Below, piece by piece: positions 1 through 64,000 of a stretch of DNA of 64,000 bases (the first letter of the stretch is position 1; each line of letters begins with the position of its first letter). The DNA is taken from contig CATLHA010000005.1 of the NCBI GenBank assembly GCA_949948745.1, forward strand, positions 12,740 through 76,739, read 5' to 3'. The notes beneath the pieces were generated by a model, which ran no database searches, had not been told where the DNA came from, and saw only the letters and a list, made by a program, of their open reading frames with translations. The translations under genes and the position numbers were made by a program. This DNA comes from an uncultured Bacillales bacterium (GTDB lineage Bacteria; Bacillota_I; Bacilli_A; RF39; UBA660).

Positions 1-86
1 CGAGCTTTTAAATGGACATACATTTACTAGTACATTTTGGAAAGTTGATGATATAAATAAGGAAAAAATTAAAAGATAGGACTTAG

Positions 87-116
87 AGAACAAAGTATTG
101 TTCTTTCTTTTTTTTA
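87..116 (+). terminator. rho-independent terminator of an upstream gene
   Basis: stem agaacaa/ttgttct (87-93 / 98-104), 4-nt loop, followed by a long T-run 104-116. Confidence 0.5.
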
Positions 117-132
117 ATATTTATGATATTAT
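104..132 (+). promoter_or_regulatory. putative promoter of dus (extended -10 TGaTATTAT)
   Basis: TGaTATTAT at 124-132; the -35 is weak; the same tTATGATATtAT style recurs upstream of several genes in this window. Confidence 0.3.
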
Positions 133-149
133 CTATAGTGATTTGAGGG

Positions 150-1151
150 ATGTATATGTGGAAAATTGGAGATGTTGAAATTCAAAATAGAACAGTTCTA
201 GCGCCAATGGCTGGAATTGGAAATTCTAGCTTTCGTAAAATTATAAAAGAAATGGGTTGTGGACTCATTTATGCTGAAATGGTTAGTGATAAGGCACTAT
301 TTTATAACAGTAAAAAAACGATTGATATGCTTTATATGGAAGAAAGTGAACGTCCAATCACACAACAGATTTTTGGTAGCGACAAAGAATCCTTTGTTGT
401 TGCAGCCAAATATGTGTATGAACATATGCATCCAGACATTATTGATATTAATATGGGTTGTCCTGTTCCTAAAGTAGCAGTAAAATCTCAAGCAGGAGCA
501 GCACTTTTAAAAAATCCTGAAAAGATTAGGGAGATTGTCTCTAGTGTTGTAAAAGCGGTTCCTATTCCAGTTACAGTTAAAATTCGAAGTGGATGGGATC
601 ATGAACATATCAATGCTATCGAAGTGGCTAAAATTTGTGAAGAAGCTGGAGCTAAAGCTATTTGTGTTCATCCAAGAACTCGTAGTCAAGGATATTCTGG
701 TAAAGCTGACTGGTCAATTATAAAACAAGTAAAGGCAAGTGTATCTGTTCCAGTGATTGGTAATGGAGATATTACAAGTGCAGAAGATGCAAAGAGAATG
801 CTTGATGAAACTTCTTGTGATGCAGTTATGATTGGTCGTGGAGTCTTAGGTAGACCTTGGCTTATTCGTGAAATCAATCATTATTTAGAAACTGGTGAAA
901 AATTAGAAGAACCGACTGCTATAGAAAAAATAGATTTTTGCTTACGACATTTGGATAATCTTTATCAATTAAAAGATGAACATTTAGCAGTGTTAGAAAT
1001 ACGAAGTCACATTGCTTGGTATTTGAAAGGACTTTCAAAATCGAATGAAATTAAGAATAAAATATTCCTTCAAACACATATCTCTGATATAATTGATACA
1101 TTGAATGAATATAAAGAATTTCTAAAAAATGGAGGGGAAATGAATGTCTGA
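150..1151 (+). CDS. dusB: tRNA-dihydrouridine synthase (Dus family, DusB-like)
   Basis: 333 aa; N-terminal LAPMAGIGNSSFRKI and the FMN-binding pattern of Dus TIM-barrel enzymes; RBS gaggga upstream. Confidence 0.85.
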   Translation: MYMWKIGDVEIQNRTVLAPMAGIGNSSFRKIIKEMGCGLIYAEMVSDKALFYNSKKTIDMLYMEESERPITQQIFGSDKESFVVAAKYVYEHMHPDIIDINMGCPVPKVAVKSQAGAALLKNPEKIREIVSSVVKAVPIPVTVKIRSGWDHEHINAIEVAKICEEAGAKAICVHPRTRSQGYSGKADWSIIKQVKASVSVPVIGNGDITSAEDAKRMLDETSCDAVMIGRGVLGRPWLIREINHYLETGEKLEEPTAIEKIDFCLRHLDNLYQLKDEHLAVLEIRSHIAWYLKGLSKSNEIKNKIFLQTHISDIIDTLNEYKEFLKNGGEMNV

Positions 1152-1968
1152 AAAGAAAACTAGTAATAAAAAGAGTACTAAAAAATTAGAAGAAGTAGAA
1201 TCTGTAAAAATAAAAAAGACAAAATCAAAGATAGAAACGAAACATGATTTTGTTGAAGCTAGAGTAGAAAAAAGAGTATCAAGTAGAAAAAGTATAGGAG
1301 AAGAAAAACTAGAGGATGATAGTCATAAGAGAGATATAGAAGTAGAATTAGTGAAATTAGATTCAAAAGAAAGGTATCAACCAGCATTTTTCTTTCCAAG
1401 AGCTCTTGCATATATTATTGATTTTGTTATTGTTACAATTTTGTCTATGGGTGTTCTTATGATAGTTCCAGTAAATGAAAATCATGAAAAGTATATGAAA
1501 GAATATCAAAAAGTTCAAACAGATTATATAGAAAAAAAGATAGATACTTTAGAATATACGAATAAATTAAAGCCACTTATTTATGATCTTGATTATAGTA
1601 ATGTTCCTACAATGATTATACAAATTGTTATTTTAATCCTTTACTATATTGTATTTCAGTTTTATAATAAAGGACAAACTCTTGGAAAAAAATTAATGAA
1701 GATTCGAGTTATATCTTTAGATGATGAAGATGTTTCTATGAATCAACTTATTATTCGTTCCTTAATTAACCAAGCTATACTATCTAATATTTTGATAGTA
1801 GGATTTGTTTTATTTATTGGAAGAAATTTATATTATTATTCAAGTTTTGGTATTCAAGGTATTCAGGTTTTGATTACGATTATATCAATATTTATGATAA
1901 TGTATTCTAAGAAAAATAGAGGTCTTCATGACTATTTGGCTAAGACAAAAGTCATTATGACAGATTAA
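1144..1968 (+). CDS. RDD-family membrane protein with Lys-rich N-terminal extension
   Basis: 274 aa; the PRALAYIIDFVIV motif and multiple transmembrane segments resemble the RDD family; overlaps the dus stop by 8 nt (operon). Confidence 0.5.
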   Translation: MSEKKTSNKKSTKKLEEVESVKIKKTKSKIETKHDFVEARVEKRVSSRKSIGEEKLEDDSHKRDIEVELVKLDSKERYQPAFFFPRALAYIIDFVIVTILSMGVLMIVPVNENHEKYMKEYQKVQTDYIEKKIDTLEYTNKLKPLIYDLDYSNVPTMIIQIVILILYYIVFQFYNKGQTLGKKLMKIRVISLDDEDVSMNQLIIRSLINQAILSNILIVGFVLFIGRNLYYYSSFGIQGIQVLITIISIFMIMYSKKNRGLHDYLAKTKVIMTD

Positions 1969-1993
1969 ATTCAGAATTAACGGAGGTTTATAT

Positions 1994-3478
1994 ATGAGAG
2001 AATTTTCAGAACAAGAATTAGTTAGAAGAGAAAAGGTAGAAAAGATTCGCGAAGTTTGTAATCCATATCCAGAACGTTATGAGATTACACATTCTTTACG
2101 TGATGCTAGTATGCTAGAGGATGAAACAAAGGGTGTTTCCATTGCAGGACGTATTGTATTTATGCGTAAGATGGGAAAAATGAGTTTTTTAAAATTACGT
2201 GATATTGAGGGAGAACTTCAAGTATCTATTAAAGTAGATTTAGTTGGAGAAGATAAGTATGATTTCTTTAAAGGAAGTATTGATATTGGTGACTTTATTG
2301 GTGTAACTGGTGAAATTTTTACTACACATACTGGTGAAAAAACATTACGTGCTGACTCTTTTGAGTTTTTAGGAAAAGCTTTAAAGCCATTACCAGAAAA
2401 GTTTCATGGATTAACAGACTTAGAAGCATGTTACAGACAAAGATATGTTGATTTAATTATGAATCAAGATACTAGAAATCGTTTTATGATTCGTGTTAAG
2501 TTCATTCGTGAATTAAGACATTATTTAGATAATTTAGGTTACATGGAAATTGAAACACCTATTTTAAATAATAAGGCTAGTGGAGCTACAGCTCGTCCGT
2601 TTAAGTCTCATCATAATGCATTAGATTTGGATGTATTTTTAAGAATTGCGCCTGAAACTTATTTAAAAAGAGCAGTTGTTGGTGGTATTCCAAAAGTTTA
2701 TGAAGTAGCTCGTTGTTTTAGAAATGAAGGAATGGATGCTTCACACTTACAAGATTTTACTATGGTAGAAGGATATCAAGCTTATTATAATTATGAAGAT
2801 AATATGAAATTAATTCAAAATATGCTTCAAACGATTATTATGAATATTTTTGGTACTTTAAAAATTACTTTTGGAGATAAAGAAATCAATATGAGTGGTG
2901 ACTGGGGAAGAGTTACTTTCCGTGAATTATTAATTAAATATGCAAATATTGATATCGAGGTTTATAATACAAAAGAAAAATTACTTTCTAAAATTTTAGA
3001 AGAAAAAATAGAAGTAGAAAGTGAAACACCACTTGAAAATTTAGGATTTGGTAATTTAGTTGATGTTTTATATAAAAAAGTCGCTCGTCCACATATGCTT
3101 GGACCAGTATATTTAACTGAACATCCAACAAGCTTATCTCCACTTGCAAGAAGTAATGATAATCGACCTGAAGTTAGTGATAGATTCCAATTAGTTATTA
3201 ATGGAGCTGAGATTGTTAATGGATATTCAGAACTTGTTGATCCACAAGAACAAGAAAGACGTTTATTAGATCAAGCAAAGTTAAAAGCCGCTGGAGATGA
3301 AGAAGCAATGGACATGGATTATGACTATATTGGTGCCATGGAATATGGTATGCCTCCAATTTCTGGTTGGGGTATGGGAATTGACCGTATTGTTCAATTA
3401 TTAACGGGTAGTGAAAGCGTTCGTGATGTTGTTATGTTCCCATTAATGAGACCACTTGATACAAAAGAAAACGATTAA
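1994..3478 (+). CDS. lysS: lysyl-tRNA synthetase (class II)
   Basis: 494 aa; N-terminal anticodon-binding OB fold then class II core (FRNEGMD, GGIDRIVM-like motifs); typical LysS length. Confidence 0.95.
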   Translation: MREFSEQELVRREKVEKIREVCNPYPERYEITHSLRDASMLEDETKGVSIAGRIVFMRKMGKMSFLKLRDIEGELQVSIKVDLVGEDKYDFFKGSIDIGDFIGVTGEIFTTHTGEKTLRADSFEFLGKALKPLPEKFHGLTDLEACYRQRYVDLIMNQDTRNRFMIRVKFIRELRHYLDNLGYMEIETPILNNKASGATARPFKSHHNALDLDVFLRIAPETYLKRAVVGGIPKVYEVARCFRNEGMDASHLQDFTMVEGYQAYYNYEDNMKLIQNMLQTIIMNIFGTLKITFGDKEINMSGDWGRVTFRELLIKYANIDIEVYNTKEKLLSKILEEKIEVESETPLENLGFGNLVDVLYKKVARPHMLGPVYLTEHPTSLSPLARSNDNRPEVSDRFQLVINGAEIVNGYSELVDPQEQERRLLDQAKLKAAGDEEAMDMDYDYIGAMEYGMPPISGWGMGIDRIVQLLTGSESVRDVVMFPLMRPLDTKEND

Positions 3479-3489
3479 AATATAATAAA

Positions 3490-3527
3490 AAATTCTGGTA
3501 GTTATACTAGAATTTTTTTGTATGTTT
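3490..3527 (+). terminator. probable terminator after lysS
   Basis: imperfect hairpin ttctggtagt...actagaat followed by tttttttg. Confidence 0.4.
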
Positions 3528-3681
3528 AGGGATTTACTTAGTATTGGAAAAAGATAATTTATGGAAAAGTTAATTCTATTATCACAAAATCCTTTATTTA
3601 TAAAGAAATTTCATCAAACTTTCACTTAAAATTGTTGATTTTACTGTAAATGTTGATATAATTAATAATGGGAGGGTTAAT

Positions 3682-5313
3682 ATGAAAAAACACAATATTT
3701 TAAAGGTTGTACTCTTAACTATTTTAGTTGTGGTAATATGTACTTGGATTATACCTAGTGCACAATTTCAAGCAACTTTAACTGTGGGAGAAAGACTACA
3801 AGCTGGATTCTTTGATTTCTTCAGCTATCCAATGGTTGCATTACAATACTTTGGAAACGTTCTATTATATATACTAATTTGTGGTATGTTTTATGGTGTT
3901 GCTTACCGTATTCCAGCATATAAGGAATTAGTTCAAAAAATAGTAGATGGGTTCAAAGGAATGGAAGTTATTTTCCTTTCAGTTGTAATCATATTACTTT
4001 CAGTGTTAGTTTCAGTTACAGGTATCGTATTACCAATTATCTTTGTATTCCCATTTGTTATAGATGTTGTACTTAAGATGGGATATAACAGATTAACTGC
4101 TGCTACAGTTACTGTAGGTTCAGTTGTTGCTGGTATTGCAGGGACTACACTTGGAGTTGCTACTACTCAATATATGAATCAGGTTTTAGCTATTGGTTCA
4201 TTTGATGAGATGCTTTCTAAGATTGTAATTTTAGTAATCTTTATCATTCTTTTAATTGCACAAGTTGTGTTATATAGTAAGAAGACAAAAAATACTACTA
4301 TTCAAGCTGAAAAGGTAGAAGTAAAAACTGAAAAGGTTGAAGAAAAGAAAGTAGAAGTATCTAATAGGAAGGAAGAAAAAGTATCTGTTAAGAAAGATAC
4401 AAAAGTTTCTAAGAAGGAGTCATCTAGTCCTAAAAAGGGACAAAAGAAATCTTCAAGCAAAAATTCTAAACAGGAGACTAAGAAGTCTACTGGAAAAAGA
4501 GGTAGACCACCTAAGACTTCTGCTGCTATGGCAAAAGATAGTTCTGAAACATTAGTTATTTCAACTAAGAATAAGAAAAAAGCTAATATTTGGCCACTTG
4601 CAATTATTTTTGATTTAGTAATCATTATTATAGCACTTGGTATGTTTGACTGGGCTGGTTTATTTGAAATCACTTGGTTTGAAGAAGCAACAAAAGCGGT
4701 AAAAGAATACAAGGTACTTGGATTCCCAATTTTTGGTACTATTTTAGGGCAATTAAGTGCATTTGGAAAATGGAATGTAGCTATTGAAGTTCCAGTAGTT
4801 GTTATGATTGCTACTTGTGTTCTTGCATTAGTATATCGTGTAAAATTTGAGGATTTTATTGATGGAATTTGTGAAGGTGTTAGAAGATCATTTGGACCAG
4901 GAGTTGTAATGCTATTAACATATGTCGTATTAGTAGTTGTTACTTATCATCCATTCCAATTATTCATTACCAAATTCTTGTTAAATATTACTTCAGGATT
5001 CAATGTTGTAACAATGATGGTTGCTGCATTACTTGCATCAGTATTTAATGTAGATTTAATCTATGTTTCTCAAAATGTATTACCTTATATTGAAACTGTT
5101 ATTACTAATACTGAATTATATCCATTAATCGGGGTTATTTTCCAATCAATTTATGGATTAGTATGTTTAGTAGCACCAACAAGTTTTATTTTAATGGGTA
5201 CATTATGTTATTTAAATGTTTCTTACAAACAATGGTTAAAGCATATTTGGAAATTATTCCTAGCATTACTTGCTGTTTTAGCAGTAGTATTCTTAATCAT
5301 TTTAGCTTTATAG
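3682..5313 (+). CDS. polytopic membrane protein (YfcC/AbgT-like transporter family?) with a ~110-aa Lys-rich cytoplasmic insert
   Basis: 543 aa, at least 10 predicted transmembrane segments; N-terminal CTWIIPSAQF resembles YfcC-family starts; the insert KVEVKTEKVEEKK...GKRGRPPK carries an AT-hook-like RGRP core. Confidence 0.45.
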   Translation: MKKHNILKVVLLTILVVVICTWIIPSAQFQATLTVGERLQAGFFDFFSYPMVALQYFGNVLLYILICGMFYGVAYRIPAYKELVQKIVDGFKGMEVIFLSVVIILLSVLVSVTGIVLPIIFVFPFVIDVVLKMGYNRLTAATVTVGSVVAGIAGTTLGVATTQYMNQVLAIGSFDEMLSKIVILVIFIILLIAQVVLYSKKTKNTTIQAEKVEVKTEKVEEKKVEVSNRKEEKVSVKKDTKVSKKESSSPKKGQKKSSSKNSKQETKKSTGKRGRPPKTSAAMAKDSSETLVISTKNKKKANIWPLAIIFDLVIIIIALGMFDWAGLFEITWFEEATKAVKEYKVLGFPIFGTILGQLSAFGKWNVAIEVPVVVMIATCVLALVYRVKFEDFIDGICEGVRRSFGPGVVMLLTYVVLVVVTYHPFQLFITKFLLNITSGFNVVTMMVAALLASVFNVDLIYVSQNVLPYIETVITNTELYPLIGVIFQSIYGLVCLVAPTSFILMGTLCYLNVSYKQWLKHIWKLFLALLAVLAVVFLIILAL

Positions 5314-5435
5314 GAAATTAATTATTTAAGAGGACTATTCTTATGAGTAGTCTTTTTTCTGTTTTTTCTTTTTTAATCGTTTAAAAAAATTCTAAATATA
5401 GCATAATAATCATAGAATGGAATAGGAGGATTATT

Positions 5436-7736
5436 ATGTTTTCTAAATTTAGTGAAGAAGCCCAGAAAATTTTACTTGGTGCAAAAAGGGAGATGCAAAA
5501 ATTAAAGCATCCTTATGTGAGTAGTGAACATTTGGTTTTATCTATTTTAAGAAATAATAATGATTTAGCAAATCGATTAAAGGAATTTCAAATTACATAT
5601 GATTCATTTTATCAACAAATTGTAGAACAAATAGGAATAGGAAAAGAGGAGAATCATTGGTTTTTATTTACACCTCTTTTAAAGAGAGTAATAGAAACCT
5701 CTATCTTACTTTCGAGGGACATGAATAGTAATGAAGTAACTAGTGATCAATTATTTTTAGCTGTTTTAGAAGAAGGTGAGGGAGTAGCAATTCGAATTCT
5801 AAAACAAATGGATGTTGATATCAATGATTTACAAGAGTATTTTTCTAATAGAATCGTAGTGAAAAAGAAAAAGGGAGGAAAAAAATTGCTTGTAGAAGAA
5901 TTTGGAATTGATTTAACTAAAGAAGCTTCTCTTAATAAATTAGATCCTGTTGTTGGTAGAGAACAAGAAATAGTTCGATTAATGGAAATATTATGTAGAA
6001 GAAACAAAAATAACCCATTGTTAATTGGAGATGCTGGAGTAGGAAAAACAGCTTTGGTTGAAGAACTTGCTAGATTGATTGTTCAAAATAAAGTTCCAGA
6101 TAAACTTAAAAATAAAAGAATTATTTCTGTATCTATTGCATCCTTAGTTTCAGGAACGAAATATCGTGGGGAATTTGAAGAACGTGTTACCAAGATGATT
6201 AAAGAGATTGAATCCAATAATGATGTTTTACTTTTTATTGATGAAATACATACTTTGATGGGTGCTGGCGGAGCAGAGGGTGCGATAGATGCTGCTAATA
6301 TATTTAAACCTGCTCTAGCACGTGGAAAAATTCGTTTAATAGGGGCAACTACTACGGACGAATATAAGCAAACGATAGAAAAAGATCGTGCGATGGACAG
6401 AAGATTTCAAACAGTTTTTGTATATGAACCGAATTCTTCAGAAGTTTATAATATTTTAGAAAAACTTCGACCAATTTACGAATCATTTCACAATGTCAAA
6501 ATTAATGATTCTGAATTAAAGCTTATTATTAAATTATCTGATAAATATATTTATGATAGAAAACAACCAGATAAGGCGATTGATATTTTAGATGAAGTTT
6601 GTTCTAAGGTTTCTTTAATTCGTCATAAGAGTTCTACTAAACTTGATTTATATCAATCACAATTAAACTTGGTAAAAGAGGAAAAAAATAAATACATTAT
6701 GAAGCAAGATTTTGAAAATGCAACAAAGCTTAAATATCAAGAAAAGGATTTATTAACTAAAATTAATGAGATTGAATTAAAACATAAGGCTAAGAAAAAC
6801 GTTCATGTTATTCATGAAAATGATATTGCGAATGTTATTTCTGAGAAAACTAAGATACCAGTTTATGAAATCAATAGTAGTTGTTCAAAATATATGGAAA
6901 AATTAGAAAAAGGACTTCATAAAAAAATTATAGGTCAAGAAGAAGCAATTAATGAGCTTGTGAAAGCAACAAAAAGAATTAAATTAGGATATAAGGATAG
7001 TGATAAACCATATTCTTATTTATTTGTAGGTCCAACTGGTGTAGGAAAAACAAAACTTGCTTTAGAATATGCACATTTTCTATTTGGGGAAGGCAAACTA
7101 ATTCGATTTGATATGAGTGAGTATAGAGATAGTTCTTCTATTAATAAAATTATTGGATCTTCTCCTGGATATGTTGGATATGATGATGGTAAAAATAAAC
7201 TAGAAGAAATTAGAAAAAGTCCACATTCTATTATTTTACTTGATGAAATAGAAAAGGCACATCCGTCTGTTTTAAATTTATTTTTGCAAATATTAGATGA
7301 GGGTAAAATTACTGATTCTAAGGGAAATATGGTTCATTTTAATCATCATATCATTATCATGACTTCTAATTTAGGCTTTCATAATGAGTCTGTTGGCTTT
7401 ATCGAAGAAGTTAGTAAGAATGATAGTAAGTTAAAAGAATTTTTATCATTAGAGTTATTAAATCGTATACAAAAAACTATTTATTTTAGAAAACTAGATG
7501 AAAATAATATTCGATCAATTATTAAAATTAAATTAGATTATGTCAAAAAGAAATTTAGAGAGAGAAATATTAAGGTTCATATTAGTGAAGGTATTATTGA
7601 TAAAATGATTCAAAATACAAGATATTTGGAATTTGGCGCTAGGAAAATTGATCAGGTTATCGAAGATGAAATTGATGACTATGTAATTGATCATATATTA
7701 AGTGGAAAAACGGAAATTTATGTAAACAATAATTAA
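5436..7736 (+). CDS. clpC: Clp ATPase, ClpC-like (two AAA+ modules)
   Basis: 766 aa; Clp_N repeats at the N-terminus; Walker A GDAGVGKTA and second GPTGVGKT; the ClpB-type middle domain is short. Confidence 0.85.
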   Translation: MFSKFSEEAQKILLGAKREMQKLKHPYVSSEHLVLSILRNNNDLANRLKEFQITYDSFYQQIVEQIGIGKEENHWFLFTPLLKRVIETSILLSRDMNSNEVTSDQLFLAVLEEGEGVAIRILKQMDVDINDLQEYFSNRIVVKKKKGGKKLLVEEFGIDLTKEASLNKLDPVVGREQEIVRLMEILCRRNKNNPLLIGDAGVGKTALVEELARLIVQNKVPDKLKNKRIISVSIASLVSGTKYRGEFEERVTKMIKEIESNNDVLLFIDEIHTLMGAGGAEGAIDAANIFKPALARGKIRLIGATTTDEYKQTIEKDRAMDRRFQTVFVYEPNSSEVYNILEKLRPIYESFHNVKINDSELKLIIKLSDKYIYDRKQPDKAIDILDEVCSKVSLIRHKSSTKLDLYQSQLNLVKEEKNKYIMKQDFENATKLKYQEKDLLTKINEIELKHKAKKNVHVIHENDIANVISEKTKIPVYEINSSCSKYMEKLEKGLHKKIIGQEEAINELVKATKRIKLGYKDSDKPYSYLFVGPTGVGKTKLALEYAHFLFGEGKLIRFDMSEYRDSSSINKIIGSSPGYVGYDDGKNKLEEIRKSPHSIILLDEIEKAHPSVLNLFLQILDEGKITDSKGNMVHFNHHIIIMTSNLGFHNESVGFIEEVSKNDSKLKEFLSLELLNRIQKTIYFRKLDENNIRSIIKIKLDYVKKKFRERNIKVHISEGIIDKMIQNTRYLEFGARKIDQVIEDEIDDYVIDHILSGKTEIYVNNN

Positions 7737-7836
7737 TTAGGGACTTAGGTCTCTTTTTTCTTTGTTTTCAAGTGATAATAGATATGGTATAATAATATTG
7801 ATTTGAGATAATAGAATATAATGAAAAGGTGATTTT

Positions 7837-9234
7837 ATGAAATTATATAATACATTGACAAAACAGGTAGAAGAATTTGTTCCTCATGAAGAGGGAGTAG
7901 TTCGTATGTATACTTGTGGACCTACCGTATATCATTTTGCTCATATTGGAAATCTTCGTACTTATATTTTTGAAGATATTTTAGAAAAAAGTCTTCGTTA
8001 TTTAGGATATGATGTAAAAAGAGTAATGAATATCACAGATGTTGGTCATTTAACTAGTGATGGAGATACTGGTGAAGATAAGATGGAAAAGGGTGCTCTT
8101 AGAGAAGGTAAAACAGTTTATGAAATAGCACAGTTTTATACAGATGCATTCTTTAATGATTGTGAAGCTTTAAATATCAAGAAACCTAGTATTATTGAAC
8201 CTGCTAGTCATCATATTGATACTTATATTAAAATGATTACTAAAATGCTAGAAGATGGATATGCTTATATTTCTTCTGGAAATGTTTATTTTGATGTTAC
8301 AAAGGCAAAGGACTATTATCAATTATCTGGTAGAAACAAAGATGATTTGATGGTTGGTGTAAGGGATACTGTAGAAGAAGATAAAGCCAAGAAAAATCCT
8401 GCAGACTTTGTACTTTGGTTTACTGATAGTAAGTTTAAAAATCAAGATATGAGATGGGATTCTCCTTGGGGAATCGGATATCCAGGTTGGCATATTGAAT
8501 GTAGTGGAATTAGTGGTAAGTATTTGGGAGAGTATTTAGATATCCATTGTGGTGGTGTAGATAATGTTTTTCCACATCATACTAATGAAATAGCACAGAG
8601 TGAGGCTTATTTTGGTCATAAATGGTGTAATTACTGGGTACATGGAGAACATTTAAATGATAAAACTGGGAAGATGAGTAAATCTAAGGGTGAGTTTTTA
8701 ACTGTTTCTCTATTAAAGGAAAAGGGGTATGATCCACTAGTATATCGTTACTTTTGCTTAGGAAGTCATTATCGCAAAGTATTAACTTTCTCTTATGAAG
8801 CATTAGATCAAGTAAATCAAGCTTATCAAAAACTTAGAAAGAAAATTCAAAAACTTGATCGTACGCCTAACTTAAAAGAGGGGAAAATCGATTTTTACCA
8901 AAATGCATTTAAAGAAGCCATTTCTAATGATTTAAATACATCTAGTATGTTAACTTTAGTTTATGATGTATTAAAGGATGAAGAACTTACTGATTTTACA
9001 AAACTTTATTTAATTGAAGATTTTGATAAGGTTTTATCTTTGAATTTAATTATTGAAGAAGAGGAAGAAACCAATGAAGAATTAGAAAGCTATATTTTAA
9101 AACGAATTGAGGATAGAAAAAATGCAAAGCAAAATAAAAATTTTGAGGAAGCGGATTCAATTCGTAATGAATTATTAGAAAAAGGAATTCGTTTAATTGA
9201 TAGTAGAGAAGGTACTACTTACGAAATCTTATAA
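7837..9234 (+). CDS. cysS: cysteinyl-tRNA synthetase
   Basis: 465 aa; HIGN (HIGH-type) motif in [17 protein letters not shown] and KMSKS present. Confidence 0.95.
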
Positions 9235-9246
9235 TGGAGGAATATT

Positions 9247-9945
9247 ATGGGTTATTATGGTTATGATATCATTGGATATGGATTAATTCTACTTGGTACT
9301 ATTATTACATTAGTTGCGCAATACTTTGTTAATAGTAAATACAATAAATATAGCAAAGTAAAGAATGAAAAAGGCTTATCAGGACAAGAAGTTGCACGTA
9401 TGATTCTTGATAAAAACGGATTGGAAGATGTCTATGTTACTGAAGTAAAAGGTACACTTACTGATCATTATGATCCAACTAGAAAAGTGGTTCGTCTTTC
9501 TACTGAAATATTTCATGGAGAAACTGTTGCTGCTTGTAGTGTAGCTTCTCATGAAGTGGGTCATGCAGTGCAAGATAAGGAAGGATATTTCTTTATTAAG
9601 GTACGTGGTGCTATTTTTCCATTTGTTAGTTTTGCATCTAAATTTGGTTATATTGCAATCATGATTGGACTTATATTTAATATGATAGATTTGGCTTGGG
9701 GTGGAATCGGACTATTACTTGTTATATTAATTTTCCAACTAATTACACTTCCAGTTGAATTTGATGCTTCTAGAAGAGCTCTCATTTATTTAGATGAAAT
9801 GAAAATTTTAAAGAAGAAGGAACATGAAGGAAGCGAAGAAATGTTGAAGGCTGCTGCTATGACTTATGTTGCTGGGCTAGCTACGACATTATTAGAAATT
9901 TTGAGATTTGCACTTATTTTAATAGGAAGAAATCGTGATGAATAA
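9247..9945 (+). CDS. YugP-like membrane zinc metallopeptidase (Zn_peptidase_2 family)
   Basis: 232 aa; HEVGHAVQ zincin motif between transmembrane segments; family architecture recalled from B. subtilis YugP. Confidence 0.7.
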   Translation: MGYYGYDIIGYGLILLGTIITLVAQYFVNSKYNKYSKVKNEKGLSGQEVARMILDKNGLEDVYVTEVKGTLTDHYDPTRKVVRLSTEIFHGETVAACSVASHEVGHAVQDKEGYFFIKVRGAIFPFVSFASKFGYIAIMIGLIFNMIDLAWGGIGLLLVILIFQLITLPVEFDASRRALIYLDEMKILKKKEHEGSEEMLKAAAMTYVAGLATTLLEILRFALILIGRNRDE

Positions 9946-9953
9946 TTTTATAG

Positions 9954-9990
9954 AAAAGTAGAAATATATGACTATATTTTTACTTTTTTA
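9954..9990 (+). terminator. rho-independent terminator
   Basis: 15-bp arms aaaagtagaaatata / tatatttttactttt (1 mismatch), loop tgac, then a T-run. Confidence 0.55.
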
Positions 9991-10111
9991 TTTGAAAATA
10001 TTTCTTGAAGAGATAATGTAAAGAAGGAATTTTAAGACTCTTTTTTATTGTCTATTGTTTTTTTTATATGATATACTTTTAATATAGAATAATAGTTTTT
10101 AATGTAATGGA

Positions 10112-10519
10112 GTGTTTGTTATGTTGTTTTTAATTTTTTTGATAGTTGTCATTATTTGCGTTATAAGAATAAGAAATTACTCTAGTAAAAAAATTGACAA
10201 TGATAGTAAAGTAAAAGCAAATCTTAAACTACCATTTGGGAATGTGACTATTTCTAATAAAGAAGATGATGTTTCCAGCGATAAGTTGCCTGACTTTACT
10301 CATGATGAACGTGAGAAGATGATAAAAGGTGATGTTAAGATAATAACTAATGTTAATAAAAAGGTAACAAAATATGTAAATGGTGAGAAAGTATCTGTAG
10401 AAGAGACTAATTCTATAGATAATGTTTCCAAAAAATCAATTAATAAATGTCCTAATTGTGGAGCTAGTATTGATTTAAGTCAAGAAGAATGTTCTTATTG
10501 TGGTACTAAGATTAATTGA
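10112..10519 (+). CDS. hypothetical N-terminally membrane-anchored protein with C-terminal zinc ribbon
   Basis: 135 aa; N-terminal transmembrane helix; C-terminal CPNCGAS...CSYCG four-Cys ribbon. Confidence 0.5.
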   Translation: MFVMLFLIFLIVVIICVIRIRNYSSKKIDNDSKVKANLKLPFGNVTISNKEDDVSSDKLPDFTHDEREKMIKGDVKIITNVNKKVTKYVNGEKVSVEETNSIDNVSKKSINKCPNCGASIDLSQEECSYCGTKIN

Positions 10520-10585
10520 TAATAAAAACTTATTAAAATCGATACATATGAGGTATTATTCTATAATAGAAGTGAGGGTAGAAAT

Positions 10586-11302
10586 ATGAAGAAGAAGATA
10601 ATTATTTTGTTGATTGCAATTGCTTTTTGTAGTGGTTGTGGAAAGAGTTCTGAAAAATTAAATAGTGATAGTAATATTTATGATGATAAGAAACAAAATG
10701 TTGAAAGTGATACTTCAAAGTCTGGGGTTTATCATTACAGTGATAGTGAAATTACTCCAGATAGAGAACTTGAATCTGGGGAGGTAATTTTAAAAATAGG
10801 AAATAAAGAATTTAATATACTTAATCTTACTGTTGGTAAAGTATTAAATAATTTTAATTCTTCTATTGGATTATCTGGAAAAAATATTATAGATAAAGAA
10901 AATTATAGTGTAGATGATCTTTCTGTTTCTGAACAATATAAAGAAGATAATTCAGATGTAAAAGTTTATATAAATTTTCGTAATGAAGATGCATATAAGG
11001 ACAGTAATGCTAAGGAAAATTTTCTTCATAAAATCGTACATGAAATAGCAATTAGCATAGATGATACTGTATTAAGTAGTGATTTTTCTACAAATATTAG
11101 TGTACGTGGAGTATCTATGGGCATGACCAAAGATGAAGTTCACTCTATATTAGGAGAACCTTCTTCCTTTGGTATAGTAGGAGAAGTTTGGTATATGGAT
11201 TATCGTTATAAAGATACGAAAGAATGGCTTTCTGAACACTTTAAATTATCTGTTAAGTATAATGATAATAATCAAGTCATTAAGATGTATATAGCATTAT
11301 AA
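10586..11302 (+). CDS. hypothetical lipoprotein
   Basis: 238 aa; signal peptide with lipobox (AFCSGC) and a mature Cys; nothing else recognisable. Confidence 0.55.
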   Translation: MKKKIIILLIAIAFCSGCGKSSEKLNSDSNIYDDKKQNVESDTSKSGVYHYSDSEITPDRELESGEVILKIGNKEFNILNLTVGKVLNNFNSSIGLSGKNIIDKENYSVDDLSVSEQYKEDNSDVKVYINFRNEDAYKDSNAKENFLHKIVHEIAISIDDTVLSSDFSTNISVRGVSMGMTKDEVHSILGEPSSFGIVGEVWYMDYRYKDTKEWLSEHFKLSVKYNDNNQVIKMYIAL

Positions 11303-11417
11303 ATTATAATAGTTATTAGGATAGTATGTATTGATTTTAGACAACTAAAAATCTTTCATTCTATCTTTTTCTTTTGATAAAATATTTTTCTAAGGATGTA
11401 TGATATACTATTGTTAG

Positions 11418-11810
11418 GTGAAGTTTATGAATATATTAGAAATCAATGTGTTGGTACTTGCTTATTTAGGAGATACCATTTATGAAAATTATGTACGTCG
11501 TCATTTAATATCTTTAGGAATTAATCATGTAAATGATTTGCAAATAAAGGCTGTTGATTATGTTAGTGCGAAAAGTCAGGCTAAGTTTTTACAACTATTA
11601 ATTGATCGAGAGTTTTTCACGGAGGATGAACTATCTATTATCAGGAGGGCTAGGAATTATAAAAGTAATTCTCACCCTAGAAATTGTGACATTGTAACTT
11701 ATAAACATGCTACTGCGTTAGAAGCTGTAATTGGGTATTTAGATTTATCACAAAAAAAGAATCGAATTAATGAAATAATGGTACAAATATTGGAGGGTAA
11801 ATTATGTTAG
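11418..11810 (+). CDS. mrnC: mini-ribonuclease III (Mini-III, YazC)
   Basis: 130 aa; LAYLGDTIYENYVRRHL RNase III-like signature without a dsRBD; conserved position after cysS. Confidence 0.8.
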   Translation: MKFMNILEINVLVLAYLGDTIYENYVRRHLISLGINHVNDLQIKAVDYVSAKSQAKFLQLLIDREFFTEDELSIIRRARNYKSNSHPRNCDIVTYKHATALEAVIGYLDLSQKKNRINEIMVQILEGKLC

Positions 11811-12502
11811 TATATGGACGAAACGTTGCAGAAGAATATTTGAAAAAAAGTGAAAAAGTTAGAAAAATCTATTTGCAGGAAGGTTTTCGAGATAAAAATT
11901 TAATTTTCTCTATAGAAAAATCTAAAATTCCAGTGGTTTTTAAGAAGAATTTTGAATTAGACAAACTTGCAAATGGAATTCATCAAGGTATAATCTTGGA
12001 TGTAGAGGATTTTAGGTATACTGATTACAATCAATTTTTAGATCAAGAGGATGCTGTAATTGTGATTTTAGATCATCTAGAAGATCCACATAATTTAGGT
12101 GCAATCATTCGTACTTGTGAAGCTGCAGGTGTTACTTCAATTATTATCCCAAAGAATCGTGGAGTAGAAGTGAATGCTACAGTAATAAAAACAAGTGTTG
12201 GCGCGATTGAGAATATCCCAGTTAGTATGGTGACAAACTTAAATACTACTATTCAAAATTTAAAAAATCATGGTTTTTGGGTTGTAGGTACTGATATGGA
12301 AAATAGCGTTGATTATCGTGAGATTGATTATTCTGGAAAAATTGCTCTTATCATTGGTAATGAGGGAGAGGGTATGAGCAGATTGGTCCGTGAATCTTGT
12401 GATTTTATAGCTAGAATCCCTATGCGTGGCAAAGTAAATAGTTTAAATGCCAGTGTGGCAGCCGGGATTATGATTTATGAGATATTCAGGCAGAAAGGAT
12501 AA
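11804..12502 (+). CDS. rlmB: 23S rRNA 2'-O-methyltransferase, SpoU/TrmH family (RlmB/YacO-like)
   Basis: 232 aa; SpoU methylase motifs (HNLGAIIRT, IGNEGEGM, SLNASVAA); overlaps mrnC by 7 nt. Confidence 0.8.
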   Translation: MLVYGRNVAEEYLKKSEKVRKIYLQEGFRDKNLIFSIEKSKIPVVFKKNFELDKLANGIHQGIILDVEDFRYTDYNQFLDQEDAVIVILDHLEDPHNLGAIIRTCEAAGVTSIIIPKNRGVEVNATVIKTSVGAIENIPVSMVTNLNTTIQNLKNHGFWVVGTDMENSVDYREIDYSGKIALIIGNEGEGMSRLVRESCDFIARIPMRGKVNSLNASVAAGIMIYEIFRQKG

Positions 12503-12503
12503 C

Positions 12504-13115
12504 ATGAAACAATACCAGGAATATAATGATTATGAATTAATTTATATGGTAAATGAAAAAAATGAGGATGCTTTTTCAATTCTTTATGAAAAATATCAAC
12601 CTCTTTTAAAAAAATATGCGTCAAGCTATTATCAAGCATATAAAAAATATGGAGTAGAATATGATGATTTATGTCAGGAGGCTTATTTAGCCTTTGATAG
12701 GGCTGTTAGATATTACCAAGAAGAGAGTGAAACCTTATTTTATACATTTTTATGTATCACTGTGAGAAGTAAAATTTTAAATTATGTAAAGGGATTACAA
12801 ACAAAAAAAAGATCTGTTTATGTAGATTCTTTATCTTTAGATTTTACTTTTGGGGAGAAGAATCATTGCCTTTTAGAATCTATAGAAAATCTTCAAGCAA
12901 AAAACCCAGAAATAGAGTATTTGATGGAGGATATATATCAACAAATTCATAAGTTCTGTATTAATTTAGATAATGAAAATAGTCAAATGTTTGAATTATA
13001 TTGGAATGGATTTACTAATTTTGAGATTTCTTCTTTATTAGATATTGAATTTTCTAAGGTTATTTTGACATTGAGGAGATTGAGACATTCTCTGAGAGAA
13101 TATTTAAGTGATTGA
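12504..13115 (+). CDS. sigH: sigma-70 family sigma factor, SigH-like
   Basis: Region 2 resembles SigH (DDLCQEAYLAFDRAVRYY...FYTFLCITVRSKILNYVK); synteny after rlmB as in Bacillus; start chosen at ATG 12504 with an aaagga RBS (the ORF track starts at 12477). Confidence 0.65.
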   Translation: MKQYQEYNDYELIYMVNEKNEDAFSILYEKYQPLLKKYASSYYQAYKKYGVEYDDLCQEAYLAFDRAVRYYQEESETLFYTFLCITVRSKILNYVKGLQTKKRSVYVDSLSLDFTFGEKNHCLLESIENLQAKNPEIEYLMEDIYQQIHKFCINLDNENSQMFELYWNGFTNFEISSLLDIEFSKVILTLRRLRHSLREYLSD

Positions 13116-13155
13116 AAAAAATTGTAACTAGTGTATAATGATAATAGGTGATACT

Positions 13156-13794
13156 ATGGATAAGATAAATATAGTAGATTTTGGTCTTCCTAGAATGTCC
13201 AGTGATTATAAGCGTAGTTTCTTTTATCAATTAGATCGACAATTAAAAATGATCCATCAAAATGGTGGTATTGTGCAGAATTTTTCTCCATTTTCTATTT
13301 TTGTAGATGAGGAAACAAGAACGCCTTCTTTTCAATCTGTTTATCCAGCTTCTAAATATTTTTTTGATGAAGGGGATCAGAGGCAGGCTAGAATTAATGA
13401 TATTAGAATGCTTTCTACTTTGACATTTTGTATGTATTTGGCAGGGGAAGAAGCAGAATATAGTTTGGAAAATGGTCTTCTTCAGTTTGATGTATTAAAA
13501 AATAATATGGATTTTACTTGTACCTATTTTCCAGAAGAAGACTTAGATTATTATAAACAAATTTTTGATGATGAAATGAAAGAACCTATTTATTATTCAG
13601 ATTATATTGACCAAAAGATGAATTCTATGAATACTCGTGGAAATTCAATTTCTTTATCTAAAAGTACAGAAGCAGGTAGAGCGCTATCTCCTAAAAATGG
13701 GGAAGCTGCTTATGTAAATTATGTGCTTACATTTTCTATTGTAGGAACTTTGGTTATGCTGGGTGCATTTCTATTATTTTATATCTTATCTTAA
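13156..13794 (+). CDS. hypothetical tail-anchored membrane protein (cytoplasmic domain + single C-terminal transmembrane helix)
   Basis: About 213 aa; single hydrophobic helix at the extreme C-terminus (VNYVLTFSIVGTLVMLGAFLLFYIL); occupies the position where rpmG sits in Bacillus. Confidence 0.45.
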   Translation: MDKINIVDFGLPRMSSDYKRSFFYQLDRQLKMIHQNGGIVQNFSPFSIFVDEETRTPSFQSVYPASKYFFDEGDQRQARINDIRMLSTLTFCMYLAGEEAEYSLENGLLQFDVLKNNMDFTCTYFPEEDLDYYKQIFDDEMKEPIYYSDYIDQKMNSMNTRGNSISLSKSTEAGRALSPKNGEAAYVNYVLTFSIVGTLVMLGAFLLFYILS

Positions 13795-13895
13795 TTAAAT
13801 ATTTAATAAATATTTGTTGACTATACTACCTTTTTGTGTTATCTTATTGGTGAACACGAAAAGGTGTTTTTATTTTGATATAAAGGTGGGTAATT

Positions 13896-14258
13896 ATGGC
13901 AAAGGTTGTAAAGAGTAATCGTGAGATTCTTGATGTTGATCAAGAATTAGATAAGCTTAACTCAAAAAAAGACTCAAAAGTGATTGAAAAGAACGAAAAG
14001 GAGTCAAAAAAGAAAGAAAAGGATAAGCCAAAAACAAAAGATACTAAGAAAAAAGCAAAAGAAAAGAAAGTAAAAAAGCCTAAAAAGGGAATTTTTAAAT
14101 ATTTTCATGAGGTAAAATCAGAAGTTTCAAAAGTAAAATGGCCTAGTAGAAAGGATATGATTAAATATTCTACTGCTACGCTAGTATTTATTTTATTCTT
14201 CTCAGCTTTCTTCTATATTATTGATTTAGTTTTTGCTTTAATAAAGGCAGGTGTGTAG
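13896..14258 (+). CDS. secE: preprotein translocase subunit SecE with Lys-rich N-terminal extension
   Basis: 120 aa; C-terminal KWPSRKDMIKYSTATLVFILFFSAFFYIIDLVF is SecE-like; located immediately upstream of nusG. Confidence 0.8.
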   Translation: MAKVVKSNREILDVDQELDKLNSKKDSKVIEKNEKESKKKEKDKPKTKDTKKKAKEKKVKKPKKGIFKYFHEVKSEVSKVKWPSRKDMIKYSTATLVFILFFSAFFYIIDLVFALIKAGV

Positions 14259-14261
14259 TAT

Positions 14262-14798
14262 ATGGATAAACAATGGTATGTAGTTAATACTTATTCAGGA
14301 CACGAAAATAAGGTAAAAGAAAAGTTAGAAATGCGTGCTCAAAGCATGGATATGAAAGATTTTATTTTCCGTGTTATCGTTCCTGAGCAAAAAGAAATCG
14401 AAGTAAAAGATGGTGTAGAAAAAGAAAAAATTCGTAAGATGTTTCCTGGATATATTCTTGTTGAAATGGTTATGAGTGATGAAGCATGGTATGTTATCCG
14501 TAATACACCAGGTGTTACTGGATTTATTGGATCTAGTGGTAAAGGAGCAAAACCAACACCATTACAACCTTTTGAAGTAGATAAAATTCTAAACAATATG
14601 GGAATGAGTCGTATCGATGTTAATAAAGAACTAGAGAAAGGTACTCGTGTTCGTATTATATCTGGGCCATTTGCAGATATGTTTGGTGTAATCGATGAAG
14701 TAGATGCTGCAAATCAAAAAGCACTATTACTTGTTGATTTGTTTGGACAAGAAACTTCAGTTGAAGTAGAAATTGCTGAAATTGAAGTAACAAATTAG
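14262..14798 (+). CDS. nusG: transcription termination/antitermination factor NusG
   Basis: 178 aa; NGN domain (WYVVNTYSGHENKV) and C-terminal KOW domain. Confidence 0.95.
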   Translation: MDKQWYVVNTYSGHENKVKEKLEMRAQSMDMKDFIFRVIVPEQKEIEVKDGVEKEKIRKMFPGYILVEMVMSDEAWYVIRNTPGVTGFIGSSGKGAKPTPLQPFEVDKILNNMGMSRIDVNKELEKGTRVRIISGPFADMFGVIDEVDAANQKALLLVDLFGQETSVEVEIAEIEVTN

Positions 14799-15020
14799 GA
14801 ATAGATTTTGATTCTATTTTCTAGAAAAAGAATATTTCATGGAGAAAATAAATAAAAATCTTGATTTTTTCTATGAATAATGTTATTATTTAGGGGCTAT
14901 ATTTAATTATATAGATTTAGTGGGAAGCAATGAAGTGAAAAGATTAAAAGTAATCGAGCGGATAAAAGCTACTTGGACCACACACGTGAAAACGAAACAA
15001 AATTATAGGAGGTGTTTTTC

Positions 15021-15446
15021 GTGGCAAAAGAAGTTGTAAGAAAAATTAAATTACAAGTTCCTGCTGGTAAAGCTACACCTGCTCCACCCGTTGGAACAGT
15101 TTTAGGACCTGCTGGAATCAATCTACAAGAATTTTGTACAAAATATAACGATGCAACAAGAGACAGAATGGGAGATATTTTACCAGTTGAAATTTCAATC
15201 TATGATGATAGAAGTTTTGATTTTGTAATTAAGACTCCACCTGCTGGTTTCTTAATTAAGAAAGCTGCTGGAATTAATAAAGGTGCTAGTAAAGCTGGTA
15301 GTGAAACTGCTGGAACTATTACAAGAGCACAATTACGCGAAATCGCAGAAACAAAGTTGCCTGATTTAAATGCTTACACAGTAGAAGATGCAATGAAGAT
15401 TGTTGAAGGTACTGCTCGTAACATGGGAATCACAATTGTTGACTAA
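15021..15446 (+). CDS. rplK: 50S ribosomal protein L11
   Basis: [33 protein letters not shown]; GTG start 15021 lies 9 nt after ggagg (the ORF track starts at GTG 15012, inside the RBS). Confidence 0.95.
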
Positions 15447-15584
15447 TAAATAGCAAAATAAAAATACTTATTCATATAGGTTATAAACCTATGTGGGAGA
15501 GATCCGCTTATCGACTTTGATATCCTAGATATCATATCTCGCTAGGGTACTATTGTACCAAATACCACATAAGGAGGAAAAAAC

Positions 15585-16283
15585 ATGAAAAAACATGGAA
15601 AAAAATATGTTGAAGCTACTAAGAAAATTGAAAAAGCTAAACTTTATACTAAAGAAGAAGCAATCAAATTAGTAAAAGAAACTTCTGTTAGTAAATTTGA
15701 TGGAAGTGTTGAAGTTGCTGTTCGTCTTAATTTAGATACTAAAAAAGCTGATCAACAATTAAGAGGTGCTATCGTTTTACCTCACGGAACAGGAAAAACA
15801 AAACGTGTATTAGTAATCGCTAAAGGAGAAAATGCTAAGAAAGCTACTGAAGCTGGAGCTGACTATGTTGGTGACGTTGATATGCTTCAAAAAATCGAAA
15901 AAGAAAATTGGTTCGATTTTGATGTAATGATTGCTACTCCTGATATGATGCCTTTACTAGGTAAATTAGGTAGAGTTTTAGGACCAAAAGGTTTAATGCC
16001 AAACCCTAAAACTGGAACTGTAACTACTGACGTTTCAAAAGCAGTAGCAGAAGTTAAAGCTGGACGTGTTGCATACAGAACTGATAGTTTTGGAAACGTT
16101 CACGGGATTATTGGAAAGGTGTCATTTACTGAAGAACAATTAGTAGAAAACTTAAATGCATTTATTTCTGCTATTCTTAAAGTAAAACCTGCAACTGTAA
16201 AAGGAGAATATGTTAAGAATGTCTCTGTTACAAGTACTATGGGTCCTGGAGTTAGAATTTTAACTAATTCTTTTGACAAATAG
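15585..16283 (+). CDS. rplA: 50S ribosomal protein L1
   Basis: 232 aa; L1 signature ([14 protein letters not shown]...[14 protein letters not shown]). Confidence 0.95.
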
Positions 16284-16289
16284 TAAAAT

Positions 16290-16440
16290 ATAGTTTATAA
16301 TACTAGTAATTTATTGGTGCCAAAGACAGTAGGTATAAAAGTAAATCCTACCGAGGACTTAAAAAGTAAGTTAAAAGTTCTTGGCATTGTCAGGAACTTT
16401 TTATTTGGCATCCCTAAATAAATAATCATTTAGAGGAGGT
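16290..16440 (+). promoter_or_regulatory. probable L10 (rplJ) leader / autoregulatory attenuator
   Basis: 163-nt structured gap upstream of rplJ; it ends in the terminator-like hairpin aagttc...gaactttttattt, as Firmicutes L10 leaders do; the family assignment is by position and recall, not a model hit. Confidence 0.45.
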
Positions 16441-16446
16441 GTTTTA

Positions 16447-16941
16447 GTGGCAAACGTAAAAATCTTAGAGCAAAAGCAAGTTGTTATTGATGAGATTAAA
16501 GAAACAGTTTCTAATGCTTCTACTATTGTTTTATTCGATTATCGTGGATTAACAGATAGTGAATCAAAAGAATTGAGAAGAGCATTAAGAGAAACTGGAA
16601 GTGACTATAAAGTATACAAAAATACTTTAATGGCAAGAGCATTTGATGATCTTAAAATCGACTTAAATGAAAGCTTAGAAGGACCTAGCGCATTAGCTTA
16701 TGGTGAAGATGCAATTGCACCAATTAAGGTTCTTGCAGATTTTGCAAAGACACATCCAGCAATGATGCTAAAAGTAGGGATCGTAGATGGGGAAAAATCA
16801 GATCAAGAAGCACTTCAAGAACTTGCAAAGATTCCATCAAGAGAAGGTCTACTTACAATGCTTGCTGGTGGTATGATTCAAATCGCAAAAGATTTATCAA
16901 TCTGCTTAGATTTATATGCACAACAAAAAGAAGGAGAGTAA
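16447..16941 (+). CDS. rplJ: 50S ribosomal protein L10
   Basis: 164 aa; L10 family; GTG start after gaggagg. Confidence 0.95.
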   Translation: MANVKILEQKQVVIDEIKETVSNASTIVLFDYRGLTDSESKELRRALRETGSDYKVYKNTLMARAFDDLKIDLNESLEGPSALAYGEDAIAPIKVLADFAKTHPAMMLKVGIVDGEKSDQEALQELAKIPSREGLLTMLAGGMIQIAKDLSICLDLYAQQKEGE

Positions 16942-16977
16942 TCTCTAATTAATAAATAAAAATAGGAGGAAAATATA

Positions 16978-17349
16978 ATGGCAAAGTTAACAAGAGAAAG
17001 CTTTATTGAAAGCTTAAAAGAAATGAGTCTTTTAGAAATTAAAGAATTAGTAGATGCAATGAAAGAAGAGTTTGGTGTTGATCCAAGTGCAGTTGCAGTA
17101 GCAGCAGCACCAGTAGCTGGAGATGCTGCTGATGATAGCAATTCAACAGTTACTGTAGTATTAGCAGCAGCTGGAGATGCTAAAGTTAACGTAATCAAAG
17201 TAGTTCGTGAAATTACTGGATTAGGATTAAAAGAATCTAAAGATATCGTTGATAACAACGGAACTATTAAAGAAAACATTTCTAAAGACGAAGCAAATGA
17301 CATTAAAGCTAAGCTTGAAGAAGCTGGAGCTACAGTTGAATTTAAGTAA
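16978..17349 (+). CDS. rplL: 50S ribosomal protein L7/L12
   Basis: 123 aa; Ala-rich hinge and C-terminal KEAKDLVE...KAKLEEAGA domain. Confidence 0.95.
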
Positions 17350-17374
17350 TTCAATATATTGTCTATGCATGTAA

Positions 17375-17402
17375 AAGAGTTAGTTTAGCTAACTCTTTTT
17401 TT
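17375..17402 (+). terminator. rho-independent terminator after rplL
   Basis: aagagttag / ctaactctt 9-bp stem (17375-17383 / 17389-17397), then T7. Confidence 0.65.
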
Positions 17403-17452
17403 CTTTCTTTAAAAATCTTATGATATACTTTTTATAGAGTAGGTGTAAAACA

Positions 17453-18220
17453 ATGAGTAAAAGAAAGATGGATTTGATAAATCGATATTATACGCAGGTA
17501 GATTCGATAGATGGGAAAATTTATATTTTAGACTTAAATAATAAAGTGTATAAAAAAATGAGAGATAGATCCTCCTCTTCTAATAAATTCATTTTATATA
17601 TAAGTATATTTTTACTTTTTGTTTTTGTATTTTTATATGCAGTATTTGGTAATTATCTTTTACCAATAAGATATCGAGGAATGCCATTGTTCTTTAATAA
17701 CCTAGTTTTTTTGATTATGACTTTTCTTCTATATATACTAATTGATTATATAATGGCAAGTAAGTGTTATCATTATTATTTAGATTTGCTGCATCGATAT
17801 ATTATGATTGAACAGGGAGAGTCAACTATTATTTTTGTAAATAAGCAGCACAATAAAAAACTTGATATGACATTTCTAGAAAACATGGGAGTTGTGGTTG
17901 ATAATAACTTTTTAAAATTTTTGGCAGCTCGTAAGGTAGATCAGTATCATTTTGATGATCGAGATGCTCTTTTAACGATACAACTTTTGGAGCAAGTAAA
18001 TATTCATAGGTATATAGAGGATCATAAATCAGACTTTTCTTTTGAAGTATATACAGATTGTAAGTTACTTCAAAGTAAGAGAGACTATGATATATATTCT
18101 GGAAAAATAAACGTTTCAACAGGAAAAGAGATAATAGAAAAAAGAACCACTTTTAGAGTTTATAAAATATATAGTAAAAATGATAAATTTAAGAATGGAG
18201 TGGTTTTAAATGATAATTAA
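17453..18220 (+). CDS. hypothetical membrane protein (2 transmembrane segments + ~150-aa C-terminal domain)
   Basis: 255 aa; no recognisable motif; own TGaTATACT promoter at 17421-17429. Confidence 0.5.
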   Translation: MSKRKMDLINRYYTQVDSIDGKIYILDLNNKVYKKMRDRSSSSNKFILYISIFLLFVFVFLYAVFGNYLLPIRYRGMPLFFNNLVFLIMTFLLYILIDYIMASKCYHYYLDLLHRYIMIEQGESTIIFVNKQHNKKLDMTFLENMGVVVDNNFLKFLAARKVDQYHFDDRDALLTIQLLEQVNIHRYIEDHKSDFSFEVYTDCKLLQSKRDYDIYSGKINVSTGKEIIEKRTTFRVYKIYSKNDKFKNGVVLNDN

Positions 18221-18734
18221 AAAAATTTTAAAATCTATCATTGTTGGTTTTACTTTAGTCGGGATTACTTGTTTTTTTGATTTGAAGAGTATTGATCAAT
18301 ATGAAAAAGATATATCAAGTATGGTAAGTAAGTATGATGATATTTTTTTTACAGAAAAGTATGATAGAAAATATAATCGCCTTTGTTCCAATAATATTTA
18401 TACTGATTTTTATTATGAAAATAGGAAACTTCGTAGTTCAATTTGTGTGAGTGATAATAAAATGGATTTAAAAACATACCATAATTTTTCTAGAAATGAT
18501 TTGAATATTTATAGTGATTTAGAATTGCTTTTTAAATATGATCATAATAATGATTTTTTTGCTGTAGAAAATTTTGTTTATCGTTTGGTGGAGACCTGTC
18601 TTATTGAGGAAGATTCTTGTGAACAGACTTTTAATATTGGAACTAATACTATGAAAATTCGAGTTTCTGATGTTTCTACTAATAAGGAAAAGCAAATGAT
18701 AACAATTGATTATTATTATAAAAAAGCATTTTAA
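18210..18734 (+). CDS. hypothetical exported or N-terminally anchored protein
   Basis: 174 aa; N-terminal hydrophobic segment; overlaps the upstream ORF by 11 nt (translationally coupled pair). Confidence 0.5.
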   Translation: MIIKKILKSIIVGFTLVGITCFFDLKSIDQYEKDISSMVSKYDDIFFTEKYDRKYNRLCSNNIYTDFYYENRKLRSSICVSDNKMDLKTYHNFSRNDLNIYSDLELLFKYDHNNDFFAVENFVYRLVETCLIEEDSCEQTFNIGTNTMKIRVSDVSTNKEKQMITIDYYYKKAF

Positions 18735-18798
18735 AATAAATACAAGTGTAAAAAAATGTACATTCTATTGACAGAAGTACTTATAATCCACTTTTTTC

Positions 18799-18828
18799 TT
18801 GACCTTTTTGACTAAAGTATAGTATTAT
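18799..18828 (+). promoter_or_regulatory. putative promoter for the methyltransferase-rpoB-rpoC unit
   Basis: TTGACC (18799-18804), 18-nt spacer, TATTAT (18823-18828). Confidence 0.4.
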
Positions 18829-18842
18829 ATTGATACGAAAGG

Positions 18843-18882
18843 AGAACTAACTATTATTTATTTTATAGTTGGTTCTTTTTTA
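18843..18882 (+). terminator. leader hairpin / putative attenuator upstream of the ybxB-like gene and rpoB
   Basis: 10-bp stem agaactaact / agttggttct (one G-U pair), 14-nt loop, then tttttt; it sits between the promoter and the start codon. Confidence 0.4.
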
Positions 18883-18924
18883 CTTGAAAGTAAGTAAAGT
18901 AAATATAATTTTTGGGGGGATAAT

Positions 18925-19509
18925 TTGGCACAGTATTTTGATAATGTCTCTTTACCAAGCGAGATAAAAAAAGTATCAATTCGAATTCTTAATACAACAC
19001 TAGAAATTTCAACAGATAACGGAGTGTTTTCTAAGAATAAATTAGATTTTGGAACAAGACTATTATTAGAAAATCTTCCGTTAGAAGAAATAAAAGGAAA
19101 AATTTTAGATGTGGGCTGTGGTTATGGCCCAATTGGGCTGTATCTAAAAAAAGCAACTGATTGTGAAGTGGATATGTGTGATGTAAATCGACGTGCACTT
19201 CACTTGGCGAAAATGAACGCAAAGGCAAATAAATTAGATGTGACAATATTTGAAAGCAACTGTTATGAAAATATTTCATCTATTTATGATGTTATTATTA
19301 CTAATCCACCGATTCGGGCTGGGAAAAAAGTAGTATATGAAATTTTGATGAATGCAAAAGAGCATTTAACAGAAGATGGAATGTTGTTTTTTGTCATTCA
19401 TAAAGATCAAGGTGCAAAATCGACGATATCCGATTTAGAAAAAATATATAATGTTACTATCTTAGAAAAAAATAAAGGTTTTTTTGTAATAAAATGTATA
19501 AATCGTTGA
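18925..19509 (+). CDS. class I SAM-dependent methyltransferase (YbxB/RsmC-like, likely 16S rRNA m2G methyltransferase)
   Basis: 194 aa; VGCGYGPIGL SAM-binding motif I and ITNPPIRAG (NPPY-type) motif; conserved position before rpoB; TTG start. Confidence 0.75.
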   Translation: MAQYFDNVSLPSEIKKVSIRILNTTLEISTDNGVFSKNKLDFGTRLLLENLPLEEIKGKILDVGCGYGPIGLYLKKATDCEVDMCDVNRRALHLAKMNAKANKLDVTIFESNCYENISSIYDVIITNPPIRAGKKVVYEILMNAKEHLTEDGMLFFVIHKDQGAKSTISDLEKIYNVTILEKNKGFFVIKCINR

Positions 19510-19602
19510 CTTGTTGATAGATTTGTGCTAATAATATAAATTGGCAACGTATTATTTTTTATAAATATGTTCTTTGATTATATGTGTATAGGGGTGAATT
19601 TT

Positions 19603-22600
19603 GTGGCATATAAAATAATTAATTGTGGTGACCACCGTAAAAGAAGAAGTTTTTCTAGAATTAAGAACACTTATGAACTAAAAGATTTATTGGAAATCCA
19701 AACAAAATCTTATCAATGGTTCACGACTACTGGTATTAAAGAGGTATTTGACGATTTATTCCCCGTAGAAAATTTTGCAGGTACTTTGTCTTTGGAATTT
19801 GGAGATTATCATTTTGATGAACCTAGATTCTCTATAAAAGAATGTAAAGACAGAGAAACTACCTATTCTGCACCTTTAAAAGTAGATGTCAGACTATTTA
19901 ATCATGAAACAGGAGAAGTAAAAGAACAAGAAATTTTCTTGGGAGACATGCCTATCATGACTGATAGTGGTACATTTGTTATCAACGGTGCTGAACGTGT
20001 TATTATTTCACAGTTGGTACGTTCTCCAAGTGTGTATTTTAACCTTGAAATCGATAAAAATGGGCGTCAACTTATCACTTCTCAAATTATTCCAACTCGT
20101 GGTACTTGGTTAGAATTTGAGGCAGATGCAAGAGATGTTCTATATGTAAGAATTGATAGAACTCGTAAAGTAACACTTACTACATTGTTACGTGCTTTTG
20201 GTTTGTCTAGTGATGACGATATCCGTGCATTATTCGGAAAAAATGAATATCTTGAAAATACAATTCTTAAAGATTCTACTAAGAATACAGATGAAGCTTT
20301 AATTGAAATTTATGAGAAATTAAGACCAGGAGAACCAGCTACACTTGATTCTTCTAAGAACCAAATTATTACTAGATTTTTCGATGAATTTAGATATGAC
20401 TTAGCTCGTGTTGGTCGTTATAAATTTAATCGTAAATTAAATGTATTAGATCGTTTATTAAATCAAACATTGGCTGAGGACATTAAAGTAGATGGTGAAG
20501 TTGTAGTAGCTAAGGATACTCTTGTAACAAAAGATGTCTTAGAAACTTTAAGACCAGTCTTAGCGAATGGGTTTGGATTAAAGGATGCAAAAATTAATGA
20601 TGAACTTGATGTATATAAGAGAATTCAAGAAATTAAGATTTATAATCCAAATAAAAAATCAGAAAAGATTACACTTATTGGTAATGATCAAACTGTGGAA
20701 GTTAAGAGACTTACTATACCAGATGTATATGCTGCAGTTAGCTATTACTTATGTTTATTAAGTGGATTTGGTAATTATGATGAAATTGACCATTTAGGAA
20801 ATCGTCGTATTCGTCAAGTAGGAGAATTATTACAAAATCAATTCCGTATTGGTGTATCACGTATGGAACGTGTAATTCGTGAAAGAATGACTACCCAAGA
20901 AATGGATGAAGTAACTCCTAAAACATTAATTAATATTAGACCAGTAACAGCTGCGATGAAAGAGTTCTTTGGTTCAAGTCAATTATCACAATTTATGGAC
21001 CAAATTAACCCAATTTCAGAGCTTACAAATAAACGTCGTTTATCTGCATTAGGACCAGGAGGGCTTTCTCGTGATCGTGCAGGTATGGAAGTTCGTGACG
21101 TTAACCCTTCACACTATGGACGTATTTGTCCAATTGAGTCTCCTGAAGGACAAAATATCGGACTTATTACATCTCTTGCAAGTTATGCAAAAGTAGATGA
21201 GTATGGATTTATTATGACTCCATATCGTAAAGTTGAAAATTGTAAGATTACAGAACAAGTAGACTACTTAACAGCAGATGAAGAAAATGATGTTATTATT
21301 TCTCAAGCTACTGTTACAACAGACGATAACAATGTAATGATTGATGAACAAGTAGCTGCTCGTTTCCGTGGTGAAAATATTTTAGTTAAACCTGAACAAG
21401 TTGATTATATCGATGTATCTCCACAACAAGTTGTTGCAGTTACAACAAGTTGTATTCCGTTCCTAGAACACGATGATGCAACTCGTGCATTGATGGGTGC
21501 TAACATGCAACGTCAATCAGTACCATTATTAAAAGCAGAAGCTCCACTTGTTGGAACTGGTGTTGAATATATTGCTGCTAGAGATTCAGGAGCTGCAATT
21601 GTTGCAAAAGCTGATGGTATTGTTGAATACGTAGATGCAAAACACATTGTTGTTAAAAATAAAACAGGAAAAGATACATATTACCTAGCAAACTTCGAAG
21701 AAAGTAACCAGGATTCATGCTATCATCATAGACCATGTGTTCAGGTCGGTGATAAAGTTGAACGTGGACATGTTATCGCAGATGGTCCAAGTATGGATAA
21801 GGGAGAACTTGCTTTAGGTAAGAACGTAGTAGTTGCATTCATGACATTTAATGGATATAACTATGAAGATGCTGTTATCTTAAATGAAAAATTAGTAAAA
21901 GATGATGTTTATACATCAATTCATATAGAAGATTATCAAATGCAATGTCGTGAAACTAAATTAGGACCAGAAGAAATTACTCGTGATATTCCGAATGTTA
22001 GTGATGAAGCTCGTAAGAACTTAGATGAAAACGGTATTGTAATTATCGGTACTGAGGTTAAAGAAGGAGATATCTTAGTTGGTAAAGTTACACCAAAAGG
22101 TATGGCTGAACTTACTTCAGAAGAAAAACTATTACATGCAATCTTTGGAGAAAAAACTCGTGAGGTTCGTGATACATCACTTCGTGTTCCACACGGTGGA
22201 GAAGGTATCGTTCATGATGTTAAAATTTACTCTAGAAAAGATAATGATGAATTACCAGCTGGTGTTAGCAAAGTAATTCGTGTATATATTGCGCAAAAAC
22301 GTAAGATTCAAATCGGTGACAAAATGTCAGGACGTCACGGAAATAAAGGTGTTATTTCCTTAATATTACCAGAAGAAGATATGCCATATTTAGCAGATGG
22401 TCGCCCAGTTGATATTATGTTAAATCCACAAGGTGTTCCATCTCGTATGAACATCGGACAGGTACTTGAGCTTCACTTAGGTATGGCCGCTAAAAGTCTA
22501 AATGTTCATATTGCTACTCCAGTATTTGATGGTGCTAGTGAACAAGATATTGCAGATATGATGGCAGAAGCTGGAATGGATCCAGATGGAAAGACTGTTT

Positions 22601-23208
22601 TATATGATGGTCGTACAGGTGATCCATTTGATAATCGTATCGCAGTTGGTGTTATGTATATGATTAAACTACACCACATGGTAGATGATAAGTTACATGC
22701 ACGTAGTACAGGACCTTACTCATTAGTTACACAACAGCCTCTTGGTGGTAAAGCACAATTTGGTGGACAAAGATTTGGAGAAATGGAAGTTTGGGCACTA
22801 GAGGCTTATGGTGCTGCACATACACTTCAAGAAATTATTACTTATAAATCAGATGACGTTTTAGGACGTGTTAAAGTATATGAATCTATTGTTAAGGGAG
22901 AAGAAATCAATCAAGCTGGAGTTCCAGAAAGCTTTAGAGTATTGATGAAAGAATTCCAAGCATTAGGATTAGATATTAGCATTATCGATGATGAGGGACG
23001 TGAACTTGGCTTAAAAGAAATTGAAGAAGATGAAGCAAGAGATGAGTTCGGTAATGAAGATGAATCGATAGCTAGACAATTACCACCTGTTGAAAATCAA
23101 CCAGAAGAATATGTAGAAGATGATGAATTCGATCTAGAGGAAGATGAAGACGAATTCGACGAAGAAGATATTGAATTCGATGAAAACTTTATGGAAGGAG
23201 ATGAATAA
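19603..23208 (+). CDS. rpoB: DNA-directed RNA polymerase subunit beta
   Basis: Unmistakable RpoB over about 1200 aa; start set to GTG 19603 (9 nt after agggg), which gives [20 protein letters not shown] like other RpoB N-termini; the ORF track extends it to ATG 19567; unusually acidic C-terminal tail. Confidence 0.95.
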
Positions 23209-23210
23209 GA

Positions 23211-26200
23211 ATGATCGCAGTTGATAAATTTGAAGCCTTAAAAATAGGAATTGCATCTCCTGAGAAAATTCGTGAATGGAGTTATGGTGAAGTTAAAAAA
23301 CCAGAAACTATCAACTATCGTACACTTCGTCCTGAACGTGACGGATTGTTCTGTGAAAAGATTTTCGGACCAACAAAAGATTTCGAATGTGCTTGTGGAA
23401 AGTACAAGAGAGTTCGTTATAAAAATATCGTTTGTGATAGATGTGGTGTAGAAGTAACTCGTAGTAAAGTACGTCGTGAACGTATGGGACATATTGAGCT
23501 TGCTTCTCCTGTATCTCATATTTGGTTCTTTAAAGGTGTTCCATCTCGTATGGGATTAGTTCTAGATATGAGTCCAAGGGACTTAGAAGAAGTATTATAC
23601 TTTGTTAGTTATGTAGTTATTGATAAAGGAAATACTCCACTTGAAAATAAACAAACATTATCAGAAAAAGAATATCGTGCTTACTATGAAAAATATGGAA
23701 ATACTTTCAAAGTTGGTATGGGTGCTGAAGCTATTAAAGAGTTATTAAAGAGAGTAGACCTTGGAAAAGAAATCGAAGAAATTTCCAAAGAATTAGAAAA
23801 TGCTCAAGGACAAAAGAGAACTCGTTTAGTTAAGAGACTTGATGTTTTAGATGCATTCTATAAATCAGGTAATAAGCCAGAATGGATGATTATGGATTGT
23901 ATTCCAGTTATCCCTCCTGAACTTCGTCCAATGATTCAATTAGATGGAGGAAGATTCGCAACTAGTGATTTAAATGATTTATATCGTCGTGTTATTAACC
24001 GTAATAATCGTTTAAAGAAACTAATTGATTTGGGAGCTCCTGGTATCATTATTCAAAACGAAAAACGTATGCTTCAAGAAGCAGTTGATGCTTTATTTGA
24101 TAACGGTAGACGTGGAAGAAGTGTTACTGGTGCAGGAAACCGTCCATTAAAATCATTATCAAGTATGTTAAAGGGTAAACAAGGACGTTTCCGTCAAAAC
24201 TTATTAGGAAAACGTGTTGACTACTCTGGACGTAGTGTTATCGTTGTAGGACCATCTCTTAAGATGTATCAATGTGGTATTCCAAAAGAAATGGCACTAG
24301 AACTATTCAAGCCACATGTAATTCATGGATTAGTAGAAAAAGATATTGCTCATAATATCAAAGCTGCTAAGCGTTTAATTGAAAATCAAGATCCAGTTGT
24401 ATGGGATATTGTTGAAGAAGTAATTAAAGAACATCCAGTATTACTTAACCGTGCTCCTACGCTACATAGACTTGGAATTCAAGCATTTGAACCAATCTTA
24501 ACTGGTGGTAAAGCAATTCGTCTACACCCATTAGTATGTACTGCATTTAATGCGGACTTCGATGGTGACCAGATGGCTGTTCACGTACCACTTTCTGAAG
24601 AAGCAAAAGCAGAAGCTAGATTATTAATGCTTGGTGCTAATAACATTCTACATCCAAAATCAGGTGACCCAATCGTTACTCCATCACAAGATATGGTTTT
24701 AGGTAACTACTATATTACAATGGAAAAAGCTGGAGAACCAGGAGAAGGACGTATCTTCAAAAATACAAATGAAGCTTTAATGGCTTATGAGAGACGTGAA
24801 GTTACATTACATTCAAGAATTGCTATTCCAGTGGATTCATTTAAATATAAATTATTTACTGAAGAACAACATGGTAAGTTCTTAGTAACTACTGTAGGAA
24901 AGATTAAGTTCAATGAAATCTTACCAGATTCATTCCCATTCATTAATGAACCTACAGATGAAAATATTCAACAAATTACTCCAAATAAATACTTTATTGA
25001 AAAAGGAGTTAATATTCCAGAAGAAATTAAAGCACGCCCAGTAGTAAAACCTTTTGCTAAAGGTGTATTAGAAAAAGTAATTGCTCAAATCTTTAAACGT
25101 TATAAAACTACTGAAACTTCTATTATGCTTGATAAATTAAAAGATTTAGGTTTCAAGTATTCTACAATTGCTGGTATTACAGTATCTGCATATGATGTTG
25201 TAAGTAGTGAAAAGAAACCAGAAATTGTAGCAGAAGCTAAGAAAATGGTTGATAAGATTAATAAACAATATAAACGTGGTTTAATTACTGATCAAGAAAG
25301 ATATGAAAAAGTAATTGAAACTTGGGAAAATGCAAAAGCTCAAGTAACTGCAGAGTTACAAGAGAAAGCAGATGCAGATATTAATAATCCAATTTTCATG
25401 ATGATGCATTCTAAAGCACGTGGTAATATCTCCAACTTTACTCAGGTTGCAGGTATGCGTGGTTTAATGGCAAAACCAAATGGAGAAAGTGTTGAAATCC
25501 CAGTACTTTCATCCTTCAAAGAAGGTCTTAGTGTATCTGAATTCTTCTTATCTACTCACGGGGCTCGTAAAGGTAGTGCCGATACAGCGTTAAAGACAGC
25601 TGACTCAGGATACTTAACTCGTCGTTTAGTAGATGTCAGTCAAGATATTATCGTTAAAGAAGAAGATTGTGGTACTGATCAAGGTGTTACAGTTCGTGCT
25701 TTCATTAATGATAAGACAGGATCAGTTATTGAAAGTTTATATGACCGTATTGTTGGTCGTTATACAAATAAAAAAGTTCTTCATCCAGAAACAAAGGAAG
25801 TTATTTGTGATAGATTAACATTTGTTACTGAACAAATTGCTGAAAAGATTGTAAAAGCTGGTGTTGAAGAAGTTGAAATTCGTACAATTCTAACTTGTGG
25901 ATGTGCAAATGGCGTATGTCAAAAATGTTATGGACGTAATCTTGCAACAGGTAACTTAGTAGAAGTTGGTGAAGCTATCGGTGTTATGGCTGCTCAATCT
26001 ATTGGTGAACCTGGTACTCAGTTAACAATGAGAACATTCCATACAGGTGGAGTTGCTGGTGGAGAAGATATTACACAAGGTCTTCCTCGTATTCAAGAAT
26101 TATTTGAAGCTCGTAATCCAAAAGGTAAAGCAACAATTGCTGAAATTGATGGTACAGTTACAAAAATTGATGAAGATCATGGTAAATTTAGAATCTTTAT

Positions 26201-26840
26201 TAAAAATGATGTTGAAACCAAAGAACATGTTACAAATTATGGTTCAAAACTTCGTGTTGACAAGGGTACAAAGGTATCTGCTGGTGAGAAGTTAACAGAA
26301 GGAGCAATTAGTCCAAAAGAATTACTTGCTGTTACTGACCCACTTACCACACAAGAATATATCTTAAAAGAAGTACAACACGTATATCGTAGTCAAGGTG
26401 TAGATATTTCTGATAAGCACGTTGAAATTATCGCTAGTCGTATGATTAGTAAGATGAGAGTTGTTGAAGGTGGAGGAACAAAATTACTTCCAGGATTACT
26501 TGTAAGTATGCGTGAATTTACTGATGCAAATAAAGAAGCAATTATTCAAGGTAAGAAACCTGCTTCTGCTAGACCAGTATTACTTGGTATTACAAAAGCA
26601 TCTCTTGAAACTGATTCATTCTTATCAGCTGCATCCTTCCAGGAAACTACTCGTATCTTAACAGATGCTGCTATCCGTGGAAAAGCAGATCATTTACAAG
26701 GATTAAAAGAAAATGTTATCATTGGTAAATTAATTCCTGCAGGTACAGGTGCTAAGAGATATAAAAATGTTGATTTTGATTTAGCTAGTCAATTTATTGA
26801 TGAAGAACCATTAGAAACATTAGAAGATGAATTTATGTAA
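23211..26840 (+). CDS. rpoC: DNA-directed RNA polymerase subunit beta'
   Basis: 1209 aa; Zn-binding CxxC...CxxC, NADFDGD catalytic motif, trigger loop and bridge helix. Confidence 0.97.
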
Positions 26841-26937
26841 AATGAGGGAAGAAATTCCTTCTTTTTTATTGCGATTTTTATAAATTATAGAATTTTTCCT
26901 ACTTTTATAATATAATATTGTTAGTTGAGGTGATTAC

Positions 26938-27397
26938 AATGTTAAAATTAAATGAAAGAGGATGGGGACTTTCTATTTTTATAGTTTTTATCGTTGTTTT
27001 TGTTATAGCTATTATTCTTGTATCTATTGGTGCTGAAAAAGCCGGAATAGGATCTGGTAATGGAATTACTAGTTTACCAACAGAAAATCCAGGTGGAAAG
27101 AATAATTATACTGATCAAGAGATTACATTAGCAAAAAATTATGAGGCTGTTGTACAAAATGCTGCCTCTAGATATTTTGAGGTTACTTATGCTAATCAAA
27201 ATCCGTCTAATAAGATTGTTGTTTCAGTTTCAACATTATTATCTAGTGGGTATTTAGACTCTTTTAGCGTAGCTGGAAATACTTGTAGTGGATATACAGT
27301 AGTATCAATAGATGGGGAAAATAGATTATATCAACCATATGTACATTGTGGTGATGTTTATACAACTACTGGATATGATTATTCTTTAGAATCATAG
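26938..27397 (+). CDS. hypothetical N-terminally anchored small protein
   Basis: About 153 aa from ATG 26938 (RBS gaggtga); transmembrane segment then a Thr/Ser/Tyr-rich domain; sits where Bacillus has ybxF. Confidence 0.45.
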
Positions 27398-27433
27398 TGT
27401 GATATTAAAGTCGAAAATGTCAATGAAATATAT

Positions 27434-27461
27434 TGACTTTTTAATAAGATAGTGTTATATT
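27434..27461 (+). promoter_or_regulatory. promoter of the rpsL-rpsG-fusA-tuf (str) operon
   Basis: TTGACT (27434-27439), 16-nt spacer, TATATT (27456-27461); preceded by a short terminator-like hairpin gtcaat/attgac + T5. Confidence 0.5.
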
Positions 27462-27559
27462 ATCAATGCTTAATGAAATTAGTTTTGCTTTTTTGCAAAA
27501 CTTAATTTAGAAGTAAAAATGATACACCTGGATATGTGTAAAGAAAGGAGAGATAAAAT

Positions 27560-27973
27560 ATGCCTACAATGCAACAAATAGTTAGAAAAGGAAGATCTAA
27601 TAAAGTAAGAAAAAGCAAATCACCAGTTTTAGGATTTGGAGTAAATACTATCCAAAAGAAAACTACAACTTTGGCTTCTCCTCAAAAACGTGGAGTTTGT
27701 ACTCGTGTAGGTACGAAGACACCAAAAAAACCAAACTCAGCACTTCGTAAATATGCACGTGTTCGTTTATCAAACGGAAAAGAAGTAGATACTTATATTC
27801 CTGGAGAAGGACACAACTTACAAGAGCATAGTGTTGTATTAGTTCGTGGTGGACGTGTTAAGGACTTAATCGGAGTTCGTTATCATATCGTTCGTGGTAC
27901 TTTAGATACAGCTGGTGTTAAAGATAGAAAACAAGCTCGTTCTAAATACGGAGCAAAAAGACCTAAAAAGTAA
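27560..27973 (+). CDS. rpsL: 30S ribosomal protein S12
   Basis: 137 aa; [11 protein letters not shown]12 signature. Confidence 0.97.
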
Positions 27974-28012
27974 AAAATAACAAATATAATCATTTGAAGG
28001 GAGGAAACAATC

Positions 28013-28480
28013 ATGCGTAAAAGACAAGCAGTTAAAAGAGATGTTTTAGCAGATCCACTTTATAACTCAAAAGTAGTTACAAAGTTAATCAATCGTATGA
28101 TGATTGGTGGTAAAAAAGGAAAAGCTCAAACAATTTTATATGAAGCTTTTGATATTATTAAAGAAAAAACAGGACAAGATCCTCTTGAAGTGTTTAATAA
28201 AGCATTAGAAAACATTAAACCATTGCTTGAAGTAAAATCTCGTCGTGTTGGTGGTTCTAACTACCAAGTACCAATCGAGGTTAGTGCTGAAAGAAGTCAA
28301 GCTTTAGGGCTTAGATGGTTAGTAAATTATGCAAGACTTAGAGGTGGAAAAGGTATGGCCGAAAATCTTGCTAATGAAATTATTGATGCATCAAATGGAA
28401 CAGGTGCAGCAGTTAAAAAACGTGAAGATACCCACAGAATGGCAGAAGCTAATAAAGCATTCGCTCATTATCGTTGGTAG
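28013..28480 (+). CDS. rpsG: 30S ribosomal protein S7
   Basis: 155 aa; S7 family. Confidence 0.97.
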
Positions 28481-28494
28481 GAAAGGATTAATAT

Positions 28495-30564
28495 ATGGCT
28501 CGTGAAACGTCGCTAGATCATACTAGAAATTTTGGAATTATGGCACATATCGATGCAGGTAAAACTACTTGTACAGAGCGTGTATTATTCCATACAAAGA
28601 AAATCCATAAAATTGGTGAAACTCATGATGGAGCTAGCCAAATGGACTGGATGAAACAAGAACAAGAACGTGGTATCACAATTACATCTGCAGCTACTAC
28701 AGCTTATTGGAAAGGATACCGTATGAATATTATCGATACTCCAGGGCACGTAGACTTCACTGTTGAAGTTAGTCGTAGTTTAAGAGTATTAGATGGAGCA
28801 GTTGCTCTTCTAGATGCACAAGCTGGAGTTGAACCTCAAACTGAAACAGTATGGCGTCAAGCTACAGAATTTTCTGTACCTAGATTAATTTTTGCTAATA
28901 AGATGGATAAGATGGGAGCTAATTTTGAATATACATTAGGAACTATCGATTCTAGATTAGGAGTAAATGCAAAACCAATTGAATGGCCAATTGGTGCTGA
29001 ATCAGAATTCCATGGTGTTATTGACCTTGTTACTATGAAGGCTTATGAATATGATGGTAAACCTGAGGAAGATGCTAAGGAAATTGAAATTCCAGCTGAC
29101 TTAAAAGACATTGCTGAAGAAAAACGTAATGACTTAATTGAAGCAGTAGCTGAATATGATGATGACTTAATGAACACTTACCTAGAAGGTGGAGAAGTAA
29201 CAGTTGAAATGATTAAGAGAGCTATTCGTAAGGGTACTCTTGAAGTTAAATTCTTCCCAGTTATGTGTGGTACTGCACTTGGTAATATGGGTGTTAAGTT
29301 ACTTCTTGATGCTGTTATTGACTATTTACCAGCTCCTACTGATATCGCAAGTATCGAAGGAACTGACTTAGATGGTAATCCAGCTGTAAGACATGCAAAT
29401 GATAATGAACCGTTTAGTGCATTAGCATTTAAAGTTATGACAGATCCATTCGTTGGACGTTTAACATTCTTCAGAGTTTATTCTGGACACTTATCAAGTG
29501 GTTCTTATGTATTAAACTCTACAAAAGATGTAAAAGAAAGAGTTGGACGCTTATTATTAATGCATGCAAATAACAGAACTGAAATTACTGATGTATATAC
29601 TGGAGATATTGCTGCAATCGTTGGACTTAAGAATACAACAACTGGAGACACTTTATGTGACGAAAAGAAAGCTGTTATTCTTGAATCTATGGAATTCCCA
29701 GAACCAGTTATTGAAGTAGCTGTTGAACCAAAAACAAAAGCAGACCAAGAAAAAATGGGAATTGCTTTACAAAAACTTGCTGAAGAAGATCCAACATTTA
29801 GAGTTCATACAGATCAAGAAACAGGTCAAACTGTTATCGCTGGTATGGGTGAATTACACTTAGACGTTCTTGTTACAAGAATGAAAGATGAATTCCAAGT
29901 AGAAGCTAATATTGGTCAACCACAAGTTGCTTATCGTGAAACAATTCGCCAAGCTGCCGATTGTGAAGGTAAATATATTAAACAATCTGGTGGTCGTGGA
30001 CAATATGGACACGTTTGGATTAAATTTGAACCAAATCCTGATAAAGGATACGAATATGTTGACGCAATCGTTGGTGGTGTTGTTCCTCGTGAATACATTC
30101 CAGTTGTTGATAAAGGATTACAAGAAGCACTACAATCTGGTGTTCTTGCTGGATATCCTATGATTGATGTTAAGTGTACATTATTTGATGGTAGCTACCA
30201 TGATGTAGACTCTAACGAAATGGCTTTCAAAATTGCTGCAAGCTTTGCACTAAAAGAAGCTAAAAATAAATGTAAACCAGTTCTTTTAGAACCAATTATG
30301 AAAGTTGAAGTAACTACTCCAGATGAATATTTTGGAAATGTTATGGGAGACTTAACTTCTCGTCGTGGTAGACCACTAGGACAAGAATCTGTTGGTAACG
30401 CTGTTAGATTAGATGCAATGGTACCACTTTCTGAAATGTTTGGATATGCTACAAGCTTACGTTCAAATACACAAGGGCGTGGAAACTTCGTAATGGTATT
30501 CGATCATTATGACGAAGTACCTAAAAATATTGCTGAAGACATCGTTAAGAAGAGCGGAAATTAA
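28495..30564 (+). CDS. fusA: elongation factor G
   Basis: 689 aa; G1 AHIDAGKTT and all EF-G domains. Confidence 0.97.
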
Positions 30565-30700
30565 TATTAATAACAGGGGATAATGTCCCTTGTTGTTATA
30601 GATTTTTCAGAAGAGTACTGAAAAAGGTATCAAAACAGTTGAAAAAAATTCAATTGTTAGATAAAATATAATAGTATAAATTATTAAGGAGGAAATTAAA

Positions 30701-31891
30701 ATGGCAAAAGCAAAATTCGATCGTTCAAAACCACATGTTAACATTGGTACAATTGGACACGTTGACCATGGTAAAACTACTTTAACTGCAGCTATTACTA
30801 AATGTCAACATGATCATAACCCTGCTTGGGCTGACTTTACTGAATATGCAAATATCGATAAAGCACCTGAGGAGAGAGAAAGAGGAATTACAATCAATAC
30901 AGCTCACGTTGAGTATCAAACTGAAACACGTCATTATGCTCACGTAGACTGTCCAGGACATGCTGACTATGTAAAGAACATGATTACTGGTGCAGCTCAA
31001 ATGGATGGAGCAATCTTAGTTATTGCTGCTACTGATGGACCTATGGCACAAACTCGTGAACATATCTTACTTGCTCGTCAAGTTGGAGTACCTAAAATGG
31101 TAGTATTCATGAACAAATGTGATATGGTTGATGATGAAGAATTATTAGAATTAGTAGAAATGGAAATCCGTGACTTATTAACTGAATACGGATTTGATGG
31201 AGATAACACTCCAGTAGTTCGTGGATCTGCATTAAAAGCTCTTGAAGGAGATGCTAACTATGTAGCTAAAATCGACGAATTAATGGCAGCTGTTGACGAA
31301 TGGATTCCAACTCCAGCTCGTGATACTGAAAAACCATTCTTAATGAGTATTGAAGATGTATTCACAATCACTGGTCGTGGAACTGTTGTTACAGGACGTG
31401 TTGAACGTGGACAATTAAAACTTAACGATGAAGTTGAAATCGTTGGTATTAAAGACACTCAAAAGACTGTTGTTACAGGAATTGAAATGTTCCGTAAACA
31501 ATTAGACTTTGCTGAAGCAGGAGACAATGCTGGTGTATTATTACGTGGTATTTCTCGTGAACAAGTTGAACGTGGTCAAGTATTAGCAAAACCTGGATCA
31601 GTTACACCTCATACTAAGTTCGAAGCAGAAGTTTATGTACTTAGTAAAGAAGAAGGTGGACGTCATACTCCATTCTTTGCAAACTATCGTCCTCAATTCT
31701 ATTTCAGAACTACAGACGTAACTGGTGTTATCCAATTACCTGCTGGTGTTGAAATGGTTATGCCAGGAGATAACGTTACTATGACAGTTGAATTAATTCA
31801 CCCAATTGCTCTAGAACAAGGAACTAAGTTCTCTATCCGTGAAGGTGGACGTACTGTTGGTGCTGGTTCTGTAAGCAAAATTGATGCATAA
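30701..31891 (+). CDS. tuf: elongation factor Tu
   Basis: 396 aa; [22 protein letters not shown] motifs. Confidence 0.97.
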
Positions 31892-31914
31892 TTCAGTCAT
31901 TAAATAAGTATTAA

Positions 31915-31947
31915 AATCCTAAAGAAATTCTTTAGGATTTTTTTTGC
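31915..31947 (+). terminator. rho-independent terminator after tuf
   Basis: perfect 10-bp stem aatcctaaag / ctttaggatt, loop aaatt, then T7. Confidence 0.75.
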
Positions 31948-32009
31948 TTTTATTGTTTTTGTTCTTTATCTATGCTAGTATAGAAGGTGCATTATAGGAG
32001 ATGATTACT

Positions 32010-33860
32010 ATGAATAAATGTAAAAAAGCTTTAATTATTACGACTTTTGTTTTTGCAACACTTATCTTAACAAGTTGTGAGAATAAGATATTTTCTCCCA
32101 AAGTTCAACTTGAGTTTCAGAAAGAAAAGGGTTCTAAGGAAGACTTAATTTTCATGATTGAAAATAAACTTGATGGGATTCCATTTTATAGTGAATATTT
32201 TGATGATATTATATATACCTATAAAGAAATTTATTTTGAATTTATAAAGGATTATTTAGATAAATATTATTCTTATATGTCAGATGAACAAATCAATCAA
32301 TTATTGGATGCTATAGAAGATACTTTCCCAAATTATGATTATACTGTATATGACAATAAGAGAGAAATTGAACAAAATTTATGGAATAATTTTAAGGAAA
32401 AACTTTTTTATGTAGAAGATGAATCTGGTCTTTATAGGGCATTTTCTTTATCTTCTTCTATTCATTCATTAGAAAAGGTAGATTCTAATGTTGTAGATAG
32501 ATTTGAAATTCTTTCTAACTTTGTTGGATATGAAAAAATGCTAACTGCTTTATTTCAACAAAATCCAGAAAACCTAATTGATGTTATTAGCAAAGAAACT
32601 TATACTGATAAAGAAGAAGTAAAAAGACTCGTTCAGTTATTTAATAACTATTTTGAGTATCGTGAATATGAAGATGGTTCAGGAATGCTAGAAGATATTC
32701 TAGGAGAAATGGACCTTATTATTACTACAATCTTTAAAAATAAGAGTTATTGTGATTTAGAGTTTCGAAATGGATTGTATGCAAAAGCATTTCAAAATAG
32801 TAAATATTTAAAAAATGATGGACTTTCTTTTTCCACCAATTATTATGATAATGAATTAATGTTTGAAGTGGATCTTGAAGATTATGGAAAAACTGAAGTA
32901 ACACTACCATATTATTATTTAAATTCTACTTTAGATCAAGAAACCTTATTAGATAGTGCGGCTATTTTTATATTCCGTGATGCTTATCAGGAACAGTATT
33001 ATAATTATTATTTCACTAAAGCAGTGACTTTACTTAGTTATATTGTGGATTGGAATCATATTGATTATATTGCAAACTCTTTATGTTCTGATATAGAAAG
33101 AAAAAAGGAATATTACCATTGTTTAAATACCTATTTTAAGACAGAAGAGGATTTTAATCAATTTGTAGTGGCATTATGTAGCCAAAATGAAAATGCCATT
33201 CGCCTTTATTTTGAAATCTGGAAATCTAAAATGATGAATGGGACTATTACTATTGATAAGTTAATGGAATTTTGTTCTTTAAAAAGTCAAGTGTTATCAA
33301 GTTATTATGTATCTGCTCAAGATGCTAGAACTATTGAAAAAGATTCTTTGGAAGCCAGACAATTAGATTATTCTGTAGAGGACTATTATTTTTCTAACAA
33401 CTATGATAGTGCAATAGAGTTTGATGAAGTTTTAGATTATTTTCATAATTCAGGAAATTTATATACTGAAGTCTTATCTGATGGATATGGTCGTCGTAAT
33501 TTTAGGACTGGTGAAAGGGAATTTTATAGCGTATCAGATTTGGATGTTTTAAGTACTCCTCTTCAAGTACATAGAAAACAGTTTGGAAATGGACATTTTA
33601 TTTGTTATTTTATAAAACCTAAAGAATATCCAAAAGGGAAATTTGTATCTGTATTTACTAATTTATGTAATCAAAGAGTGTCTAGCTATCTAGATGGTAT
33701 TGAAACAACTTTAGTAGATGAAACAACAGGAGAAGTACATGAGGTTATTATTGTATCTATTGATCAAGAATCCCCTGTTCATAATGTATATTTTAAAGGA
33801 AATTATTTTGATCTTTATCCTAAGGAAAAAGTTCAAATGAAAGAGTATAATAAAAATTAA
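32010..33860 (+). CDS. large hypothetical lipoprotein
   Basis: About 616 aa from ATG 32010 (RBS taggag); lipobox LILTSC; Tyr/Asp/Glu-rich, no recognised domain. Confidence 0.5.
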   Translation: MNKCKKALIITTFVFATLILTSCENKIFSPKVQLEFQKEKGSKEDLIFMIENKLDGIPFYSEYFDDIIYTYKEIYFEFIKDYLDKYYSYMSDEQINQLLDAIEDTFPNYDYTVYDNKREIEQNLWNNFKEKLFYVEDESGLYRAFSLSSSIHSLEKVDSNVVDRFEILSNFVGYEKMLTALFQQNPENLIDVISKETYTDKEEVKRLVQLFNNYFEYREYEDGSGMLEDILGEMDLIITTIFKNKSYCDLEFRNGLYAKAFQNSKYLKNDGLSFSTNYYDNELMFEVDLEDYGKTEVTLPYYYLNSTLDQETLLDSAAIFIFRDAYQEQYYNYYFTKAVTLLSYIVDWNHIDYIANSLCSDIERKKEYYHCLNTYFKTEEDFNQFVVALCSQNENAIRLYFEIWKSKMMNGTITIDKLMEFCSLKSQVLSSYYVSAQDARTIEKDSLEARQLDYSVEDYYFSNNYDSAIEFDEVLDYFHNSGNLYTEVLSDGYGRRNFRTGEREFYSVSDLDVLSTPLQVHRKQFGNGHFICYFIKPKEYPKGKFVSVFTNLCNQRVSSYLDGIETTLVDETTGEVHEVIIVSIDQESPVHNVYFKGNYFDLYPKEKVQMKEYNKN

Positions 33861-33886
33861 AAGAGTATTCAATTTTTGAATACTCT

Positions 33887-35128
33887 TTATCGTTTATTTA
33901 ATTTTTTTATATACATATTATACATTGTTTTATTGATTACTAAATCAAATTCTCCAATATATTCAATCGCACTAGCATTAAATCCTAGTTTCATTTCATT
34001 TAATCCAGAATATTTATTCTTTTCATTAAATTCTCCGGCGATACCATTTAAATTGAAGTAACTGTATCCTTCGTTATTAAATTTCTTTATTAGTTCCCAT
34101 TTTAGTAGGTAGTTTGAATTATAACTACGATAATTTTGATCAAATCCTTCAATAATTAGATTTATTCCTTTATCATACTTAATAATTAAACATCCACCAA
34201 TTGTAACTCCTTCTTTATGTTCTTGGAAAAGATTAGTAGCAGTCGCTAGATTTTCATGATATAGTCCTAATCTTTTATCTGATTCCATTTTATCATTAAT
34301 GATTTTTGTTACATTTTTTCCACGGATACTTTTTTGCTGTAATAATTGATTTAACTCTTCATTTTTTGTCATTTCCTTTTGATAGGCTTCTTGACTATTT
34401 TCTATATACTTTGCCGGATTAATGTGAGCGAAGTATATTTCTGCATTATCATTAAAGTTTTCTAGAATAGAACGATAATATTTTAGGCTTTTATTTTGTT
34501 TTCGTTTGATAAATTCATATAAAGTTTCTAAATCTTCGATAGAACCCTTTTTAATTTCAATTCCACATTTATTTGCTTTATTGATTTTATTTCTTATATT
34601 TTTAGATAATAAATAATATAATTTTTCGTTTGATGTAATTAATTTTGTAATTGCTGTCCATCTTGGTTTATTATTTTCAAAAAATTTATTAAAACCATGA
34701 TGAATATATCCATTCTTTTGTAGTATTTCTAATACATTATTGATTTCTGGATTATAGGAGATAATTTGTCCATTCTTTTTTCTTTCTGCACAATGAATCA
34801 TTGGATTTATTTTTATGTATAAAAATTTTTGTTTAAATAATAATTTTCTTAATTTAGTAGTTAGTTCTTCTACTAAATCATTATTTGTATAATCTATTAA
34901 GAAACCATATGGTGCATAAGCAAATTTATATCCCCAATAAACGGTTTTATAGATTAACATTGCTGCACCAATTAGTTCGTTACTATTGTTTTTAAATCCT
35001 AAGAAGTGGTGGTCATATCCTTCTACTTTCATAACACGACCATAATTAGAGGTTTGATATAGGTTGCGATATTTGTGTTTTTTCGCAAAGGTATCAAATT
35101 CTTCTTCATTTAATGTAACAATTTTCAT
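33887..35128 (-). CDS. FemABX-family aminoacyltransferase (peptidoglycan interpeptide bridge formation, FemX/MurM-like)
   Basis: 413 aa, typical Fem length; N-terminal NEEEFDTFAKKH...QTSNYG pattern and a central coiled-coil region typical of Fem proteins. Confidence 0.65.
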   Translation of the reverse strand: MKIVTLNEEEFDTFAKKHKYRNLYQTSNYGRVMKVEGYDHHFLGFKNNSNELIGAAMLIYKTVYWGYKFAYAPYGFLIDYTNNDLVEELTTKLRKLLFKQKFLYIKINPMIHCAERKKNGQIISYNPEINNVLEILQKNGYIHHGFNKFFENNKPRWTAITKLITSNEKLYYLLSKNIRNKINKANKCGIEIKKGSIEDLETLYEFIKRKQNKSLKYYRSILENFNDNAEIYFAHINPAKYIENSQEAYQKEMTKNEELNQLLQQKSIRGKNVTKIINDKMESDKRLGLYHENLATATNLFQEHKEGVTIGGCLIIKYDKGINLIIEGFDQNYRSYNSNYLLKWELIKKFNNEGYSYFNLNGIAGEFNEKNKYSGLNEMKLGFNASAIEYIGEFDLVINKTMYNMYIKKLNKR

Positions 35129-35199
35129 AGGAAACCTCCTTTAACTAAGTAGTTTATTATACCATAGAAAAAATAATCTGTCGATATTCTTTTTCTTGT

Positions 35200-36963
35200 T
35201 TATTCTTGTAGTTGTGAAGTATACAATTTATAATATTCTCCTCTTTTTTTCATTAATTCTTGATGTGTTCCTTTTTCATAAATACGATGGTCTTTGATTA
35301 ACATAATTTGATCACTTTCTATGATTGTAGAAAGACGATGCGCGATGATGATAGAAGTTCTATTTTTTAATAATGTCTCTAATCCTTGTTGTACTAACTT
35401 TTCTGTTTTTAAATCTACATTACTAGTTGCTTCATCTAGTATTAAGATTTGTGGATTTGCGATAATAGCTCTTGCGAAACAAATTAATTGTCTTTGTCCT
35501 GTTGATATTTCTCGACCATTACTATGTAGAATCGTATCATATCCATTCTTTAGGGACATAATCCATTCATCGATTTGAAGTTCTCTACAAACCTTTCTGA
35601 TTTCTTCTATGGATGTATCTTTTTTTGAATAGGCAATATTTTCTCTAATAGATCTAGAAAATACATAGTTGTCTTGTAACATAACATTAATTTGACCTCT
35701 TAGGGAAGATAGTTCCATTTCTTTGATTGGTGTATCATCAATTAGGATTTCTCCAGAGGTTGCATCATAGTATCGTGCTAGTAAGTTTATAATTGTTGAT
35801 TTACCACTACCTGTTTCTCCTACAAATGCTACTTTTTGATTTGACTTGATAGTAAAATTAATATCCTCTAATACTAATTTATTTTCTATATAGGCAAAAT
35901 TTACATTTTTGAATTCTATGTTTCCTTTAACATCTACACTTTTTGCATGTTCTAAATTTTCAATTACTAATGGTTCATCTAAAAGTTCAAATATTCTTTC
36001 TAAATATGTAATGGCATCCATAATTTCGCTATAAATGGATGTAATATTATTGATAGGTCCCCAGAATCTACTACTATAATTTCCAATTGCTAGGATGGTC
36101 CCAAGAGATGTTTTTGGATAGAATAGAGCAATACCTAGGATATAGATACTAGTGTTTACTGTTGTCTCAAATAAACTTGAAATAGTCCATCCAATATTAA
36201 AATATGGTAGAGTTTCCTTAATTGATTCTAATCTTTCTTTTTCTAAATCTTTATATATTTCCTCATTTTTTTGTTCTCTATTATAAGATTGCGTAATCAT
36301 AATCCCATTGATACTTTCTGCAAGATAAGCAGTACAATTAGATACTTTATTATTAATTTTGTGTTGCTTTATTCTACGGATTGGTGTAATTTTTGCCATA
36401 ATCAATGTTAAAATTCCAGCAAAAAATAGTGTGAATAAGGTTAATGGTATATGACAAGAAAACATAAAAATTAAAATAAATATTAAGTTAGTTAACTCTA
36501 AGATTGTTTCTAAAAAATCGTTGCATAAACTTTGAGCTACAGTCTCTGCGTAGTTTGTTGCCCTAGTTAATATTTTTCCATGGGGTCTTGTATCATAGTA
36601 TTCTGATGGTAAGTATTGTAGATGAATAAAAATATCACTTTTTAAATCATAGGAGATAGATTGTTTAATTCTGTTTAACATTCTACTTTTCACTAAATTG
36701 ATAATAATATTTATTATAGTGATTCCTAATATAATAAACGCGATTAATACCAATTGATTTATATCTTTATTTGGAATTGTTCTATCAATTGCGTATTGGG
36801 CTAATTTTGGGTTTAAAAGAATTAAAATTCCATTAAAAATACTGATTAATATTGTAAACAAAAGTTTCCATTTATATGGTTTTAAGTATTTAAAGCTTCT
36901 TTTTACTACTTGAAATTTAAATGTTGTATTAAGCTCATCTTGATCATATCGATTGACTGCCAT
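35200..36963 (-). CDS. ABC exporter, fused permease + ATPase (half-transporter, partner B)
   Basis: Start set to ATG 36963 (RBS aaagggg), 1 nt after the upstream stop; 6 transmembrane segments; Walker A GETGSGKST, signature ISTGQRQL, Walker B ILILDEATS. Confidence 0.85.
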   Translation of the reverse strand: MAVNRYDQDELNTTFKFQVVKRSFKYLKPYKWKLLFTILISIFNGILILLNPKLAQYAIDRTIPNKDINQLVLIAFIILGITIINIIINLVKSRMLNRIKQSISYDLKSDIFIHLQYLPSEYYDTRPHGKILTRATNYAETVAQSLCNDFLETILELTNLIFILIFMFSCHIPLTLFTLFFAGILTLIMAKITPIRRIKQHKINNKVSNCTAYLAESINGIMITQSYNREQKNEEIYKDLEKERLESIKETLPYFNIGWTISSLFETTVNTSIYILGIALFYPKTSLGTILAIGNYSSRFWGPINNITSIYSEIMDAITYLERIFELLDEPLVIENLEHAKSVDVKGNIEFKNVNFAYIENKLVLEDINFTIKSNQKVAFVGETGSGKSTIINLLARYYDATSGEILIDDTPIKEMELSSLRGQINVMLQDNYVFSRSIRENIAYSKKDTSIEEIRKVCRELQIDEWIMSLKNGYDTILHSNGREISTGQRQLICFARAIIANPQILILDEATSNVDLKTEKLVQQGLETLLKNRTSIIIAHRLSTIIESDQIMLIKDHRIYEKGTHQELMKKRGEYYKLYTSQLQE

Positions 36964-36964
36964 T

Positions 36965-38683
36965 TTATTCACCCCTTTCCTTAATATTATTTTGAATTTT
37001 ATATATTTCGTAATAATATTTTTTATTTTGTAGGAGTTCTTTATGAGTTCCATGTTCTAATATCTTATGATTACTGATGACATAAATTTGATCTGCATCT
37101 TTTACAGATACAATTTTTTGAGCGATGATAATTTTTGTACAATTATTATCTAAATTTTTAATACTTTGTGTAATCATTTGTTCTGTCTCGATATCAAGTG
37201 CTGAAGTAATATCATCTAATATTAATAATTCTGGTTTTACGGCAAGAGCTCGAGCTAGGGACAAACGTTGTTTTTCTCCTCCTGATAACCCAACTCCTCT
37301 TTCTCCAATAATAGTTTCATATTTGTCTTCCAAATTATCTACATAATTTAGTTTAGAGGCGTTTTTAATTTTTTCAACCTCTTCTTTTGTTAAGTTCTCA
37401 TTTCCATAGCAAATATTATTTATAATAGTATCTGAAAATAGAAATGGTTGTTGAATTACATATCCAACTTTCTCTCTTAACCATTTTGTGTCTATGTCTT
37501 TTAAGTCGTCTTTTCCAATTAAAATATGTCCACTACTCGGTTCTATAAACTGTAAGATTAAATTTGCAACTGTAGATTTTCCACTACCGGTAGGACCAAT
37601 AAAAGCAATTGTTTCTCCTGGATGAATGGTTAGATTGATATCTTCCATTATTTTTTGTCCATCAAATTCTACAGAAACATTTTGAAATATAATTGGTACT
37701 TTTAATGTTGGTAGTTTTTTGGTACCAGTATTTTTTATTTTTGGTTCTGTTTTTAGTAATGATAAAATTTTTTCACTTGAAATATTTGCATTTTGAATTC
37801 TATCAATAATTTCACCTAATCTAGAAAATGGGTTTTTTATATTAGATAGAGAGCTTTGAAAGATAATGAAACTACCAATTGTTATCTCATTATTCATCAA
37901 GAAATATCCTCCTACTAAAATAAATATTACGGTCATACAATTTGTAAATAGGTTTACAAAACTGAAATAGAATGTTCGGCTGTCATTAATTTCTATATTT
38001 GCCATTTTGTAGATTTTATTTTTCTCATTCATTTTTAATATTTCATGTTCTTCACATGCAAAGGCCTTTACTACTTTATTTCCTTCAATATTATCTTGAA
38101 TATAATTATTTAAATCAGCAACTTTTTTTCTTCTAGATTTATATAAAGGCTTTGTTTTCTTTTTAAATAATATACTAAATAATAAAATAAGTGGAGTAGG
38201 GATTAAAAGTAATAGAGTAAATGTTGGATGTAGATAAAGACAGAAAGTAAAGGATATTAAAAATCTAAGAATTGTATGAGCTACTGTTTTAATTGTCCAT
38301 GAGTAGTGTCTACGTAGTTCTGCGATATCTGAATTTATGATAGTAATTAATTCTCCTTGTGTATTGTTCTTATAAAAATCTCCATCTAATTCATTTAATT
38401 TTTTATAGCACTTTTGTTTTGTTAGCGATGTTAGTTTATGACAGACATTGTCTAGGGAAACTACGGATAGGTAGGAACCAATCCCTCTAATAATCGCAAA
38501 AACGATTAAGAAAACCCCAAGATAGATGGTTAAATTGAAGTTTTGTTTTTGTATTCCTTCATCGACAATATATCCTAGTAGAATTGGTGGAAGTACTGAA
38601 AGAGTATCAAAAATTATTAAAGAACTATTAAATAAATACCAACATGTTTTTAAATCCTTATTATTATTTAAAAACCATTTCAT
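36965..38683 (-). CDS. ABC exporter, fused permease + ATPase (half-transporter, partner A)
   Basis: Start set to ATG 38683 (RBS aggtgg); Walker A GPTGSGKST, signature LSGGEKQRL, Walker B LLILDDITS; forms a probable heterodimer with the downstream gene. Confidence 0.85.
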   Translation of the reverse strand: MKWFLNNNKDLKTCWYLFNSSLIIFDTLSVLPPILLGYIVDEGIQKQNFNLTIYLGVFLIVFAIIRGIGSYLSVVSLDNVCHKLTSLTKQKCYKKLNELDGDFYKNNTQGELITIINSDIAELRRHYSWTIKTVAHTILRFLISFTFCLYLHPTFTLLLLIPTPLILLFSILFKKKTKPLYKSRRKKVADLNNYIQDNIEGNKVVKAFACEEHEILKMNEKNKIYKMANIEINDSRTFYFSFVNLFTNCMTVIFILVGGYFLMNNEITIGSFIIFQSSLSNIKNPFSRLGEIIDRIQNANISSEKILSLLKTEPKIKNTGTKKLPTLKVPIIFQNVSVEFDGQKIMEDINLTIHPGETIAFIGPTGSGKSTVANLILQFIEPSSGHILIGKDDLKDIDTKWLREKVGYVIQQPFLFSDTIINNICYGNENLTKEEVEKIKNASKLNYVDNLEDKYETIIGERGVGLSGGEKQRLSLARALAVKPELLILDDITSALDIETEQMITQSIKNLDNNCTKIIIAQKIVSVKDADQIYVISNHKILEHGTHKELLQNKKYYYEIYKIQNNIKERGE

Positions 38684-38802
38684 TTTACCACCTACTTGTC
38701 TATCATATTTTATCATGATTATTGTAAACAAAGTGGAAAATTTGATATTTTTAGACAAAAAATTATTTTCATTATAGTATAATAAAATTAGAGGAGGATC
38801 TT

Positions 38803-40173
38803 ATGTTTGAAAATAAAAAAATATTGATTTTAGGCTTTGCGAGAAGTGGATATGAAGCAGCAAAAGTGTTAATTAAGCGTGGAAATAAAGTCATTATTAA
38901 TGATGGGAAAGTATGTCAAGATTCTGATCAAGAAAGACAAGAAGAATTAAAATCATTGGGGGTGGAGTTTCTATTTGGAGAACATCCTGATAATCTTCTA
39001 GATGAAAGTTTTGATTATTTGATAAAAAATCCAGGAGTTCCAATTGACCATAAATATGTTTTAAAAGCAAAAGAACTTTCTATTTCTGTGATTAATGAAA
39101 CTGAAATGGCATATATGTTGTTACCAAAAGATAAGAATATTAAATTGATTTCTATTACTGGAACCAATGGAAAGACAACTACAACGACTTTGATTTATAA
39201 TTTTTTAAAACAGGATGGAAAAAATGTTCATTTGGCTGGGAATATAGGGTATCCATTATGTAGTTTTTTAGAAAAACTTGAAGATAATGATATTATTGTT
39301 GATGAAGTTAGTTGTCAGCAATTAGAAAATTTAGATTCTTTTAATCCAGATGTTGCTGTTTTGACAAATATTAGTGAAGCACATTTAGAATTTATGAAAA
39401 CATATGAGCATTATAAAGAAGTAAAGGCAAAATTGTTTCAGAATCATACAAAGAATCATATAGCGATTTTAAATATGTGTAACGATGAGGTTCTTCGAAT
39501 TACTAAAAACATTAAGTCTACAGTAAAATATTTTTCTAGTAATGGTGAAATAAATGGATGTTATTTGTTAGAAGATGCTATTTATTATTATGATGAAAAA
39601 ATAGTAGACACAAAAGATATTTGTTTAATTGGAAAACATAATTATGAAAATGTGATGGCTGCGATTATGGCAGTAAAAGAATTTGGCGTATCTAATGAAT
39701 CGATTGTTTCTGTTCTTCGTTCATTTGGGGGAGTAGAACATCGATTAGAGTTCATTAAGGAAGTCATGGGAAGAAAATTTTATAATGATACGGAAGCAAC
39801 CAATATTAAGTGTTGTCAAATTGCTCTTTCTTCTTTTATACAACCTACAATTTTATTTTTAGGTGGTTATGAAAGAGGACAAGATTTTAATGAATTGAAA
39901 GATTATGTTTCTCATGTAAAAGCGATATTTGCGATTGGGGAATGTAGAAATCGTGTTTTAGAATTTGGTAAGAGTGTTTCCATTCCTACTTACGTTCATG
40001 AACATCTAGGGGATGCTTTTTATGAAGCTTGGACAATTAGTGAGGAGGGGGATATTCTTTTACTGAGTCCAGCTAGTGCTTCGTGGGATCAATATAAGCA
40101 ATGTGAAGATCGTGGAGATGAGTTTAAACAGATGGTATTTGACCTATATTGTGGTAACTCCTCTAAATCATAA
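38803..40173 (+). CDS. murD: UDP-N-acetylmuramoyl-L-alanine--D-glutamate ligase
   Basis: 456 aa; N-terminal ILILGFARSGYEAAKVL Rossmann fold and Mur ligase GTNGKTTTT P-loop. Confidence 0.9.
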   Translation: MFENKKILILGFARSGYEAAKVLIKRGNKVIINDGKVCQDSDQERQEELKSLGVEFLFGEHPDNLLDESFDYLIKNPGVPIDHKYVLKAKELSISVINETEMAYMLLPKDKNIKLISITGTNGKTTTTTLIYNFLKQDGKNVHLAGNIGYPLCSFLEKLEDNDIIVDEVSCQQLENLDSFNPDVAVLTNISEAHLEFMKTYEHYKEVKAKLFQNHTKNHIAILNMCNDEVLRITKNIKSTVKYFSSNGEINGCYLLEDAIYYYDEKIVDTKDICLIGKHNYENVMAAIMAVKEFGVSNESIVSVLRSFGGVEHRLEFIKEVMGRKFYNDTEATNIKCCQIALSSFIQPTILFLGGYERGQDFNELKDYVSHVKAIFAIGECRNRVLEFGKSVSIPTYVHEHLGDAFYEAWTISEEGDILLLSPASASWDQYKQCEDRGDEFKQMVFDLYCGNSSKS

Positions 40174-40175
40174 CA

Positions 40176-40197
40176 GATGGGAGAGATGGGAGAGATG
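40176..40197 (+). repeat. short tandem repeat (gatgggaga x 2.4)
   Basis: direct tandem copies immediately after the murD stop and ahead of the next start. Confidence 0.4.
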
Positions 40198-40203
40198 TAA
40201 TAT

Positions 40204-40599
40204 ATGTTAGTTCAAAATGTAAAGTGTTATTTAGAGTTGTTTCGAATAAGAAATAGTGTAATAAAATTAAATCCTACAACTCTTTCTTGGGATAGAGTGC
40301 CACTTGATTCCCATGAAGTTTCCATAGAAAATATTTTACCAGAGGAATCTATGCCACTTATTCTGTATCAAAAATATGTATGGACTAAAAAAAATTCAGA
40401 GAATAAGTATGACTATTTGTTTTCTCCATCCAAATATGAGTGGAAATTAGTTTCTACTTTTTGTTCTCGATTTTTTTATGACGAATATGAGGATGAAAAC
40501 GAAAAATTAGTGGCGACACCTTATGAAGCAATTACGGAGCAGCAATATCAAGAATTGTTGGCATTTGAATCAAGAAGAGAGTCTCATAAAAAACGATAG
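40204..40599 (+). CDS. hypothetical protein
   Basis: 131 aa, acidic, no recognisable motif. Confidence 0.4.
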   Translation: MLVQNVKCYLELFRIRNSVIKLNPTTLSWDRVPLDSHEVSIENILPEESMPLILYQKYVWTKKNSENKYDYLFSPSKYEWKLVSTFCSRFFYDEYEDENEKLVATPYEAITEQQYQELLAFESRRESHKKR

Positions 40600-40622
40600 T
40601 ATATGCTAGTATAAGAGGTATT

Positions 40623-40754
40623 ATGAAAGATGAAGATGGGGAATATACTTATAATGTTGGTGATGTATTTATGTACCCATCTAATGTGTATCATGAAATT
40701 TATAATAATGGTGATATAGAAAGTGAATATATTTTTATTAGAATTCATAAATAA
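40623..40754 (+). CDS. small ORF (43 aa) resembling the C-terminal beta-strands of a cupin domain; possible gene remnant
   Basis: strong RBS aagagg 5 nt upstream; GDVFMYPSNVYHEIYNNGD resembles the cupin motif-2 pattern (G-D-x-x-x-x-P-x-x-x-x-H-x-x-x-N). Confidence 0.3.
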   Translation: MKDEDGEYTYNVGDVFMYPSNVYHEIYNNGDIESEYIFIRIHK

Positions 40755-42011
<1,257 letters not shown>

Positions 42012-42029
42012 AGGAAAATATAATATAGA

Positions 42030-42070
42030 AAAGGAAGAGTTTTGGTTTTGAACTGACTCTTCCTTTATTT
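42030..42070. terminator. bidirectional terminator between the convergent eno and LRR genes
   Basis: aaaggaagag / ctcttccttt 10-bp stem with a 17-nt loop, T-rich on both sides; overlaps the LRR gene stop. Confidence 0.5.
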
Positions 42071-45000
42071 TATATATTTTTTTGAATCTGTACCTTTCTT
42101 TTGATTTTTCTTAAAAGAATTTATTTTATGTACAATAAAATTAATTATGTTTTTTTCCTTTGTTGTTGCTGTTAAGGTTTCTGTTTCTTCCTTTATCTCA
42201 ATATCTTGATTCTTTATTCTTTCAGGTTTTCCTGTTCCTTTTTTGAAAGTGACTCTATGCATTGTTAAATTTGGATTTTGTTCTGACCTTATAGTTTTTT
42301 GTTTTCTTAATATCTCTTGTTGTTGTTCTTCTTGATAAATGCTTTTTGTATCTTTATCTTCATATGGATAGCTAACATCGTCTCCAATTTGTTCTACATA
42401 TCCAAGTTTTTTATTTATTAAATATAGTAAGTAAGAAGTATCTTCTTTTAATTCTGCTTCTATTGTGTCATATTTTTCTAGCAAACTATAGATTGTATGC
42501 ATTATTTCATTATTTTGCATTCCTTTTTCATCTTCTAGCGCAGGCTCTATTTTTGCCAAATCGGAAATATAGATATTATTTTCATCTTTTTCTTCATAGA
42601 TTAGATACCAATCCTCTCCTAGATAAATATGATTGTCTTTAAAATCCATCATGGTAGAATCCTCATGATTTATCATATTTTCTGGATAAGCTTTCTTTTC
42701 CATCTCTTTTATTTGGTTTATTGTATAATCTCTTATTTGATTTTCTTGTTCTAGTACGACTCTTCTTTCATCACGATAAATAGGTACTAGTGGTTTTTCT
42801 AAAAAAACAAAATCTTCTAGACTTCCAGCCATAATATATTGTTCTTTTTTAGCATCAGAATAAGCCGCATAAGAAGAATCAAAATATATCTCTTTTGAGT
42901 TATAGTTTATTGGCTGAAAATTTTTCAAAGTAAAAGTTTTTCCATTTATAAATTGATCTTCATTTACATATAGCTTAATCTTAAAATACTTACTAAGTCC
43001 CAAATCGTCATATCTAGTACCGCTAGTGACCATTTTAATTGCTTCTCTTTGTTCTAATTCGTCTAGTTTTTTTAATTCTTCTTCTTTATTTGAAATGAAA
43101 GATTTTTCTAATGTTTTCTTTCTTTTCTTGATATAGTCTTCTATTTCTGTTTTACTCTGTTTTATTATAAATTCAGCATCTAATCTGAATGCTTCGGCTA
43201 CAGCTTCTTTTAACTCTTCTGGTCCTTCCGTTAGAAGGGGAGTTCCTTCAATGTTATCATGACAGTAAAGATTATTATTCTGCCAGTCCCAAGATTCTGT
43301 TAATAATACCCATTCTCCATCTTTTAATAGTTTGGTTACGAAGATTCCACCATCGTCGCTACATGTAGCATGTGCCATACAATTTTGTCCTGCTCCACCA
43401 AAGATTTGACAGCAGTTTGTATAATTTTTTTCTCCTACCAGTAGGCTAAATGGATCATCCTTTCTTAGAAGTTCTGCTTTGATAGTGTATCCATTAATTT
43501 CATAAACATTGCTTCTTCTAATTAAAGAATATAATTTTCTTATCTTATTTTTCTCATAAATGTTTTGATAGTAATCAAAGGCCCTTTGCTCAGTTACTCC
43601 TGCTTTTTTAACTTCTTTCTGAAATTCAAAATTTCCAGGATTATATTTAAATGACTGATTATTAATATAATCTAGTGCTTGTTTTATTGTTATTTCTTTA
43701 CTTCCTGATGTGTATAGGTAATAATCTTTCATATTTTTAAAATGAAATTGAATATCTTTGATACTTGCCTGTATTTTTTCCTCTTCTAGAATAATATCAA
43801 GATTCTCCATAAAAAAATTATAAAAATCAGGGTCAAATACCTTATTGCACCCATCAAATATTCTGTGGAGTGTAGGAAAATTGATATATCCGTTTAAATT
43901 TTTTTGATATAGTAAATCAATTACTTTTTCATCATCTTTTGCTTCTTCTTTTAGTTCATATACCGTTATATGTTTCAATTCGTAATTTTCTTTAAAAAAT
44001 TGATTGATTTCTTTGCCATAAGTTCCAGTGAGTTTTTTAATTCTTTTTCTTTGTTTCTCTGTCATAAGAAGACCTAAATATATTTGAAATTCAGTTGGAA
44101 TTTCTGTAGCTGTTCTGCTATAATATGGTTTTATTGTTTTCGTAAATGCATTTTTTAATATGTCACTTTCTATATTATAATGAAACTCTGATATAATGTA
44201 TGATTTTATGGAAAATAATTCTTTAAACTGTTGGATTCTATTTTTTTGTTTTTCGTCTTTATGAAATAGTCCAAATATTTCAATCATTTCGGCAAATGCT
44301 TCTGCTAGTTCTTCTGTATTATAAGAAAAACTATCTTTGATTTCATTCCATACTTTAAAATCAAAATTTTTTGTTGTATTTAATGATAAATGTGGGAATA
44401 AAATAGATGGAATATTATATTGGTTTCTCATTTTATAAAATAGATTTTTGAATTTTTCGATGGCATTACTTTCATATATTATGGACGATTTTAATGTTTT
44501 TAATATATATCCATTTCTACTTATAAACTCATCGATATTATTATACTTTTCTTTTAAGATAGAATTTGCATATAGATATAAATAATTTATAATGATATCT
44601 ATTGTTGCAGGATTTTTTAATTCAATTTCTCCATAAGGGGTTATTAATTTTAATGATTCATTAACTCCATCAAAGGCTAAAGCTTCTACACTTTTTATAT
44701 TTTTGTGAAGAGATAGTTCTTTTGCAGATTTACAAAATAAAAATGCTGCTTCTTCTATATCGGTAATGTTTTCTGGTATGTGAATGCATTTTAAAAATGT
44801 ATCTTCAAATACACTTTTTTCAATTTTAGACATATTTTTTGGAAATTCTATTTTTTCTATTTTTGTTCCGCTAAAAGCTCCGGGTTTTATAGTGGTTACA
44901 GTTCCTGGGATATTAATATCTCTTAAATTACTGCATTTTTCAAAAGCGCTATGTTCTATACTAATAACACTTTCTGGTAATACTATCTTTTCTAATGAAC

Positions 45001-45478
45001 TGCATCCTCTGAAAGTTCTTTCAGAAATTGTAGTTATATTTCTTGGAAGAGTTACATTTTTAAGATTATAACACCTAGAAAAAGTAAATCGTTCAATATG
45101 ATCTACATCATTTAGGAAAATGGCAGTTTCTAGTGAAATGCACTCCGTAAATGCATGGTATCCTATATGGGTTACATTTTCTGGAATTGTTATTTCTTCT
45201 AGTGAATAACATTGGCTGAAAGCCTGATTTCCAATACTAGTAACGCTTTTTGGGATTATAATTTTCTTTAAATTATGGCAATTAATAAAAGCTAAATCGT
45301 CGATACAGGTTAGACCTTGGTTTAGATAGATATTCTGTACTTTTTTACAAGTAGAAAAAGCACAACCTTCAATTGTAGTTATATTTTCAGGGACGGTAAA
45401 ATTGAATGTTTCAGTTTTTGCATCAAAAATAAGATCTTCCTCTGTTACTTCTTTTAAAATGCCATTTTTAATTTTCAT
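42065..45478 (-). CDS. very large leucine-rich-repeat protein (BspA/TpLRR-type N-terminal repeats + ~850-aa uncharacterised C-terminal region); no signal peptide
   Basis: 1137 aa; about 11 tandem 22-23-aa repeats of the form IPxxVTxIGxxAFxxCxxL (LRR_5-like); C-terminus has a Cys-rich patch (NCCQIFGGAGQNCMAHATC) and coiled coils; the N-terminus is hydrophilic. Confidence 0.6.
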   Translation of the reverse strand: MKIKNGILKEVTEEDLIFDAKTETFNFTVPENITTIEGCAFSTCKKVQNIYLNQGLTCIDDLAFINCHNLKKIIIPKSVTSIGNQAFSQCYSLEEITIPENVTHIGYHAFTECISLETAIFLNDVDHIERFTFSRCYNLKNVTLPRNITTISERTFRGCSSLEKIVLPESVISIEHSAFEKCSNLRDINIPGTVTTIKPGAFSGTKIEKIEFPKNMSKIEKSVFEDTFLKCIHIPENITDIEEAAFLFCKSAKELSLHKNIKSVEALAFDGVNESLKLITPYGEIELKNPATIDIIINYLYLYANSILKEKYNNIDEFISRNGYILKTLKSSIIYESNAIEKFKNLFYKMRNQYNIPSILFPHLSLNTTKNFDFKVWNEIKDSFSYNTEELAEAFAEMIEIFGLFHKDEKQKNRIQQFKELFSIKSYIISEFHYNIESDILKNAFTKTIKPYYSRTATEIPTEFQIYLGLLMTEKQRKRIKKLTGTYGKEINQFFKENYELKHITVYELKEEAKDDEKVIDLLYQKNLNGYINFPTLHRIFDGCNKVFDPDFYNFFMENLDIILEEEKIQASIKDIQFHFKNMKDYYLYTSGSKEITIKQALDYINNQSFKYNPGNFEFQKEVKKAGVTEQRAFDYYQNIYEKNKIRKLYSLIRRSNVYEINGYTIKAELLRKDDPFSLLVGEKNYTNCCQIFGGAGQNCMAHATCSDDGGIFVTKLLKDGEWVLLTESWDWQNNNLYCHDNIEGTPLLTEGPEELKEAVAEAFRLDAEFIIKQSKTEIEDYIKKRKKTLEKSFISNKEEELKKLDELEQREAIKMVTSGTRYDDLGLSKYFKIKLYVNEDQFINGKTFTLKNFQPINYNSKEIYFDSSYAAYSDAKKEQYIMAGSLEDFVFLEKPLVPIYRDERRVVLEQENQIRDYTINQIKEMEKKAYPENMINHEDSTMMDFKDNHIYLGEDWYLIYEEKDENNIYISDLAKIEPALEDEKGMQNNEIMHTIYSLLEKYDTIEAELKEDTSYLLYLINKKLGYVEQIGDDVSYPYEDKDTKSIYQEEQQQEILRKQKTIRSEQNPNLTMHRVTFKKGTGKPERIKNQDIEIKEETETLTATTKEKNIINFIVHKINSFKKNQKKGTDSKKYIK

Positions 45479-45623
45479 ATTATCACAATCCCTTTACTAT
45501 ATATTAATTATAAGTTTTATTTGATACTTCTACAAGTAGTTTTAGTATTTCTAGTTTTTTGTTTGATTTTATTGTGTATTTTGATATTTTTGTTATAATA
45601 ATAATATTTTAAAGGAGTTAGGT

Positions 45624-46142
45624 ATGGAAAGTAAATTAAGTAATATTAGAATTACACCAACAGTTATTTATCATTCCGTTGTCTCTTTTTTTAAGAAAAA
45701 GAGTATGGAAAAATTTAATGGTTATTTTTTATCAACCTATGAGGAGCTAAATTTTCGCTATCCTAGATTAACTATAATTCAACTATCAGGATTTGGTTCT
45801 TTTTATCGGAGTTTTGAAAATGGAGAAATTTCTTATCAGGAACTTTTGAAGGAGTTAAAATCTTTGGGTATTAATATAACAGATTCTATTGTTTTTAAAG
45901 AAATTTCTCTAAAAAATGAAGAAGAAAAGGAAGCATATAGAAAGCGAAAAGAAAACGAGGATTATTTGCCTACAGATATTCTTGGAATTTGTTATCAAGT
46001 TCCAAAGACAAGAGAAACTCGTCTTCTTTTAGGAAATGATTCCTATATTACGAGATTGTTAGCCGAATTAGGAGATGAGAGAGCTACTAAGGAAGTAAAT
46101 GAGGATTATTATTTAGAAAAGAATAAACTAAAACAAAAATAG
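45624..46142 (+). CDS. hypothetical protein
   Basis: 172 aa; no recognisable motif; divergent from the LRR gene. Confidence 0.4.
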   Translation: MESKLSNIRITPTVIYHSVVSFFKKKSMEKFNGYFLSTYEELNFRYPRLTIIQLSGFGSFYRSFENGEISYQELLKELKSLGINITDSIVFKEISLKNEEEKEAYRKRKENEDYLPTDILGICYQVPKTRETRLLLGNDSYITRLLAELGDERATKEVNEDYYLEKNKLKQK

Positions 46143-46228
46143 TTTTTTTCTGGTGGTTTCTAGTTATAAAACCATTGATTTTCTATATTTCTCATGATAA
46201 AATAACACTTAGTTATGGAGGGATATTC

Positions 46229-46444
46229 ATGCGTACAGTATTATTAGTCATTGCAATCCTTTTAATTGCAATTGTACTTTTACAAAGTAATAAAGCAGAA
46301 AGTGGAGCACAAATTATTTCTGGTGGAAACTCAGATTTATTTTCTAATAGAAAAGAACGTGGTGCTGAACTTGTAATTAGTCGTTTAACATTATTGCTTG
46401 GAATGACATTCTTTATTATTAGTTTTATAATGGAATTTATTTAG
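46229..46444 (+). CDS. secG: preprotein translocase subunit SecG
   Basis: About 71 aa from ATG 46229 (RBS ggaggg); two transmembrane segments with LLQ...G-rich loop; conserved secG-rnr-smpB-ssrA neighbourhood. Confidence 0.75.
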   Translation: MRTVLLVIAILLIAIVLLQSNKAESGAQIISGGNSDLFSNRKERGAELVISRLTLLLGMTFFIISFIMEFI

Positions 46445-46471
46445 ACTTCTTGTTGGGAGTCTTTTTTTTTG
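46443..46471 (+). terminator. weak terminator after secG
   Basis: short stem agact/agtct followed by T9. Confidence 0.35.
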
Positions 46472-46563
46472 ACTTTTTGTGTTAAGTAAGTGTATTTTTC
46501 AGGGTATAATATTGTTAGTAGTAAAAAATTCAACTATAATGAAGTTAGGAATAGGTGATGACA

Positions 46564-48714
46564 ATGAAGGAACGAGTTATTAGAATTTTAAAATCTAGAA
46601 ATAAAGCTTTAAGTATAGAGGAGCTAGATCGTGAGTTAAAAAACAAAACTATCAAAGAATTTCAAGAGTTACAAAAAGTAGTAGATGAATTGGTAGAAGA
46701 GTTTGTAATTCATAGAACTAATAAAGAACGATATATGCTTTTTGAAAAAGGACCTTTAAAGAAGGGATACTTACGTGTAAATCGTAAGGGATTTGGATTT
46801 GTTGATTTAGAGGATGAAGAAGACATTTTTATTCCAGCTGATAATATGAATGGTGCCTTACACAATGATTTGGTAGTGGCAGAAGTAATTTCACGAAACG
46901 ATAAAAAGAAATTGGAAGGTAGAATTTTAAAAGTATTAAAGAGGGAACTTGATACCGTTGTAGGAGAATTTTATTTAGAGGGGGATACTGGATATATTAT
47001 TCCAGATGAAGCAAAACTTAAAATGACAATTGCAATTCCTAAAAATAATATTCATGGTGCAGTAGATGGACATAAAGTTCTTGTAAAGATTCATGAATTA
47101 ATAGAAGGAAATACATATTCTGGGGAAGTTATAAAAGTATTAGGTCATAAGAATGATCCAGGCGTTGATATATTATCTATTGTTTATAAATATAATATAG
47201 AGGATACTTTTCCAGATGAAGTTTATGAACAGTTAAAAAGTATTCCAGATGAAGTTTTAGAAAGTGATAGAAAAGATAGGATAGATTTAACAGATCAAGT
47301 TATTTTTACAATAGATGGAGCAGATACTAAGGATATTGATGATGCGATTTCTATTCAAAGACTTGAAAATGGTAATTATAAATTGGGTGTTCATATCGCA
47401 GATGTTAGTTATTATGTAAGAGAAGGAACTCCATTAGATGAGTCTGCTCTTGCTCGTGGTACTAGTGTTTATTTAGTAGATAGAGTAATTCCAATGCTAC
47501 CTCATCAATTATCTAACGGAATTTGTTCTTTAAATGAAGGTGTAGATAGGCTTGCTATTTCTTGTGTGATGGAGATTAATCAAAATGCTCAAATTGTTGA
47601 CTATGATATTTTCCAAAGTATTATTCGTTCCAGAAAGAAAATGACGTATAAAAATGTAAACTCAATATTAGAAGATGGTATTGTACCTGAGGGTTATGAA
47701 CCATATGCTGATGACCTTAGAACAATGGAAGAATTGGCACAAATTTTACGTAAAAATAAGATAAAACGTGGATATCTTGATTTTGATGTAGATGAAGCTA
47801 AAATTTTAGTAGATGAGAATTGCCATCCTATTGATATTGTAAAAAGGGAACGTGGAACTGGTGAAAATTTAATTGAAGACTTTATGATTGTTGCGAATGA
47901 ATGTGTTGCTACTCATATATTCTTTATGGAGCTTCCATTTGTGTATCGTGTGCATGATTATCCAAAAGAAGAAAAAATACGTGAATTTTTAGGATATATT
48001 GGTACACTTGGATATCACTATAAAGGAAATTTAAAGGATATGAGTCCAAAAACTATTCAGGGATTGCTTGAATATTTAAAAGATAAAAAAGAGTTTAAAA
48101 TTTTATCTAGTCTTTTACTTCGTAATATGAAGAAAGCTGTATATCGTCCAGAAAATGTAGGACACTATGGTTTAGCTAGTAAATGTTATACACACTTTAC
48201 TTCTCCAATTAGACGTTATCCAGATACTACAGTTCATAGATTATTACGTACGTATTTATTTGATCATGATATGAGTACAGAAACGATTAATCATTGGCAG
48301 GAAAAGCTTCCTTTTGTTACGGATAATTCTTCTGCTAGAGAGAGAGATTCTATTAGCTGTGAACGAGAAGTTGAAGATATGAAAATGGCTGAATATATGG
48401 AAGATCATATCGGAGAAGAGTATGAAGGAATGATTACTGGAGTTACTAATTTTGGTGTATTTATTCAATTGGATAATTTAGTAGAAGGAATGTGTCGTTT
48501 GGCAGATATGAAAGAATTTTTCCATTTTGATGAACGAACCATGTCTATAGAGGGAGAAAGAACAAAGACTAAGTATTCTTTAGGAGATCAAGTATTAATT
48601 AAAGTTGTTGCGGCTTCTAAGGAAGAGGAAACTATTGATTTTGAAATTATCCGTTCATTAGAAAAACAGGAAGATGTCAAAGACTGTGAAAAGAAGAAGG
48701 TAAAAAGAAAATAA
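46564..48714 (+). CDS. rnr: ribonuclease R
   Basis: About 716 aa; HTH N-terminus, cold-shock domains, RNB catalytic domain, C-terminal S1 domain and basic tail. Confidence 0.9.
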   Translation: MKERVIRILKSRNKALSIEELDRELKNKTIKEFQELQKVVDELVEEFVIHRTNKERYMLFEKGPLKKGYLRVNRKGFGFVDLEDEEDIFIPADNMNGALHNDLVVAEVISRNDKKKLEGRILKVLKRELDTVVGEFYLEGDTGYIIPDEAKLKMTIAIPKNNIHGAVDGHKVLVKIHELIEGNTYSGEVIKVLGHKNDPGVDILSIVYKYNIEDTFPDEVYEQLKSIPDEVLESDRKDRIDLTDQVIFTIDGADTKDIDDAISIQRLENGNYKLGVHIADVSYYVREGTPLDESALARGTSVYLVDRVIPMLPHQLSNGICSLNEGVDRLAISCVMEINQNAQIVDYDIFQSIIRSRKKMTYKNVNSILEDGIVPEGYEPYADDLRTMEELAQILRKNKIKRGYLDFDVDEAKILVDENCHPIDIVKRERGTGENLIEDFMIVANECVATHIFFMELPFVYRVHDYPKEEKIREFLGYIGTLGYHYKGNLKDMSPKTIQGLLEYLKDKKEFKILSSLLLRNMKKAVYRPENVGHYGLASKCYTHFTSPIRRYPDTTVHRLLRTYLFDHDMSTETINHWQEKLPFVTDNSSARERDSISCEREVEDMKMAEYMEDHIGEEYEGMITGVTNFGVFIQLDNLVEGMCRLADMKEFFHFDERTMSIEGERTKTKYSLGDQVLIKVVAASKEEETIDFEIIRSLEKQEDVKDCEKKKVKRK

Positions 48715-48796
48715 AATTCTAATAATAACAATATTCCTATAAAATGTAACAAATCATCATTTAGGGATAAACAAAAAATAGAAAAGTGGTGATAAA

Positions 48797-49237
48797 ATGG
48801 AAATATTGAATCGTGTAGCGAGACATGACTACTTTATTGAAGATGAATATGAATGTGGTATTGTTTTAACAGGTACTGAAATAAAATCTATTCGTGATGG
48901 AAAGGCAAATATTAAAGATAGTTATGGAATTATAAAAAATGGCGAAGCTTTTCTTTTAAATATGTTTATTAGTCATTATAAAGAAGGAAATATTTTTAAT
49001 CATAATGAAACTAGAACAAGAAAATTGTTACTTCATAAAGCAGAAATCAGAAAATTAGGAGATAAGATTAAATTAGAAGGGTATACATTAATCCCTTTAA
49101 AGGTTTATTTTGTTAAAAATAAAGCGAAAGTTTTGCTTGGATTATGTAAGGGTAAAAAGACTTTTGATAAAAGGGAAACTATAAAAGAGAGAGATATCAA
49201 AAGACAATTAGAAAAAGTGAATAAAAATCAGTATTAG
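48797..49237 (+). CDS. smpB: SsrA-binding protein
   Basis: 146 aa; SmpB family (IAxNKKARHDYFIEDxxEAGIxLxGTEVKS). Confidence 0.95.
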   Translation: MEILNRVARHDYFIEDEYECGIVLTGTEIKSIRDGKANIKDSYGIIKNGEAFLLNMFISHYKEGNIFNHNETRTRKLLLHKAEIRKLGDKIKLEGYTLIPLKVYFVKNKAKVLLGLCKGKKTFDKRETIKERDIKRQLEKVNKNQY

Positions 49238-49246
49238 GAGTATTTT

Positions 49247-49903
49247 ATGCATAAAGAGTTAGTACAGTATATTGAAAGTAATATTTATCCATTATATTCT
49301 AGAAATGATTGGGCGCACCAATTGTGGCATATTGAGGATGTCACTAAAAAAAGTTTGAAATTAGCGAAAGGCTATTCTGTTAATTTAGATATGGTTTATG
49401 TAATTGCGTCTTTTCATGATTTAGGATGTTTTATTAGCCGAGATAATCATGAAGAAATTTCTGCTCATTTGATGGAACAAGATCATTTTATTCAAAATTA
49501 TTTTAGTGATGAAGATATTCAAATTATGAAAGAAGCAATTATTGATCACAGAGGTTCTTTAGAATATGAACCAAGAAGTATTTATGGAAAGATAATTTCT
49601 TCTGCAGATCGATTTGTTACCATTGAAGGAATTATGAGAAGTACTCATAGTTATACTTTAGAGTTTCTTCCTGAAGTTGACTGGGATCAAATGGTTGAAA
49701 CTAGTTATAGTTATATTAAGAAAAAATATGGAAAAAATGGATATGCAAAAAGTTATATTCCTAATCCAGATTATGATTCTTTTTTAGAAGAAGTAGAAAA
49801 ATATTTAAATGATAGAGAATTATTTTCTAAAAAATTACTTGAAGTTGATGAACTTTTAAGAAAGGAATATCCTGTAAAGGTAGGATTCCCTGGAAGAAAT
49901 TAG
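49247..49903 (+). CDS. HD-domain phosphohydrolase
   Basis: 218 aa; H...HD...H...D metal-binding pattern (WHIEDV..., ASFHDLGCF, IDHRGS, SSADRF). Confidence 0.7.
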   Translation: MHKELVQYIESNIYPLYSRNDWAHQLWHIEDVTKKSLKLAKGYSVNLDMVYVIASFHDLGCFISRDNHEEISAHLMEQDHFIQNYFSDEDIQIMKEAIIDHRGSLEYEPRSIYGKIISSADRFVTIEGIMRSTHSYTLEFLPEVDWDQMVETSYSYIKKKYGKNGYAKSYIPNPDYDSFLEEVEKYLNDRELFSKKLLEVDELLRKEYPVKVGFPGRN

Positions 49904-49905
49904 TA

Positions 49906-49935
49906 GTTGATTTATTATAAAAAAGTGTGCTATAA
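49906..49935 (+). promoter_or_regulatory. ssrA promoter
   Basis: TTGATT (49906-49911), 18-nt spacer, extended -10 TGcTATAAT (49927-49935), about 14 nt ahead of the mature tmRNA 5' GGGG. Confidence 0.55.
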
Positions 49936-49948
49936 TTAGCACACAACT

Positions 49949-50301
49949 TGGGGCTGTCATGGTTTCGACAGGATTAGTGGAACAAGAGTGGCAAGTAGAT
50001 GGCAATCTTAAAATGCGTCAGTTAAATATAACTGGAAACAATTATCAAATGGCTTTCGCTGCTTAATAAAGCATATAGCGAAGCGCTTCTTTAAAAGTCA
50101 TACCTGTGGACTTTTTTAGAGGCTCGATTTTTACAGGTTATATTACTATGACGTCTATAGTAGTGATGAATTTTATAGACTGGCTATATCAACATTCGTT
50201 AACTAGTTTTTGATATAGTGAGATTGTTTAGTTAACTAAACTTGTAGATATTCTTGAGGATCTAGTTTTGGACAGGAGTTCGATTCTCCTCAGCTCCACC
50301 A
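49949..50301 (+). ncRNA. ssrA: tmRNA (SsrA), 353 nt; encoded tag (A)GNNYQMAFAA
   Basis: 5' GGGGCUG...UUCGACAGG acceptor/T-arm pairing with 3' GGACAGGAGUUCGAUUCUCCUCAGCUCCACCA; the resume context UUAAAUAUAACU-GGA matches B. subtilis ssrA as recalled; tag ORF gga...gct gct taa taa at 50034-50066. Confidence 0.9.
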
Positions 50302-50377
50302 ATTTGATTTTTAATTCGATGTAATCGAATTTGATATAAATGGAATTTATTTTTAAAATGTATTAGGAGATTAAATA

Positions 50378-51166
50378 ATGCAGTCTATACTAGAACAAAA
50401 TTTAAAAAATATTGATATGATAAATTTTGGAAGTTCTGATAAAATTGTCTACAAAAGTGCACTTCTTGAAATTAATAGATTAATAATTGATTTAATGACA
50501 AAGTATGGGATTTCATATAATTATCAATATTTAAATAATAGAACTAAATCGCTAAAATTATATAATGGAATTTTATTAGAGGAAAACGAAGAAAATAATA
50601 TAATTCAAGTATGTCAATATAATCAACTAGGTGAGAAATTGACTCATGAAGATGAGATAATAAATTTAATTCATGAATATTTGCATATAGTATCTTTTAG
50701 AAATTATAAAGATGAGCAAGATATAGGAAATCTATATTATGGTTTTGATGAATTCTGTACGGAATTTATAACATCTATCATTTGTATGAAATTAGGTTTA
50801 AATTTTGAGATTCATTATAGGCAACGTTCAGCTGGATATATTGATAATAATGATTATGAGTTTATGAGAAACCTAAGTAAAACTGTGGGACTAAATGCAT
50901 TATTAGAAATATATTTTACTGGGGATAAAAATGTATTAGAACAGTCTTTAGGTATAGTTCTATTAATGAATATGAATAAATATATTGATTATTATGAGGA
51001 AATATATGATTCATTTAACAAACCGAGAAAAGTTGTTAATGAAATTTTAGACAAGCCTATTTTTGAACCGCAAAGACGGATATTAAATATTTTTATCAAC
51101 AGAATAAATACAAATATTAATAATCTGTCTAATAACCAGGAAAATTTTGGAGGTATTAAAAAATAA
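50378..51166 (+). CDS. hypothetical HExxH protein (possible ImmA/IrrE-like or other zincin)
   Basis: 262 aa; single HEYLH motif (IINLIHEYLHIV); Asn/Ile-rich. Confidence 0.4.
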   Translation: MQSILEQNLKNIDMINFGSSDKIVYKSALLEINRLIIDLMTKYGISYNYQYLNNRTKSLKLYNGILLEENEENNIIQVCQYNQLGEKLTHEDEIINLIHEYLHIVSFRNYKDEQDIGNLYYGFDEFCTEFITSIICMKLGLNFEIHYRQRSAGYIDNNDYEFMRNLSKTVGLNALLEIYFTGDKNVLEQSLGIVLLMNMNKYIDYYEEIYDSFNKPRKVVNEILDKPIFEPQRRILNIFINRINTNINNLSNNQENFGGIKK

Positions 51167-51228
51167 GTCTTATAATTTTATAACTAATACAAAACCAAAA
51201 ATAAATACGATAGTTTATTTTTAGATTA

Positions 51229-51241
51229 CTCAGGTCCACCA
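51229..51241 (+). repeat. imperfect direct repeat of the tmRNA 3' terminus (candidate att remnant)
   Basis: ctcagGtccacca versus ssrA 50289-50301 ctcagCtccacca (12/13); partial flank similarity extends this to about 15/17. Confidence 0.35.
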
Positions 51242-51252
51242 GATTGATAGGA

Positions 51253-51284
51253 AACTCGAACTTTTATGTTTCGAGTTTTATTAT
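51253..51284 (+). terminator. rho-independent terminator
   Basis: aactcgaa / ttcgagtt 8-bp stem then ttttattat; could be the original ssrA terminator displaced by the insertion. Confidence 0.55.
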
Positions 51285-51368
51285 GCTTAAAATTATGTTA
51301 GAATCGTATTAAGCGTTTGATTAATAATTAAATTTTAGAATAACCTTTATATTTAATGGGAGGTACTT

Positions 51369-51689
51369 ATGGAAAAAACAATTACACAGATTCAAAAAGA
51401 TGTTGATGATTGGGCACAGCAATTCGAAAAACCTTATTTTAGTCCACTTTCCATGGTTGCTACAATGACTGAGGAATGTGGAGAAGTAGCTAGAGTGATG
51501 AATCATTTATATGGTGATAAAAAGAAGAAAGATGGAGAAACTATGATAGACTTAGAAGAGGAGCTTGGAGATTTATTATTTACTATTATTTGTATCGCAA
51601 ATGATCAGAACATTTCTTTAGCGAAAGCACATGAACGTAAATTAGAAAAGATTTATGGTAGAGATAATTATCGTTTTAATAGAAAATAA
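51369..51689 (+). CDS. MazG-like nucleoside triphosphate pyrophosphohydrolase (small all-alpha NTP-PPase)
   Basis: 106 aa; EECGEVARVMNH and EEELGDLLFTII motifs (EExxE...D metal-binding pattern). Confidence 0.7.
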   Translation: MEKTITQIQKDVDDWAQQFEKPYFSPLSMVATMTEECGEVARVMNHLYGDKKKKDGETMIDLEEELGDLLFTIICIANDQNISLAKAHERKLEKIYGRDNYRFNRK

Positions 51690-51735
51690 TCATTTTATAT
51701 GATAGATTAGTAGGGATTTGTGGAGGAATTAGCAA

Positions 51736-52335
51736 ATGGAGAAATTAAAAGATAGGCTTGATTATTTAAATGGACTAATCGATAAGTATCAGAAACAACT
51801 AAAAAAGAAAGAACAAAGACCTTCTGGGTGCTATTCATGGGAAACAGAGGATGAATCGATAGTACAATTGAGAGAAAAAATATATCAATTATTTGATGAG
51901 GTATCTAAAATAGAAAAAACTTTAGTAATAGCGGATAAGGAGCCTATTATTTGTAGTGAACGAATAGATTTATATAAAACCGATCAAAATCCTAAGGGAT
52001 ATTATATAGTGTGTTTATCTGGTACTAAGACTATTATAGGTGAGGTTGGATGTAATAACGAAAATAATAATATTCATTATGTAATTGATCAAGAATATCA
52101 AAATAATGGATATGGATTTCAGGCAGTAGTTACTATGTTAAATTATTTAGTTTTATCTGGTATTGAAAATATTGAGATTCTAATAAAAAAAGAAAATGCC
52201 ATATCAATCAAAATGGCTGAGAAACTTAAAAATATATTTCCAAACTTTAGTGAGAATATAATGGATGATTACCTTATGTACCATTTTTGTTTAAGGAAGA
52301 AAAAGAACAAGGAAGATAATATTAGTTATAAATAG
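51736..52335 (+). CDS. GNAT-family N-acetyltransferase with N-terminal coiled-coil
   Basis: 199 aa; acetyl-CoA-binding motif QEYQNNGYGFQAV (Q/R-x-x-G-x-G/A). Confidence 0.55.
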   Translation: MEKLKDRLDYLNGLIDKYQKQLKKKEQRPSGCYSWETEDESIVQLREKIYQLFDEVSKIEKTLVIADKEPIICSERIDLYKTDQNPKGYYIVCLSGTKTIIGEVGCNNENNNIHYVIDQEYQNNGYGFQAVVTMLNYLVLSGIENIEILIKKENAISIKMAEKLKNIFPNFSENIMDDYLMYHFCLRKKKNKEDNISYK

Positions 52336-52412
52336 GTGATATTATTATTTATCATCTTTTTTTCATTTAGAAACACAATTGTAAATCATTGTTTGATATA
52401 ATGAGATAGGAT

Positions 52413-54206
52413 GTGATAATTGTGATTAGAGATAATATAATTATAATACGAGATTTTTTTAAATTAGTTAAGGGAAATAAAAAATGGATATTTCTTTTGT
52501 TTTTTGGTTCTATAATGGCACATTTATCTAGTTTACTAATACCAATTTTTACTTCTAATATTATATATGAAGTCACAAATCATAATGTTGATGCGGCATA
52601 TATAAATATTGGGATGTTGGCATTGGTCTATATAGTATATAATTTGTTTTGGTATTTGAATTATGTTTCTTATTCTCATAATTTTAAATATAGTTATAAA
52701 AATTTAAGAGAAAAAGTTGTAGATAAAGTCTTTACTTATGATACTGATTTTTCAGATAAAATATCTAAAGGTACAATTTTAAACACCGTGAATACAGATA
52801 TTTCAAATTTATCTGAGATGATAGATAACGTTTGTGAAATTTTAGTTGTTTTTGTAAAAATTATAGTTATGATTATTGTCTTTTTAAAAACGGATATATA
52901 TATCGGGGTACTAGTTTTGTTGTTGGAATATTTATATTTAAAATCATTTGACTATTGTAATATTAAAAGTACAAAATATTTGAGAGGTCAACAGAAATAT
53001 AGAGATAAATTAACAGATAATTTGTCTCAGATTTTAAATGGATTAAGTGAGATAAAAGTTTTTAATATTTATGATAAAATTAAAAATAATTTTTATATTA
53101 TTGCTAATAAATGGGCAGAACAGTATATGTTAAAAAGAAGATATGTTAATATTAGAGCTAGCTTGTTGCCGTTTATTATCCATTTTGGAAAAATAATTTT
53201 ATATTTTATACTAACTTCATTTGTACTTAGTGGAAAATATGAAATAAATCTTTTAGTTTTACTAATTACTTATTTTGAAAATATTATGACTAATACTAAA
53301 GAATTGATGGGATTTTCAAGGCAAATTAGGGAATGGTCTATTTCTATTAAAAGAATTAATACTATTTTAAATTATTCAAGCAAGCAACAAATCACTTTTG
53401 GTATGAATGAAAATGATTATATAGATGGTTTGGTAGAATTTAAGGACGTAAGTTTTTGTTACAAGACTAAAAATAGAGGTAATATTAGAAATATAAGTTT
53501 TACTGCAGAACCTAATGAAATAACTGCTTTGGTTGGACATAGTGGTAGTGGAAAAACAACTATTATTAATTTAATACTTAGAAAATATAAACTAGATAGT
53601 GGAAAAATCTTAATTGATAATGAAAATATATATGATTATTCTAAAAGTATTTATGCTACAAACGTAGTTGGGGTAAACCAATCTCCATTTATATTTAATA
53701 TGAGTATTAGAAAAAATTTAAGTTTAATTGATTCAAATATTGATAATCAAATTGAAGCTTGTAAAAGAGTTGGAATTCATGACTACATTATGAGTTTGCC
53801 TAAGGGATATCATACTATTTTAACTGAAAATGCTACTAATTTTTCAGGAGGACAAAGACAATTGTTGGCAATTGCTAGAACATTATTATCAAAAGCCGAA
53901 ATATTAATATTTGATGAAGTAACAAGTTCACTTGATACATTGCTAGTAGAAAAAATTAAGGAAATTTTTGAAAATTTAAAATTAGATCATACAATTATTT
54001 TAATAACTCATAAAAAAGATGTAATGAAAATCGCAGATAAAATTATTGTTTTAAATAAGGGAATGATAGTTGGTCAAGGTAATCATAAGGAACTTATGAA
54101 AAGCAATGAATATTATATAGACTTACAAACAAATAATTATTCTAGTTCTCATAAAAAGACATTTGAAAATATTATTGTGGAAGATACTGTTTTAGAAAGA
54201 AAATAA
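52413..54206 (+). CDS. ABC exporter, fused permease + ATPase, bacteriocin/peptide-exporter-like but without an N-terminal peptidase domain
   Basis: 597 aa; 6 transmembrane segments; Walker A GHSGSGKTT, signature FSGGQRQLL, Walker B ILIFDEVTS; GTG start uncertain (52413 or 52422). Confidence 0.85.
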   Translation: MIIVIRDNIIIIRDFFKLVKGNKKWIFLLFFGSIMAHLSSLLIPIFTSNIIYEVTNHNVDAAYINIGMLALVYIVYNLFWYLNYVSYSHNFKYSYKNLREKVVDKVFTYDTDFSDKISKGTILNTVNTDISNLSEMIDNVCEILVVFVKIIVMIIVFLKTDIYIGVLVLLLEYLYLKSFDYCNIKSTKYLRGQQKYRDKLTDNLSQILNGLSEIKVFNIYDKIKNNFYIIANKWAEQYMLKRRYVNIRASLLPFIIHFGKIILYFILTSFVLSGKYEINLLVLLITYFENIMTNTKELMGFSRQIREWSISIKRINTILNYSSKQQITFGMNENDYIDGLVEFKDVSFCYKTKNRGNIRNISFTAEPNEITALVGHSGSGKTTIINLILRKYKLDSGKILIDNENIYDYSKSIYATNVVGVNQSPFIFNMSIRKNLSLIDSNIDNQIEACKRVGIHDYIMSLPKGYHTILTENATNFSGGQRQLLAIARTLLSKAEILIFDEVTSSLDTLLVEKIKEIFENLKLDHTIILITHKKDVMKIADKIIVLNKGMIVGQGNHKELMKSNEYYIDLQTNNYSSSHKKTFENIIVEDTVLERK

Positions 54207-54297
54207 TATATGTTATATTAGATTTAAGGAATTTTTCTTTTCTGAAAGAGAAAATTTTTATAAAATTGGGTAAATATTATTTAAGGAGTAATTAATT

Positions 54298-55077
54298 ATG
54301 TGGGGTGCTATTATAGGAGACTTGGCTGGTTCTATATATGAATTCGGTCAAATAAAGAAAGTATCTAATATTTTGATTGATGAAGTTATTATGGAAGATA
54401 GCTTTTATAGTGATGATACAATCTTGACAGTTTCTATTTTAGATGCCTTACTAAATGGTGGAGATTATGGATTTTTTCTAAAAAAATATGGTTGCCTTTA
54501 TCAAGACTATAAACCTGATTTTGAGCCATACTTTCAAAAAACTTTTTCTCCTAGCTTTTTAAAATGGGCAAGTGGAGATTTTGTAGGAGTTAGTACTGGG
54601 AACGGGGCAATGATGAGAATTTCTTCCATTGGGTATCTCTTTGATACTGTTGCAGATATAGAAAAAAATGCATATTTGGCTACCGTTCCTTCTCATAACT
54701 CTAAAGAAGCTATCCAATGTGCGACTTTAGTGGCACTGATTATTTACTTTGCTAGGAAGAATTATTCAAAGGAAGAAATAATTAAAAATTTAGATTTAAG
54801 ATATGCATATCATCCATTTCAGAAGTTTAATAGTACTTGTTATGATACAATAGATAATTGTCTTTATGCACTTTTTAGTTCTAATAGTTTTGAAGATTCT
54901 ATAAGAAAAGTTATTTCTTATGGAGGAGATACTGATACAAATGCTTGTATTGTTGGGTCTATGGCAGAAGCATTTTATGGGGTTCCTTTAGAACTAATAG
55001 AAGCTTGTAGAAATAAAATACCAGAGGAATTTACTAAAATTATAGATTTAGGCTATTCTAAAATGAAGAGATTTTAG
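54298..55077 (+). CDS. ADP-ribosylglycohydrolase family protein (ARH/DraG-like)
   Basis: 259 aa; N-terminal GAIIGDLAGS and C-terminal GGDTDTNACIVGSMAEAFYG, the two metal-binding signature blocks of the ARH fold. Confidence 0.8.
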   Translation: MWGAIIGDLAGSIYEFGQIKKVSNILIDEVIMEDSFYSDDTILTVSILDALLNGGDYGFFLKKYGCLYQDYKPDFEPYFQKTFSPSFLKWASGDFVGVSTGNGAMMRISSIGYLFDTVADIEKNAYLATVPSHNSKEAIQCATLVALIIYFARKNYSKEEIIKNLDLRYAYHPFQKFNSTCYDTIDNCLYALFSSNSFEDSIRKVISYGGDTDTNACIVGSMAEAFYGVPLELIEACRNKIPEEFTKIIDLGYSKMKRF

Positions 55078-55110
55078 ATTTATATATAATAAGAAAAGGA
55101 GAAACATATT

Positions 55111-55914
55111 ATGAAGTTAACAGTATTAGAAGATAATAATACTTATATTGATATGTATTATTTAGGAGAACCAGCAGTTAGCTATTATATCGAGGATGGA
55201 AACAATAGAATTTTGTTTGATGTTGGATATTCAGATGCGTTTATGATAAATGCTAAAAAGATAGGAATTGATTTAGATAAAGTGAATAAGCTAGTAATAT
55301 CTCATGGACACGATGACCATACTGGTGGATTGAAATATTTCTTTAATAAAAAAAGAAATATTGAATTGATTTCTCATCCAGAAAGTTTTAACTATAAAGA
55401 AGATGCTACTGGACTTTTTATTGGGAGTTCTTTAACAAAAGAACAATTATATGAAGTTAGTAATTTAAAATTATCTAAGGAGCCTATTCAAATAAGTGAT
55501 AATATTATTTATTTAGGAGAGATTCCTATTACTAATGATTTTGAACCCCGTTATGCGATTGGTAAGAGTATTGTTGATGATAAAAAGGTCGAAGATATGA
55601 TTGAAGAAGATTCTGCAATTGTTTATAAGAGTGATCAAGGGTTATTTGTTATTACTGGATGTTCTCATAGTGGAATTTGTAATATTATTGAGTATGCTAA
55701 AAAGGTTTGTCATGAGGAAAGAATCTGCGGTGTGATTGGTGGATTTCATCTATTTGAAGTGAATAATCGATTAGAAAAAACGATTGAATATTTCAAGAAA
55801 AATGATATTAAATTGTTGTATCCATGTCATTGTGTTTCATTAAAAGCTAAAATAGAAATGGGAAAACAATTAGATATACGTGAAGTTGGAGTGGGACTTG
55901 AAATTAATTTATAA
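55111..55914 (+). CDS. MBL-fold metallo-hydrolase
   Basis: 267 aa; HGHDDHTGG (HxHxDH) plus downstream His/Asp/Cys ligands. Confidence 0.75.
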   Translation: MKLTVLEDNNTYIDMYYLGEPAVSYYIEDGNNRILFDVGYSDAFMINAKKIGIDLDKVNKLVISHGHDDHTGGLKYFFNKKRNIELISHPESFNYKEDATGLFIGSSLTKEQLYEVSNLKLSKEPIQISDNIIYLGEIPITNDFEPRYAIGKSIVDDKKVEDMIEEDSAIVYKSDQGLFVITGCSHSGICNIIEYAKKVCHEERICGVIGGFHLFEVNNRLEKTIEYFKKNDIKLLYPCHCVSLKAKIEMGKQLDIREVGVGLEINL

Positions 55915-55952
55915 GGAGAATTTGATAGACTTACAATGATAGGAGAATTGAT

Positions 55953-56531
55953 ATGAGTGATGATATTTTGTACCATATTCATAGAACTGGTGATATGGAT
56001 GATTTATGGTATGTTGGAAATGAAATTATTGTAGATGATAATTTTCAAAGTCAATTTTATGTTCAATTATTGAAACAGGAGTTTCCTTTAGTTCAAAGAT
56101 ATGGAGATTATGATATAGATGATTTGATATCTACGATGGAAGAGATGAAATCTTTAAATTTTATGAAATCTAATGTTGATTCTTTATTTCATAAATTACT
56201 TTATTGTTGTTATTCTTTAAGAAGAGAAAGAGCATTAGAAGAAGGAAGAAAAATATTTTCTTCTAATTGTCCTTCTAGAATGCATTCTATATTTTTAACA
56301 GGTATGGATGATTTATCCTATTGGGAAAGTTATGTTGGTAATAGGTCTTTTCAAAGATTCTCTTTGAATTGTTTTGGCAATTTATTTGTCAGTTCTGATT
56401 CTTTTTTTCCACAATATACATTATCATTTGATGATCAAGTAGAACAATCTAGAGTCTATTGGATTCCAGAGATGGAAAAAGCAAAACATAAGGAAATATT
56501 ATTTCAGGGTAAAGCTCAAATCATAGCATAA
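55953..56531 (+). CDS. hypothetical 192-aa protein; weak resemblance to DarT-type (DUF4433) ADP-ribosyltransferases
   Basis: N-terminal ILYHIHRTGD recalls the DarT YHITH NAD-binding block; C-terminal KHKEILFQ recalls the AEFLV catalytic-Glu block; the similarity is from memory and not statistically tested. Confidence 0.3.
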   Translation: MSDDILYHIHRTGDMDDLWYVGNEIIVDDNFQSQFYVQLLKQEFPLVQRYGDYDIDDLISTMEEMKSLNFMKSNVDSLFHKLLYCCYSLRRERALEEGRKIFSSNCPSRMHSIFLTGMDDLSYWESYVGNRSFQRFSLNCFGNLFVSSDSFFPQYTLSFDDQVEQSRVYWIPEMEKAKHKEILFQGKAQIIA

Positions 56532-56532
56532 G

Positions 56533-56561
56533 AAAACCTCATAAAAATTTTATGAGGTTTT
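56533..56561. terminator. bidirectional terminator between convergent genes
   Basis: perfect palindrome aaaacctcataaaa A ttttatgaggtttt overlapping both stop codons. Confidence 0.65.
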
Positions 56562-57107
56562 AATTTTCTTAATCAAATAGAATCCTGCACCATTTTCTTT
56601 TTTGTGAACAGAAATTGATTTAGATAATCTTTCTATATCTATATTTTCATAATCTCTTTTGGCAGAAGGGTCTAAAATAGTTATAACATCATCTTTTATG
56701 CTTTCAAATAAAATCATATGTCCCCAGTCTTCCTGTGGATCATTATAGAGTGTTGCTGCGTGACAACAGATTACTATATCATTTTCTTTATTTTCTATAA
56801 GAAATTTTTTTATATCATTTTTCTCAGTAATATAGTGATATTCTTCCTTTAAATTTATATTATTTTTTTTAAAGAAATTATTTATGGAATATTCTTCTTT
56901 TTGTATTTGAGTTCCAAATCCTGCATCTGGTTTTTCTCCAATTATTGCGTTTGGATATATTTTACTATATTCTTGTGGGACAATTAGTCCAAGATTACAT
57001 GCAATATCTATTTGTCCTTGATTAGAAATCTTATTTCTATTTAAAATCATTTCGATACATGAGCCAACACAACAGTATGGTTTTTGTACAATTTTTTTAT
57101 ATTTCAA
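56550..57107 (-). CDS. stand-alone papain-fold cysteine peptidase, C39-like
   Basis: 185 aa; Cys block YCCVGSCIEMIL (compare CGxAxLxMIL), His block DWGHMILF, then DP; order and spacing are as in the bacteriocin-processing peptidase C39 domain. Confidence 0.5.
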   Translation of the reverse strand: MKYKKIVQKPYCCVGSCIEMILNRNKISNQGQIDIACNLGLIVPQEYSKIYPNAIIGEKPDAGFGTQIQKEEYSINNFFKKNNINLKEEYHYITEKNDIKKFLIENKENDIVICCHAATLYNDPQEDWGHMILFESIKDDVITILDPSAKRDYENIDIERLSKSISVHKKENGAGFYLIKKIKTS

Positions 57108-57169
57108 AATATCACCTTCTTTTATTTTAGTATAGCATTTTATTCTGTTTTTTTTGTAAAAAGTTTTCT

Positions 57170-57198
57170 TTGATAAATTTTGATTTTTATGATATTAT
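57170..57198 (+). promoter_or_regulatory. promoter (TTGATA-17-TATTAT with TG extension)
   Basis: 57170-57175 ttgata; 57193-57198 tattat; TG at 57190-57191. Confidence 0.45.
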
Positions 57199-57228
57199 AG
57201 ACATTAATTTTTAAGGGGTGCATTTTTT

Positions 57229-57927
57229 ATGATAGATTCTAAAATTTTAAAAACAATTCACATGTTAAGTTTGGATATAGAAAAACACACAGGATATTCA
57301 GATTTTGAATTAGAAATTTTAAGAAGAATTTCTGATTGTGATTTAAAATATGTACATATGATTATGAAATTTTTAACGAATGAAGCAGAAACTATTTATA
57401 TGCTTTATTCTAATCCACAATTTGTTTTGTCTCTTTTAGATCTTGGTATTTCTAGTACGAAATCAGGAACTGGTAGTTTTAGTCAGATGACTTCACTTTT
57501 ACTTAGTCAGTCTTTATTTCATCGTGATGAAGGATTTTATCTTGGAGAAGAGGACACTTATACTTTCTTAAGTCGAATGATGGCAATTCCAAATGATAAA
57601 AGAAAAATTAATTATCATATAAAAAGGATTTGGCAATCTTTAGATGAACAACTAGAAGATTATATGGATGTTTCTTCCTCTTTTATTGTTTCACTTATTA
57701 ATTATCCAGATTATATTACTAGAGAACATTTTGGAATGATTCCTAGTGATTGGTTTCGCCAACATATTGGTAGCTTTAATTGCTTTAATGAAACGGATGA
57801 TATTTTAACTTTTCGATATCCAACCTTATCTGGTAATAGAAATTCTAATGAAAGTAAAATTGATATTCACCAAAGTATAGTAGAACAAATGGATGAACCA
57901 GTACAATATTTGTTGAAATTAAAATAG
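57229..57927 (+). CDS. hypothetical protein
   Basis: 232 aa; no recognisable motif. Confidence 0.4.
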   Translation: MIDSKILKTIHMLSLDIEKHTGYSDFELEILRRISDCDLKYVHMIMKFLTNEAETIYMLYSNPQFVLSLLDLGISSTKSGTGSFSQMTSLLLSQSLFHRDEGFYLGEEDTYTFLSRMMAIPNDKRKINYHIKRIWQSLDEQLEDYMDVSSSFIVSLINYPDYITREHFGMIPSDWFRQHIGSFNCFNETDDILTFRYPTLSGNRNSNESKIDIHQSIVEQMDEPVQYLLKLK

Positions 57928-57944
57928 ATATAAGAGATGATTCT

Positions 57945-58610
57945 ATGAAAATGTTAGAAAATTTATTATACAAAACGGATATTGTTATTAAGAATGATTT
58001 GATATATCAAAAATTCCAACAAAAAATAACGCTATCTAGGCATTTTTGTTCTACTGATTCTAATGATAGATATTATTTAAAATTGAATACAATTATGGAT
58101 GACGAAATAATTAATCAAGGATATTTATATTTTTATTTACATCCAGAAAATTTATCTAGTCAGTTTATTGGTATTGCAGTTAATGAAGATTATCGTAACT
58201 CAGGAGTTGCGTCTATTCTAATTTCTAGTTGGATTCAATTCTGTTTAGATAATGGTTATGAAGATTTGATGACTTATAAAAAACAAAGGAAACCATTTCT
58301 TTTATACCTTTTAAAAAAATATTTTTTTGTAGCAGAGGATGTAAGTGATTATGAACTGTTCTCGAAATTAGTTTATATTTGTAGGATGAAAGATAGTGAC
58401 TGTAAATGTTTGATATTTTCAAGTATGCAAGAAGAAATCCGTTTTAGAAATAGTAATATTATGAGGTCAGATAATTATAGAATTATTGACTCTGCAGATG
58501 AAGAAATTCAAATATTAGACTCTGTTTTATTATCTACACCATATTTATTAAAAGATAATGAAAAAGCTTATCAGAAGGCGATAGGGACTTACAATCGATA
58601 TAGAAAATAA
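57945..58610 (+). CDS. GNAT-family acetyltransferase-like protein
   Basis: 221 aa; IGIAVNEDYRNSGVASILI (R-x-x-G-x-A motif). Confidence 0.55.
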   Translation: MKMLENLLYKTDIVIKNDLIYQKFQQKITLSRHFCSTDSNDRYYLKLNTIMDDEIINQGYLYFYLHPENLSSQFIGIAVNEDYRNSGVASILISSWIQFCLDNGYEDLMTYKKQRKPFLLYLLKKYFFVAEDVSDYELFSKLVYICRMKDSDCKCLIFSSMQEEIRFRNSNIMRSDNYRIIDSADEEIQILDSVLLSTPYLLKDNEKAYQKAIGTYNRYRK

Positions 58611-58611
58611 A

Positions 58612-58640
58612 AAAGGTTTACATTTTTGTGAACCTTTTTA
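58612..58640. terminator. probable bidirectional terminator
   Basis: aaggtttaca...tgtgaacctt imperfect hairpin flanked by A/T runs between convergent genes. Confidence 0.4.
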
Positions 58641-59504
58641 CTGTTTTATTAAGATTACTCCGATTACTATTAAGATACTCATAATTAAATTCTTAATTAG
58701 TATATTTTTATCTTTGGTTATGAAATATTCGTAAATAGAATTGATAATGGATGTTAATGAGAATAATGGTGCGATAAGACTTACATTTCCAAGCTGATAG
58801 GCTCTAACTGAAGATATGAGCATGACGCTCCAACAAAATGCTGAAATAACAAATTGTTTCTTATTGTATAAATTAAACTCTTCTTTTAATTTCTTTATTG
58901 TGTGCTTTCCTAATAGTGAAATAATAATAGATGGAATAAAAACGGTTATTACAGTATAAATTCCTAAGTTAAACTCGTCAGATATATTAATATTAATTAA
59001 CATGGCAATTGCGAATAGAATATTTGAAACTATGGACATCATAAAATATTTATTAAATTCAAATTTTCCTTTATTATAAGAAAGTAGTAGATTTGCACTA
59101 AGAATGATAATTCCACCTGTAATTCTGTAAACTGTTGGTTGCTCCTTTAAAAATAGAAAACTAAATATAATTAGAAAAACTGTAGATAATTGTTTTAGCA
59201 TACTAAATACAGATGGTTGTAATCCATAACGTGCTTCAATATTTAGTCTATCTGTTGCTGCATAGATTATAGTAACTATAAATAATGTTAAATAGGTTCT
59301 TGGGTTTGTAGATATTTTAAATTCAAAAAGAACGGATAAGATTAAAGCAAAAAGTGCCGTAAATAATTCTAACAAAACTGTCATTGCCCCAGCATTTTTC
59401 ATAGTTTTATTTGTTCTTTTAAATAGTTGGGCAAAGAAGATTGCTGAGATTAAATAAATAATTACCCAAAATATCCAATTATTAAGTATTTCCATAACAT
59501 TCAC
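58638..59504 (-). CDS. DMT/EamA-like 10-transmembrane permease
   Basis: 288 aa; two similar 5-transmembrane halves, as in drug/metabolite transporters. Confidence 0.5.
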   Translation of the reverse strand: MNVMEILNNWIFWVIIYLISAIFFAQLFKRTNKTMKNAGAMTVLLELFTALFALILSVLFEFKISTNPRTYLTLFIVTIIYAATDRLNIEARYGLQPSVFSMLKQLSTVFLIIFSFLFLKEQPTVYRITGGIIILSANLLLSYNKGKFEFNKYFMMSIVSNILFAIAMLININISDEFNLGIYTVITVFIPSIIISLLGKHTIKKLKEEFNLYNKKQFVISAFCWSVMLISSVRAYQLGNVSLIAPLFSLTSIINSIYEYFITKDKNILIKNLIMSILIVIGVILIKQ

Positions 59505-59601
59505 CTAGTTTAATATAACATAAATGAATTTAGATAGAAAAGTCATTTGGATAAATTTTAAAGTTTTAAAAAAGTAAACAAATAAGCAAACAAAAGTAAG
59601 A

Positions 59602-59630
59602 TTGATATTAAGTTAATTTTATGATATTAT
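59602..59630 (+). promoter_or_regulatory. promoter (TTGATA-17-TATTAT), near-duplicate of the one at 57170
   Basis: shares ttgata and the 17-mer tttatgatattatagaN3taattt with 57170-57210. Confidence 0.45.
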
Positions 59631-59679
59631 AGATACTAATTTCAGGCAATATTAGAAAGTAGAAAGGATTGGTAATTAT

Positions 59680-61434
59680 ATGGAAATAGACTCTTCTCCA
59701 AAATGTGGTTATCCCAATATTGATAAACCTTGGGAAAAATACTTTACAGGGAAATATGACGAACAAGAAAATAAGAAAATTGTTTATCAAGAAGTGCATG
59801 ATAATAATATAGATCAACCTCATACGATAGCTTTAGAGTTTTTTGGTTCAAAAATTAGTTTTCAGAAACTAGATAGAAATATTAATTTTGCTGCTCAATC
59901 ATTCGAAGAGTATGGTGTAAAAAAAGGAGATTTTGTTACAATTGTTTCTGCTGGAATACCAGAAACAGTTTACTCTTTTTATGGATTATCTAAAATTGGG
60001 GCAATTTCTAATATGATGGCATACTATTTTGATGAAAATGGATTAATAAATAGAATTGCAGATTGTGAAAGTGATTTATTATTAGTGATGGATCAATTTT
60101 ATCCCCAAATTGAGAGTGCAATTTCTAAATCTAGAATTAAAAACGTTATTGTTATACCGACTTTAAATTCATCTATCTTAAAATATATTAGTAAAGGTTA
60201 CAAATTGCAAAAATCAAATGAGTTATATTGGAATCAATTTATAAAGGATGGTAGAAAAAGAAAAGCAACTGATACAGTTACCTATGAAGAAGATTTGCCT
60301 TTGACTATGGTATATTCTAGTGGGACAACGGGTGCATCTAAAGGAATTTTATTATCAAATGATAGCTTTCAAAACTCTGTTTATTCATATAGAAGATCTG
60401 GTGTAGAAGTAGGTAGAGGGTTTAAATTTTATCAAATTATACCACCTTGGTATTCAACAGGTCTTAGTACCTCTATACATTTGCCATTAGCAAGTGGTTC
60501 AACAGTTTTTATGGATCCAAGATTTGAAAGAAATATATTTATTAAAAATATCGTGAAATATAAACCTAATTATTCTGTTGCGCCTACTAGTATGTATGAG
60601 GGATTTTTAGAAGAAAAATTAATAAAGGGTAAAGACTTATCTTTTTTGAAATATCCTTTTGAAGGTGGAGAACCATTGAGAAAAGAAGTATCCGATAAAA
60701 TAGAAAAGGTATTTAAAAGGCATAATAGTAACGCAAAATTGTTAGTTGGATATGGTCAATGCGAATGTGGTGCGACGATTACATCAGAAACACCAAAAAC
60801 GAATCATGTAGATGGAACTGTTGGTATTCCTTTACCGGGTATCAATATAGCCATTGTTGATGAAAAACTTCAGCCATTAACTTATGGAAATCGAGGTCAA
60901 ATTATAGTGGATACACCATGTGGTATGATAGGATATTTTAATAATCCAGATGAAACTAATAATTATTTTTATATTGATTCCAATGGTATAAAATGGTATT
61001 GTACTGGTGATATTGGTTATATGGACGAAGATGGTAATTTGTTTGTTGAAGGTAGGGCTTCTGATTATTCTCTAGTAAATGAAAAGCAGGTATATAATTT
61101 TGACATAGAGAAGGCCATAATGAGAAATTCAAATGTTAAATTGTGTGATGTAATGATGAACAATAATCTATTAACAGCACATATTGTATTTAATAATGAA
61201 TTTCTTGTTAACTCCAATTCAGACTTATTGACGGAGGAATTGATTAAAATTCAACAAGGCATATATGAAGAAATACAAGATGCTGATTTGGTCCCACATT
61301 CGTTTAAAATTCGAGATTCATTTCCTTATGCAAAATCTGGTAAAAGAGATACTTTGTCTATGAAAGAAGAAACAGAAGGATTTATATTATTGAATTCAAT
61401 TAATTCAGAAAAAAAGAAAATAATTTTCAAATAG
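59680..61434 (+). CDS. adenylate-forming enzyme (AMP-binding / acyl-CoA synthetase-like, ANL superfamily)
   Basis: 584 aa; AMP-binding motif MVYSSGTTGASKGILLSN; TGD and the C-terminal K of the ANL fold. Confidence 0.8.
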   Translation: MEIDSSPKCGYPNIDKPWEKYFTGKYDEQENKKIVYQEVHDNNIDQPHTIALEFFGSKISFQKLDRNINFAAQSFEEYGVKKGDFVTIVSAGIPETVYSFYGLSKIGAISNMMAYYFDENGLINRIADCESDLLLVMDQFYPQIESAISKSRIKNVIVIPTLNSSILKYISKGYKLQKSNELYWNQFIKDGRKRKATDTVTYEEDLPLTMVYSSGTTGASKGILLSNDSFQNSVYSYRRSGVEVGRGFKFYQIIPPWYSTGLSTSIHLPLASGSTVFMDPRFERNIFIKNIVKYKPNYSVAPTSMYEGFLEEKLIKGKDLSFLKYPFEGGEPLRKEVSDKIEKVFKRHNSNAKLLVGYGQCECGATITSETPKTNHVDGTVGIPLPGINIAIVDEKLQPLTYGNRGQIIVDTPCGMIGYFNNPDETNNYFYIDSNGIKWYCTGDIGYMDEDGNLFVEGRASDYSLVNEKQVYNFDIEKAIMRNSNVKLCDVMMNNNLLTAHIVFNNEFLVNSNSDLLTEELIKIQQGIYEEIQDADLVPHSFKIRDSFPYAKSGKRDTLSMKEETEGFILLNSINSEKKKIIFK

Positions 61435-61463
61435 TTTTATATTATATATTTATTTATTTATGA

Positions 61464-61497
61464 GTAGTCAATGTGCCGGGTATTGACTACTTTTTTT
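61464..61497 (+). terminator. rho-independent terminator
   Basis: gtagtcaat / attgactac 9-bp stem, GC-containing loop, then T7. Confidence 0.7.
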
Positions 61498-61557
61498 GTG
61501 GTTATGTAGTCTTTTTAAATTGATATATGTTATAATTATAATAAAGGAGTAAAACTT

Positions 61558-63495
61558 ATGATAACTTCAAATCTAACTTTTTTATTATTATTTAGTTTGC
61601 TATATGCTATAGGATTGTCTGTTATATATTTTTCAAAAACTAGAATTAATAATATGGAAAATAGAATTTATAAATTCTTGATAATTATAAATATTATAGG
61701 TTTGATTTTACAATTAGCTTGTGATTTCGTATCTATGCATTATAATCAAATTCCAAATATTATTAGTATTTTAATATTGAAAATTTTCCTAGTGTACTTT
61801 ATTGCTTGGATAAATACAATGCTTGATTATACGATTTCTATTGTCTTTCTTAAGAGAAAGAAAATCATTTGGATAAATATCTTTCTAACTATAGTAGAAT
61901 CTTTAATAGCTATTATATTACCGTTAGAATTGTTTAGAAATGTTACAGATAAAATATATTACACTTATGGTTCATCCGTTCAATATGCATTCAATATATC
62001 TGGTATTTTAATGATAGTAATGTTTATTATTATTATATTAAATATTAAGAAATTGAAGAAAAAAAAGATAGTACCAATACTTTTGTTTATGTTTTTTGGT
62101 ATTATGGCAGCAGTCATTCAAAAAAATAATCCAGCTATAATCATAATTGTACCAGCCGAGACATTTATATGTGCATTAATGTATTTCACAATCGAAAACC
62201 CGGATTTAAAAATGATTGAGCAGTTAGAAATAGCGAAAAATCAGGCTGAAAAAGCAAATCGTTCTAAATCAGATTTCTTGTCTAGTATGAGTCATGAAAT
62301 AAGGACTCCATTAAATGCTATTGTTGGATTATCTGAAGATATTGCTACTTATAAAGATCAAGTACCAAAGGAAGTAATCGAAGATACTGAAGATATTTGT
62401 AATGCTAGTCAAACCTTACTTGAGATTGTTGGTAATATTCTTGATATTAATAAGATTGAAAGTAATAAGATGGAAATCGTTGAAAAAGAATATCATTTTA
62501 AAGAAGAAATTACCAATATGGTAAAAGTGACGGCTACTAGAATTGGAGAGAAAAATATTTCTTTTAAATTAAATATTGCGGAAGATATTCCTTACGAATT
62601 ATTAGGAGATAAGTCAAAAGTAAAGGGAATTATTAACAATTTATTAACAAATGCAATTAAGTATACAGAAGAGGGTACTATTAATTTAAATATTAAATGT
62701 GTCAATGATGTTAGTCATAATAATTGTAATTTGATTGTTACTTGTCAAGATACTGGTCGTGGAATTAAGAAAGAAGATGTAGATAAGTTATTTACTAAAT
62801 TTGAGCGATTGGATGTTGAAAGAAACACCACAACGGAAGGAACTGGTCTTGGACTTGCAATTACCAAATCTCTTGTTGAAATGATGGGTGGTAAAATCAA
62901 TGTACAAAGTCATTATGGAGAAGGATCCATTTTCATGGTTCAAATTCCACAAAAAATTAGTAAAATGACAAAACCAATGACAGAAGAAGAATTATTAGAT
63001 ACAGCTTCTAGACTATATACTACAAATAACCTATCTAAAATAAATTGTGAAGGTAAAAAAATCTTAATTGTAGACGATAATCAATTGAATATAAAAGTTG
63101 CAAAACGTGCGCTTTCCGATTTTAAGTTTGTCATTGATGAAGCTGAAAATGGTGAAGATTGCTTAAATAAGATTCATCTTGGAAATCAATATGACCTAAT
63201 TCTAATGGATATTATGATGCCTATTATGAGTGGAGAAACAGCTATGTCAGAATTGCAGAAAATAGATGGTTTTTCTACTCCGGTTATTGCTTTAACAGCA
63301 GATGCTGTTGCGGGTTCTAAAGAAAAATATCTTAGTGAAGGATTTGTCGATTATATTGCGAAACCATTCAGTAGAGAGCAAATAGGGGCAAAATTAGAAA
63401 AAATTTTCAGTGATAAAACACCTAAATTTGATCCTAATGTAGATAGATTTAAAGATGCACCTACCTATGTTTTTGGAAATGATAGTGAAGAATAA
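61558..63495 (+). CDS. hybrid sensor histidine kinase / response regulator (6-transmembrane sensor, HisKA, HATPase_c, C-terminal REC)
   Basis: 645 aa; H-box SHEIRTPLNAI; N/G1/G2 boxes (LLTNAIKYT, DTGRGI, GTGLGLAI); receiver LIVDDN...DLILMDIMMP...K. Confidence 0.85.
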   Translation: MITSNLTFLLLFSLLYAIGLSVIYFSKTRINNMENRIYKFLIIINIIGLILQLACDFVSMHYNQIPNIISILILKIFLVYFIAWINTMLDYTISIVFLKRKKIIWINIFLTIVESLIAIILPLELFRNVTDKIYYTYGSSVQYAFNISGILMIVMFIIIILNIKKLKKKKIVPILLFMFFGIMAAVIQKNNPAIIIIVPAETFICALMYFTIENPDLKMIEQLEIAKNQAEKANRSKSDFLSSMSHEIRTPLNAIVGLSEDIATYKDQVPKEVIEDTEDICNASQTLLEIVGNILDINKIESNKMEIVEKEYHFKEEITNMVKVTATRIGEKNISFKLNIAEDIPYELLGDKSKVKGIINNLLTNAIKYTEEGTINLNIKCVNDVSHNNCNLIVTCQDTGRGIKKEDVDKLFTKFERLDVERNTTTEGTGLGLAITKSLVEMMGGKINVQSHYGEGSIFMVQIPQKISKMTKPMTEEELLDTASRLYTTNNLSKINCEGKKILIVDDNQLNIKVAKRALSDFKFVIDEAENGEDCLNKIHLGNQYDLILMDIMMPIMSGETAMSELQKIDGFSTPVIALTADAVAGSKEKYLSEGFVDYIAKPFSREQIGAKLEKIFSDKTPKFDPNVDRFKDAPTYVFGNDSEE

Positions 63496-63551
63496 TTGAT
63501 TTTCTTTTTCTATGTGATAGAATAGTTTTTATAAATTTTAAATTTTTTGAG

Positions 63552-64000
63552 GAAATTAGATTATGAAAAAAAACTTATTCATTATTATTATTTGTATTTT
63601 ACTATCTGTTATTTCTGGTATTGTGACCAATGATTTATTTATTGGAGGCACAATTTTAGCAACGGGTCTTTTATGTGCTTACTTTGCGAGTGAGGGAAAA
63701 AGAATTAACTATATCCTTGGTTTAATCAATTACTTACTTATGGGGTATGTTGCATTTTTAAATAATCTATATGGAATTTTCTTTTTTTATTTATTTGTTT
63801 TTTCTCCTTCACAGATTATTGGATATCTTAATTGGAATAAAAATTTAGATCAAGATAATAATGTCAAAATTAGAGGATTTACATTAAAAAATTCGATTAT
63901 TATTATATTTTCTTGCTTACTTGGAAGTTTGATTCTTGGGTATTTGTTAACTTTAATTCCAGGACAAAGACTAGCACTTTTGGATGCACTTTCTAATTGT
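63552..64000 (+). CDS. membrane protein, PnuC-like (nicotinamide riboside transporter family?), truncated by the window end
   Basis: transmembrane-rich; YLNWNKN resembles the PnuC W-x-x-W/N motif region; partial. Confidence 0.35.

Follow-up and report, generated by a model that had tools for sequence, protein, structure and literature searches.

Leucine-rich-repeat (LRR) arrays of the BspA type are characteristic of surface proteins and of proteins that interact with the host. The characterized tandem GNATs VipF, MshD, CBG, and GlmA each have only one active lobe, which is the C-terminal one, and in VipF the interlobe groove is lined with conserved residues (PMC10936415). The window, i.e., the whole stretch of 64,000 nucleotides analyzed here from an uncultured Bacillales bacterium, encodes a 1137-aa protein in which a BspA-type LRR head precedes a region predicted to form a tandem GNAT fold (Table 1), and no described precedent was found for the fusion of an LRR domain to a GNAT module. 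The protein has no detectable sequence similarity to the tandem GNATs MshD (mycothiol synthase), CBG/ORF14, GlmA, and VipF (a Legionella effector). It differs from them in being 3 to 4 times larger, with an LRR head in addition, in having a 350-aa helical domain before the lobes and a hairpin insert of ~60 aa in the first lobe (GNAT-A), in lacking the consensus P-loop from both lobes, and in carrying its conserved lobe at the N-terminal rather than the C-terminal position.

Other described groups are also distant. Single-domain GNATs that acetylate protein N termini or lysines (RimI, Ard1/Naa10, Naa50, NatD, and Gcn5) show identities of 4 to 13% with the protein; no Pfam Acetyltransf_* family matches it at an E value of ≤1, and an acidic DEKG.Q stands in the place of the P-loop. 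The siderophore-pathway N-acyltransferases (the DfoC N-domain, MbtK/Rv1347c, EryM, and SidF), which use hydroxylated diamine or amino-acid acceptors, have no sequence relationship with it. Unlike those pathways, the operon that carries stand-alone forms of the module has no N-hydroxylase or NIS synthetase, and the CCQ/H/SWDW/CHDNIE signature of the module is recognized by none of the sequence libraries searched. The FemAB/FemX aminoacyl-tRNA transferases combine a bilobed GNAT fold and a helical arm, but FemA ranks only 26th, and an hhalign comparison of the family profile with the FemAB protein encoded in the window gave a probability of 0.06%. The likeness to the BspA/TpLRR surface proteins (HupY/LrrG) lies in the LRR_5 array of the N-terminal 290 aa; in contrast to these proteins, the 1137-aa protein has no signal peptide, anchor, or adhesin-type C-terminal domain, and its predicted fold is of an enzyme type.

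Gene, locus, and LRR head

In-frame TAG and TAA codons are present at codons -7 and -6 upstream of the open reading frame; therefore, an upstream extension is impossible and the start codon is fixed, which settles a reservation made in the preliminary description of this DNA. Two JGI metagenome contigs encode, in the same synteny, a protein (P0001) with a single residue changed, and the open reading frame list together with this synteny confirms the earlier placement of the gene between eno and secG, convergent with eno. By direct folding, the hairpin downstream of the gene is significant on both strands, with an energy of -22 kcal/mol (z of -5.75) on the plus strand and -12.6 kcal/mol (z of -3.78) on the minus strand, and a U-rich tail follows it on each strand, in support of the earlier proposal of a terminator shared with eno. 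A strict terminator scan of the same region, the criteria of which restrict the loop to 3 to 8 nt, reported no terminator. The hairpin is plausibly a bidirectional intrinsic terminator common to eno and the 1137-aa gene. The 172-aa gene at 45624, which had been suggested as a possible companion of homologs elsewhere, has no homolog at any other family locus, nor does the 131-aa neighbor, and the idea of a conserved partner was rejected on this basis. PADLOC (PADLOC-DB 2.0) gave no match for the 1137-aa protein or its two orphan neighbors, and the flanks consist of housekeeping genes.

Table 1. Features of the 1137-aa gene and its surroundings (positions in the window)
Feature	Residues	Position	Strand	Basis or remark
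Complete open reading frame, 1137 aa plus stop codon	1-1137	42065..45478	-	ORF list; ATG start
Ribosome-binding site AAAGGGA (45495-45489) and in-frame stops TAG/TAA (45499-45494)		45489..45499	-	Read from sequence
Hydrophilic N-cap and BspA-type LRR array	1-290	44609..45478	-	PF13306, unit register
Predicted all-helical domain	291-645	43544..44608	-	DSSP on model, pLDDT about 90; conservation
GNAT-A, predicted GNAT-fold lobe with the family's invariant residues	646-900	42779..43543	-	
Signature block	675-746	43241..43456	-	D675...GEKNYTNCCQ...C..H...DGGIF.T...LLTESWDW.N..YCHDNIEGT; contains the Cys-rich patch
Predicted long helical hairpin	754-812	43043..43219	-	Model helices at model residues 464-502, 508-522
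GNAT-B, predicted second GNAT-fold lobe	901-1080	42239..42778	-	
Unconserved Lys/Arg-rich tail (24.6% K+R) and stop codon	1081-1137	42065..42238	-	Column occupancy 0.1-0.2
Intergenic hairpin between the gene and the convergent eno		42030..42066	both	Folding; 2-nt overlap with the stop codon of the open reading frame

The Pfam family LRR_5 (PF13306, BspA type) matches the protein at an E value of 4e-84, and the array, which spans aa 27 to 277, comprises about 10 to 11 units of 22 to 23 aa each, which bears out the earlier description of the protein as an LRR protein. The top NCBIfam match is the adhesin HupY/LrrG, and this match covers the LRR part only, with 88.7 bits against a cutoff of 1250. 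The LRR-bearing members of the family have in common a conserved N terminus (M.IVNN.L..V...DI..G...IP), which could be a cap or an unrecognized signal.

Predicted tandem GNAT fold and conserved signature

Residues 290 to 1137 were compared with Pfam, NCBIfam, PADLOC, PHROGs, and, by phmmer, PDB sequences without a match, even at E values of ≤1 to 10. These searches and that of the family profile against PDB sequences yielded only a Dsb protein and EF-hands, both at chance level (E values of 0.05 to 0.1). The helical domain contains the conserved motifs FGLF..D....R (aa 402 to 414), KKL.G.YGK.IN.F, and AGV..Q.AF.YYQ, and its sole match is EF-hand-like and at chance level (E value of about 0.1). 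Folded by itself, GNAT-A is predicted to adopt a GNAT fold. The Z scores against PDB chains are higher for the whole model than for GNAT-A alone, with 10.4 versus 7.4 for 5isv_A, 10.2 versus 7.9 for 1ygh_B, and 10.4 versus 7.6 for 8osp_C, and this excess of 2 to 3 Z units means that a second, better-matching GNAT lobe must exist. The core GNAT order, beta1-alpha1-alpha2-beta2-beta3-beta4-alpha3-beta5-alpha4-beta6(-beta7) (PMC4964394), is found in the model, and GNAT-B (aa 908 to 1079) follows this standard order through beta7 in its model secondary structure. GNAT-B, which also has a motif-B-like LYLINKKLGY at aa 1018 to 1027, is the structurally more standard lobe and is poorly conserved across the wider family. 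In GNAT-A, the model places the long helical hairpin as an insertion between the assigned beta4 and beta5. The predicted structures show that aa 646 to 1080 form a tandem GNAT fold, with two GNAT lobes in one polypeptide, and it is from predicted structures only that this assignment derives. At E values of ≤1, no curated GNAT family (Acetyltransf_*, FemAB, ATE, Leu_Phe_trans, Autoind_synth, and NCBIfam models) matches the protein outside the LRR part. In addition, an hhalign comparison of the GNAT-A and GNAT-B sub-alignments gave a probability of 0.4%, so that no duplication relationship was detected in sequence.

The preliminary description had regarded the C-terminal region as unassignable, with no motif that could be placed, and this view gives way to a modeled helical domain followed by two GNAT-fold lobes. 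The adhesin or S-layer domain that it had allowed for is not what the model predicts, which is a tandem GNAT fold of the enzyme type. The coiled coils that it reported correspond to a real helical feature, which is, in the model, the long hairpin of GNAT-A. The Cys-rich patch is likewise real, and no stretch of the family is more conserved.

The near-invariant signature of the family comprises C689/C690, Q691, H703, S729, W730, W732, C739, D741, and E744. S729 and E744 are present in all of the 251 sequences compared, D741 and W732 in 250 each, C690 in 249, C739 in 248, Q691 in 246, H703 in 239, and C689 in 233. According to the model, C689, C690, Q691, and H703 lie in the alpha1-alpha2 segment of GNAT-A, S729, W730, and W732 in beta3, C739, D741, and E744 at the end of beta4, and T818 and G820 in beta5. 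GNATs have a beta-bulge in beta4 and hold the acyl-CoA in a V-shaped splay of beta4 and beta5. In GNATs, the alpha1-alpha2, beta3, beta4, and beta5 elements form the cleft for the acceptor and the acyl donor (PMC4964394). The signature residues of GNAT-A are predicted to occupy active-site-cleft positions, their spatial clustering being deduced from topology. Model confidence is poorest in the CCQ loop, with pLDDT values of 66 to 72. A universal four-Cys Zn site was rejected, since C700 is replaced by Ser in 34 of the 251 sequences and C739 is replaced in the most distant relatives, and a metal site formed by C689/C690/H703/C739 is possible for most members. The pyrophosphate P-loop of GNATs, Gln/Arg-x-x-Gly-x-Gly/Ala, is found on the N-terminal side of alpha3 in motif A and is atypical in several genuine GNATs (PMC4964394). 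None of the 79 members checked has its consensus, [QR]xxGx[GA], in the beta4-alpha3 window of either lobe. This absence makes acetyl-CoA less likely as the donor, which is still possible given the atypical P-loops of genuine GNATs.

Family, paralogs, and localization

Clustered at 50% identity, the module family has 1311 clusters or more, and its proteins are giants of 700 to 1860 aa with variable N-terminal domains. The N-terminal parts are 0 to 587 aa long and are of the LRR_5, DUF4116, or unassigned type. None of the members examined has an informative name, one being labeled "hypothetical protein," and no literature describing the module family was found. LRR words dominated a homology search from an alignment of distant members, the 16 matches of which were all LRR proteins. 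LRR-bearing paralogs lie side by side in tandem arrays that reach five or more copies and have diverging heads, two family copies are pseudogenized, and all carriers are gut-associated MAGs. Among the paralogs, the LRR parts are 44 to 56% identical, compared with 79 to 88% for the modules, and the synonymous divergence of the same gene pairs is 0.17 to 1.12 in the LRR part versus 0.03 to 0.18 in the module, i.e., 2.6 to 9 times higher. The LRR and module parts have separate evolutionary histories. Omega is about 0.4 to 0.8 in the module and the LRR part alike, and since it is below 1 in both, the LRR part carries no positive-selection signal; diversifying selection on this part was rejected (omega of 0.40 to 0.84, never >1).

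Stand-alone modules are located in a conserved operon of amine/amino-acid enzymes, which resembles an amine or polyamine pathway, and these members are only 25 to 30% identical to the module of the 1137-aa protein. The operon has PALP, ATP-grasp, arginase, decarboxylase, Ddl-like, and radical-SAM genes, and P0106 is one of its stand-alone module proteins. At the family loci checked, none of the genes of this operon is near the LRR forms. The LRR-bearing members have housekeeping neighbors and no linked partner, substrate, or regulator gene at the loci examined, and the recurrent neighbors gmk, rnhB, cvpA, trx, and ftsA/Z are housekeeping genes with a synteny that is common within the lineage.

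Export signals were assessed by a hydropathy proxy. The maximum Kyte-Doolittle hydrophobicity over 19 residues is 1.05 in the 1137-aa protein versus 3.01 in the neighboring SecG, and neither a hydrophobic segment nor an LPXTG motif was found by the proxy and a motif check. By the same proxy, no signal peptide or membrane segment is present in 79 close and 135 distant relatives, with three exceptions, namely, P0027, the start of which was probably mis-called, and P0008 (marginal, 1.62) among the close relatives and one marginal value of 1.81 among the distant ones. These values agree with the earlier claim that the protein has neither a signal peptide nor a C-terminal anchor, and the absence of export and anchor signals from its sequence suggests that it is cytoplasmic.

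Proposed function and alternative explanations

The reading that we favor, with a probability of roughly 45%, is that of a non-secreted modular acyl- or aminoacyl-transferase that is directed to its target by the LRR head. The LRR solenoid (aa 27 to 277) would be the exchangeable part, with a macromolecule, probably a protein, as its specific binding partner, and the module (aa 291 to 1080), with its predicted helical domain and two GNAT-fold lobes, would be the constant, catalytic part. GNAT-A would modify an amine by transfer of an acyl or aminoacyl group, an activity proposed because the near-invariant residues are carried by the elements that make up the GNAT cleft. D741 or E744 would serve as the general base, and the Cys/His cluster may be a metal-binding site or a covalent carrier of the acyl group. 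By analogy with other tandem GNATs, GNAT-B is probably a second, supporting or donor-binding lobe. In the paralogs, in which the module is kept and the head is varied, one chemistry could be redirected to different targets. The initial suggestion that the LRRs are the recognition domain of a cytoplasmic sensor or effector may hold in this form, as it fits the variable, faster-diverging N-terminal part, the non-secreted family, and the predicted enzyme-type fold. Several observations speak against this reading: no sequence profile detects the GNAT relationship, the consensus CoA loop is missing from both lobes (79/79 members), and the conserved lobe is N-terminal, while the active lobe is C-terminal in characterized tandem GNATs. 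The lack of a linked partner, substrate, or regulator gene beside LRR-bearing members, the omega values of <1, and the PADLOC result also speak against it.

Considerably less probable is a small-molecule enzyme, in which the substrate that the module N-acylates or aminoacylates is a metabolite of the polyamine or diamine type or a cell-envelope precursor and the LRR only scaffolds, localizes, or regulates; the stand-alone operon form would then probably carry out the same chemistry. However, the operon members are only 25 to 30% identical to the query module, the operon genes are absent around the LRR forms, and a single metabolic step hardly accounts for arrays in which the heads of up to five or more tandem copies diverge.

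It is unlikely that the protein is an intracellular sensor-effector of phage defense or abortive infection, with an LRR that recognizes a phage protein and a GNAT module that acylates an essential host or phage component. GNAT toxins, which acetylate charged tRNA, offer a comparison. The non-secreted family, the expanded paralog arrays with rapidly diverging recognition domains that are seemingly exchanged like cassettes, the two pseudogenized copies, and the variation of N-terminal domain type on a constant enzymatic module are all consistent with such a role. Nevertheless, PADLOC detected nothing, no defense-island or mobile-element neighbors were seen (the flanking eno, secG, rnhB, recA, and uvrC are housekeeping genes), no NTPase switch domain or antitoxin-like partner is present, and omega is <1 in the LRR part.

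More doubtful still is an effector or adhesin that is exported nonclassically (by lysis, vesicles, or an unrecognized signal) and acts on host or competitor cells. The BspA-type array is typical of surface proteins, the best NCBIfam match (LRR only) is an adhesin, the carriers are all gut associated, the N terminus shared by LRR members could be an unrecognized signal, and an effector with tandem GNAT lobes has a precedent in VipF (PMC10936415). On the other hand, more than 200 family members have no Sec/Tat signal, membrane segment, LPXTG, or other anchor, the three exceptions above aside, secretion-system genes are not consistently adjacent, and the module in its stand-alone form is encoded in an operon as an ordinary cytoplasmic enzyme.

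The least probable explanation, a catalytically dead GNAT-fold scaffold that acts by binding and has the Cys/His cluster as a purely structural metal site, is in keeping with the missing consensus CoA loop of both lobes, the resemblance of C689, C690, H703, and C739 to a Cys3His metal-ligand set, and the lowest model confidence of the loop bearing these ligands, but the near-invariant D741, E744, S729, and Q691 are at the positions of GNAT catalytic residues, the stand-alone form lies in an operon made of enzymes, and metal ligands alone leave the conserved DNIE and SWDW blocks unexplained.

The giant proteins of these 1311 or more clusters have no Pfam or NCBIfam model for their module, the predicted tandem GNAT nature of which was previously unrecognized. 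The tandem GNAT assignment and the near-invariant Cys/His/Asp/Glu signature provide, for the favored transferase, a testable enzyme hypothesis in which the residues to mutate are named, and the stand-alone operon offers an independent route to the reaction of the module. The constant catalytic body and the shuffled heads suggest a general way to redirect one chemistry toward many targets inside uncultured gut bacteria. In a more far-reaching version, to which we give a low probability, these proteins are intracellular repeat-guided protein modifiers of gut Firmicutes, in which swappable heads (LRR, DUF4116-type helical repeats, and others) aim an unusual Cys/His GNAT at different invading or host proteins and the recombining arrays constitute a diversifiable immune or effector repertoire. 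If this is true, the family would be an analog of LRR-based innate immune receptors in which a built-in acyltransferase replaces the NTPase switch.

The LRR gene and its surroundings

The 1,137-aa leucine-rich-repeat (LRR) protein is encoded by an uninterrupted, ATG-initiated ORF at 42065..45478 on the minus strand, as the preliminary description stated, and is preceded by an AAAGGGA ribosome-binding site. In-frame stops at codons -6 (TAA) and -7 (TAG) leave no room for an N-terminal extension that could conceal a signal peptide. Pfam matches only the first ~280 residues, strongly and as a BspA-type LRR_5 array (E=4e-84); about 10-11 units, each of 22-23 aa, together span residues 27-277. By a Kyte-Doolittle hydropathy proxy for export and membrane segments (19-residue window), the maximum is 1.05, versus 3.01 for the SecG homolog two genes away, and a search for LPXTG found none, which supports the absence of a signal peptide and anchor. 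This reading is strengthened by the same hydropathy outcome in 79 close relatives, except P0027, with a probably miscalled start, and P0008, which is marginal (1.62); the 135 more distant relatives include one marginal value (1.81). LRR-bearing members (aa 1-35, window 45373-45478, and P0002-P0079) share a hydrophilic N-terminus, M.IVNN.L..V...DI..G...IP.GVT.I, which is resembled by that of non-LRR members, M..IIEKI...L.I.ELKK.I..G.I.Y..FP..I. This stretch could serve as a shared cap or as a signal that has escaped recognition.

The gene lies among core genes (murD, eno, secG, rnr, smpB, and tmRNA; GC content, ~27%) and converges with eno across a 53-nt spacer. On either strand, the spacer hairpin folds with significant stability (z of -5.75 and -3.78) and has a U-rich tail, making the proposed shared bidirectional terminator reasonable; a strict terminator scan, whose criteria permit loops of 3-8 nt only, reported none. 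Two orphan ORFs of 172 and 131 aa have no match in Pfam, NCBIfam, PADLOC, or PHROGs and gene calls exist for both in L001 and L002, contigs of the same species. Homologs of both were sought beside all other family members and none was found, leaving the suggested link with the 172-aa gene unsupported. The tmRNA gene (window 49950-50301, plus strand; tag GNLKMRQLNITGNNYQMAFAA) directly follows smpB and an HD-domain gene. L001, which has the window's eno-to-smpB block, carries three serine-recombinase genes just past the tmRNA point (L001:444-3188), where a 262-aa gene is found in the window and in L002; this suggests integration of an element at ssrA in one of the strains. The window also encodes a FemAB-family protein (33887-35128, minus strand), a GNAT-fold aminoacyl-tRNA transferase, near murD and two ABC exporters, which indicates that the organism is walled, in contrast to Mollicutes-type relatives that lack a wall.

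Predicted fold and conserved signature

Residues 290-1137 match nothing in Pfam, NCBIfam, PADLOC, PHROGs, or PDB sequences, even at permissive thresholds, and the family profile has no match among PDB sequences, so the preliminary description was right that no motif could be placed by sequence. The region, then called unassignable, can now be assigned at the fold level. In an AlphaFold2 model of residues 291-1080 built from a 79-sequence alignment (mean pLDDT, 91.3; pTM, 0.78), it is predicted to be a helical domain followed by two GNAT lobes, GNAT-A and GNAT-B, and the coiled coils noted earlier correspond to the long helical hairpin predicted in GNAT-A. The top 50 Foldseek matches are all GNATs, with weak E-values, and the order of secondary structures in the model gives two GNAT-like units. 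The same PDB chains score 2-3 Z higher against the whole model than against GNAT-A alone (5isv_A, 10.4 versus 7.4; 1ygh_B, 10.2 versus 7.9; 8osp_C, 10.4 versus 7.6), indicating that the best whole-model matches belong to GNAT-B. That lobe has the textbook GNAT topology, beta1-alpha1-alpha2-beta2-beta3-beta4-alpha3-beta5-alpha4-beta6-beta7, and a motif-B-like LYLINKKLGY. A comparison of the two lobes detected no residual sequence similarity, and diamine and hydroxylysine acyltransferases are among the best structural neighbors of GNAT-A alone. In the helical domain, the motif F-G-x-F-x-x-D...R (FGLFHKD, aa 402-408, window 44254-44275) is nearly invariant. It aligns weakly (E of ~0.1) with the helix-loop of the EF-hands in caltractin and myosin light chain, which is probably due to chance but gives this domain its sole sequence lead.

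Features of the LRR-GNAT protein, with GNAT-A residue conservation among 251 family sequences aligned to the GNAT-A HMM, and neighboring orphan ORFs
Feature	Position	Strand	Remark
Helical domain	aa 291-645		From the model
GNAT-A	aa ~655-885		From the model
Long helical hairpin	aa 754-812		Inserted after beta4 of GNAT-A
GNAT-B	aa ~905-1080		From the model
Lys-rich tail	After GNAT-B		C-terminal, unconserved
Cys	C689		233/251
Cys	C690		249/251
Gln	Q691		246/251
Cys	C700		209/251; Ser in 34
His	H703		239/251
Ser	S729		251/251
Trp	W730		247/251
Trp	W732		250/251
Cys	C739		248/251
Asp	D741		250/251
Glu	E744		251/251
172-aa orphan ORF	45624-46142	+	Directly adjoins LRR gene
131-aa orphan ORF	40204-40599	+	Separated from LRR gene by eno

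The Cys-rich patch reported earlier is real and is a family signature of GNAT-A. Together with the near-invariant D675 and G682, the conserved residues fall on the alpha1-alpha2 segment, beta3, the end of beta4 and just beyond, and beta5 (T818 and G820). These elements build the GNAT acceptor site, oxyanion bulge, and general base (PMC4964394), and the patch therefore probably marks the family's active site in the predicted fold. The CCQ-bearing loop has the lowest confidence in the model (pLDDT, 66-72), as would be expected if a metal or ligand were needed for ordering. The GNAT-B HMM recognizes 130 of the 263 sequences detected by the GNAT-A HMM, indicating that GNAT-B is the less constrained lobe across the family.

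Family distribution and gene contexts

With residues 291-1137 as the sole search input, 79 clusters were retrieved. P0001 differs from the query by one residue and occurs on three JGI metagenome contigs, with synteny conserved in the two shown; most other clusters show 44-55% identity across 93% of the region and also have N-terminal LRR_5 arrays; in about ten others, roughly 30% identical, the N-terminus consists of non-LRR helical repeats. When the profile search was made exhaustive, using an LRR-free alignment and no word index, 1,311 cluster representatives passed E<=1e-3, of which 263 passed E<=1e-30, and many were 1,200-1,860 aa long with the helical-tandem-GNAT module (aa 291-1080 of the query) at the C-terminal end. 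By Pfam, 31 distant members carry LRR_5 (2), DUF4116 repeats (2), or no domain (27), and no name more informative than "hypothetical protein" was found among the members examined. Among species-representative genomes, the family occurs only in uncultured gut "Bacilli" MAGs (rabbit, Hadza, and others) and two very distant Clostridia. Downstream of recA in L022 (8001-20752), a 1,583-aa distant member is followed by giants of 1,291 and >1,586 aa that have no Pfam domain; these genes may form a further array of diverged tandem paralogs.

At the loci compared, LRR-bearing members always lie amid housekeeping genes: eno/secG in the window, recA and uvrC/trpS at some other loci, and, in several MAGs, gmk-rnhB on one side and cvpA-trx-ftsAZ on the other. 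They are often multiplied, with three in tandem in one MAG and at least five paralogs around rnhB in one organism (L028:2555-23384, JGI sample 3300006149), where the array is broken by a 1,911-aa NPCBM/F5_F8_type_C (discoidin) protein, a probable glycan-binding giant. Two copies at the rnhB-cvpA locus of Hadza/BRZ MAGs, a site that holds 1-3 intact copies in other genomes, are split into two or three ORFs by a stop codon (L009:5413-8352) or multiple frameshifts (L013:5119-8424) and are either pseudogenes or assembly errors. In one tandem trio, the LRR parts are 44-56% identical versus 79-88% for the modules, and within single gene pairs (L003:6778-16247 and L005:4999-8445) dS is 2.6-9 times higher in the LRR part (0.17-1.12) than in the module (0.03-0.18). 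The two halves thus have different histories, which indicates module gene conversion, LRR-cassette exchange, or both. Omega is 0.4-0.8 in both parts and demonstrates positive selection in neither.

Head-less modules of 743-780 aa, with stop and start codons overlapping those of their neighbors, belong to an operon conserved gene for gene in three Clostridia-type genomes (L020:364-10177, L027:920-12124, and L021:74-7372), in the order (Orn/DAP decarboxylase), PALP enzyme, ATP-grasp (ATPgrasp_ST), arginase family, unknown protein of ~400 aa, Orn/Arg decarboxylase, module, Ddl-like ATP-grasp, radical SAM, and RsgA. From genome to genome, the neighbors share 49-83% identity; the module, at 45%, has diverged most. 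The operon surrounds the module with enzymes acting on amines and amino acids, in agreement with the structural neighbors of GNAT-A, and looks like an undescribed pathway for amine/polyamine conjugate or cell-envelope modification; a literature search on it found nothing relevant.

Proposed mechanism and alternatives

The analysis establishes the (predicted) fold, the conservation pattern, and the architecture. From these, the best-supported mechanism is that of a non-secreted modular transferase, whose activity, donor, acceptor, and biological role we infer. The LRR head would pick the target, and the constant module would perform acyl or aminoacyl transfer in the GNAT-A cleft. D741 or E744 would serve as the base, and the Cys/His cluster would bind a metal or be a covalent carrier. 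GNAT-B may be a supporting lobe, by analogy with VipF, MshD, CBG, and GlmA, in which one lobe only is catalytic (PMC10936415). A small-molecule (polyamine-type) acyltransferase in which the LRRs only scaffold would also suit the amine-chemistry operon, which holds head-less modules, but is unlikely. An intracellular anti-phage sensor-effector is rather improbable; the C-terminal region is blank in PADLOC, and the LRR-bearing genes sit amid housekeeping genes. Readings of the gene as an adhesin and as an artifact were rejected, and a non-classically exported effector or adhesin, which would leave by a route other than a signal peptide, is quite improbable. A pseudo-enzyme, given the near-invariant GNAT-A signature, is highly improbable. 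The preliminary description, which likened the protein to cytoplasmic sensors or effectors using LRRs for recognition, holds in its observations and in part of its interpretation.

The likeness to the GNAT superfamily and its few tandem members is structural: no sequence-level test places the query there, the consensus P-loop is missing, and the conserved lobe is the N-terminal one. The signature CCQ...H...SWDW...CHDNIE is recognized by none of the sequence libraries searched, and nothing relevant on LRR and GNAT combinations was found in the literature. On the basis of the predicted fold, we regard the family not as a categorically new system but as a new set of GNAT-fold proteins, large and unannotated, in which repeat domains would do the targeting. 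With function inferred from predicted structure and context, these unstudied proteins, which form a very large family, raise a question that can be tested.

Follow-up and report, generated by a model that had tools for sequence, protein, structure and literature searches.

The window, i.e., the whole 64-kb stretch of DNA that was analysed, carries the tmRNA gene ssrA on the plus strand at positions 49950–50301, as located by ARAGORN and by the Rfam model RF00023 (167 bits, E = 2e-67), and both tools place the end of the gene at 50301, where an earlier account drawn up from the letters alone (hereafter the sequence-only reading) had put it. This gene is the target of the integration described here. 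Directly 3′ of it lies a cassette of 940 bp (50302–51241, plus strand) that empty conspecific strains lack and that recurs as a unit of 0.94–0.99 kb in other species. It contains a single open reading frame (50378–51166, plus strand), which codes for a zincin-fold protein of 262 amino acids, and no recombinase gene, in agreement with the one HExxH gene and the lack of an integrase noted earlier.

The left end of the cassette (50302–50340, plus strand) is a trailer-like segment that starts with ATTTGA, takes the place of the native trailer 3′ of ssrA, and includes a hairpin (50313–50331) whose stability is low in the window (z = -0.5) but higher in the variant carried by L014 (z = -2.3). It is followed on the same strand by a promoter-like TTGATA-17-TAAAAT at 50331–50359, which is a consensus match only (10 of 12 positions in a consensus scan), and by a predicted expression signal that is also cassette-borne, the ribosome-binding site AGGAG read from the sequence at 50365–50369. 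Beyond the gene, an AT-rich hairpin with a T run (51197–51222, plus strand; -4.9 kcal/mol, weak at z = -1.5) probably terminates the cargo gene, and its counterpart, followed by TTTTT, is found in other copies of the cassette. The right end (51229–51241, plus strand) is a pseudo-ssrA terminus, CTCAGGTCCACCA, which is conserved among copies and represents that half of the attachment site which the element itself carries.

This right end agrees with the terminal 13-mer of ssrA at 12 of 13 positions in the same orientation, as first pointed out by the sequence-only reading, and is the sole other match with one mismatch or fewer in the 64 kb. The last seven nucleotides of ssrA, TCCACCA (50295–50301), are common to both, and the ungapped similarity continues beyond the CCA, with 17 of 20 identical positions between 50289–50308 (CTCAGCTCCACCAATTTGAT) and 51229–51248 (CTCAGGTCCACCAGATTGAT). 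From base composition, a 17/20 repeat is expected by chance 7e-6 times per kb and 5e-4 times per 64 kb on one strand. Further copies of the ssrA end, which had been envisaged downstream, are absent between 51.3 and 64 kb.

On the chromosomal side of the site stand the displaced ssrA trailer and its terminator hairpin (51242–51290, plus strand), recognised by comparison with empty strains and by fold stability. The hairpin (51252–51279), followed by UUUUAUUAU, has a folding energy of -11.7 kcal/mol (z = -3.3), with none of 200 shuffled sequences as stable, and was overlooked by a simple terminator scan because its loop is too long for the scan. The displaced sequence, given as AATTGATACC, is the native trailer found directly 3′ of the ssrA CCA in same-species empty strains and, in the same form, in L019, L022, L034, L044, L049 and L051; the earlier view that the repeat is followed by a terminator such as normally follows ssrA is therefore upheld. 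Up to the CCA end, the last 283 nt of ssrA are identical between the window and the same-species empty strains.

The cargo protein bears the motif HEYLH at residues 99–103 and invariant D124 and E125; the HExxH motif, the downstream Glu ligand and the thermolysin-like fold are those of a gluzincin-type zincin. It had been described as ImmA/IrrE-like, an assignment that is not supported, as none of the 14 family members matches PF06114 (Peptidase_M78) at E up to 1 and the only match is to MPTase-PolyVal (PF18818), at 16.6 bits under a gathering cut-off of 27.5 and likewise weak in 13 of the 14 members. The best viral structural match (BFVD) is an IrrE-like protein, at a level that is not significant (E = 0.057, TM about 0.3). 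No cognate HTH repressor gene lies beside the cargo gene, the cassette having no second ORF, and sequence searches against PHROGs, PADLOC, NCBIfam and PDB returned nothing. The cargo is an orphan zincin family without family-level annotation, and the protein is probably a cytoplasmic zinc metallopeptidase. MPTase-PolyVal, the ArdC C-terminal domain (PF18818), and ImmA/IrrE (PF06114) likewise present an HExxH zincin fold on a mobile element.

Alleles of the site and copies in other species

Contigs of the same species have an identical SmpB, and their flanks are 99–99.9% identical to the window. The JGI source samples are 3300006155, 3300006168, 3300006149, 3300006201 and 3300006213. Three alleles occur at the end of ssrA within this one species: empty, occupied by the cassette, and occupied by a serine-recombinase element. 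In the four empty contigs (L159, L161, L164, and L166) MazG lies exactly 940 bp nearer to ssrA, and the indel relative to the window is exactly 50302–51241. The cassette is polymorphic within the species, being present in some strains and absent from others. In two further contigs (L163, Ga0081180_1000014, and L168, Ga0081460_1006093) the site is filled by a module that is antisense to ssrA and abuts it; it encodes a large serine recombinase of 511 aa together with two small resolvases, of 167 and 202 aa in L163. The MazG-GNAT-ABC genes from 51.3 kb on, a region that the sequence-only reading had called accessory, are also found in the empty strains and are therefore outside the cassette. What that reading had anticipated for an unoccupied site, i.e., the terminator directly after ssrA, is seen in the four empty contigs and in many related species, where ssrA is followed by the native trailer without any insertion. 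Among 80 representatives of related species, none has the cassette adjoining ssrA.

Immediately to the right of the cassette, the window differs from the empty allele in a dense tract (51242–51344, plus strand) at positions +1, +9, +10, +70, +77, +89, and +103. These seven differences in 103 nt are common to all four empty strains, and the remaining 2833 nt hold 4–7. The tract probably came in together with the cassette, and the clustering of differences from +1 to +103 makes homologous recombination, rather than site-specific insertion, the probable last acquisition step in the lineage of the window.

Outside this species, the 0.94–0.99 kb unit lies 3′ of ssrA in four other, distant species (L014, L018, L148, and L149) and 3′ of tRNA-Thr in a fifth (L011–L013); in the ssrA and tRNA-Thr copies alike, homology starts immediately after the CCA. 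For all copies but L018 the right end was located, and its boundary is GGTCCACCA, kept as (C/G)TCAGGTCCACCA in L011, L014, and L144, or one of the variants GGTCCATCA and GGTCCATTA (L149, L148, and L015); past this point the copies have no flanking sequence in common. At least six unrelated contexts show the same cassette boundaries. To the left of the unit, L015, L144, and L146 have no RNA gene, which is provisionally ascribed to tandem arrays; the junction in L144 is precise after ...CAACACCA. A metagenome scan with the protein profile yielded at least one locus.

Two types of left end were distinguished, A (that of the window) and B, and both resemble sequences that directly follow ssrA elsewhere. 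The start ATTTGA is also that of the post-ssrA sequence in L071, L092, L093, and L122, and the B-type left end of the cassettes in L011 and L014 is identical over 18/18 nt to the left end of the recombinase element in L062. When the right end of the cassette is joined to its left end, the product is identical over 22/22 nt to the real ssrA terminus and trailer of L122.

Between the window and L014, the cassette gene has a dS of 0.34 with 79% amino-acid identity, versus dS values of 1.41 (69%) for SmpB and 1.38 (57%) for RNase R among the host genes; the cassette DNA is 82% identical, the tmRNA only 72%. These comparisons indicate that the cassette has moved horizontally between distantly related gut Bacilli. 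The dN/dS of the cargo gene is 0.2–0.4, and substitution patterns indicate that the gene is under purifying selection. Having been selected while moving between species, the cargo is presumably useful to the host or to the element.

Proposed mobilisation of the cassette and rival readings

Recombinases found in relatives gave no tblastn match in the 64-kb window, and there is no recombinase family among the best 25 of the 80 Pfam families matched there. Because the cassette encodes no recombinase, we infer that it is mobilised in trans, and we consider it likely that 50302–51241 is a non-autonomous, CIME-like, single-gene integrative cassette inserted at the CCA end of ssrA and moved in this way. 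The enzymes most likely to mobilise it would be large serine recombinases encoded by bigger elements for which this site is likewise the target. Recombinase elements with the same trailer types lie 3′ of ssrA, tRNA-Thr and tRNA-Leu, and the recombinase of L062 is 55% identical to that of the window's species. L014 holds a tandem array of ssrA, the cassette and the remnant of a serine-recombinase element, the latter homologous over about 750 nt to the post-ssrA element of L023. At recombinase-element junctions in viral contigs, the trailer is immediately preceded by a pseudo 3′ end, and ARAGORN detects no genuine RNA gene at these junctions. The comparison of cassette and element ends covered left ends, the right ends of the elements lying outside the fetched loci; among those compared, only the B-type was matched (L062), and no recombinase element with the A-type left end of the window was found. 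The L062 trailer, once taken as native, was reinterpreted since a recombinase gene abuts it, and it is still ambiguous, since in L149 this type of trailer precedes an ordinary gene. Tyrosine integrases are the usual users of tDNA sites. As one of them abuts ssrA in L080, the helper could also be of the tyrosine type.

Under the proposed model, which is that of a cis-mobilizable element and accretion, joining of the right and left ends of the cassette would yield a real-looking ssrA end plus trailer, i.e., an attP-like site, with a predicted circular junction of CTCAGGTCCACCA joined to ATTTGATTTTT (also given as ...TTAGATTACTCAGGTCCACCA joined to ATTTGATTTTTAATTCGATG...). The insertion has swapped the ssrA trailer for the cassette-borne one and pushed the native trailer and terminator 940 bp downstream. 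The leading helper candidates would be the large serine recombinases of elements at CCA ends (ssrA, tRNA-Thr, and tRNA-Leu) in the clade; these candidate elements share the cassette's design, in which a trailer hairpin comes after a pseudo 3′ end. Ordinary homologous recombination of the flanks is probably a second route by which the cassette spreads among close relatives.

The sequence-only reading had seen here an att core duplicated on integration and since decayed, within the remnant of a larger island or prophage in ssrA, now without an integrase and the bulk of its genes, with the distal att perhaps beyond the window. The direct repeat of the ssrA end, the displaced terminator and the lack of an integrase on board all fit such a history, the site does serve recombinase elements within this species, and the cassette may have arisen long ago through deletion of one of them. 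Insertion at the 3′ end of ssrA stands; the decay does not. The G-variant terminus is conserved across species as an element end, together with about 75 nt of UTR upstream of it (also in the tRNA-Thr copy), and other lineages have GGTCCACCA as the authentic end of ssrA, so that the right end is element sequence and not a decayed host copy. Independent decay, moreover, would not repeat one unit with identical boundaries in so many unrelated contexts, nor does it sit well with a gene under purifying selection, a presence/absence difference of exactly 940 bp within the species, and a cassette divergence far below that of the hosts. As an account of this locus, the decayed remnant is largely refuted and we hold it to be improbable. 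Least credible of all, and in effect refuted, is a chance repeat beside an ordinary resident gene, for which only the shortness of the repeat speaks: the expected frequency of 7e-6 per kb is far from the background level that the sequence-only reading had named as fatal to its claim, empty sites exist, and the end is conserved across copies.

A more serious competitor, albeit still an unlikely one, dispenses with any site-specific step and supposes a single origin beside ssrA followed by spread through homologous or homology-facilitated illegitimate recombination anchored on the 3′ region of ssrA. The tract of seven differences within 103 nt of the right end of the cassette, the near identity of the last ~30 nt of ssrA across these species and the lack of a recombinase gene in the cassette are what it would predict. 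Illegitimate joints would scatter, however, whereas the right boundary in distant species always falls at GGTCCACCA with unrelated sequence beyond; precise junctions also occur after the tRNA-Thr CCA and in L144, and variants of the left end have matches at the termini of site-specific elements. Insertion as a non-autonomous transposon (MITE-like, or an IS200/IS605-type PATE) 3′ of a CACCA target seems very improbable. The cassette does always sit directly 3′ of ...CACCA and itself ends in ...CACCA, formally like the cleavage sites of IS200/IS605, and it has subterminal hairpins at both ends. Yet it has no terminal inverted repeats, its left hairpin is wholly unlike the right one and also differs completely from one cassette variant to the other, which leaves no common recognition structure, precomputed Pfam marks reveal no transposase in any fetched context, and insertions are confined to the ends of RNA genes rather than found at the many other CACCA sites.

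Beyond the single cassette, a tentative extension that we would not yet favour assigns to the large serine recombinases of uncultured gut Bacilli an integron-like platform, located where ssrA and some tRNA genes end in CCA. Whole elements and minimal one-gene cassettes would enter and leave this shared site and pass from species to species. Each unit would end in a short imitation of the tDNA terminus and bring a replacement terminator. If true, it would provide an unambiguous example from nature of serine integrases that target tDNAs, and its trans-mobilised cargo units would be the smallest seen to date at a tmRNA gene.

Known systems and related sequences

Cis-mobilizable elements (CIMEs) and site-specific accretion are concepts that come from the ICESt1/ICESt3 family of Streptococcus thermophilus, in which CIMEs are several kb long and depend on tyrosine integrases and the 3′ end of a protein-coding gene. 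The present cassette is similarly flanked by putative att sequences and has a single 262-aa ORF without recombination, conjugation or mobilisation genes; a candidate for the autonomous partner is the recombinase element whose remnant stands in tandem with it in L014, and its own mobilisation is what we infer. The term CIME also appears in PMC6323972 and PMC5704250. Gene cassettes of integrons consist of one ORF and one recombination site, enter a fixed platform and rely on a recombinase, IntI, encoded elsewhere. The cassette shares with them the one ORF, the one recombination site and the missing recombinase, and differs from them in lacking both an attC-like structure and IntI, in having its own promoter-like site, and in using the end of an RNA gene as platform.

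Among the closest described systems, and a precedent for serine recombinases at this gene, are the ssrA-specific genomic islands (ssrA-GIs) of Dehalococcoides, which form tandem arrays and whose integration module, made of a CcrB-like large and a small serine recombinase, lies on the reverse strand beside attL (McMurdie et al., 2011; PMC3146451). Some of these islands have no integration module, and cis-mobilizable elements were proposed by the authors (PMC3146451). L163 and L168 look just like this recombinase module; the window itself has no recombinase. The ssrA-GIs enter ssrA at its T-loop, and their repeat measures 20 bp (PMC3146451), whereas here it follows the terminal CCA, with identity over TCCACCA and its flank. 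Furthermore, the ssrA-GIs are multi-gene islands, in contrast to one gene in 0.94 kb, and the host here is a low-GC gut Bacilli in whose relatives tRNA-Thr and tRNA-Leu ends are also used. Surveys of tDNA islands rank ssrA as the most heavily used target and regard serine integrases at tDNAs as rare, unreported or experimentally unproven (PMC4383910, PMC7192596). The Islander signature of such islands, i.e., an intact tDNA whose 3′ fragment recurs, displaced and directly oriented, at the opposite boundary, and an element that restores the gene end, is found at this locus (50289–50301 versus 51229–51241). Unlike these islands, the cassette has no integrase, its displaced "fragment" of only 13 nt is the element's copy and not the host's, and the associated enzymes are serine recombinases.

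The coexistence of empty, cassette and recombinase-element alleles in one species presents ssrA in these little-studied gut bacteria as a live exchange site, and the cassette as a compact natural cargo unit, pared down to a single gene with its attachment sequences. The locus is also suggestive of serine integrases with the CCA ends of tRNA and tmRNA genes as their recognition sites; such enzymes would be of interest for genome engineering, their natural targets being short, highly conserved and present in every bacterium.

Sequences resembling the cassette ends were also sought in viral contigs, which contain no relatives of the cassette protein and no match to the junction and left-end sequences GGTCCACCATGTGGTTAT, TTGAGGTTAAAAGTCGCAC, and GTAGTATTAAACAAACTTTT. 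Matches to TGTGGTTATAAAACAAAC were all rejected as chance occurrences inside unrelated phage genes, as were 43 of the 45 matches to CAGGTCCACCAWTTTGA. The remaining two are tDNA 3′ ends, in L143 (a high-GC organism) and in L122, which was considered as the attP of an autonomous element and rejected, the "viral" contig holding a genuine tmRNA gene. The notion that the 3′ UTR of the cassette is an extended tmRNA 3′ homology with the T-arm deleted (AACTAAA...GTTTTTGAC...) was likewise abandoned, since in an nhmmer search against a profile of about 60 tmRNA 3′ ends, with the last 13 nt masked, it did not outscore shuffled sequences. Separately, L024 and L058 have a post-ssrA sequence in common that had suggested a second element, but it extends over only about 55 nt.

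Boundaries and content of the cassette

Upstream of the one-piece tmRNA gene ssrA (49950-50301, forward strand; ARAGORN, Rfam) are the RNase R gene, smpB and an HD-domain gene. Its terminal 13-mer, CTCAGCTCCACCA, recurs in the same orientation and with one mismatch at 51229-51241, the sole match with at most one mismatch in the 64 kb scanned, and ungapped similarity continues past the CCA (50289-50308 vs. 51229-51248, 17/20), a match expected 7e-6 times per kb from base composition. The copy is followed by a hairpin (51252-51279; -11.7 kcal/mol, z = -3.3) and then UUUUAUUAU. Both the repeat and the hairpin, first proposed in a sequence-only reading, are correct and far beyond chance. Between the copies lies a single ORF (50378-51166; 262 aa, HEYLH motif), with a promoter-like TTGATA-17-TAAAAT and the ribosome-binding site AGGAG in front of it; no recombinase is encoded there, and that reading had already noted the lack of an integrase.

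Two peculiarities of this locus may be recorded. The HD-domain gene (49247-49903), which sits between smpB and ssrA, is present in only a few of the relatives (L019, L026, L027 and L029, with a partial match in L043). The tag called by ARAGORN for this tmRNA, GNLKMRQLNITGNNYQMAFAA, is unusually long: related tmRNAs have GNRNELAFA or GNRNQLAFA, and L149 has a 20-residue tag. The resume codon may have been mis-set, or tag length may really vary in the clade.

Flank reading and an alignment of the cassette copies (A1) place the start of homology directly after the CCA of an RNA gene, which is ssrA in the window, L014, L018, L148 and L149, and tRNA-Thr(CGT) in L011-L013. Homology stops ~75 nt past the stop codon at (C/G)TCAGGTCCACCA in all copies except that of L018, whose right end was not located; L149 has the variant end GGTCCATCA, and L148 and L015 have the variant GGTCCATTA. 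The sequences beyond are unrelated among copies, and the unit measures 940-990 bp, 940 bp in the window (50302-51241). Since homology ends at this common point, the "degenerate ssrA terminus," at first taken for a decayed att core, is the unit's own conserved right end. One form of it, GGTCCACCA, is the genuine ssrA terminus in L075, L078, L085, L089, L092 and L093. Furthermore, the right end of the window cassette joined to its left end equals, over 22/22 nt, a real tmRNA terminus and trailer (the sequence directly 3′ of the CCA) in L122, a contig from the same sample series.

The L122 tmRNA gene (13747-14069, minus strand) is on IMGVR_UViG_3300006127_000042, a 36-kb contig classed as viral. 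It has a tag ending in ALAAA, an unusual T-loop (GGGGTGCAACTCCCC) and an end, CTCAGGTCCACCA followed by ATTTGATTT, identical to the joined ends of the cassette; a 488-aa FAD-type ORF comes after it.

Some copies are altered. An internal deletion in that of L144/L145 (L144 1552-2385) has taken away the N-terminal third of the coding sequence; in L144 the flank on the left ends in CAACACCA, where no RNA gene was called, and another element may precede the copy in a tandem array. The copy of L146 (1075-1318) and L147 is truncated on the left, starting at TTTTATTCGATG, and is joined to non-tDNA sequence without a CCA, while its right flank matches an L029-type trailer; this joint may reflect a rearrangement.

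Alleles of the ssrA trailer and spread of the cassette

A SmpB scan taking one genome per species gave 80 related species ("Bacilli bacterium," Candidatus Scybalousia, CAG:710 and similar), in none of which the cassette gene adjoins ssrA. The sequence to the right of the window cassette (GATTGATAGGAAACTCGAAC...) directly follows the ssrA CCA in L019, L022, L034, L044, L049, L051 and others. The decisive test came from contigs with identical SmpB and flanks 99-99.9% identical to the window, among which three states occur. L160, L165 and L167 carry the cassette like the window; L163 and L168 carry a recombinase element directly after the ssrA CCA; and L159, L161, L164 and L166 are empty, ssrA being followed by the trailer and the MazG gene exactly 940 bp closer. 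The comparison suggested earlier, a search for relatives with ssrA directly before the terminator, was thus borne out.

The genes downstream (51369-56531) code for MazG, a GNAT acetyltransferase, an ABC transporter, an ADP-ribosylglycohydrolase, a metallo-β-lactamase-fold protein with a weak Apyc1-like mark, and DUF2441. Since empty same-species strains also have the MazG, GNAT and ABC transporter genes, the sequence from 51.3 kb on lies outside the cassette element, and the true distal boundary is 51241, not a site beyond the window as had been envisaged. This gene set adjoins ssrA in 0/80 related species and is present in the empty same-species strains; L162, also with identical SmpB, shows another arrangement (PNP_UDP_1, MazG, ADP_ribosyl_GH, MBL). 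This stretch is a variable neighbourhood that does not belong to the cassette.

Horizontal movement is evident when the window is compared with L014: dS is 0.34 for the cassette gene (79% amino-acid identity) vs. 1.41 for the adjacent smpB (69%) and 1.38 for the RNase R gene (57%), and DNA identity is higher in the cassette (82%) than in the tmRNA (72%). The tmRNAs of four measured ssrA hosts are only 67-75% identical to each other. In all pairs dN/dS of the cassette gene is 0.2-0.4, a sign of purifying selection.

Relative to the window, the four empty strains all carry differences at +1, +9, +10, +70, +77, +89 and +103 past the junction, a local hotspot of 7 differences in the 103 nt of 51242-51344 vs. 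4-7 in the remaining 2.8 kb (~1 per 400-700 nt); no difference occurs in the 283 nt of ssrA that precede the CCA. As attL follows the host sequence no further than about +1, the foreign tract to the right of the cassette cannot be the product of a single reciprocal crossover. On the simplest reading, homologous recombination with a related donor would have brought the cassette into this lineage along with ~100 nt of another trailer allele, and the trailer of ssrA seems prone to exchange. Spread between distant species still requires a site-specific step, because the boundary at the CCA is sharp.

Recombinases at RNA gene ends and the probable agent of transfer

The window is core chromosome (rpoB, rpoC, ribosomal protein, EF-Tu and EF-G genes), and no recombinase was detected in its 64 kb by a search with the recombinases of relatives or by a Pfam screen (best 25 of 80 families). 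In the same species, the element that occupies the site of the cassette (L163 5432-8129, L168 5432-6622, reverse strand) begins with genes for a 511-aa large serine recombinase (Resolvase, Recombinase and Zn_ribbon_recom domains) and for resolvases of 167 and 202 aa. The 511-aa ORF is antisense and extends over the junction into ssrA by 73 nt; a related ORF in L062 crosses the junction by ~50 nt.

When ORFs downstream of ssrA were screened in the 80 relatives, large serine recombinase genes or fragments were found near ssrA in L022, L023, L029, L031, L037, L042, L044 and L062; L065 has one behind a tRNA-Thr gene, and L082 one behind a tRNA-Leu gene located downstream of ssrA. The architecture common to most of these elements (L022, L023, L029, L042, L065, L082) consists of the CCA, a hairpin trailer, a ~97-aa ORF and the recombinase; in L062, L163 and L168 the recombinase is instead antisense and abuts ssrA. 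One trailer type can occur at different RNA genes, those of L042 (ssrA) and L065 (tRNA-Thr) being alike, as are those of L029 (ssrA) and L082 (tRNA-Leu). L082 also holds a remnant of an L080-type tyrosine integrase (5315-5527), then tRNA-Leu and the serine-recombinase element, an order that suggests successive insertions at one ssrA.

Junctions in viral contigs present the trailer GATTGATAGGAAACTCGAAC and the small ORF preceded by a short pseudo 3′ end, with no real RNA gene: ATTCTCCTCACTTGCTCCA in L153, whose recombinase is 61% identical to that of L022, ATTCTCCACCA in L157, and a fragment of tRNA T-arm and acceptor stem in L154 and L155. The attP-type junctions of serine-recombinase elements in these IMG/VR contigs (L152-L157) carry pseudo 3′ ends of tDNAs. 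In L156 the same phage end is joined to a single-hairpin trailer like that of the window, the form that would be expected of an attR. Given these pseudo ends and trailers, the recombinase elements share, over the part compared, the design inferred for the cassette.

We infer from such arrangements that the cassette is probably moved in trans by serine recombinases of other elements. In L014, ssrA, the cassette and a remnant of an L023-type recombinase element stand in tandem; despite the distance between the hosts, the remnant is homologous to the L023 element over ~750 nt. The cassettes of L011 and L014 share their left end with the L062 element at 18/18 nt, and the L062 recombinase is 55% identical to that of the window's species; none of the elements compared has the other left end, that of the window. 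The helper could instead be a tyrosine integrase, such as the one adjoining ssrA in L080 (4889-6016, minus strand; Arm-DNA-bind_4, SAM_3 and Phage_integrase domains), which starts 65 nt after ssrA. That the cassette is itself a transposon is argued against by its lack of terminal inverted repeats and by left-end hairpins that differ between the two cassette variants.

These arrangements have a counterpart in the ssrA islands of Dehalococcoides, in which a CcrB-like serine recombinase (DsiB) and a small one, on the reverse strand, adjoin attL, a 20-bp repeat of the ssrA end delimits tandem arrays, and islands without the module were proposed to be cis-mobilizable (PMC3146451). The likeness extends to serine recombinases at ssrA, tandem arrays and module-less units, and the layout of the L163/L168 element is that of the DsiB/DsiA module. 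In the surveys consulted, serine integrases that target tDNAs are considered rare or unproven, one survey listing 14/297 serine-integrase elements at such genes and noting that "experimental proof will be required" (PMC7192596). Islands at ssrA, recombinase-less elements and one serine-recombinase family at ssrA are already known; new are the extreme reduction to one gene in 0.94 kb, the location right at the CCA end, a replacement trailer and pseudo-terminus carried by the unit itself, the spread over several uncultured gut Bacilli, and the association with serine recombinases whose targets include tRNA-Thr and tRNA-Leu ends.

The cargo protein

The family of the 262-aa protein is tiny: it forms 13 clusters in a set of 5.8 billion proteins, and an exhaustive profile search of 1.84 billion gave 16 representatives. 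Contigs encoding the identical protein all have the context of the window, and homologs at 53-81% identity occur in different contexts; members at ≤63% identity (L016, L017, and L150 with P0015) lack the cassette ends and lie in ordinary chromosomal contexts. Searches of PHROGs, PADLOC, NCBIfam and PDB sequences gave no match to the protein. It had been described as ImmA/IrrE-like; as 0/14 family members match Peptidase_M78 and the best viral structural match, an IrrE-like protein, is not significant, that membership is not supported. A weak, sub-threshold match to MPTase-PolyVal is found in 13/14 members. H99, E100, H103, D124 and E125 are invariant, a pattern that fits an HExxH...E gluzincin, and our guess is a cytoplasmic metallopeptidase acting on a protein of the host or of a rival element.

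Follow-up and report, generated by a model that had tools for sequence, protein, structure and literature searches.

Proteins of the DUF2441 family are placed by Pfam in the ADP-ribosyltransferase (ART) clan (PMC7955679), and BC2332 from B. cereus (PDB 2AUA) makes up a SCOP family of its own, d.166.1.6, inside the ADP-ribosylation superfamily (PMC3000352). A local site in BC2332 was found by ProFunc to resemble the catalytic sites of diphtheria toxin, exotoxin A and cholix (PMC3024214). DUF2441/BC2332 is among the few ART-clan families which have a crystal structure but for which neither a substrate nor a biological role is known, and our literature search found no biochemical data for any DUF2441 protein.

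We examined a block of three genes within a window of 64,000 nucleotides, the window being the whole stretch of DNA that was analysed. According to the original prediction, a 192-aa protein encoded in this block resembled the toxin DarT and formed a reversible ADP-ribosylation toxin/immunity module with a neighbouring ADP-ribosylglycohydrolase (ARH) and a metallo-beta-lactamase-fold (MBL) hydrolase. We found that the 192-aa protein is a new member of a family which is structurally defined and functionally an orphan; a new toxin/immunity architecture is not supported. The features discussed below are:

49950-50301, + strand: tmRNA (ssrA), identified with ARAGORN, approximately 4 kb upstream of the ARH gene; context only.
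51369-51689, + strand: MazG-type NTP pyrophosphohydrolase (PF03819, 1.2e−14), upstream of the block and conserved in relatives.
51736-52335: GNAT gene between the MazG and ARH genes, window-specific.
52413-54206: ABC gene between the MazG and ARH genes, window-specific.
54298-55077, + strand: ARH, compact form, 259 aa (PF03747, 3.5e−28), with SDDT at residues 38-41 and GGDTDT at residues 209-214.
55111-55914, + strand: MBL hydrolase, TM1679-like, 267 aa (PF00753, 8.5e−15), with HGHDDH at residues 65-70.
55953-56531, + strand: DUF2441/BC2332-like ADP-ribosyltransferase-fold protein, 192 aa (PF10386), with the candidate catalytic residues His8/His10 (strand 6-11), Arg91/Glu92/Arg99/Arg109, Tyr169 and Glu181 (start of strand 180-190).
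56533-56561, no strand: terminator-like hairpin (stem of 13 bp) where the DUF2441 gene and the 185-aa gene converge.
56550-57107, − strand: 185-aa protein without a family match, convergent with DUF2441; all three close relatives retain this pair.

The three open reading frames of the block were confirmed at the predicted coordinates and strand, as were the intergenic gaps of 33 nt between ARH and MBL and 38 nt between MBL and DUF2441. These gaps had been taken to indicate a tight operon. However, the window is approximately 92% coding, its + strand carries 48 of the 54 genes and gaps of ≤ 40 nt make up 40% of all same-strand gaps; since tight gaps are the norm in this window, the close spacing of the three genes cannot be used as a sign of an operon. 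The genes are co-directional, no terminator lies between them and the hairpin lies directly 3′ of DUF2441. Co-transcription of the three genes is plausible, and the hairpin is likely to be the 3′ end of the transcript. A promoter scan gave results similar to those for shuffled sequence (87 predicted vs 77 expected). It had also been suggested that the operon was driven from the GNAT and ABC genes upstream, but both of these genes are missing in relatives and thus lie outside any conserved operon.

The block had further been described as sitting in an island beside ssrA. The tmRNA is indeed nearby and the gene content of the region is variable, with many insertions and deletions downstream of ssrA and differences between close relatives. 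However, the 27-nt 3′ end of ssrA has no second copy in the window (allowing up to 3 mismatches), the genes scanned from 50.4 to 58.6 kb include no integrase, and the GC content of the region is not distinct from that of the remaining window, with no compositional break. Both flanks are kept in relatives: smpB and an HD gene upstream, and genes for a 232-aa protein, a GNAT protein and an EamA protein downstream. Indel-prone chromosomal DNA is the better description of this stretch, which is not demonstrably a mobile island.

The 192-aa protein, which had been thought to have no other assignment, passes the Pfam threshold for DUF2441 (PF10386: 28.5 bits, cut-off 25, residues 35-170). This domain is present in 26 of 26 close homologues and was matched by 104 of 105 wider relatives. 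A profile of 23 homologues matched the sequence of 2AUA at 8.4e−9, and a profile of 105 sequences matched it over its full length at 6.5e−21. An exhaustive profile search gave 766 cluster representatives, of which most are approximately 200 aa long, stand alone and cover the whole profile; the domains fused to longer members were uninformative and include one YscJ/FliF fusion that is probably a gene-call artefact. A profile scan found 6 metagenome loci and, in the viral collection, no loci.

The predicted ART fold of the 192-aa protein was borne out by its structural neighbours. The best of these by far was BC2332 (2AUA, score 15.2), followed by Arr (5.9), CC0527/DUF952 (5.1), Tpt1/KptA (5.0), PARP4 (4.8), TreX (4.8), DarT1 (4.6) and other DarT entries (3.6-4.1). 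Nearly all of the neighbours ranking below 2AUA are ART-fold proteins, and Foldseek concurs. Residues 34-102 form a long helical insert, which is not typical of this fold. The 192-aa protein has an ART fold and belongs to the DUF2441/BC2332 family, and its link to characterised ARTs exists at the level of the fold only.

We compared 105 diverse members of the DUF2441 family, with a mean column identity of 24%, to find conserved residues. E92, R99, R109, Y169, E181 and G186 are invariant, and H8, R91, E96, S108, W124 and W170 are conserved in ≥ 90% of members; all of these are present in the window protein. The blocks ILYHIHRTGD and KHKEILFQ, in which DarT motifs had been seen, do stand out above chance, but as signatures of DUF2441: they hold His8 and the invariant Glu181. 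The protein does not specifically resemble DarT. Both of these residues are conserved and located in strands, with YHIH at residues 7-10 (LYHIHR lying in strand 6-11) and KEILFQG at residues 180-186, opening strand 180-190. In an ART of the H...E type, the first block would plausibly supply the His that contacts NAD and the second the catalytic Glu. We also considered an R-S-E layout (R109, S147/S148, Q162-x-E164), which was good in an alignment of 23 sequences; this was rejected as S147, S148, D149 and E164 are unconserved in the 105 members.

We think it probable that the 192-aa gene encodes a cytoplasmic, standalone enzyme of the BC2332-like/DUF2441 ART type, which uses NAD+ and modifies a non-lethal acceptor, and that the ARH and MBL genes are independent of it and adjacent by chance in one clade. 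In such an enzyme NAD+ would be bound in the ART cleft through the conserved His of strand 1 (His8/His10), and the nicotinamide-ribose bond would be activated by the invariant Glu181, with which the last strand begins. The Arg cluster (Arg91, Arg99 and Arg109) may hold either the pyrophosphate or an acceptor that is acidic or phosphorylated, and ADP-ribose would then be moved to an acceptor whose modification is not lethal to the cell. Because of the fold neighbours, a small molecule or the end of a nucleic acid, as for Arr and Tpt1, would be a likelier acceptor than genomic DNA.

It is unlikely, in our view, that the DUF2441 protein keeps the ART fold without being a transferase, acting as an NAD+ glycohydrolase or as a binder of NAD or ADP-ribose, or being a pseudoenzyme. 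The canonical middle motif of ARTs (Tyr or Ser-Thr-Ser) is unassignable here, with no family-wide conservation of the SSD147-149 and QxE162-164 positions among the 105 members. The family also has no sequence-level similarity to a characterised ART, BC2332 has Ala in place of His8 in the profile alignment, and the helical insert is likewise unusual for the fold. Set against this is the invariance of Glu181, Arg99, Arg109, Glu92 and Tyr169 across sequences which share only about 24% mean identity, which points to a conserved active site, together with the ProFunc match between the 2AUA site and the catalytic site of diphtheria toxin (PMC3024214).

The two neighbouring enzymes were called with confidence from their sequences. 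The ARH scores 99.5 bits against PF03747 (cut-off 26.2), which upholds the original assignment; the signature GAIIGDLAGS is present at residues 3-12, and the SDDT and GGDTDT metal-ligand motifs are intact and invariant across 120 homologues. Its nearest solved structures are ARH3 (1e−11) and MJ1187. The MBL hydrolase scores 55.7 bits against PF00753 (cut-off 22.7) and its closest PDB entries, 3H3E (TM1679; 2e−29) and 2P4Z (9e−27), are both uncharacterised; a weak Anti-Pycsar_Apyc1 flag was found for its orthologues. Both are predicted to be catalytically intact hydrolases which are widespread on their own, the ARH having more than 2,000 homologues at E ≤ 1e−10 and more than 100 clusters at 60-65% identity. 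We rejected the ARH as an orthologue of Tri1 (NF041672: 32.9 bits, cut-off 490) or DraG (TIGR02662: 43.7 bits, cut-off 337), as its scores are far under both cut-offs. PADLOC gave no match for the ARH or the DUF2441 protein.

We then asked how often an ARH gene lies within 5-6 kb of DUF2441, counting about 21 independent DUF2441 lineages and searching for ARH by tblastn, by an ARH profile HMM (120 homologues; six-frame open reading frames) and in precomputed Pfam tables. An ARH was found near DUF2441 in 3 of the approximately 21 lineages. These are ≥ 73% identical and belong to one clade that is syntenic around smpB-ssrA, so that by shared ancestry and synteny they represent a single evolutionary event. 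None of the approximately 18 other lineages (24-56% identity) had an ARH within 5-6 kb. The role of eraser or antidote which had been proposed for the ARH is thus not borne out, as the linkage is confined to one clade.

Within this clade the arrangement is not fixed. L001-L004 (73% identical) carry smpB, HD, further genes, PNP, MazG, ARH, MBL, DUF2441 and a 182/183-aa gene on the minus strand, and are syntenic with the window except that they lack its GNAT and ABC genes. The 185-aa gene of the window has an orthologue of 76-77% identity at the same position in L001-L004, and a 185-aa gene is found at the equivalent place in L037 (76% identical). L037 has a 184-aa gene and an SDR gene between MazG and ARH, and its MBL and DUF2441 genes are separated by an inserted 304-aa gene. 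Outside the clade, L018 shows an independent case of an MBL gene beside DUF2441; here the order of the two genes is reversed, and comparison with the syntenic L017 shows this to be an insertion.

Starting from the ARH gave a similar picture. Six ARH-anchored loci from 3 lineages (orthologues of 60-63% identity) contained no DUF2441 and no MBL gene, and three such orthologues, on long contigs, had the housekeeping neighbours ScpA/B, ThyA, YbaK-like, HD and QueH. An unannotated 192-aa open reading frame near an ARH orthologue in L027 proved not to be a relative of DUF2441. By a rough estimate, which assumes approximately 1,200 genes and one ARH per genome, an ARH would lie by chance within two genes of DUF2441 in about 0.3% of genomes, giving about a 7% chance of at least one case among 21 lineages. 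The adjacency is a mild coincidence, worth noting as a weak lead; it is an arrangement particular to one genus-level clade and not a conserved toxin/immunity or writer/eraser module.

Elsewhere, DUF2441 genes are in most cases solitary, with housekeeping genes around them, and are found now and then in a phage or a defence island. Their neighbours include L31, a SAM methyltransferase with a pseudouridine synthase, a serpin, a cyclophilin, generic NUDIX/HAD hydrolases and many unknowns. A theme of nucleotide or NAD house-cleaning among the neighbours (MazG, two NUDIX genes, HAD and NUDIX-PHP) was considered and discarded, as all of these are far under any specific NCBIfam cut-off and can be called only generic hydrolases. 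The 192-aa protein matches phrog_9842 (function unknown), a viral structure library gave three uncharacterised phage matches, and Cronobacter phage phiES15 carries a standalone DUF2441 cargo gene between its Rz spanin and small terminase subunit genes. One distant member lies downstream of a type I restriction R subunit and an OLD/GajA-like ATPase, and another downstream of a PDC-S36/NOV_C gene. None of these phage or defence examples has an eraser gene adjacent to it. In view of these observations, a role in conflict may exist for parts of the DUF2441 family.

We consider it quite unlikely that the three genes form a real, clade-specific reversible module, in which DUF2441 would write ADP-ribose onto an endogenous or invader target, the ARH would remove it, and the MBL hydrolase would process a phosphodiester product or provide a second layer of reversal. 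Several observations are consistent with such a module: the shared direction of the genes with no internal terminator and a hairpin right after DUF2441, the retention of the trio in three related lineages, the intact catalytic motifs of the ARH, the independent DUF2441-MBL adjacency in L018, and the occurrence of some distant DUF2441 genes in defence islands or phage moron slots. However, approximately 18 of 21 lineages and every ARH-anchored locus sampled lack the linkage, a further gene separates MBL from DUF2441 in the closest relative, and the three linked lineages count as one event. The distance of the ARH from Tri1 and DraG and the absence of PADLOC matches also argue against it. It is more doubtful still that this gut-Bacilli clade has recruited a DUF2441 ART beside an ARH and an MBL hydrolase of phosphodiesterase type to give a working writer/eraser cycle; if true, this would for the first time offer a way into the function of an ART family whose structure is known and which has been biochemically uncharacterised since 2005.

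It is extremely improbable that the 192-aa protein is a toxin which ADP-ribosylates ssDNA as DarT does, with the ARH-fold enzyme serving as antidote instead of a DarG macrodomain: the protein has no match at E ≤ 1 to the DarT/DUF4433 HMM (PF14487) in Pfam or to DarT in PADLOC, none of its 105 relatives matches the DarT HMM at E ≤ 0.01, DarT structures rank below Arr, DUF952, Tpt1, PARP4 and TreX, and no macrodomain is found among its neighbours (ARH, MBL, the 185-aa protein and the GNATs). Most members of the family, moreover, lie singly between housekeeping genes and have no candidate antidote beside them, a setting that does not fit easily with a toxin that damages DNA.

The family assignment replaces a speculative, novel DarT-ARH toxin-antitoxin pair with an ordinary and still unexplained enzyme, and the neighbouring ARH should not be taken as the antidote of the DUF2441 protein. 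The clade-specific trio, together with the phage and defence occurrences, offers a modest lead for de-orphaning DUF2441 and is not evidence of a new system.

With DarT/DarG (PF14487 and a macrodomain) the 192-aa protein shares an ART fold, an N-terminal strand bearing His and a C-terminal strand bearing Glu. Tpt1/KptA and DUF952 (CC0527) have no sequence-level match to it. Arr (PDB 2HW2, 9IAF, 9IBA) lacks the 70-residue helical insert, and profile-profile comparison with verified Arr sequences (9IBA, 2HW2) using hhalign gave a probability of 0.3%, which is not significant. As in Tre1/Tri1 and DraT/DraG, the gene for an ART-fold protein has a co-oriented ARH gene within 1 kb of it; in contrast to those systems, the pairing here occurs in one clade only and has no secretion-system or nitrogenase context. 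BC2332 is about 16-21% identical to the 192-aa protein and has FYAYH where the latter has LYHIH (His8 to Ala), while the SSD147-149 block, compared with BC2332, is particular to the subfamily of the 192-aa protein.

The block holding the ADP-ribosylglycohydrolase (ARH), metallo-beta-lactamase-fold hydrolase (MBL) and DUF2441 genes is an indel hotspot. Variable stretches were found in the window and in two close syntenic relatives, L001 and L037:

51736-54206, variable stretch in the window
7400-10330, variable stretch in L001
1094-2407 and 4071-4985, variable stretches in L037

The interval between the MazG gene and ARH contains a GNAT gene and an ABC exporter in the window, an unknown 184-aa gene and an SDR gene in L037, and is empty in L001. 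In L037 an unknown 304-aa gene also separates MBL from DUF2441. Relatives L001-L004 carry a cassette after the gene for a 185-aa protein, consisting of ThyA, a cytidylyltransferase-dCMP-deaminase fusion and DHFR, which is absent from the window.

This 185-aa gene and DUF2441 are convergent, with a common hairpin (56533-56561), and the pair is present in 3/3 close relatives (76-77% identity):

56550-57107, minus strand, 185-aa protein gene

The protein had no match in Pfam, NCBIfam, PADLOC or PHROGs. Judging by its N-terminal Cys-rich motif PYCCVGSC and a WGH further along, it may be a peptidase of the papain or C39 type.

On the MazG side of the block lie the tmRNA gene and a 262-aa ORF directly 3' of it:

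49950-50301, tmRNA (ssrA), tag peptide GNLKMRQLNITGNNYQMAFAA
50378-51166, plus strand, 262-aa ORF

In the window ssrA is directly preceded by smpB (48797-49237) and an HD-domain gene, an arrangement shared with the relatives. The 262-aa ORF contains the zincin motif HEYLH (residues 99-103) and has a weak MPTase-PolyVal match (E 0.008); the syntenic relatives lack it and have a purine/uridine phosphorylase-family gene in the same place. Elsewhere in the window core genes were seen (rpoB/rpoC-sized and EF-G/EF-Tu-sized ORFs). The source genome has a GC content of ~28% and its relatives are uncultured gut Bacilli.

Copies of MBL lie at these positions:

55111-55914, window
5180-5983, L001
3225-4028, L037

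In precomputed results MBL orthologues weakly match the phage cyclic-nucleotide phosphodiesterase family Anti-Pycsar_Apyc1 (PF23023), and a local Pfam scan of the window MBL did not recover this family at E<=1. In the Bacilli locus L018 (2665-4028), an MBL gene 62% identical to that of the window is inserted directly after DUF2441, and the syntenic locus L017 (5977-7462), also from Bacilli, is without the insertion. L018 is a second, independent DUF2441-MBL adjacency, with the opposite gene order.

DUF2441 members have varied neighbours at other loci. Downstream of DUF2441 in L007 (3163-5613) come a 193-aa gene of unknown family, two genes for NUDIX hydrolases and a small gene resembling P-loop kinases, the last with a faint AAA_28 match. 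By NCBIfam scores these neighbours are all generic, so they did not establish any NAD- or ADP-ribose-specific link. Two distant members occur in defence-like neighbourhoods:

1135-6621, L024, uncultured Bacilli CAKOXC010000003.1; member directly 3' of a type I restriction R subunit (PADLOC 1.4e-277) and an OLD/GajA-like ATPase
4977-6633, L023, Clostridium sp. CAG:433; member downstream of a NOV_C/PDC-S36 protein

Phages supply further examples. Uncharacterised structural matches come from Gordonia phage JuJu and Achromobacter phage Motura, and Cronobacter phage phiES15 has a DUF2441-domain gene:

4719-5327 of L044 (NC_018454.1 15878-16486), gp27

In this temperate phage gp27 is a lone gene flanked by the Rz spanin genes on one side and the small terminase subunit on the other, a classic location for a moron.
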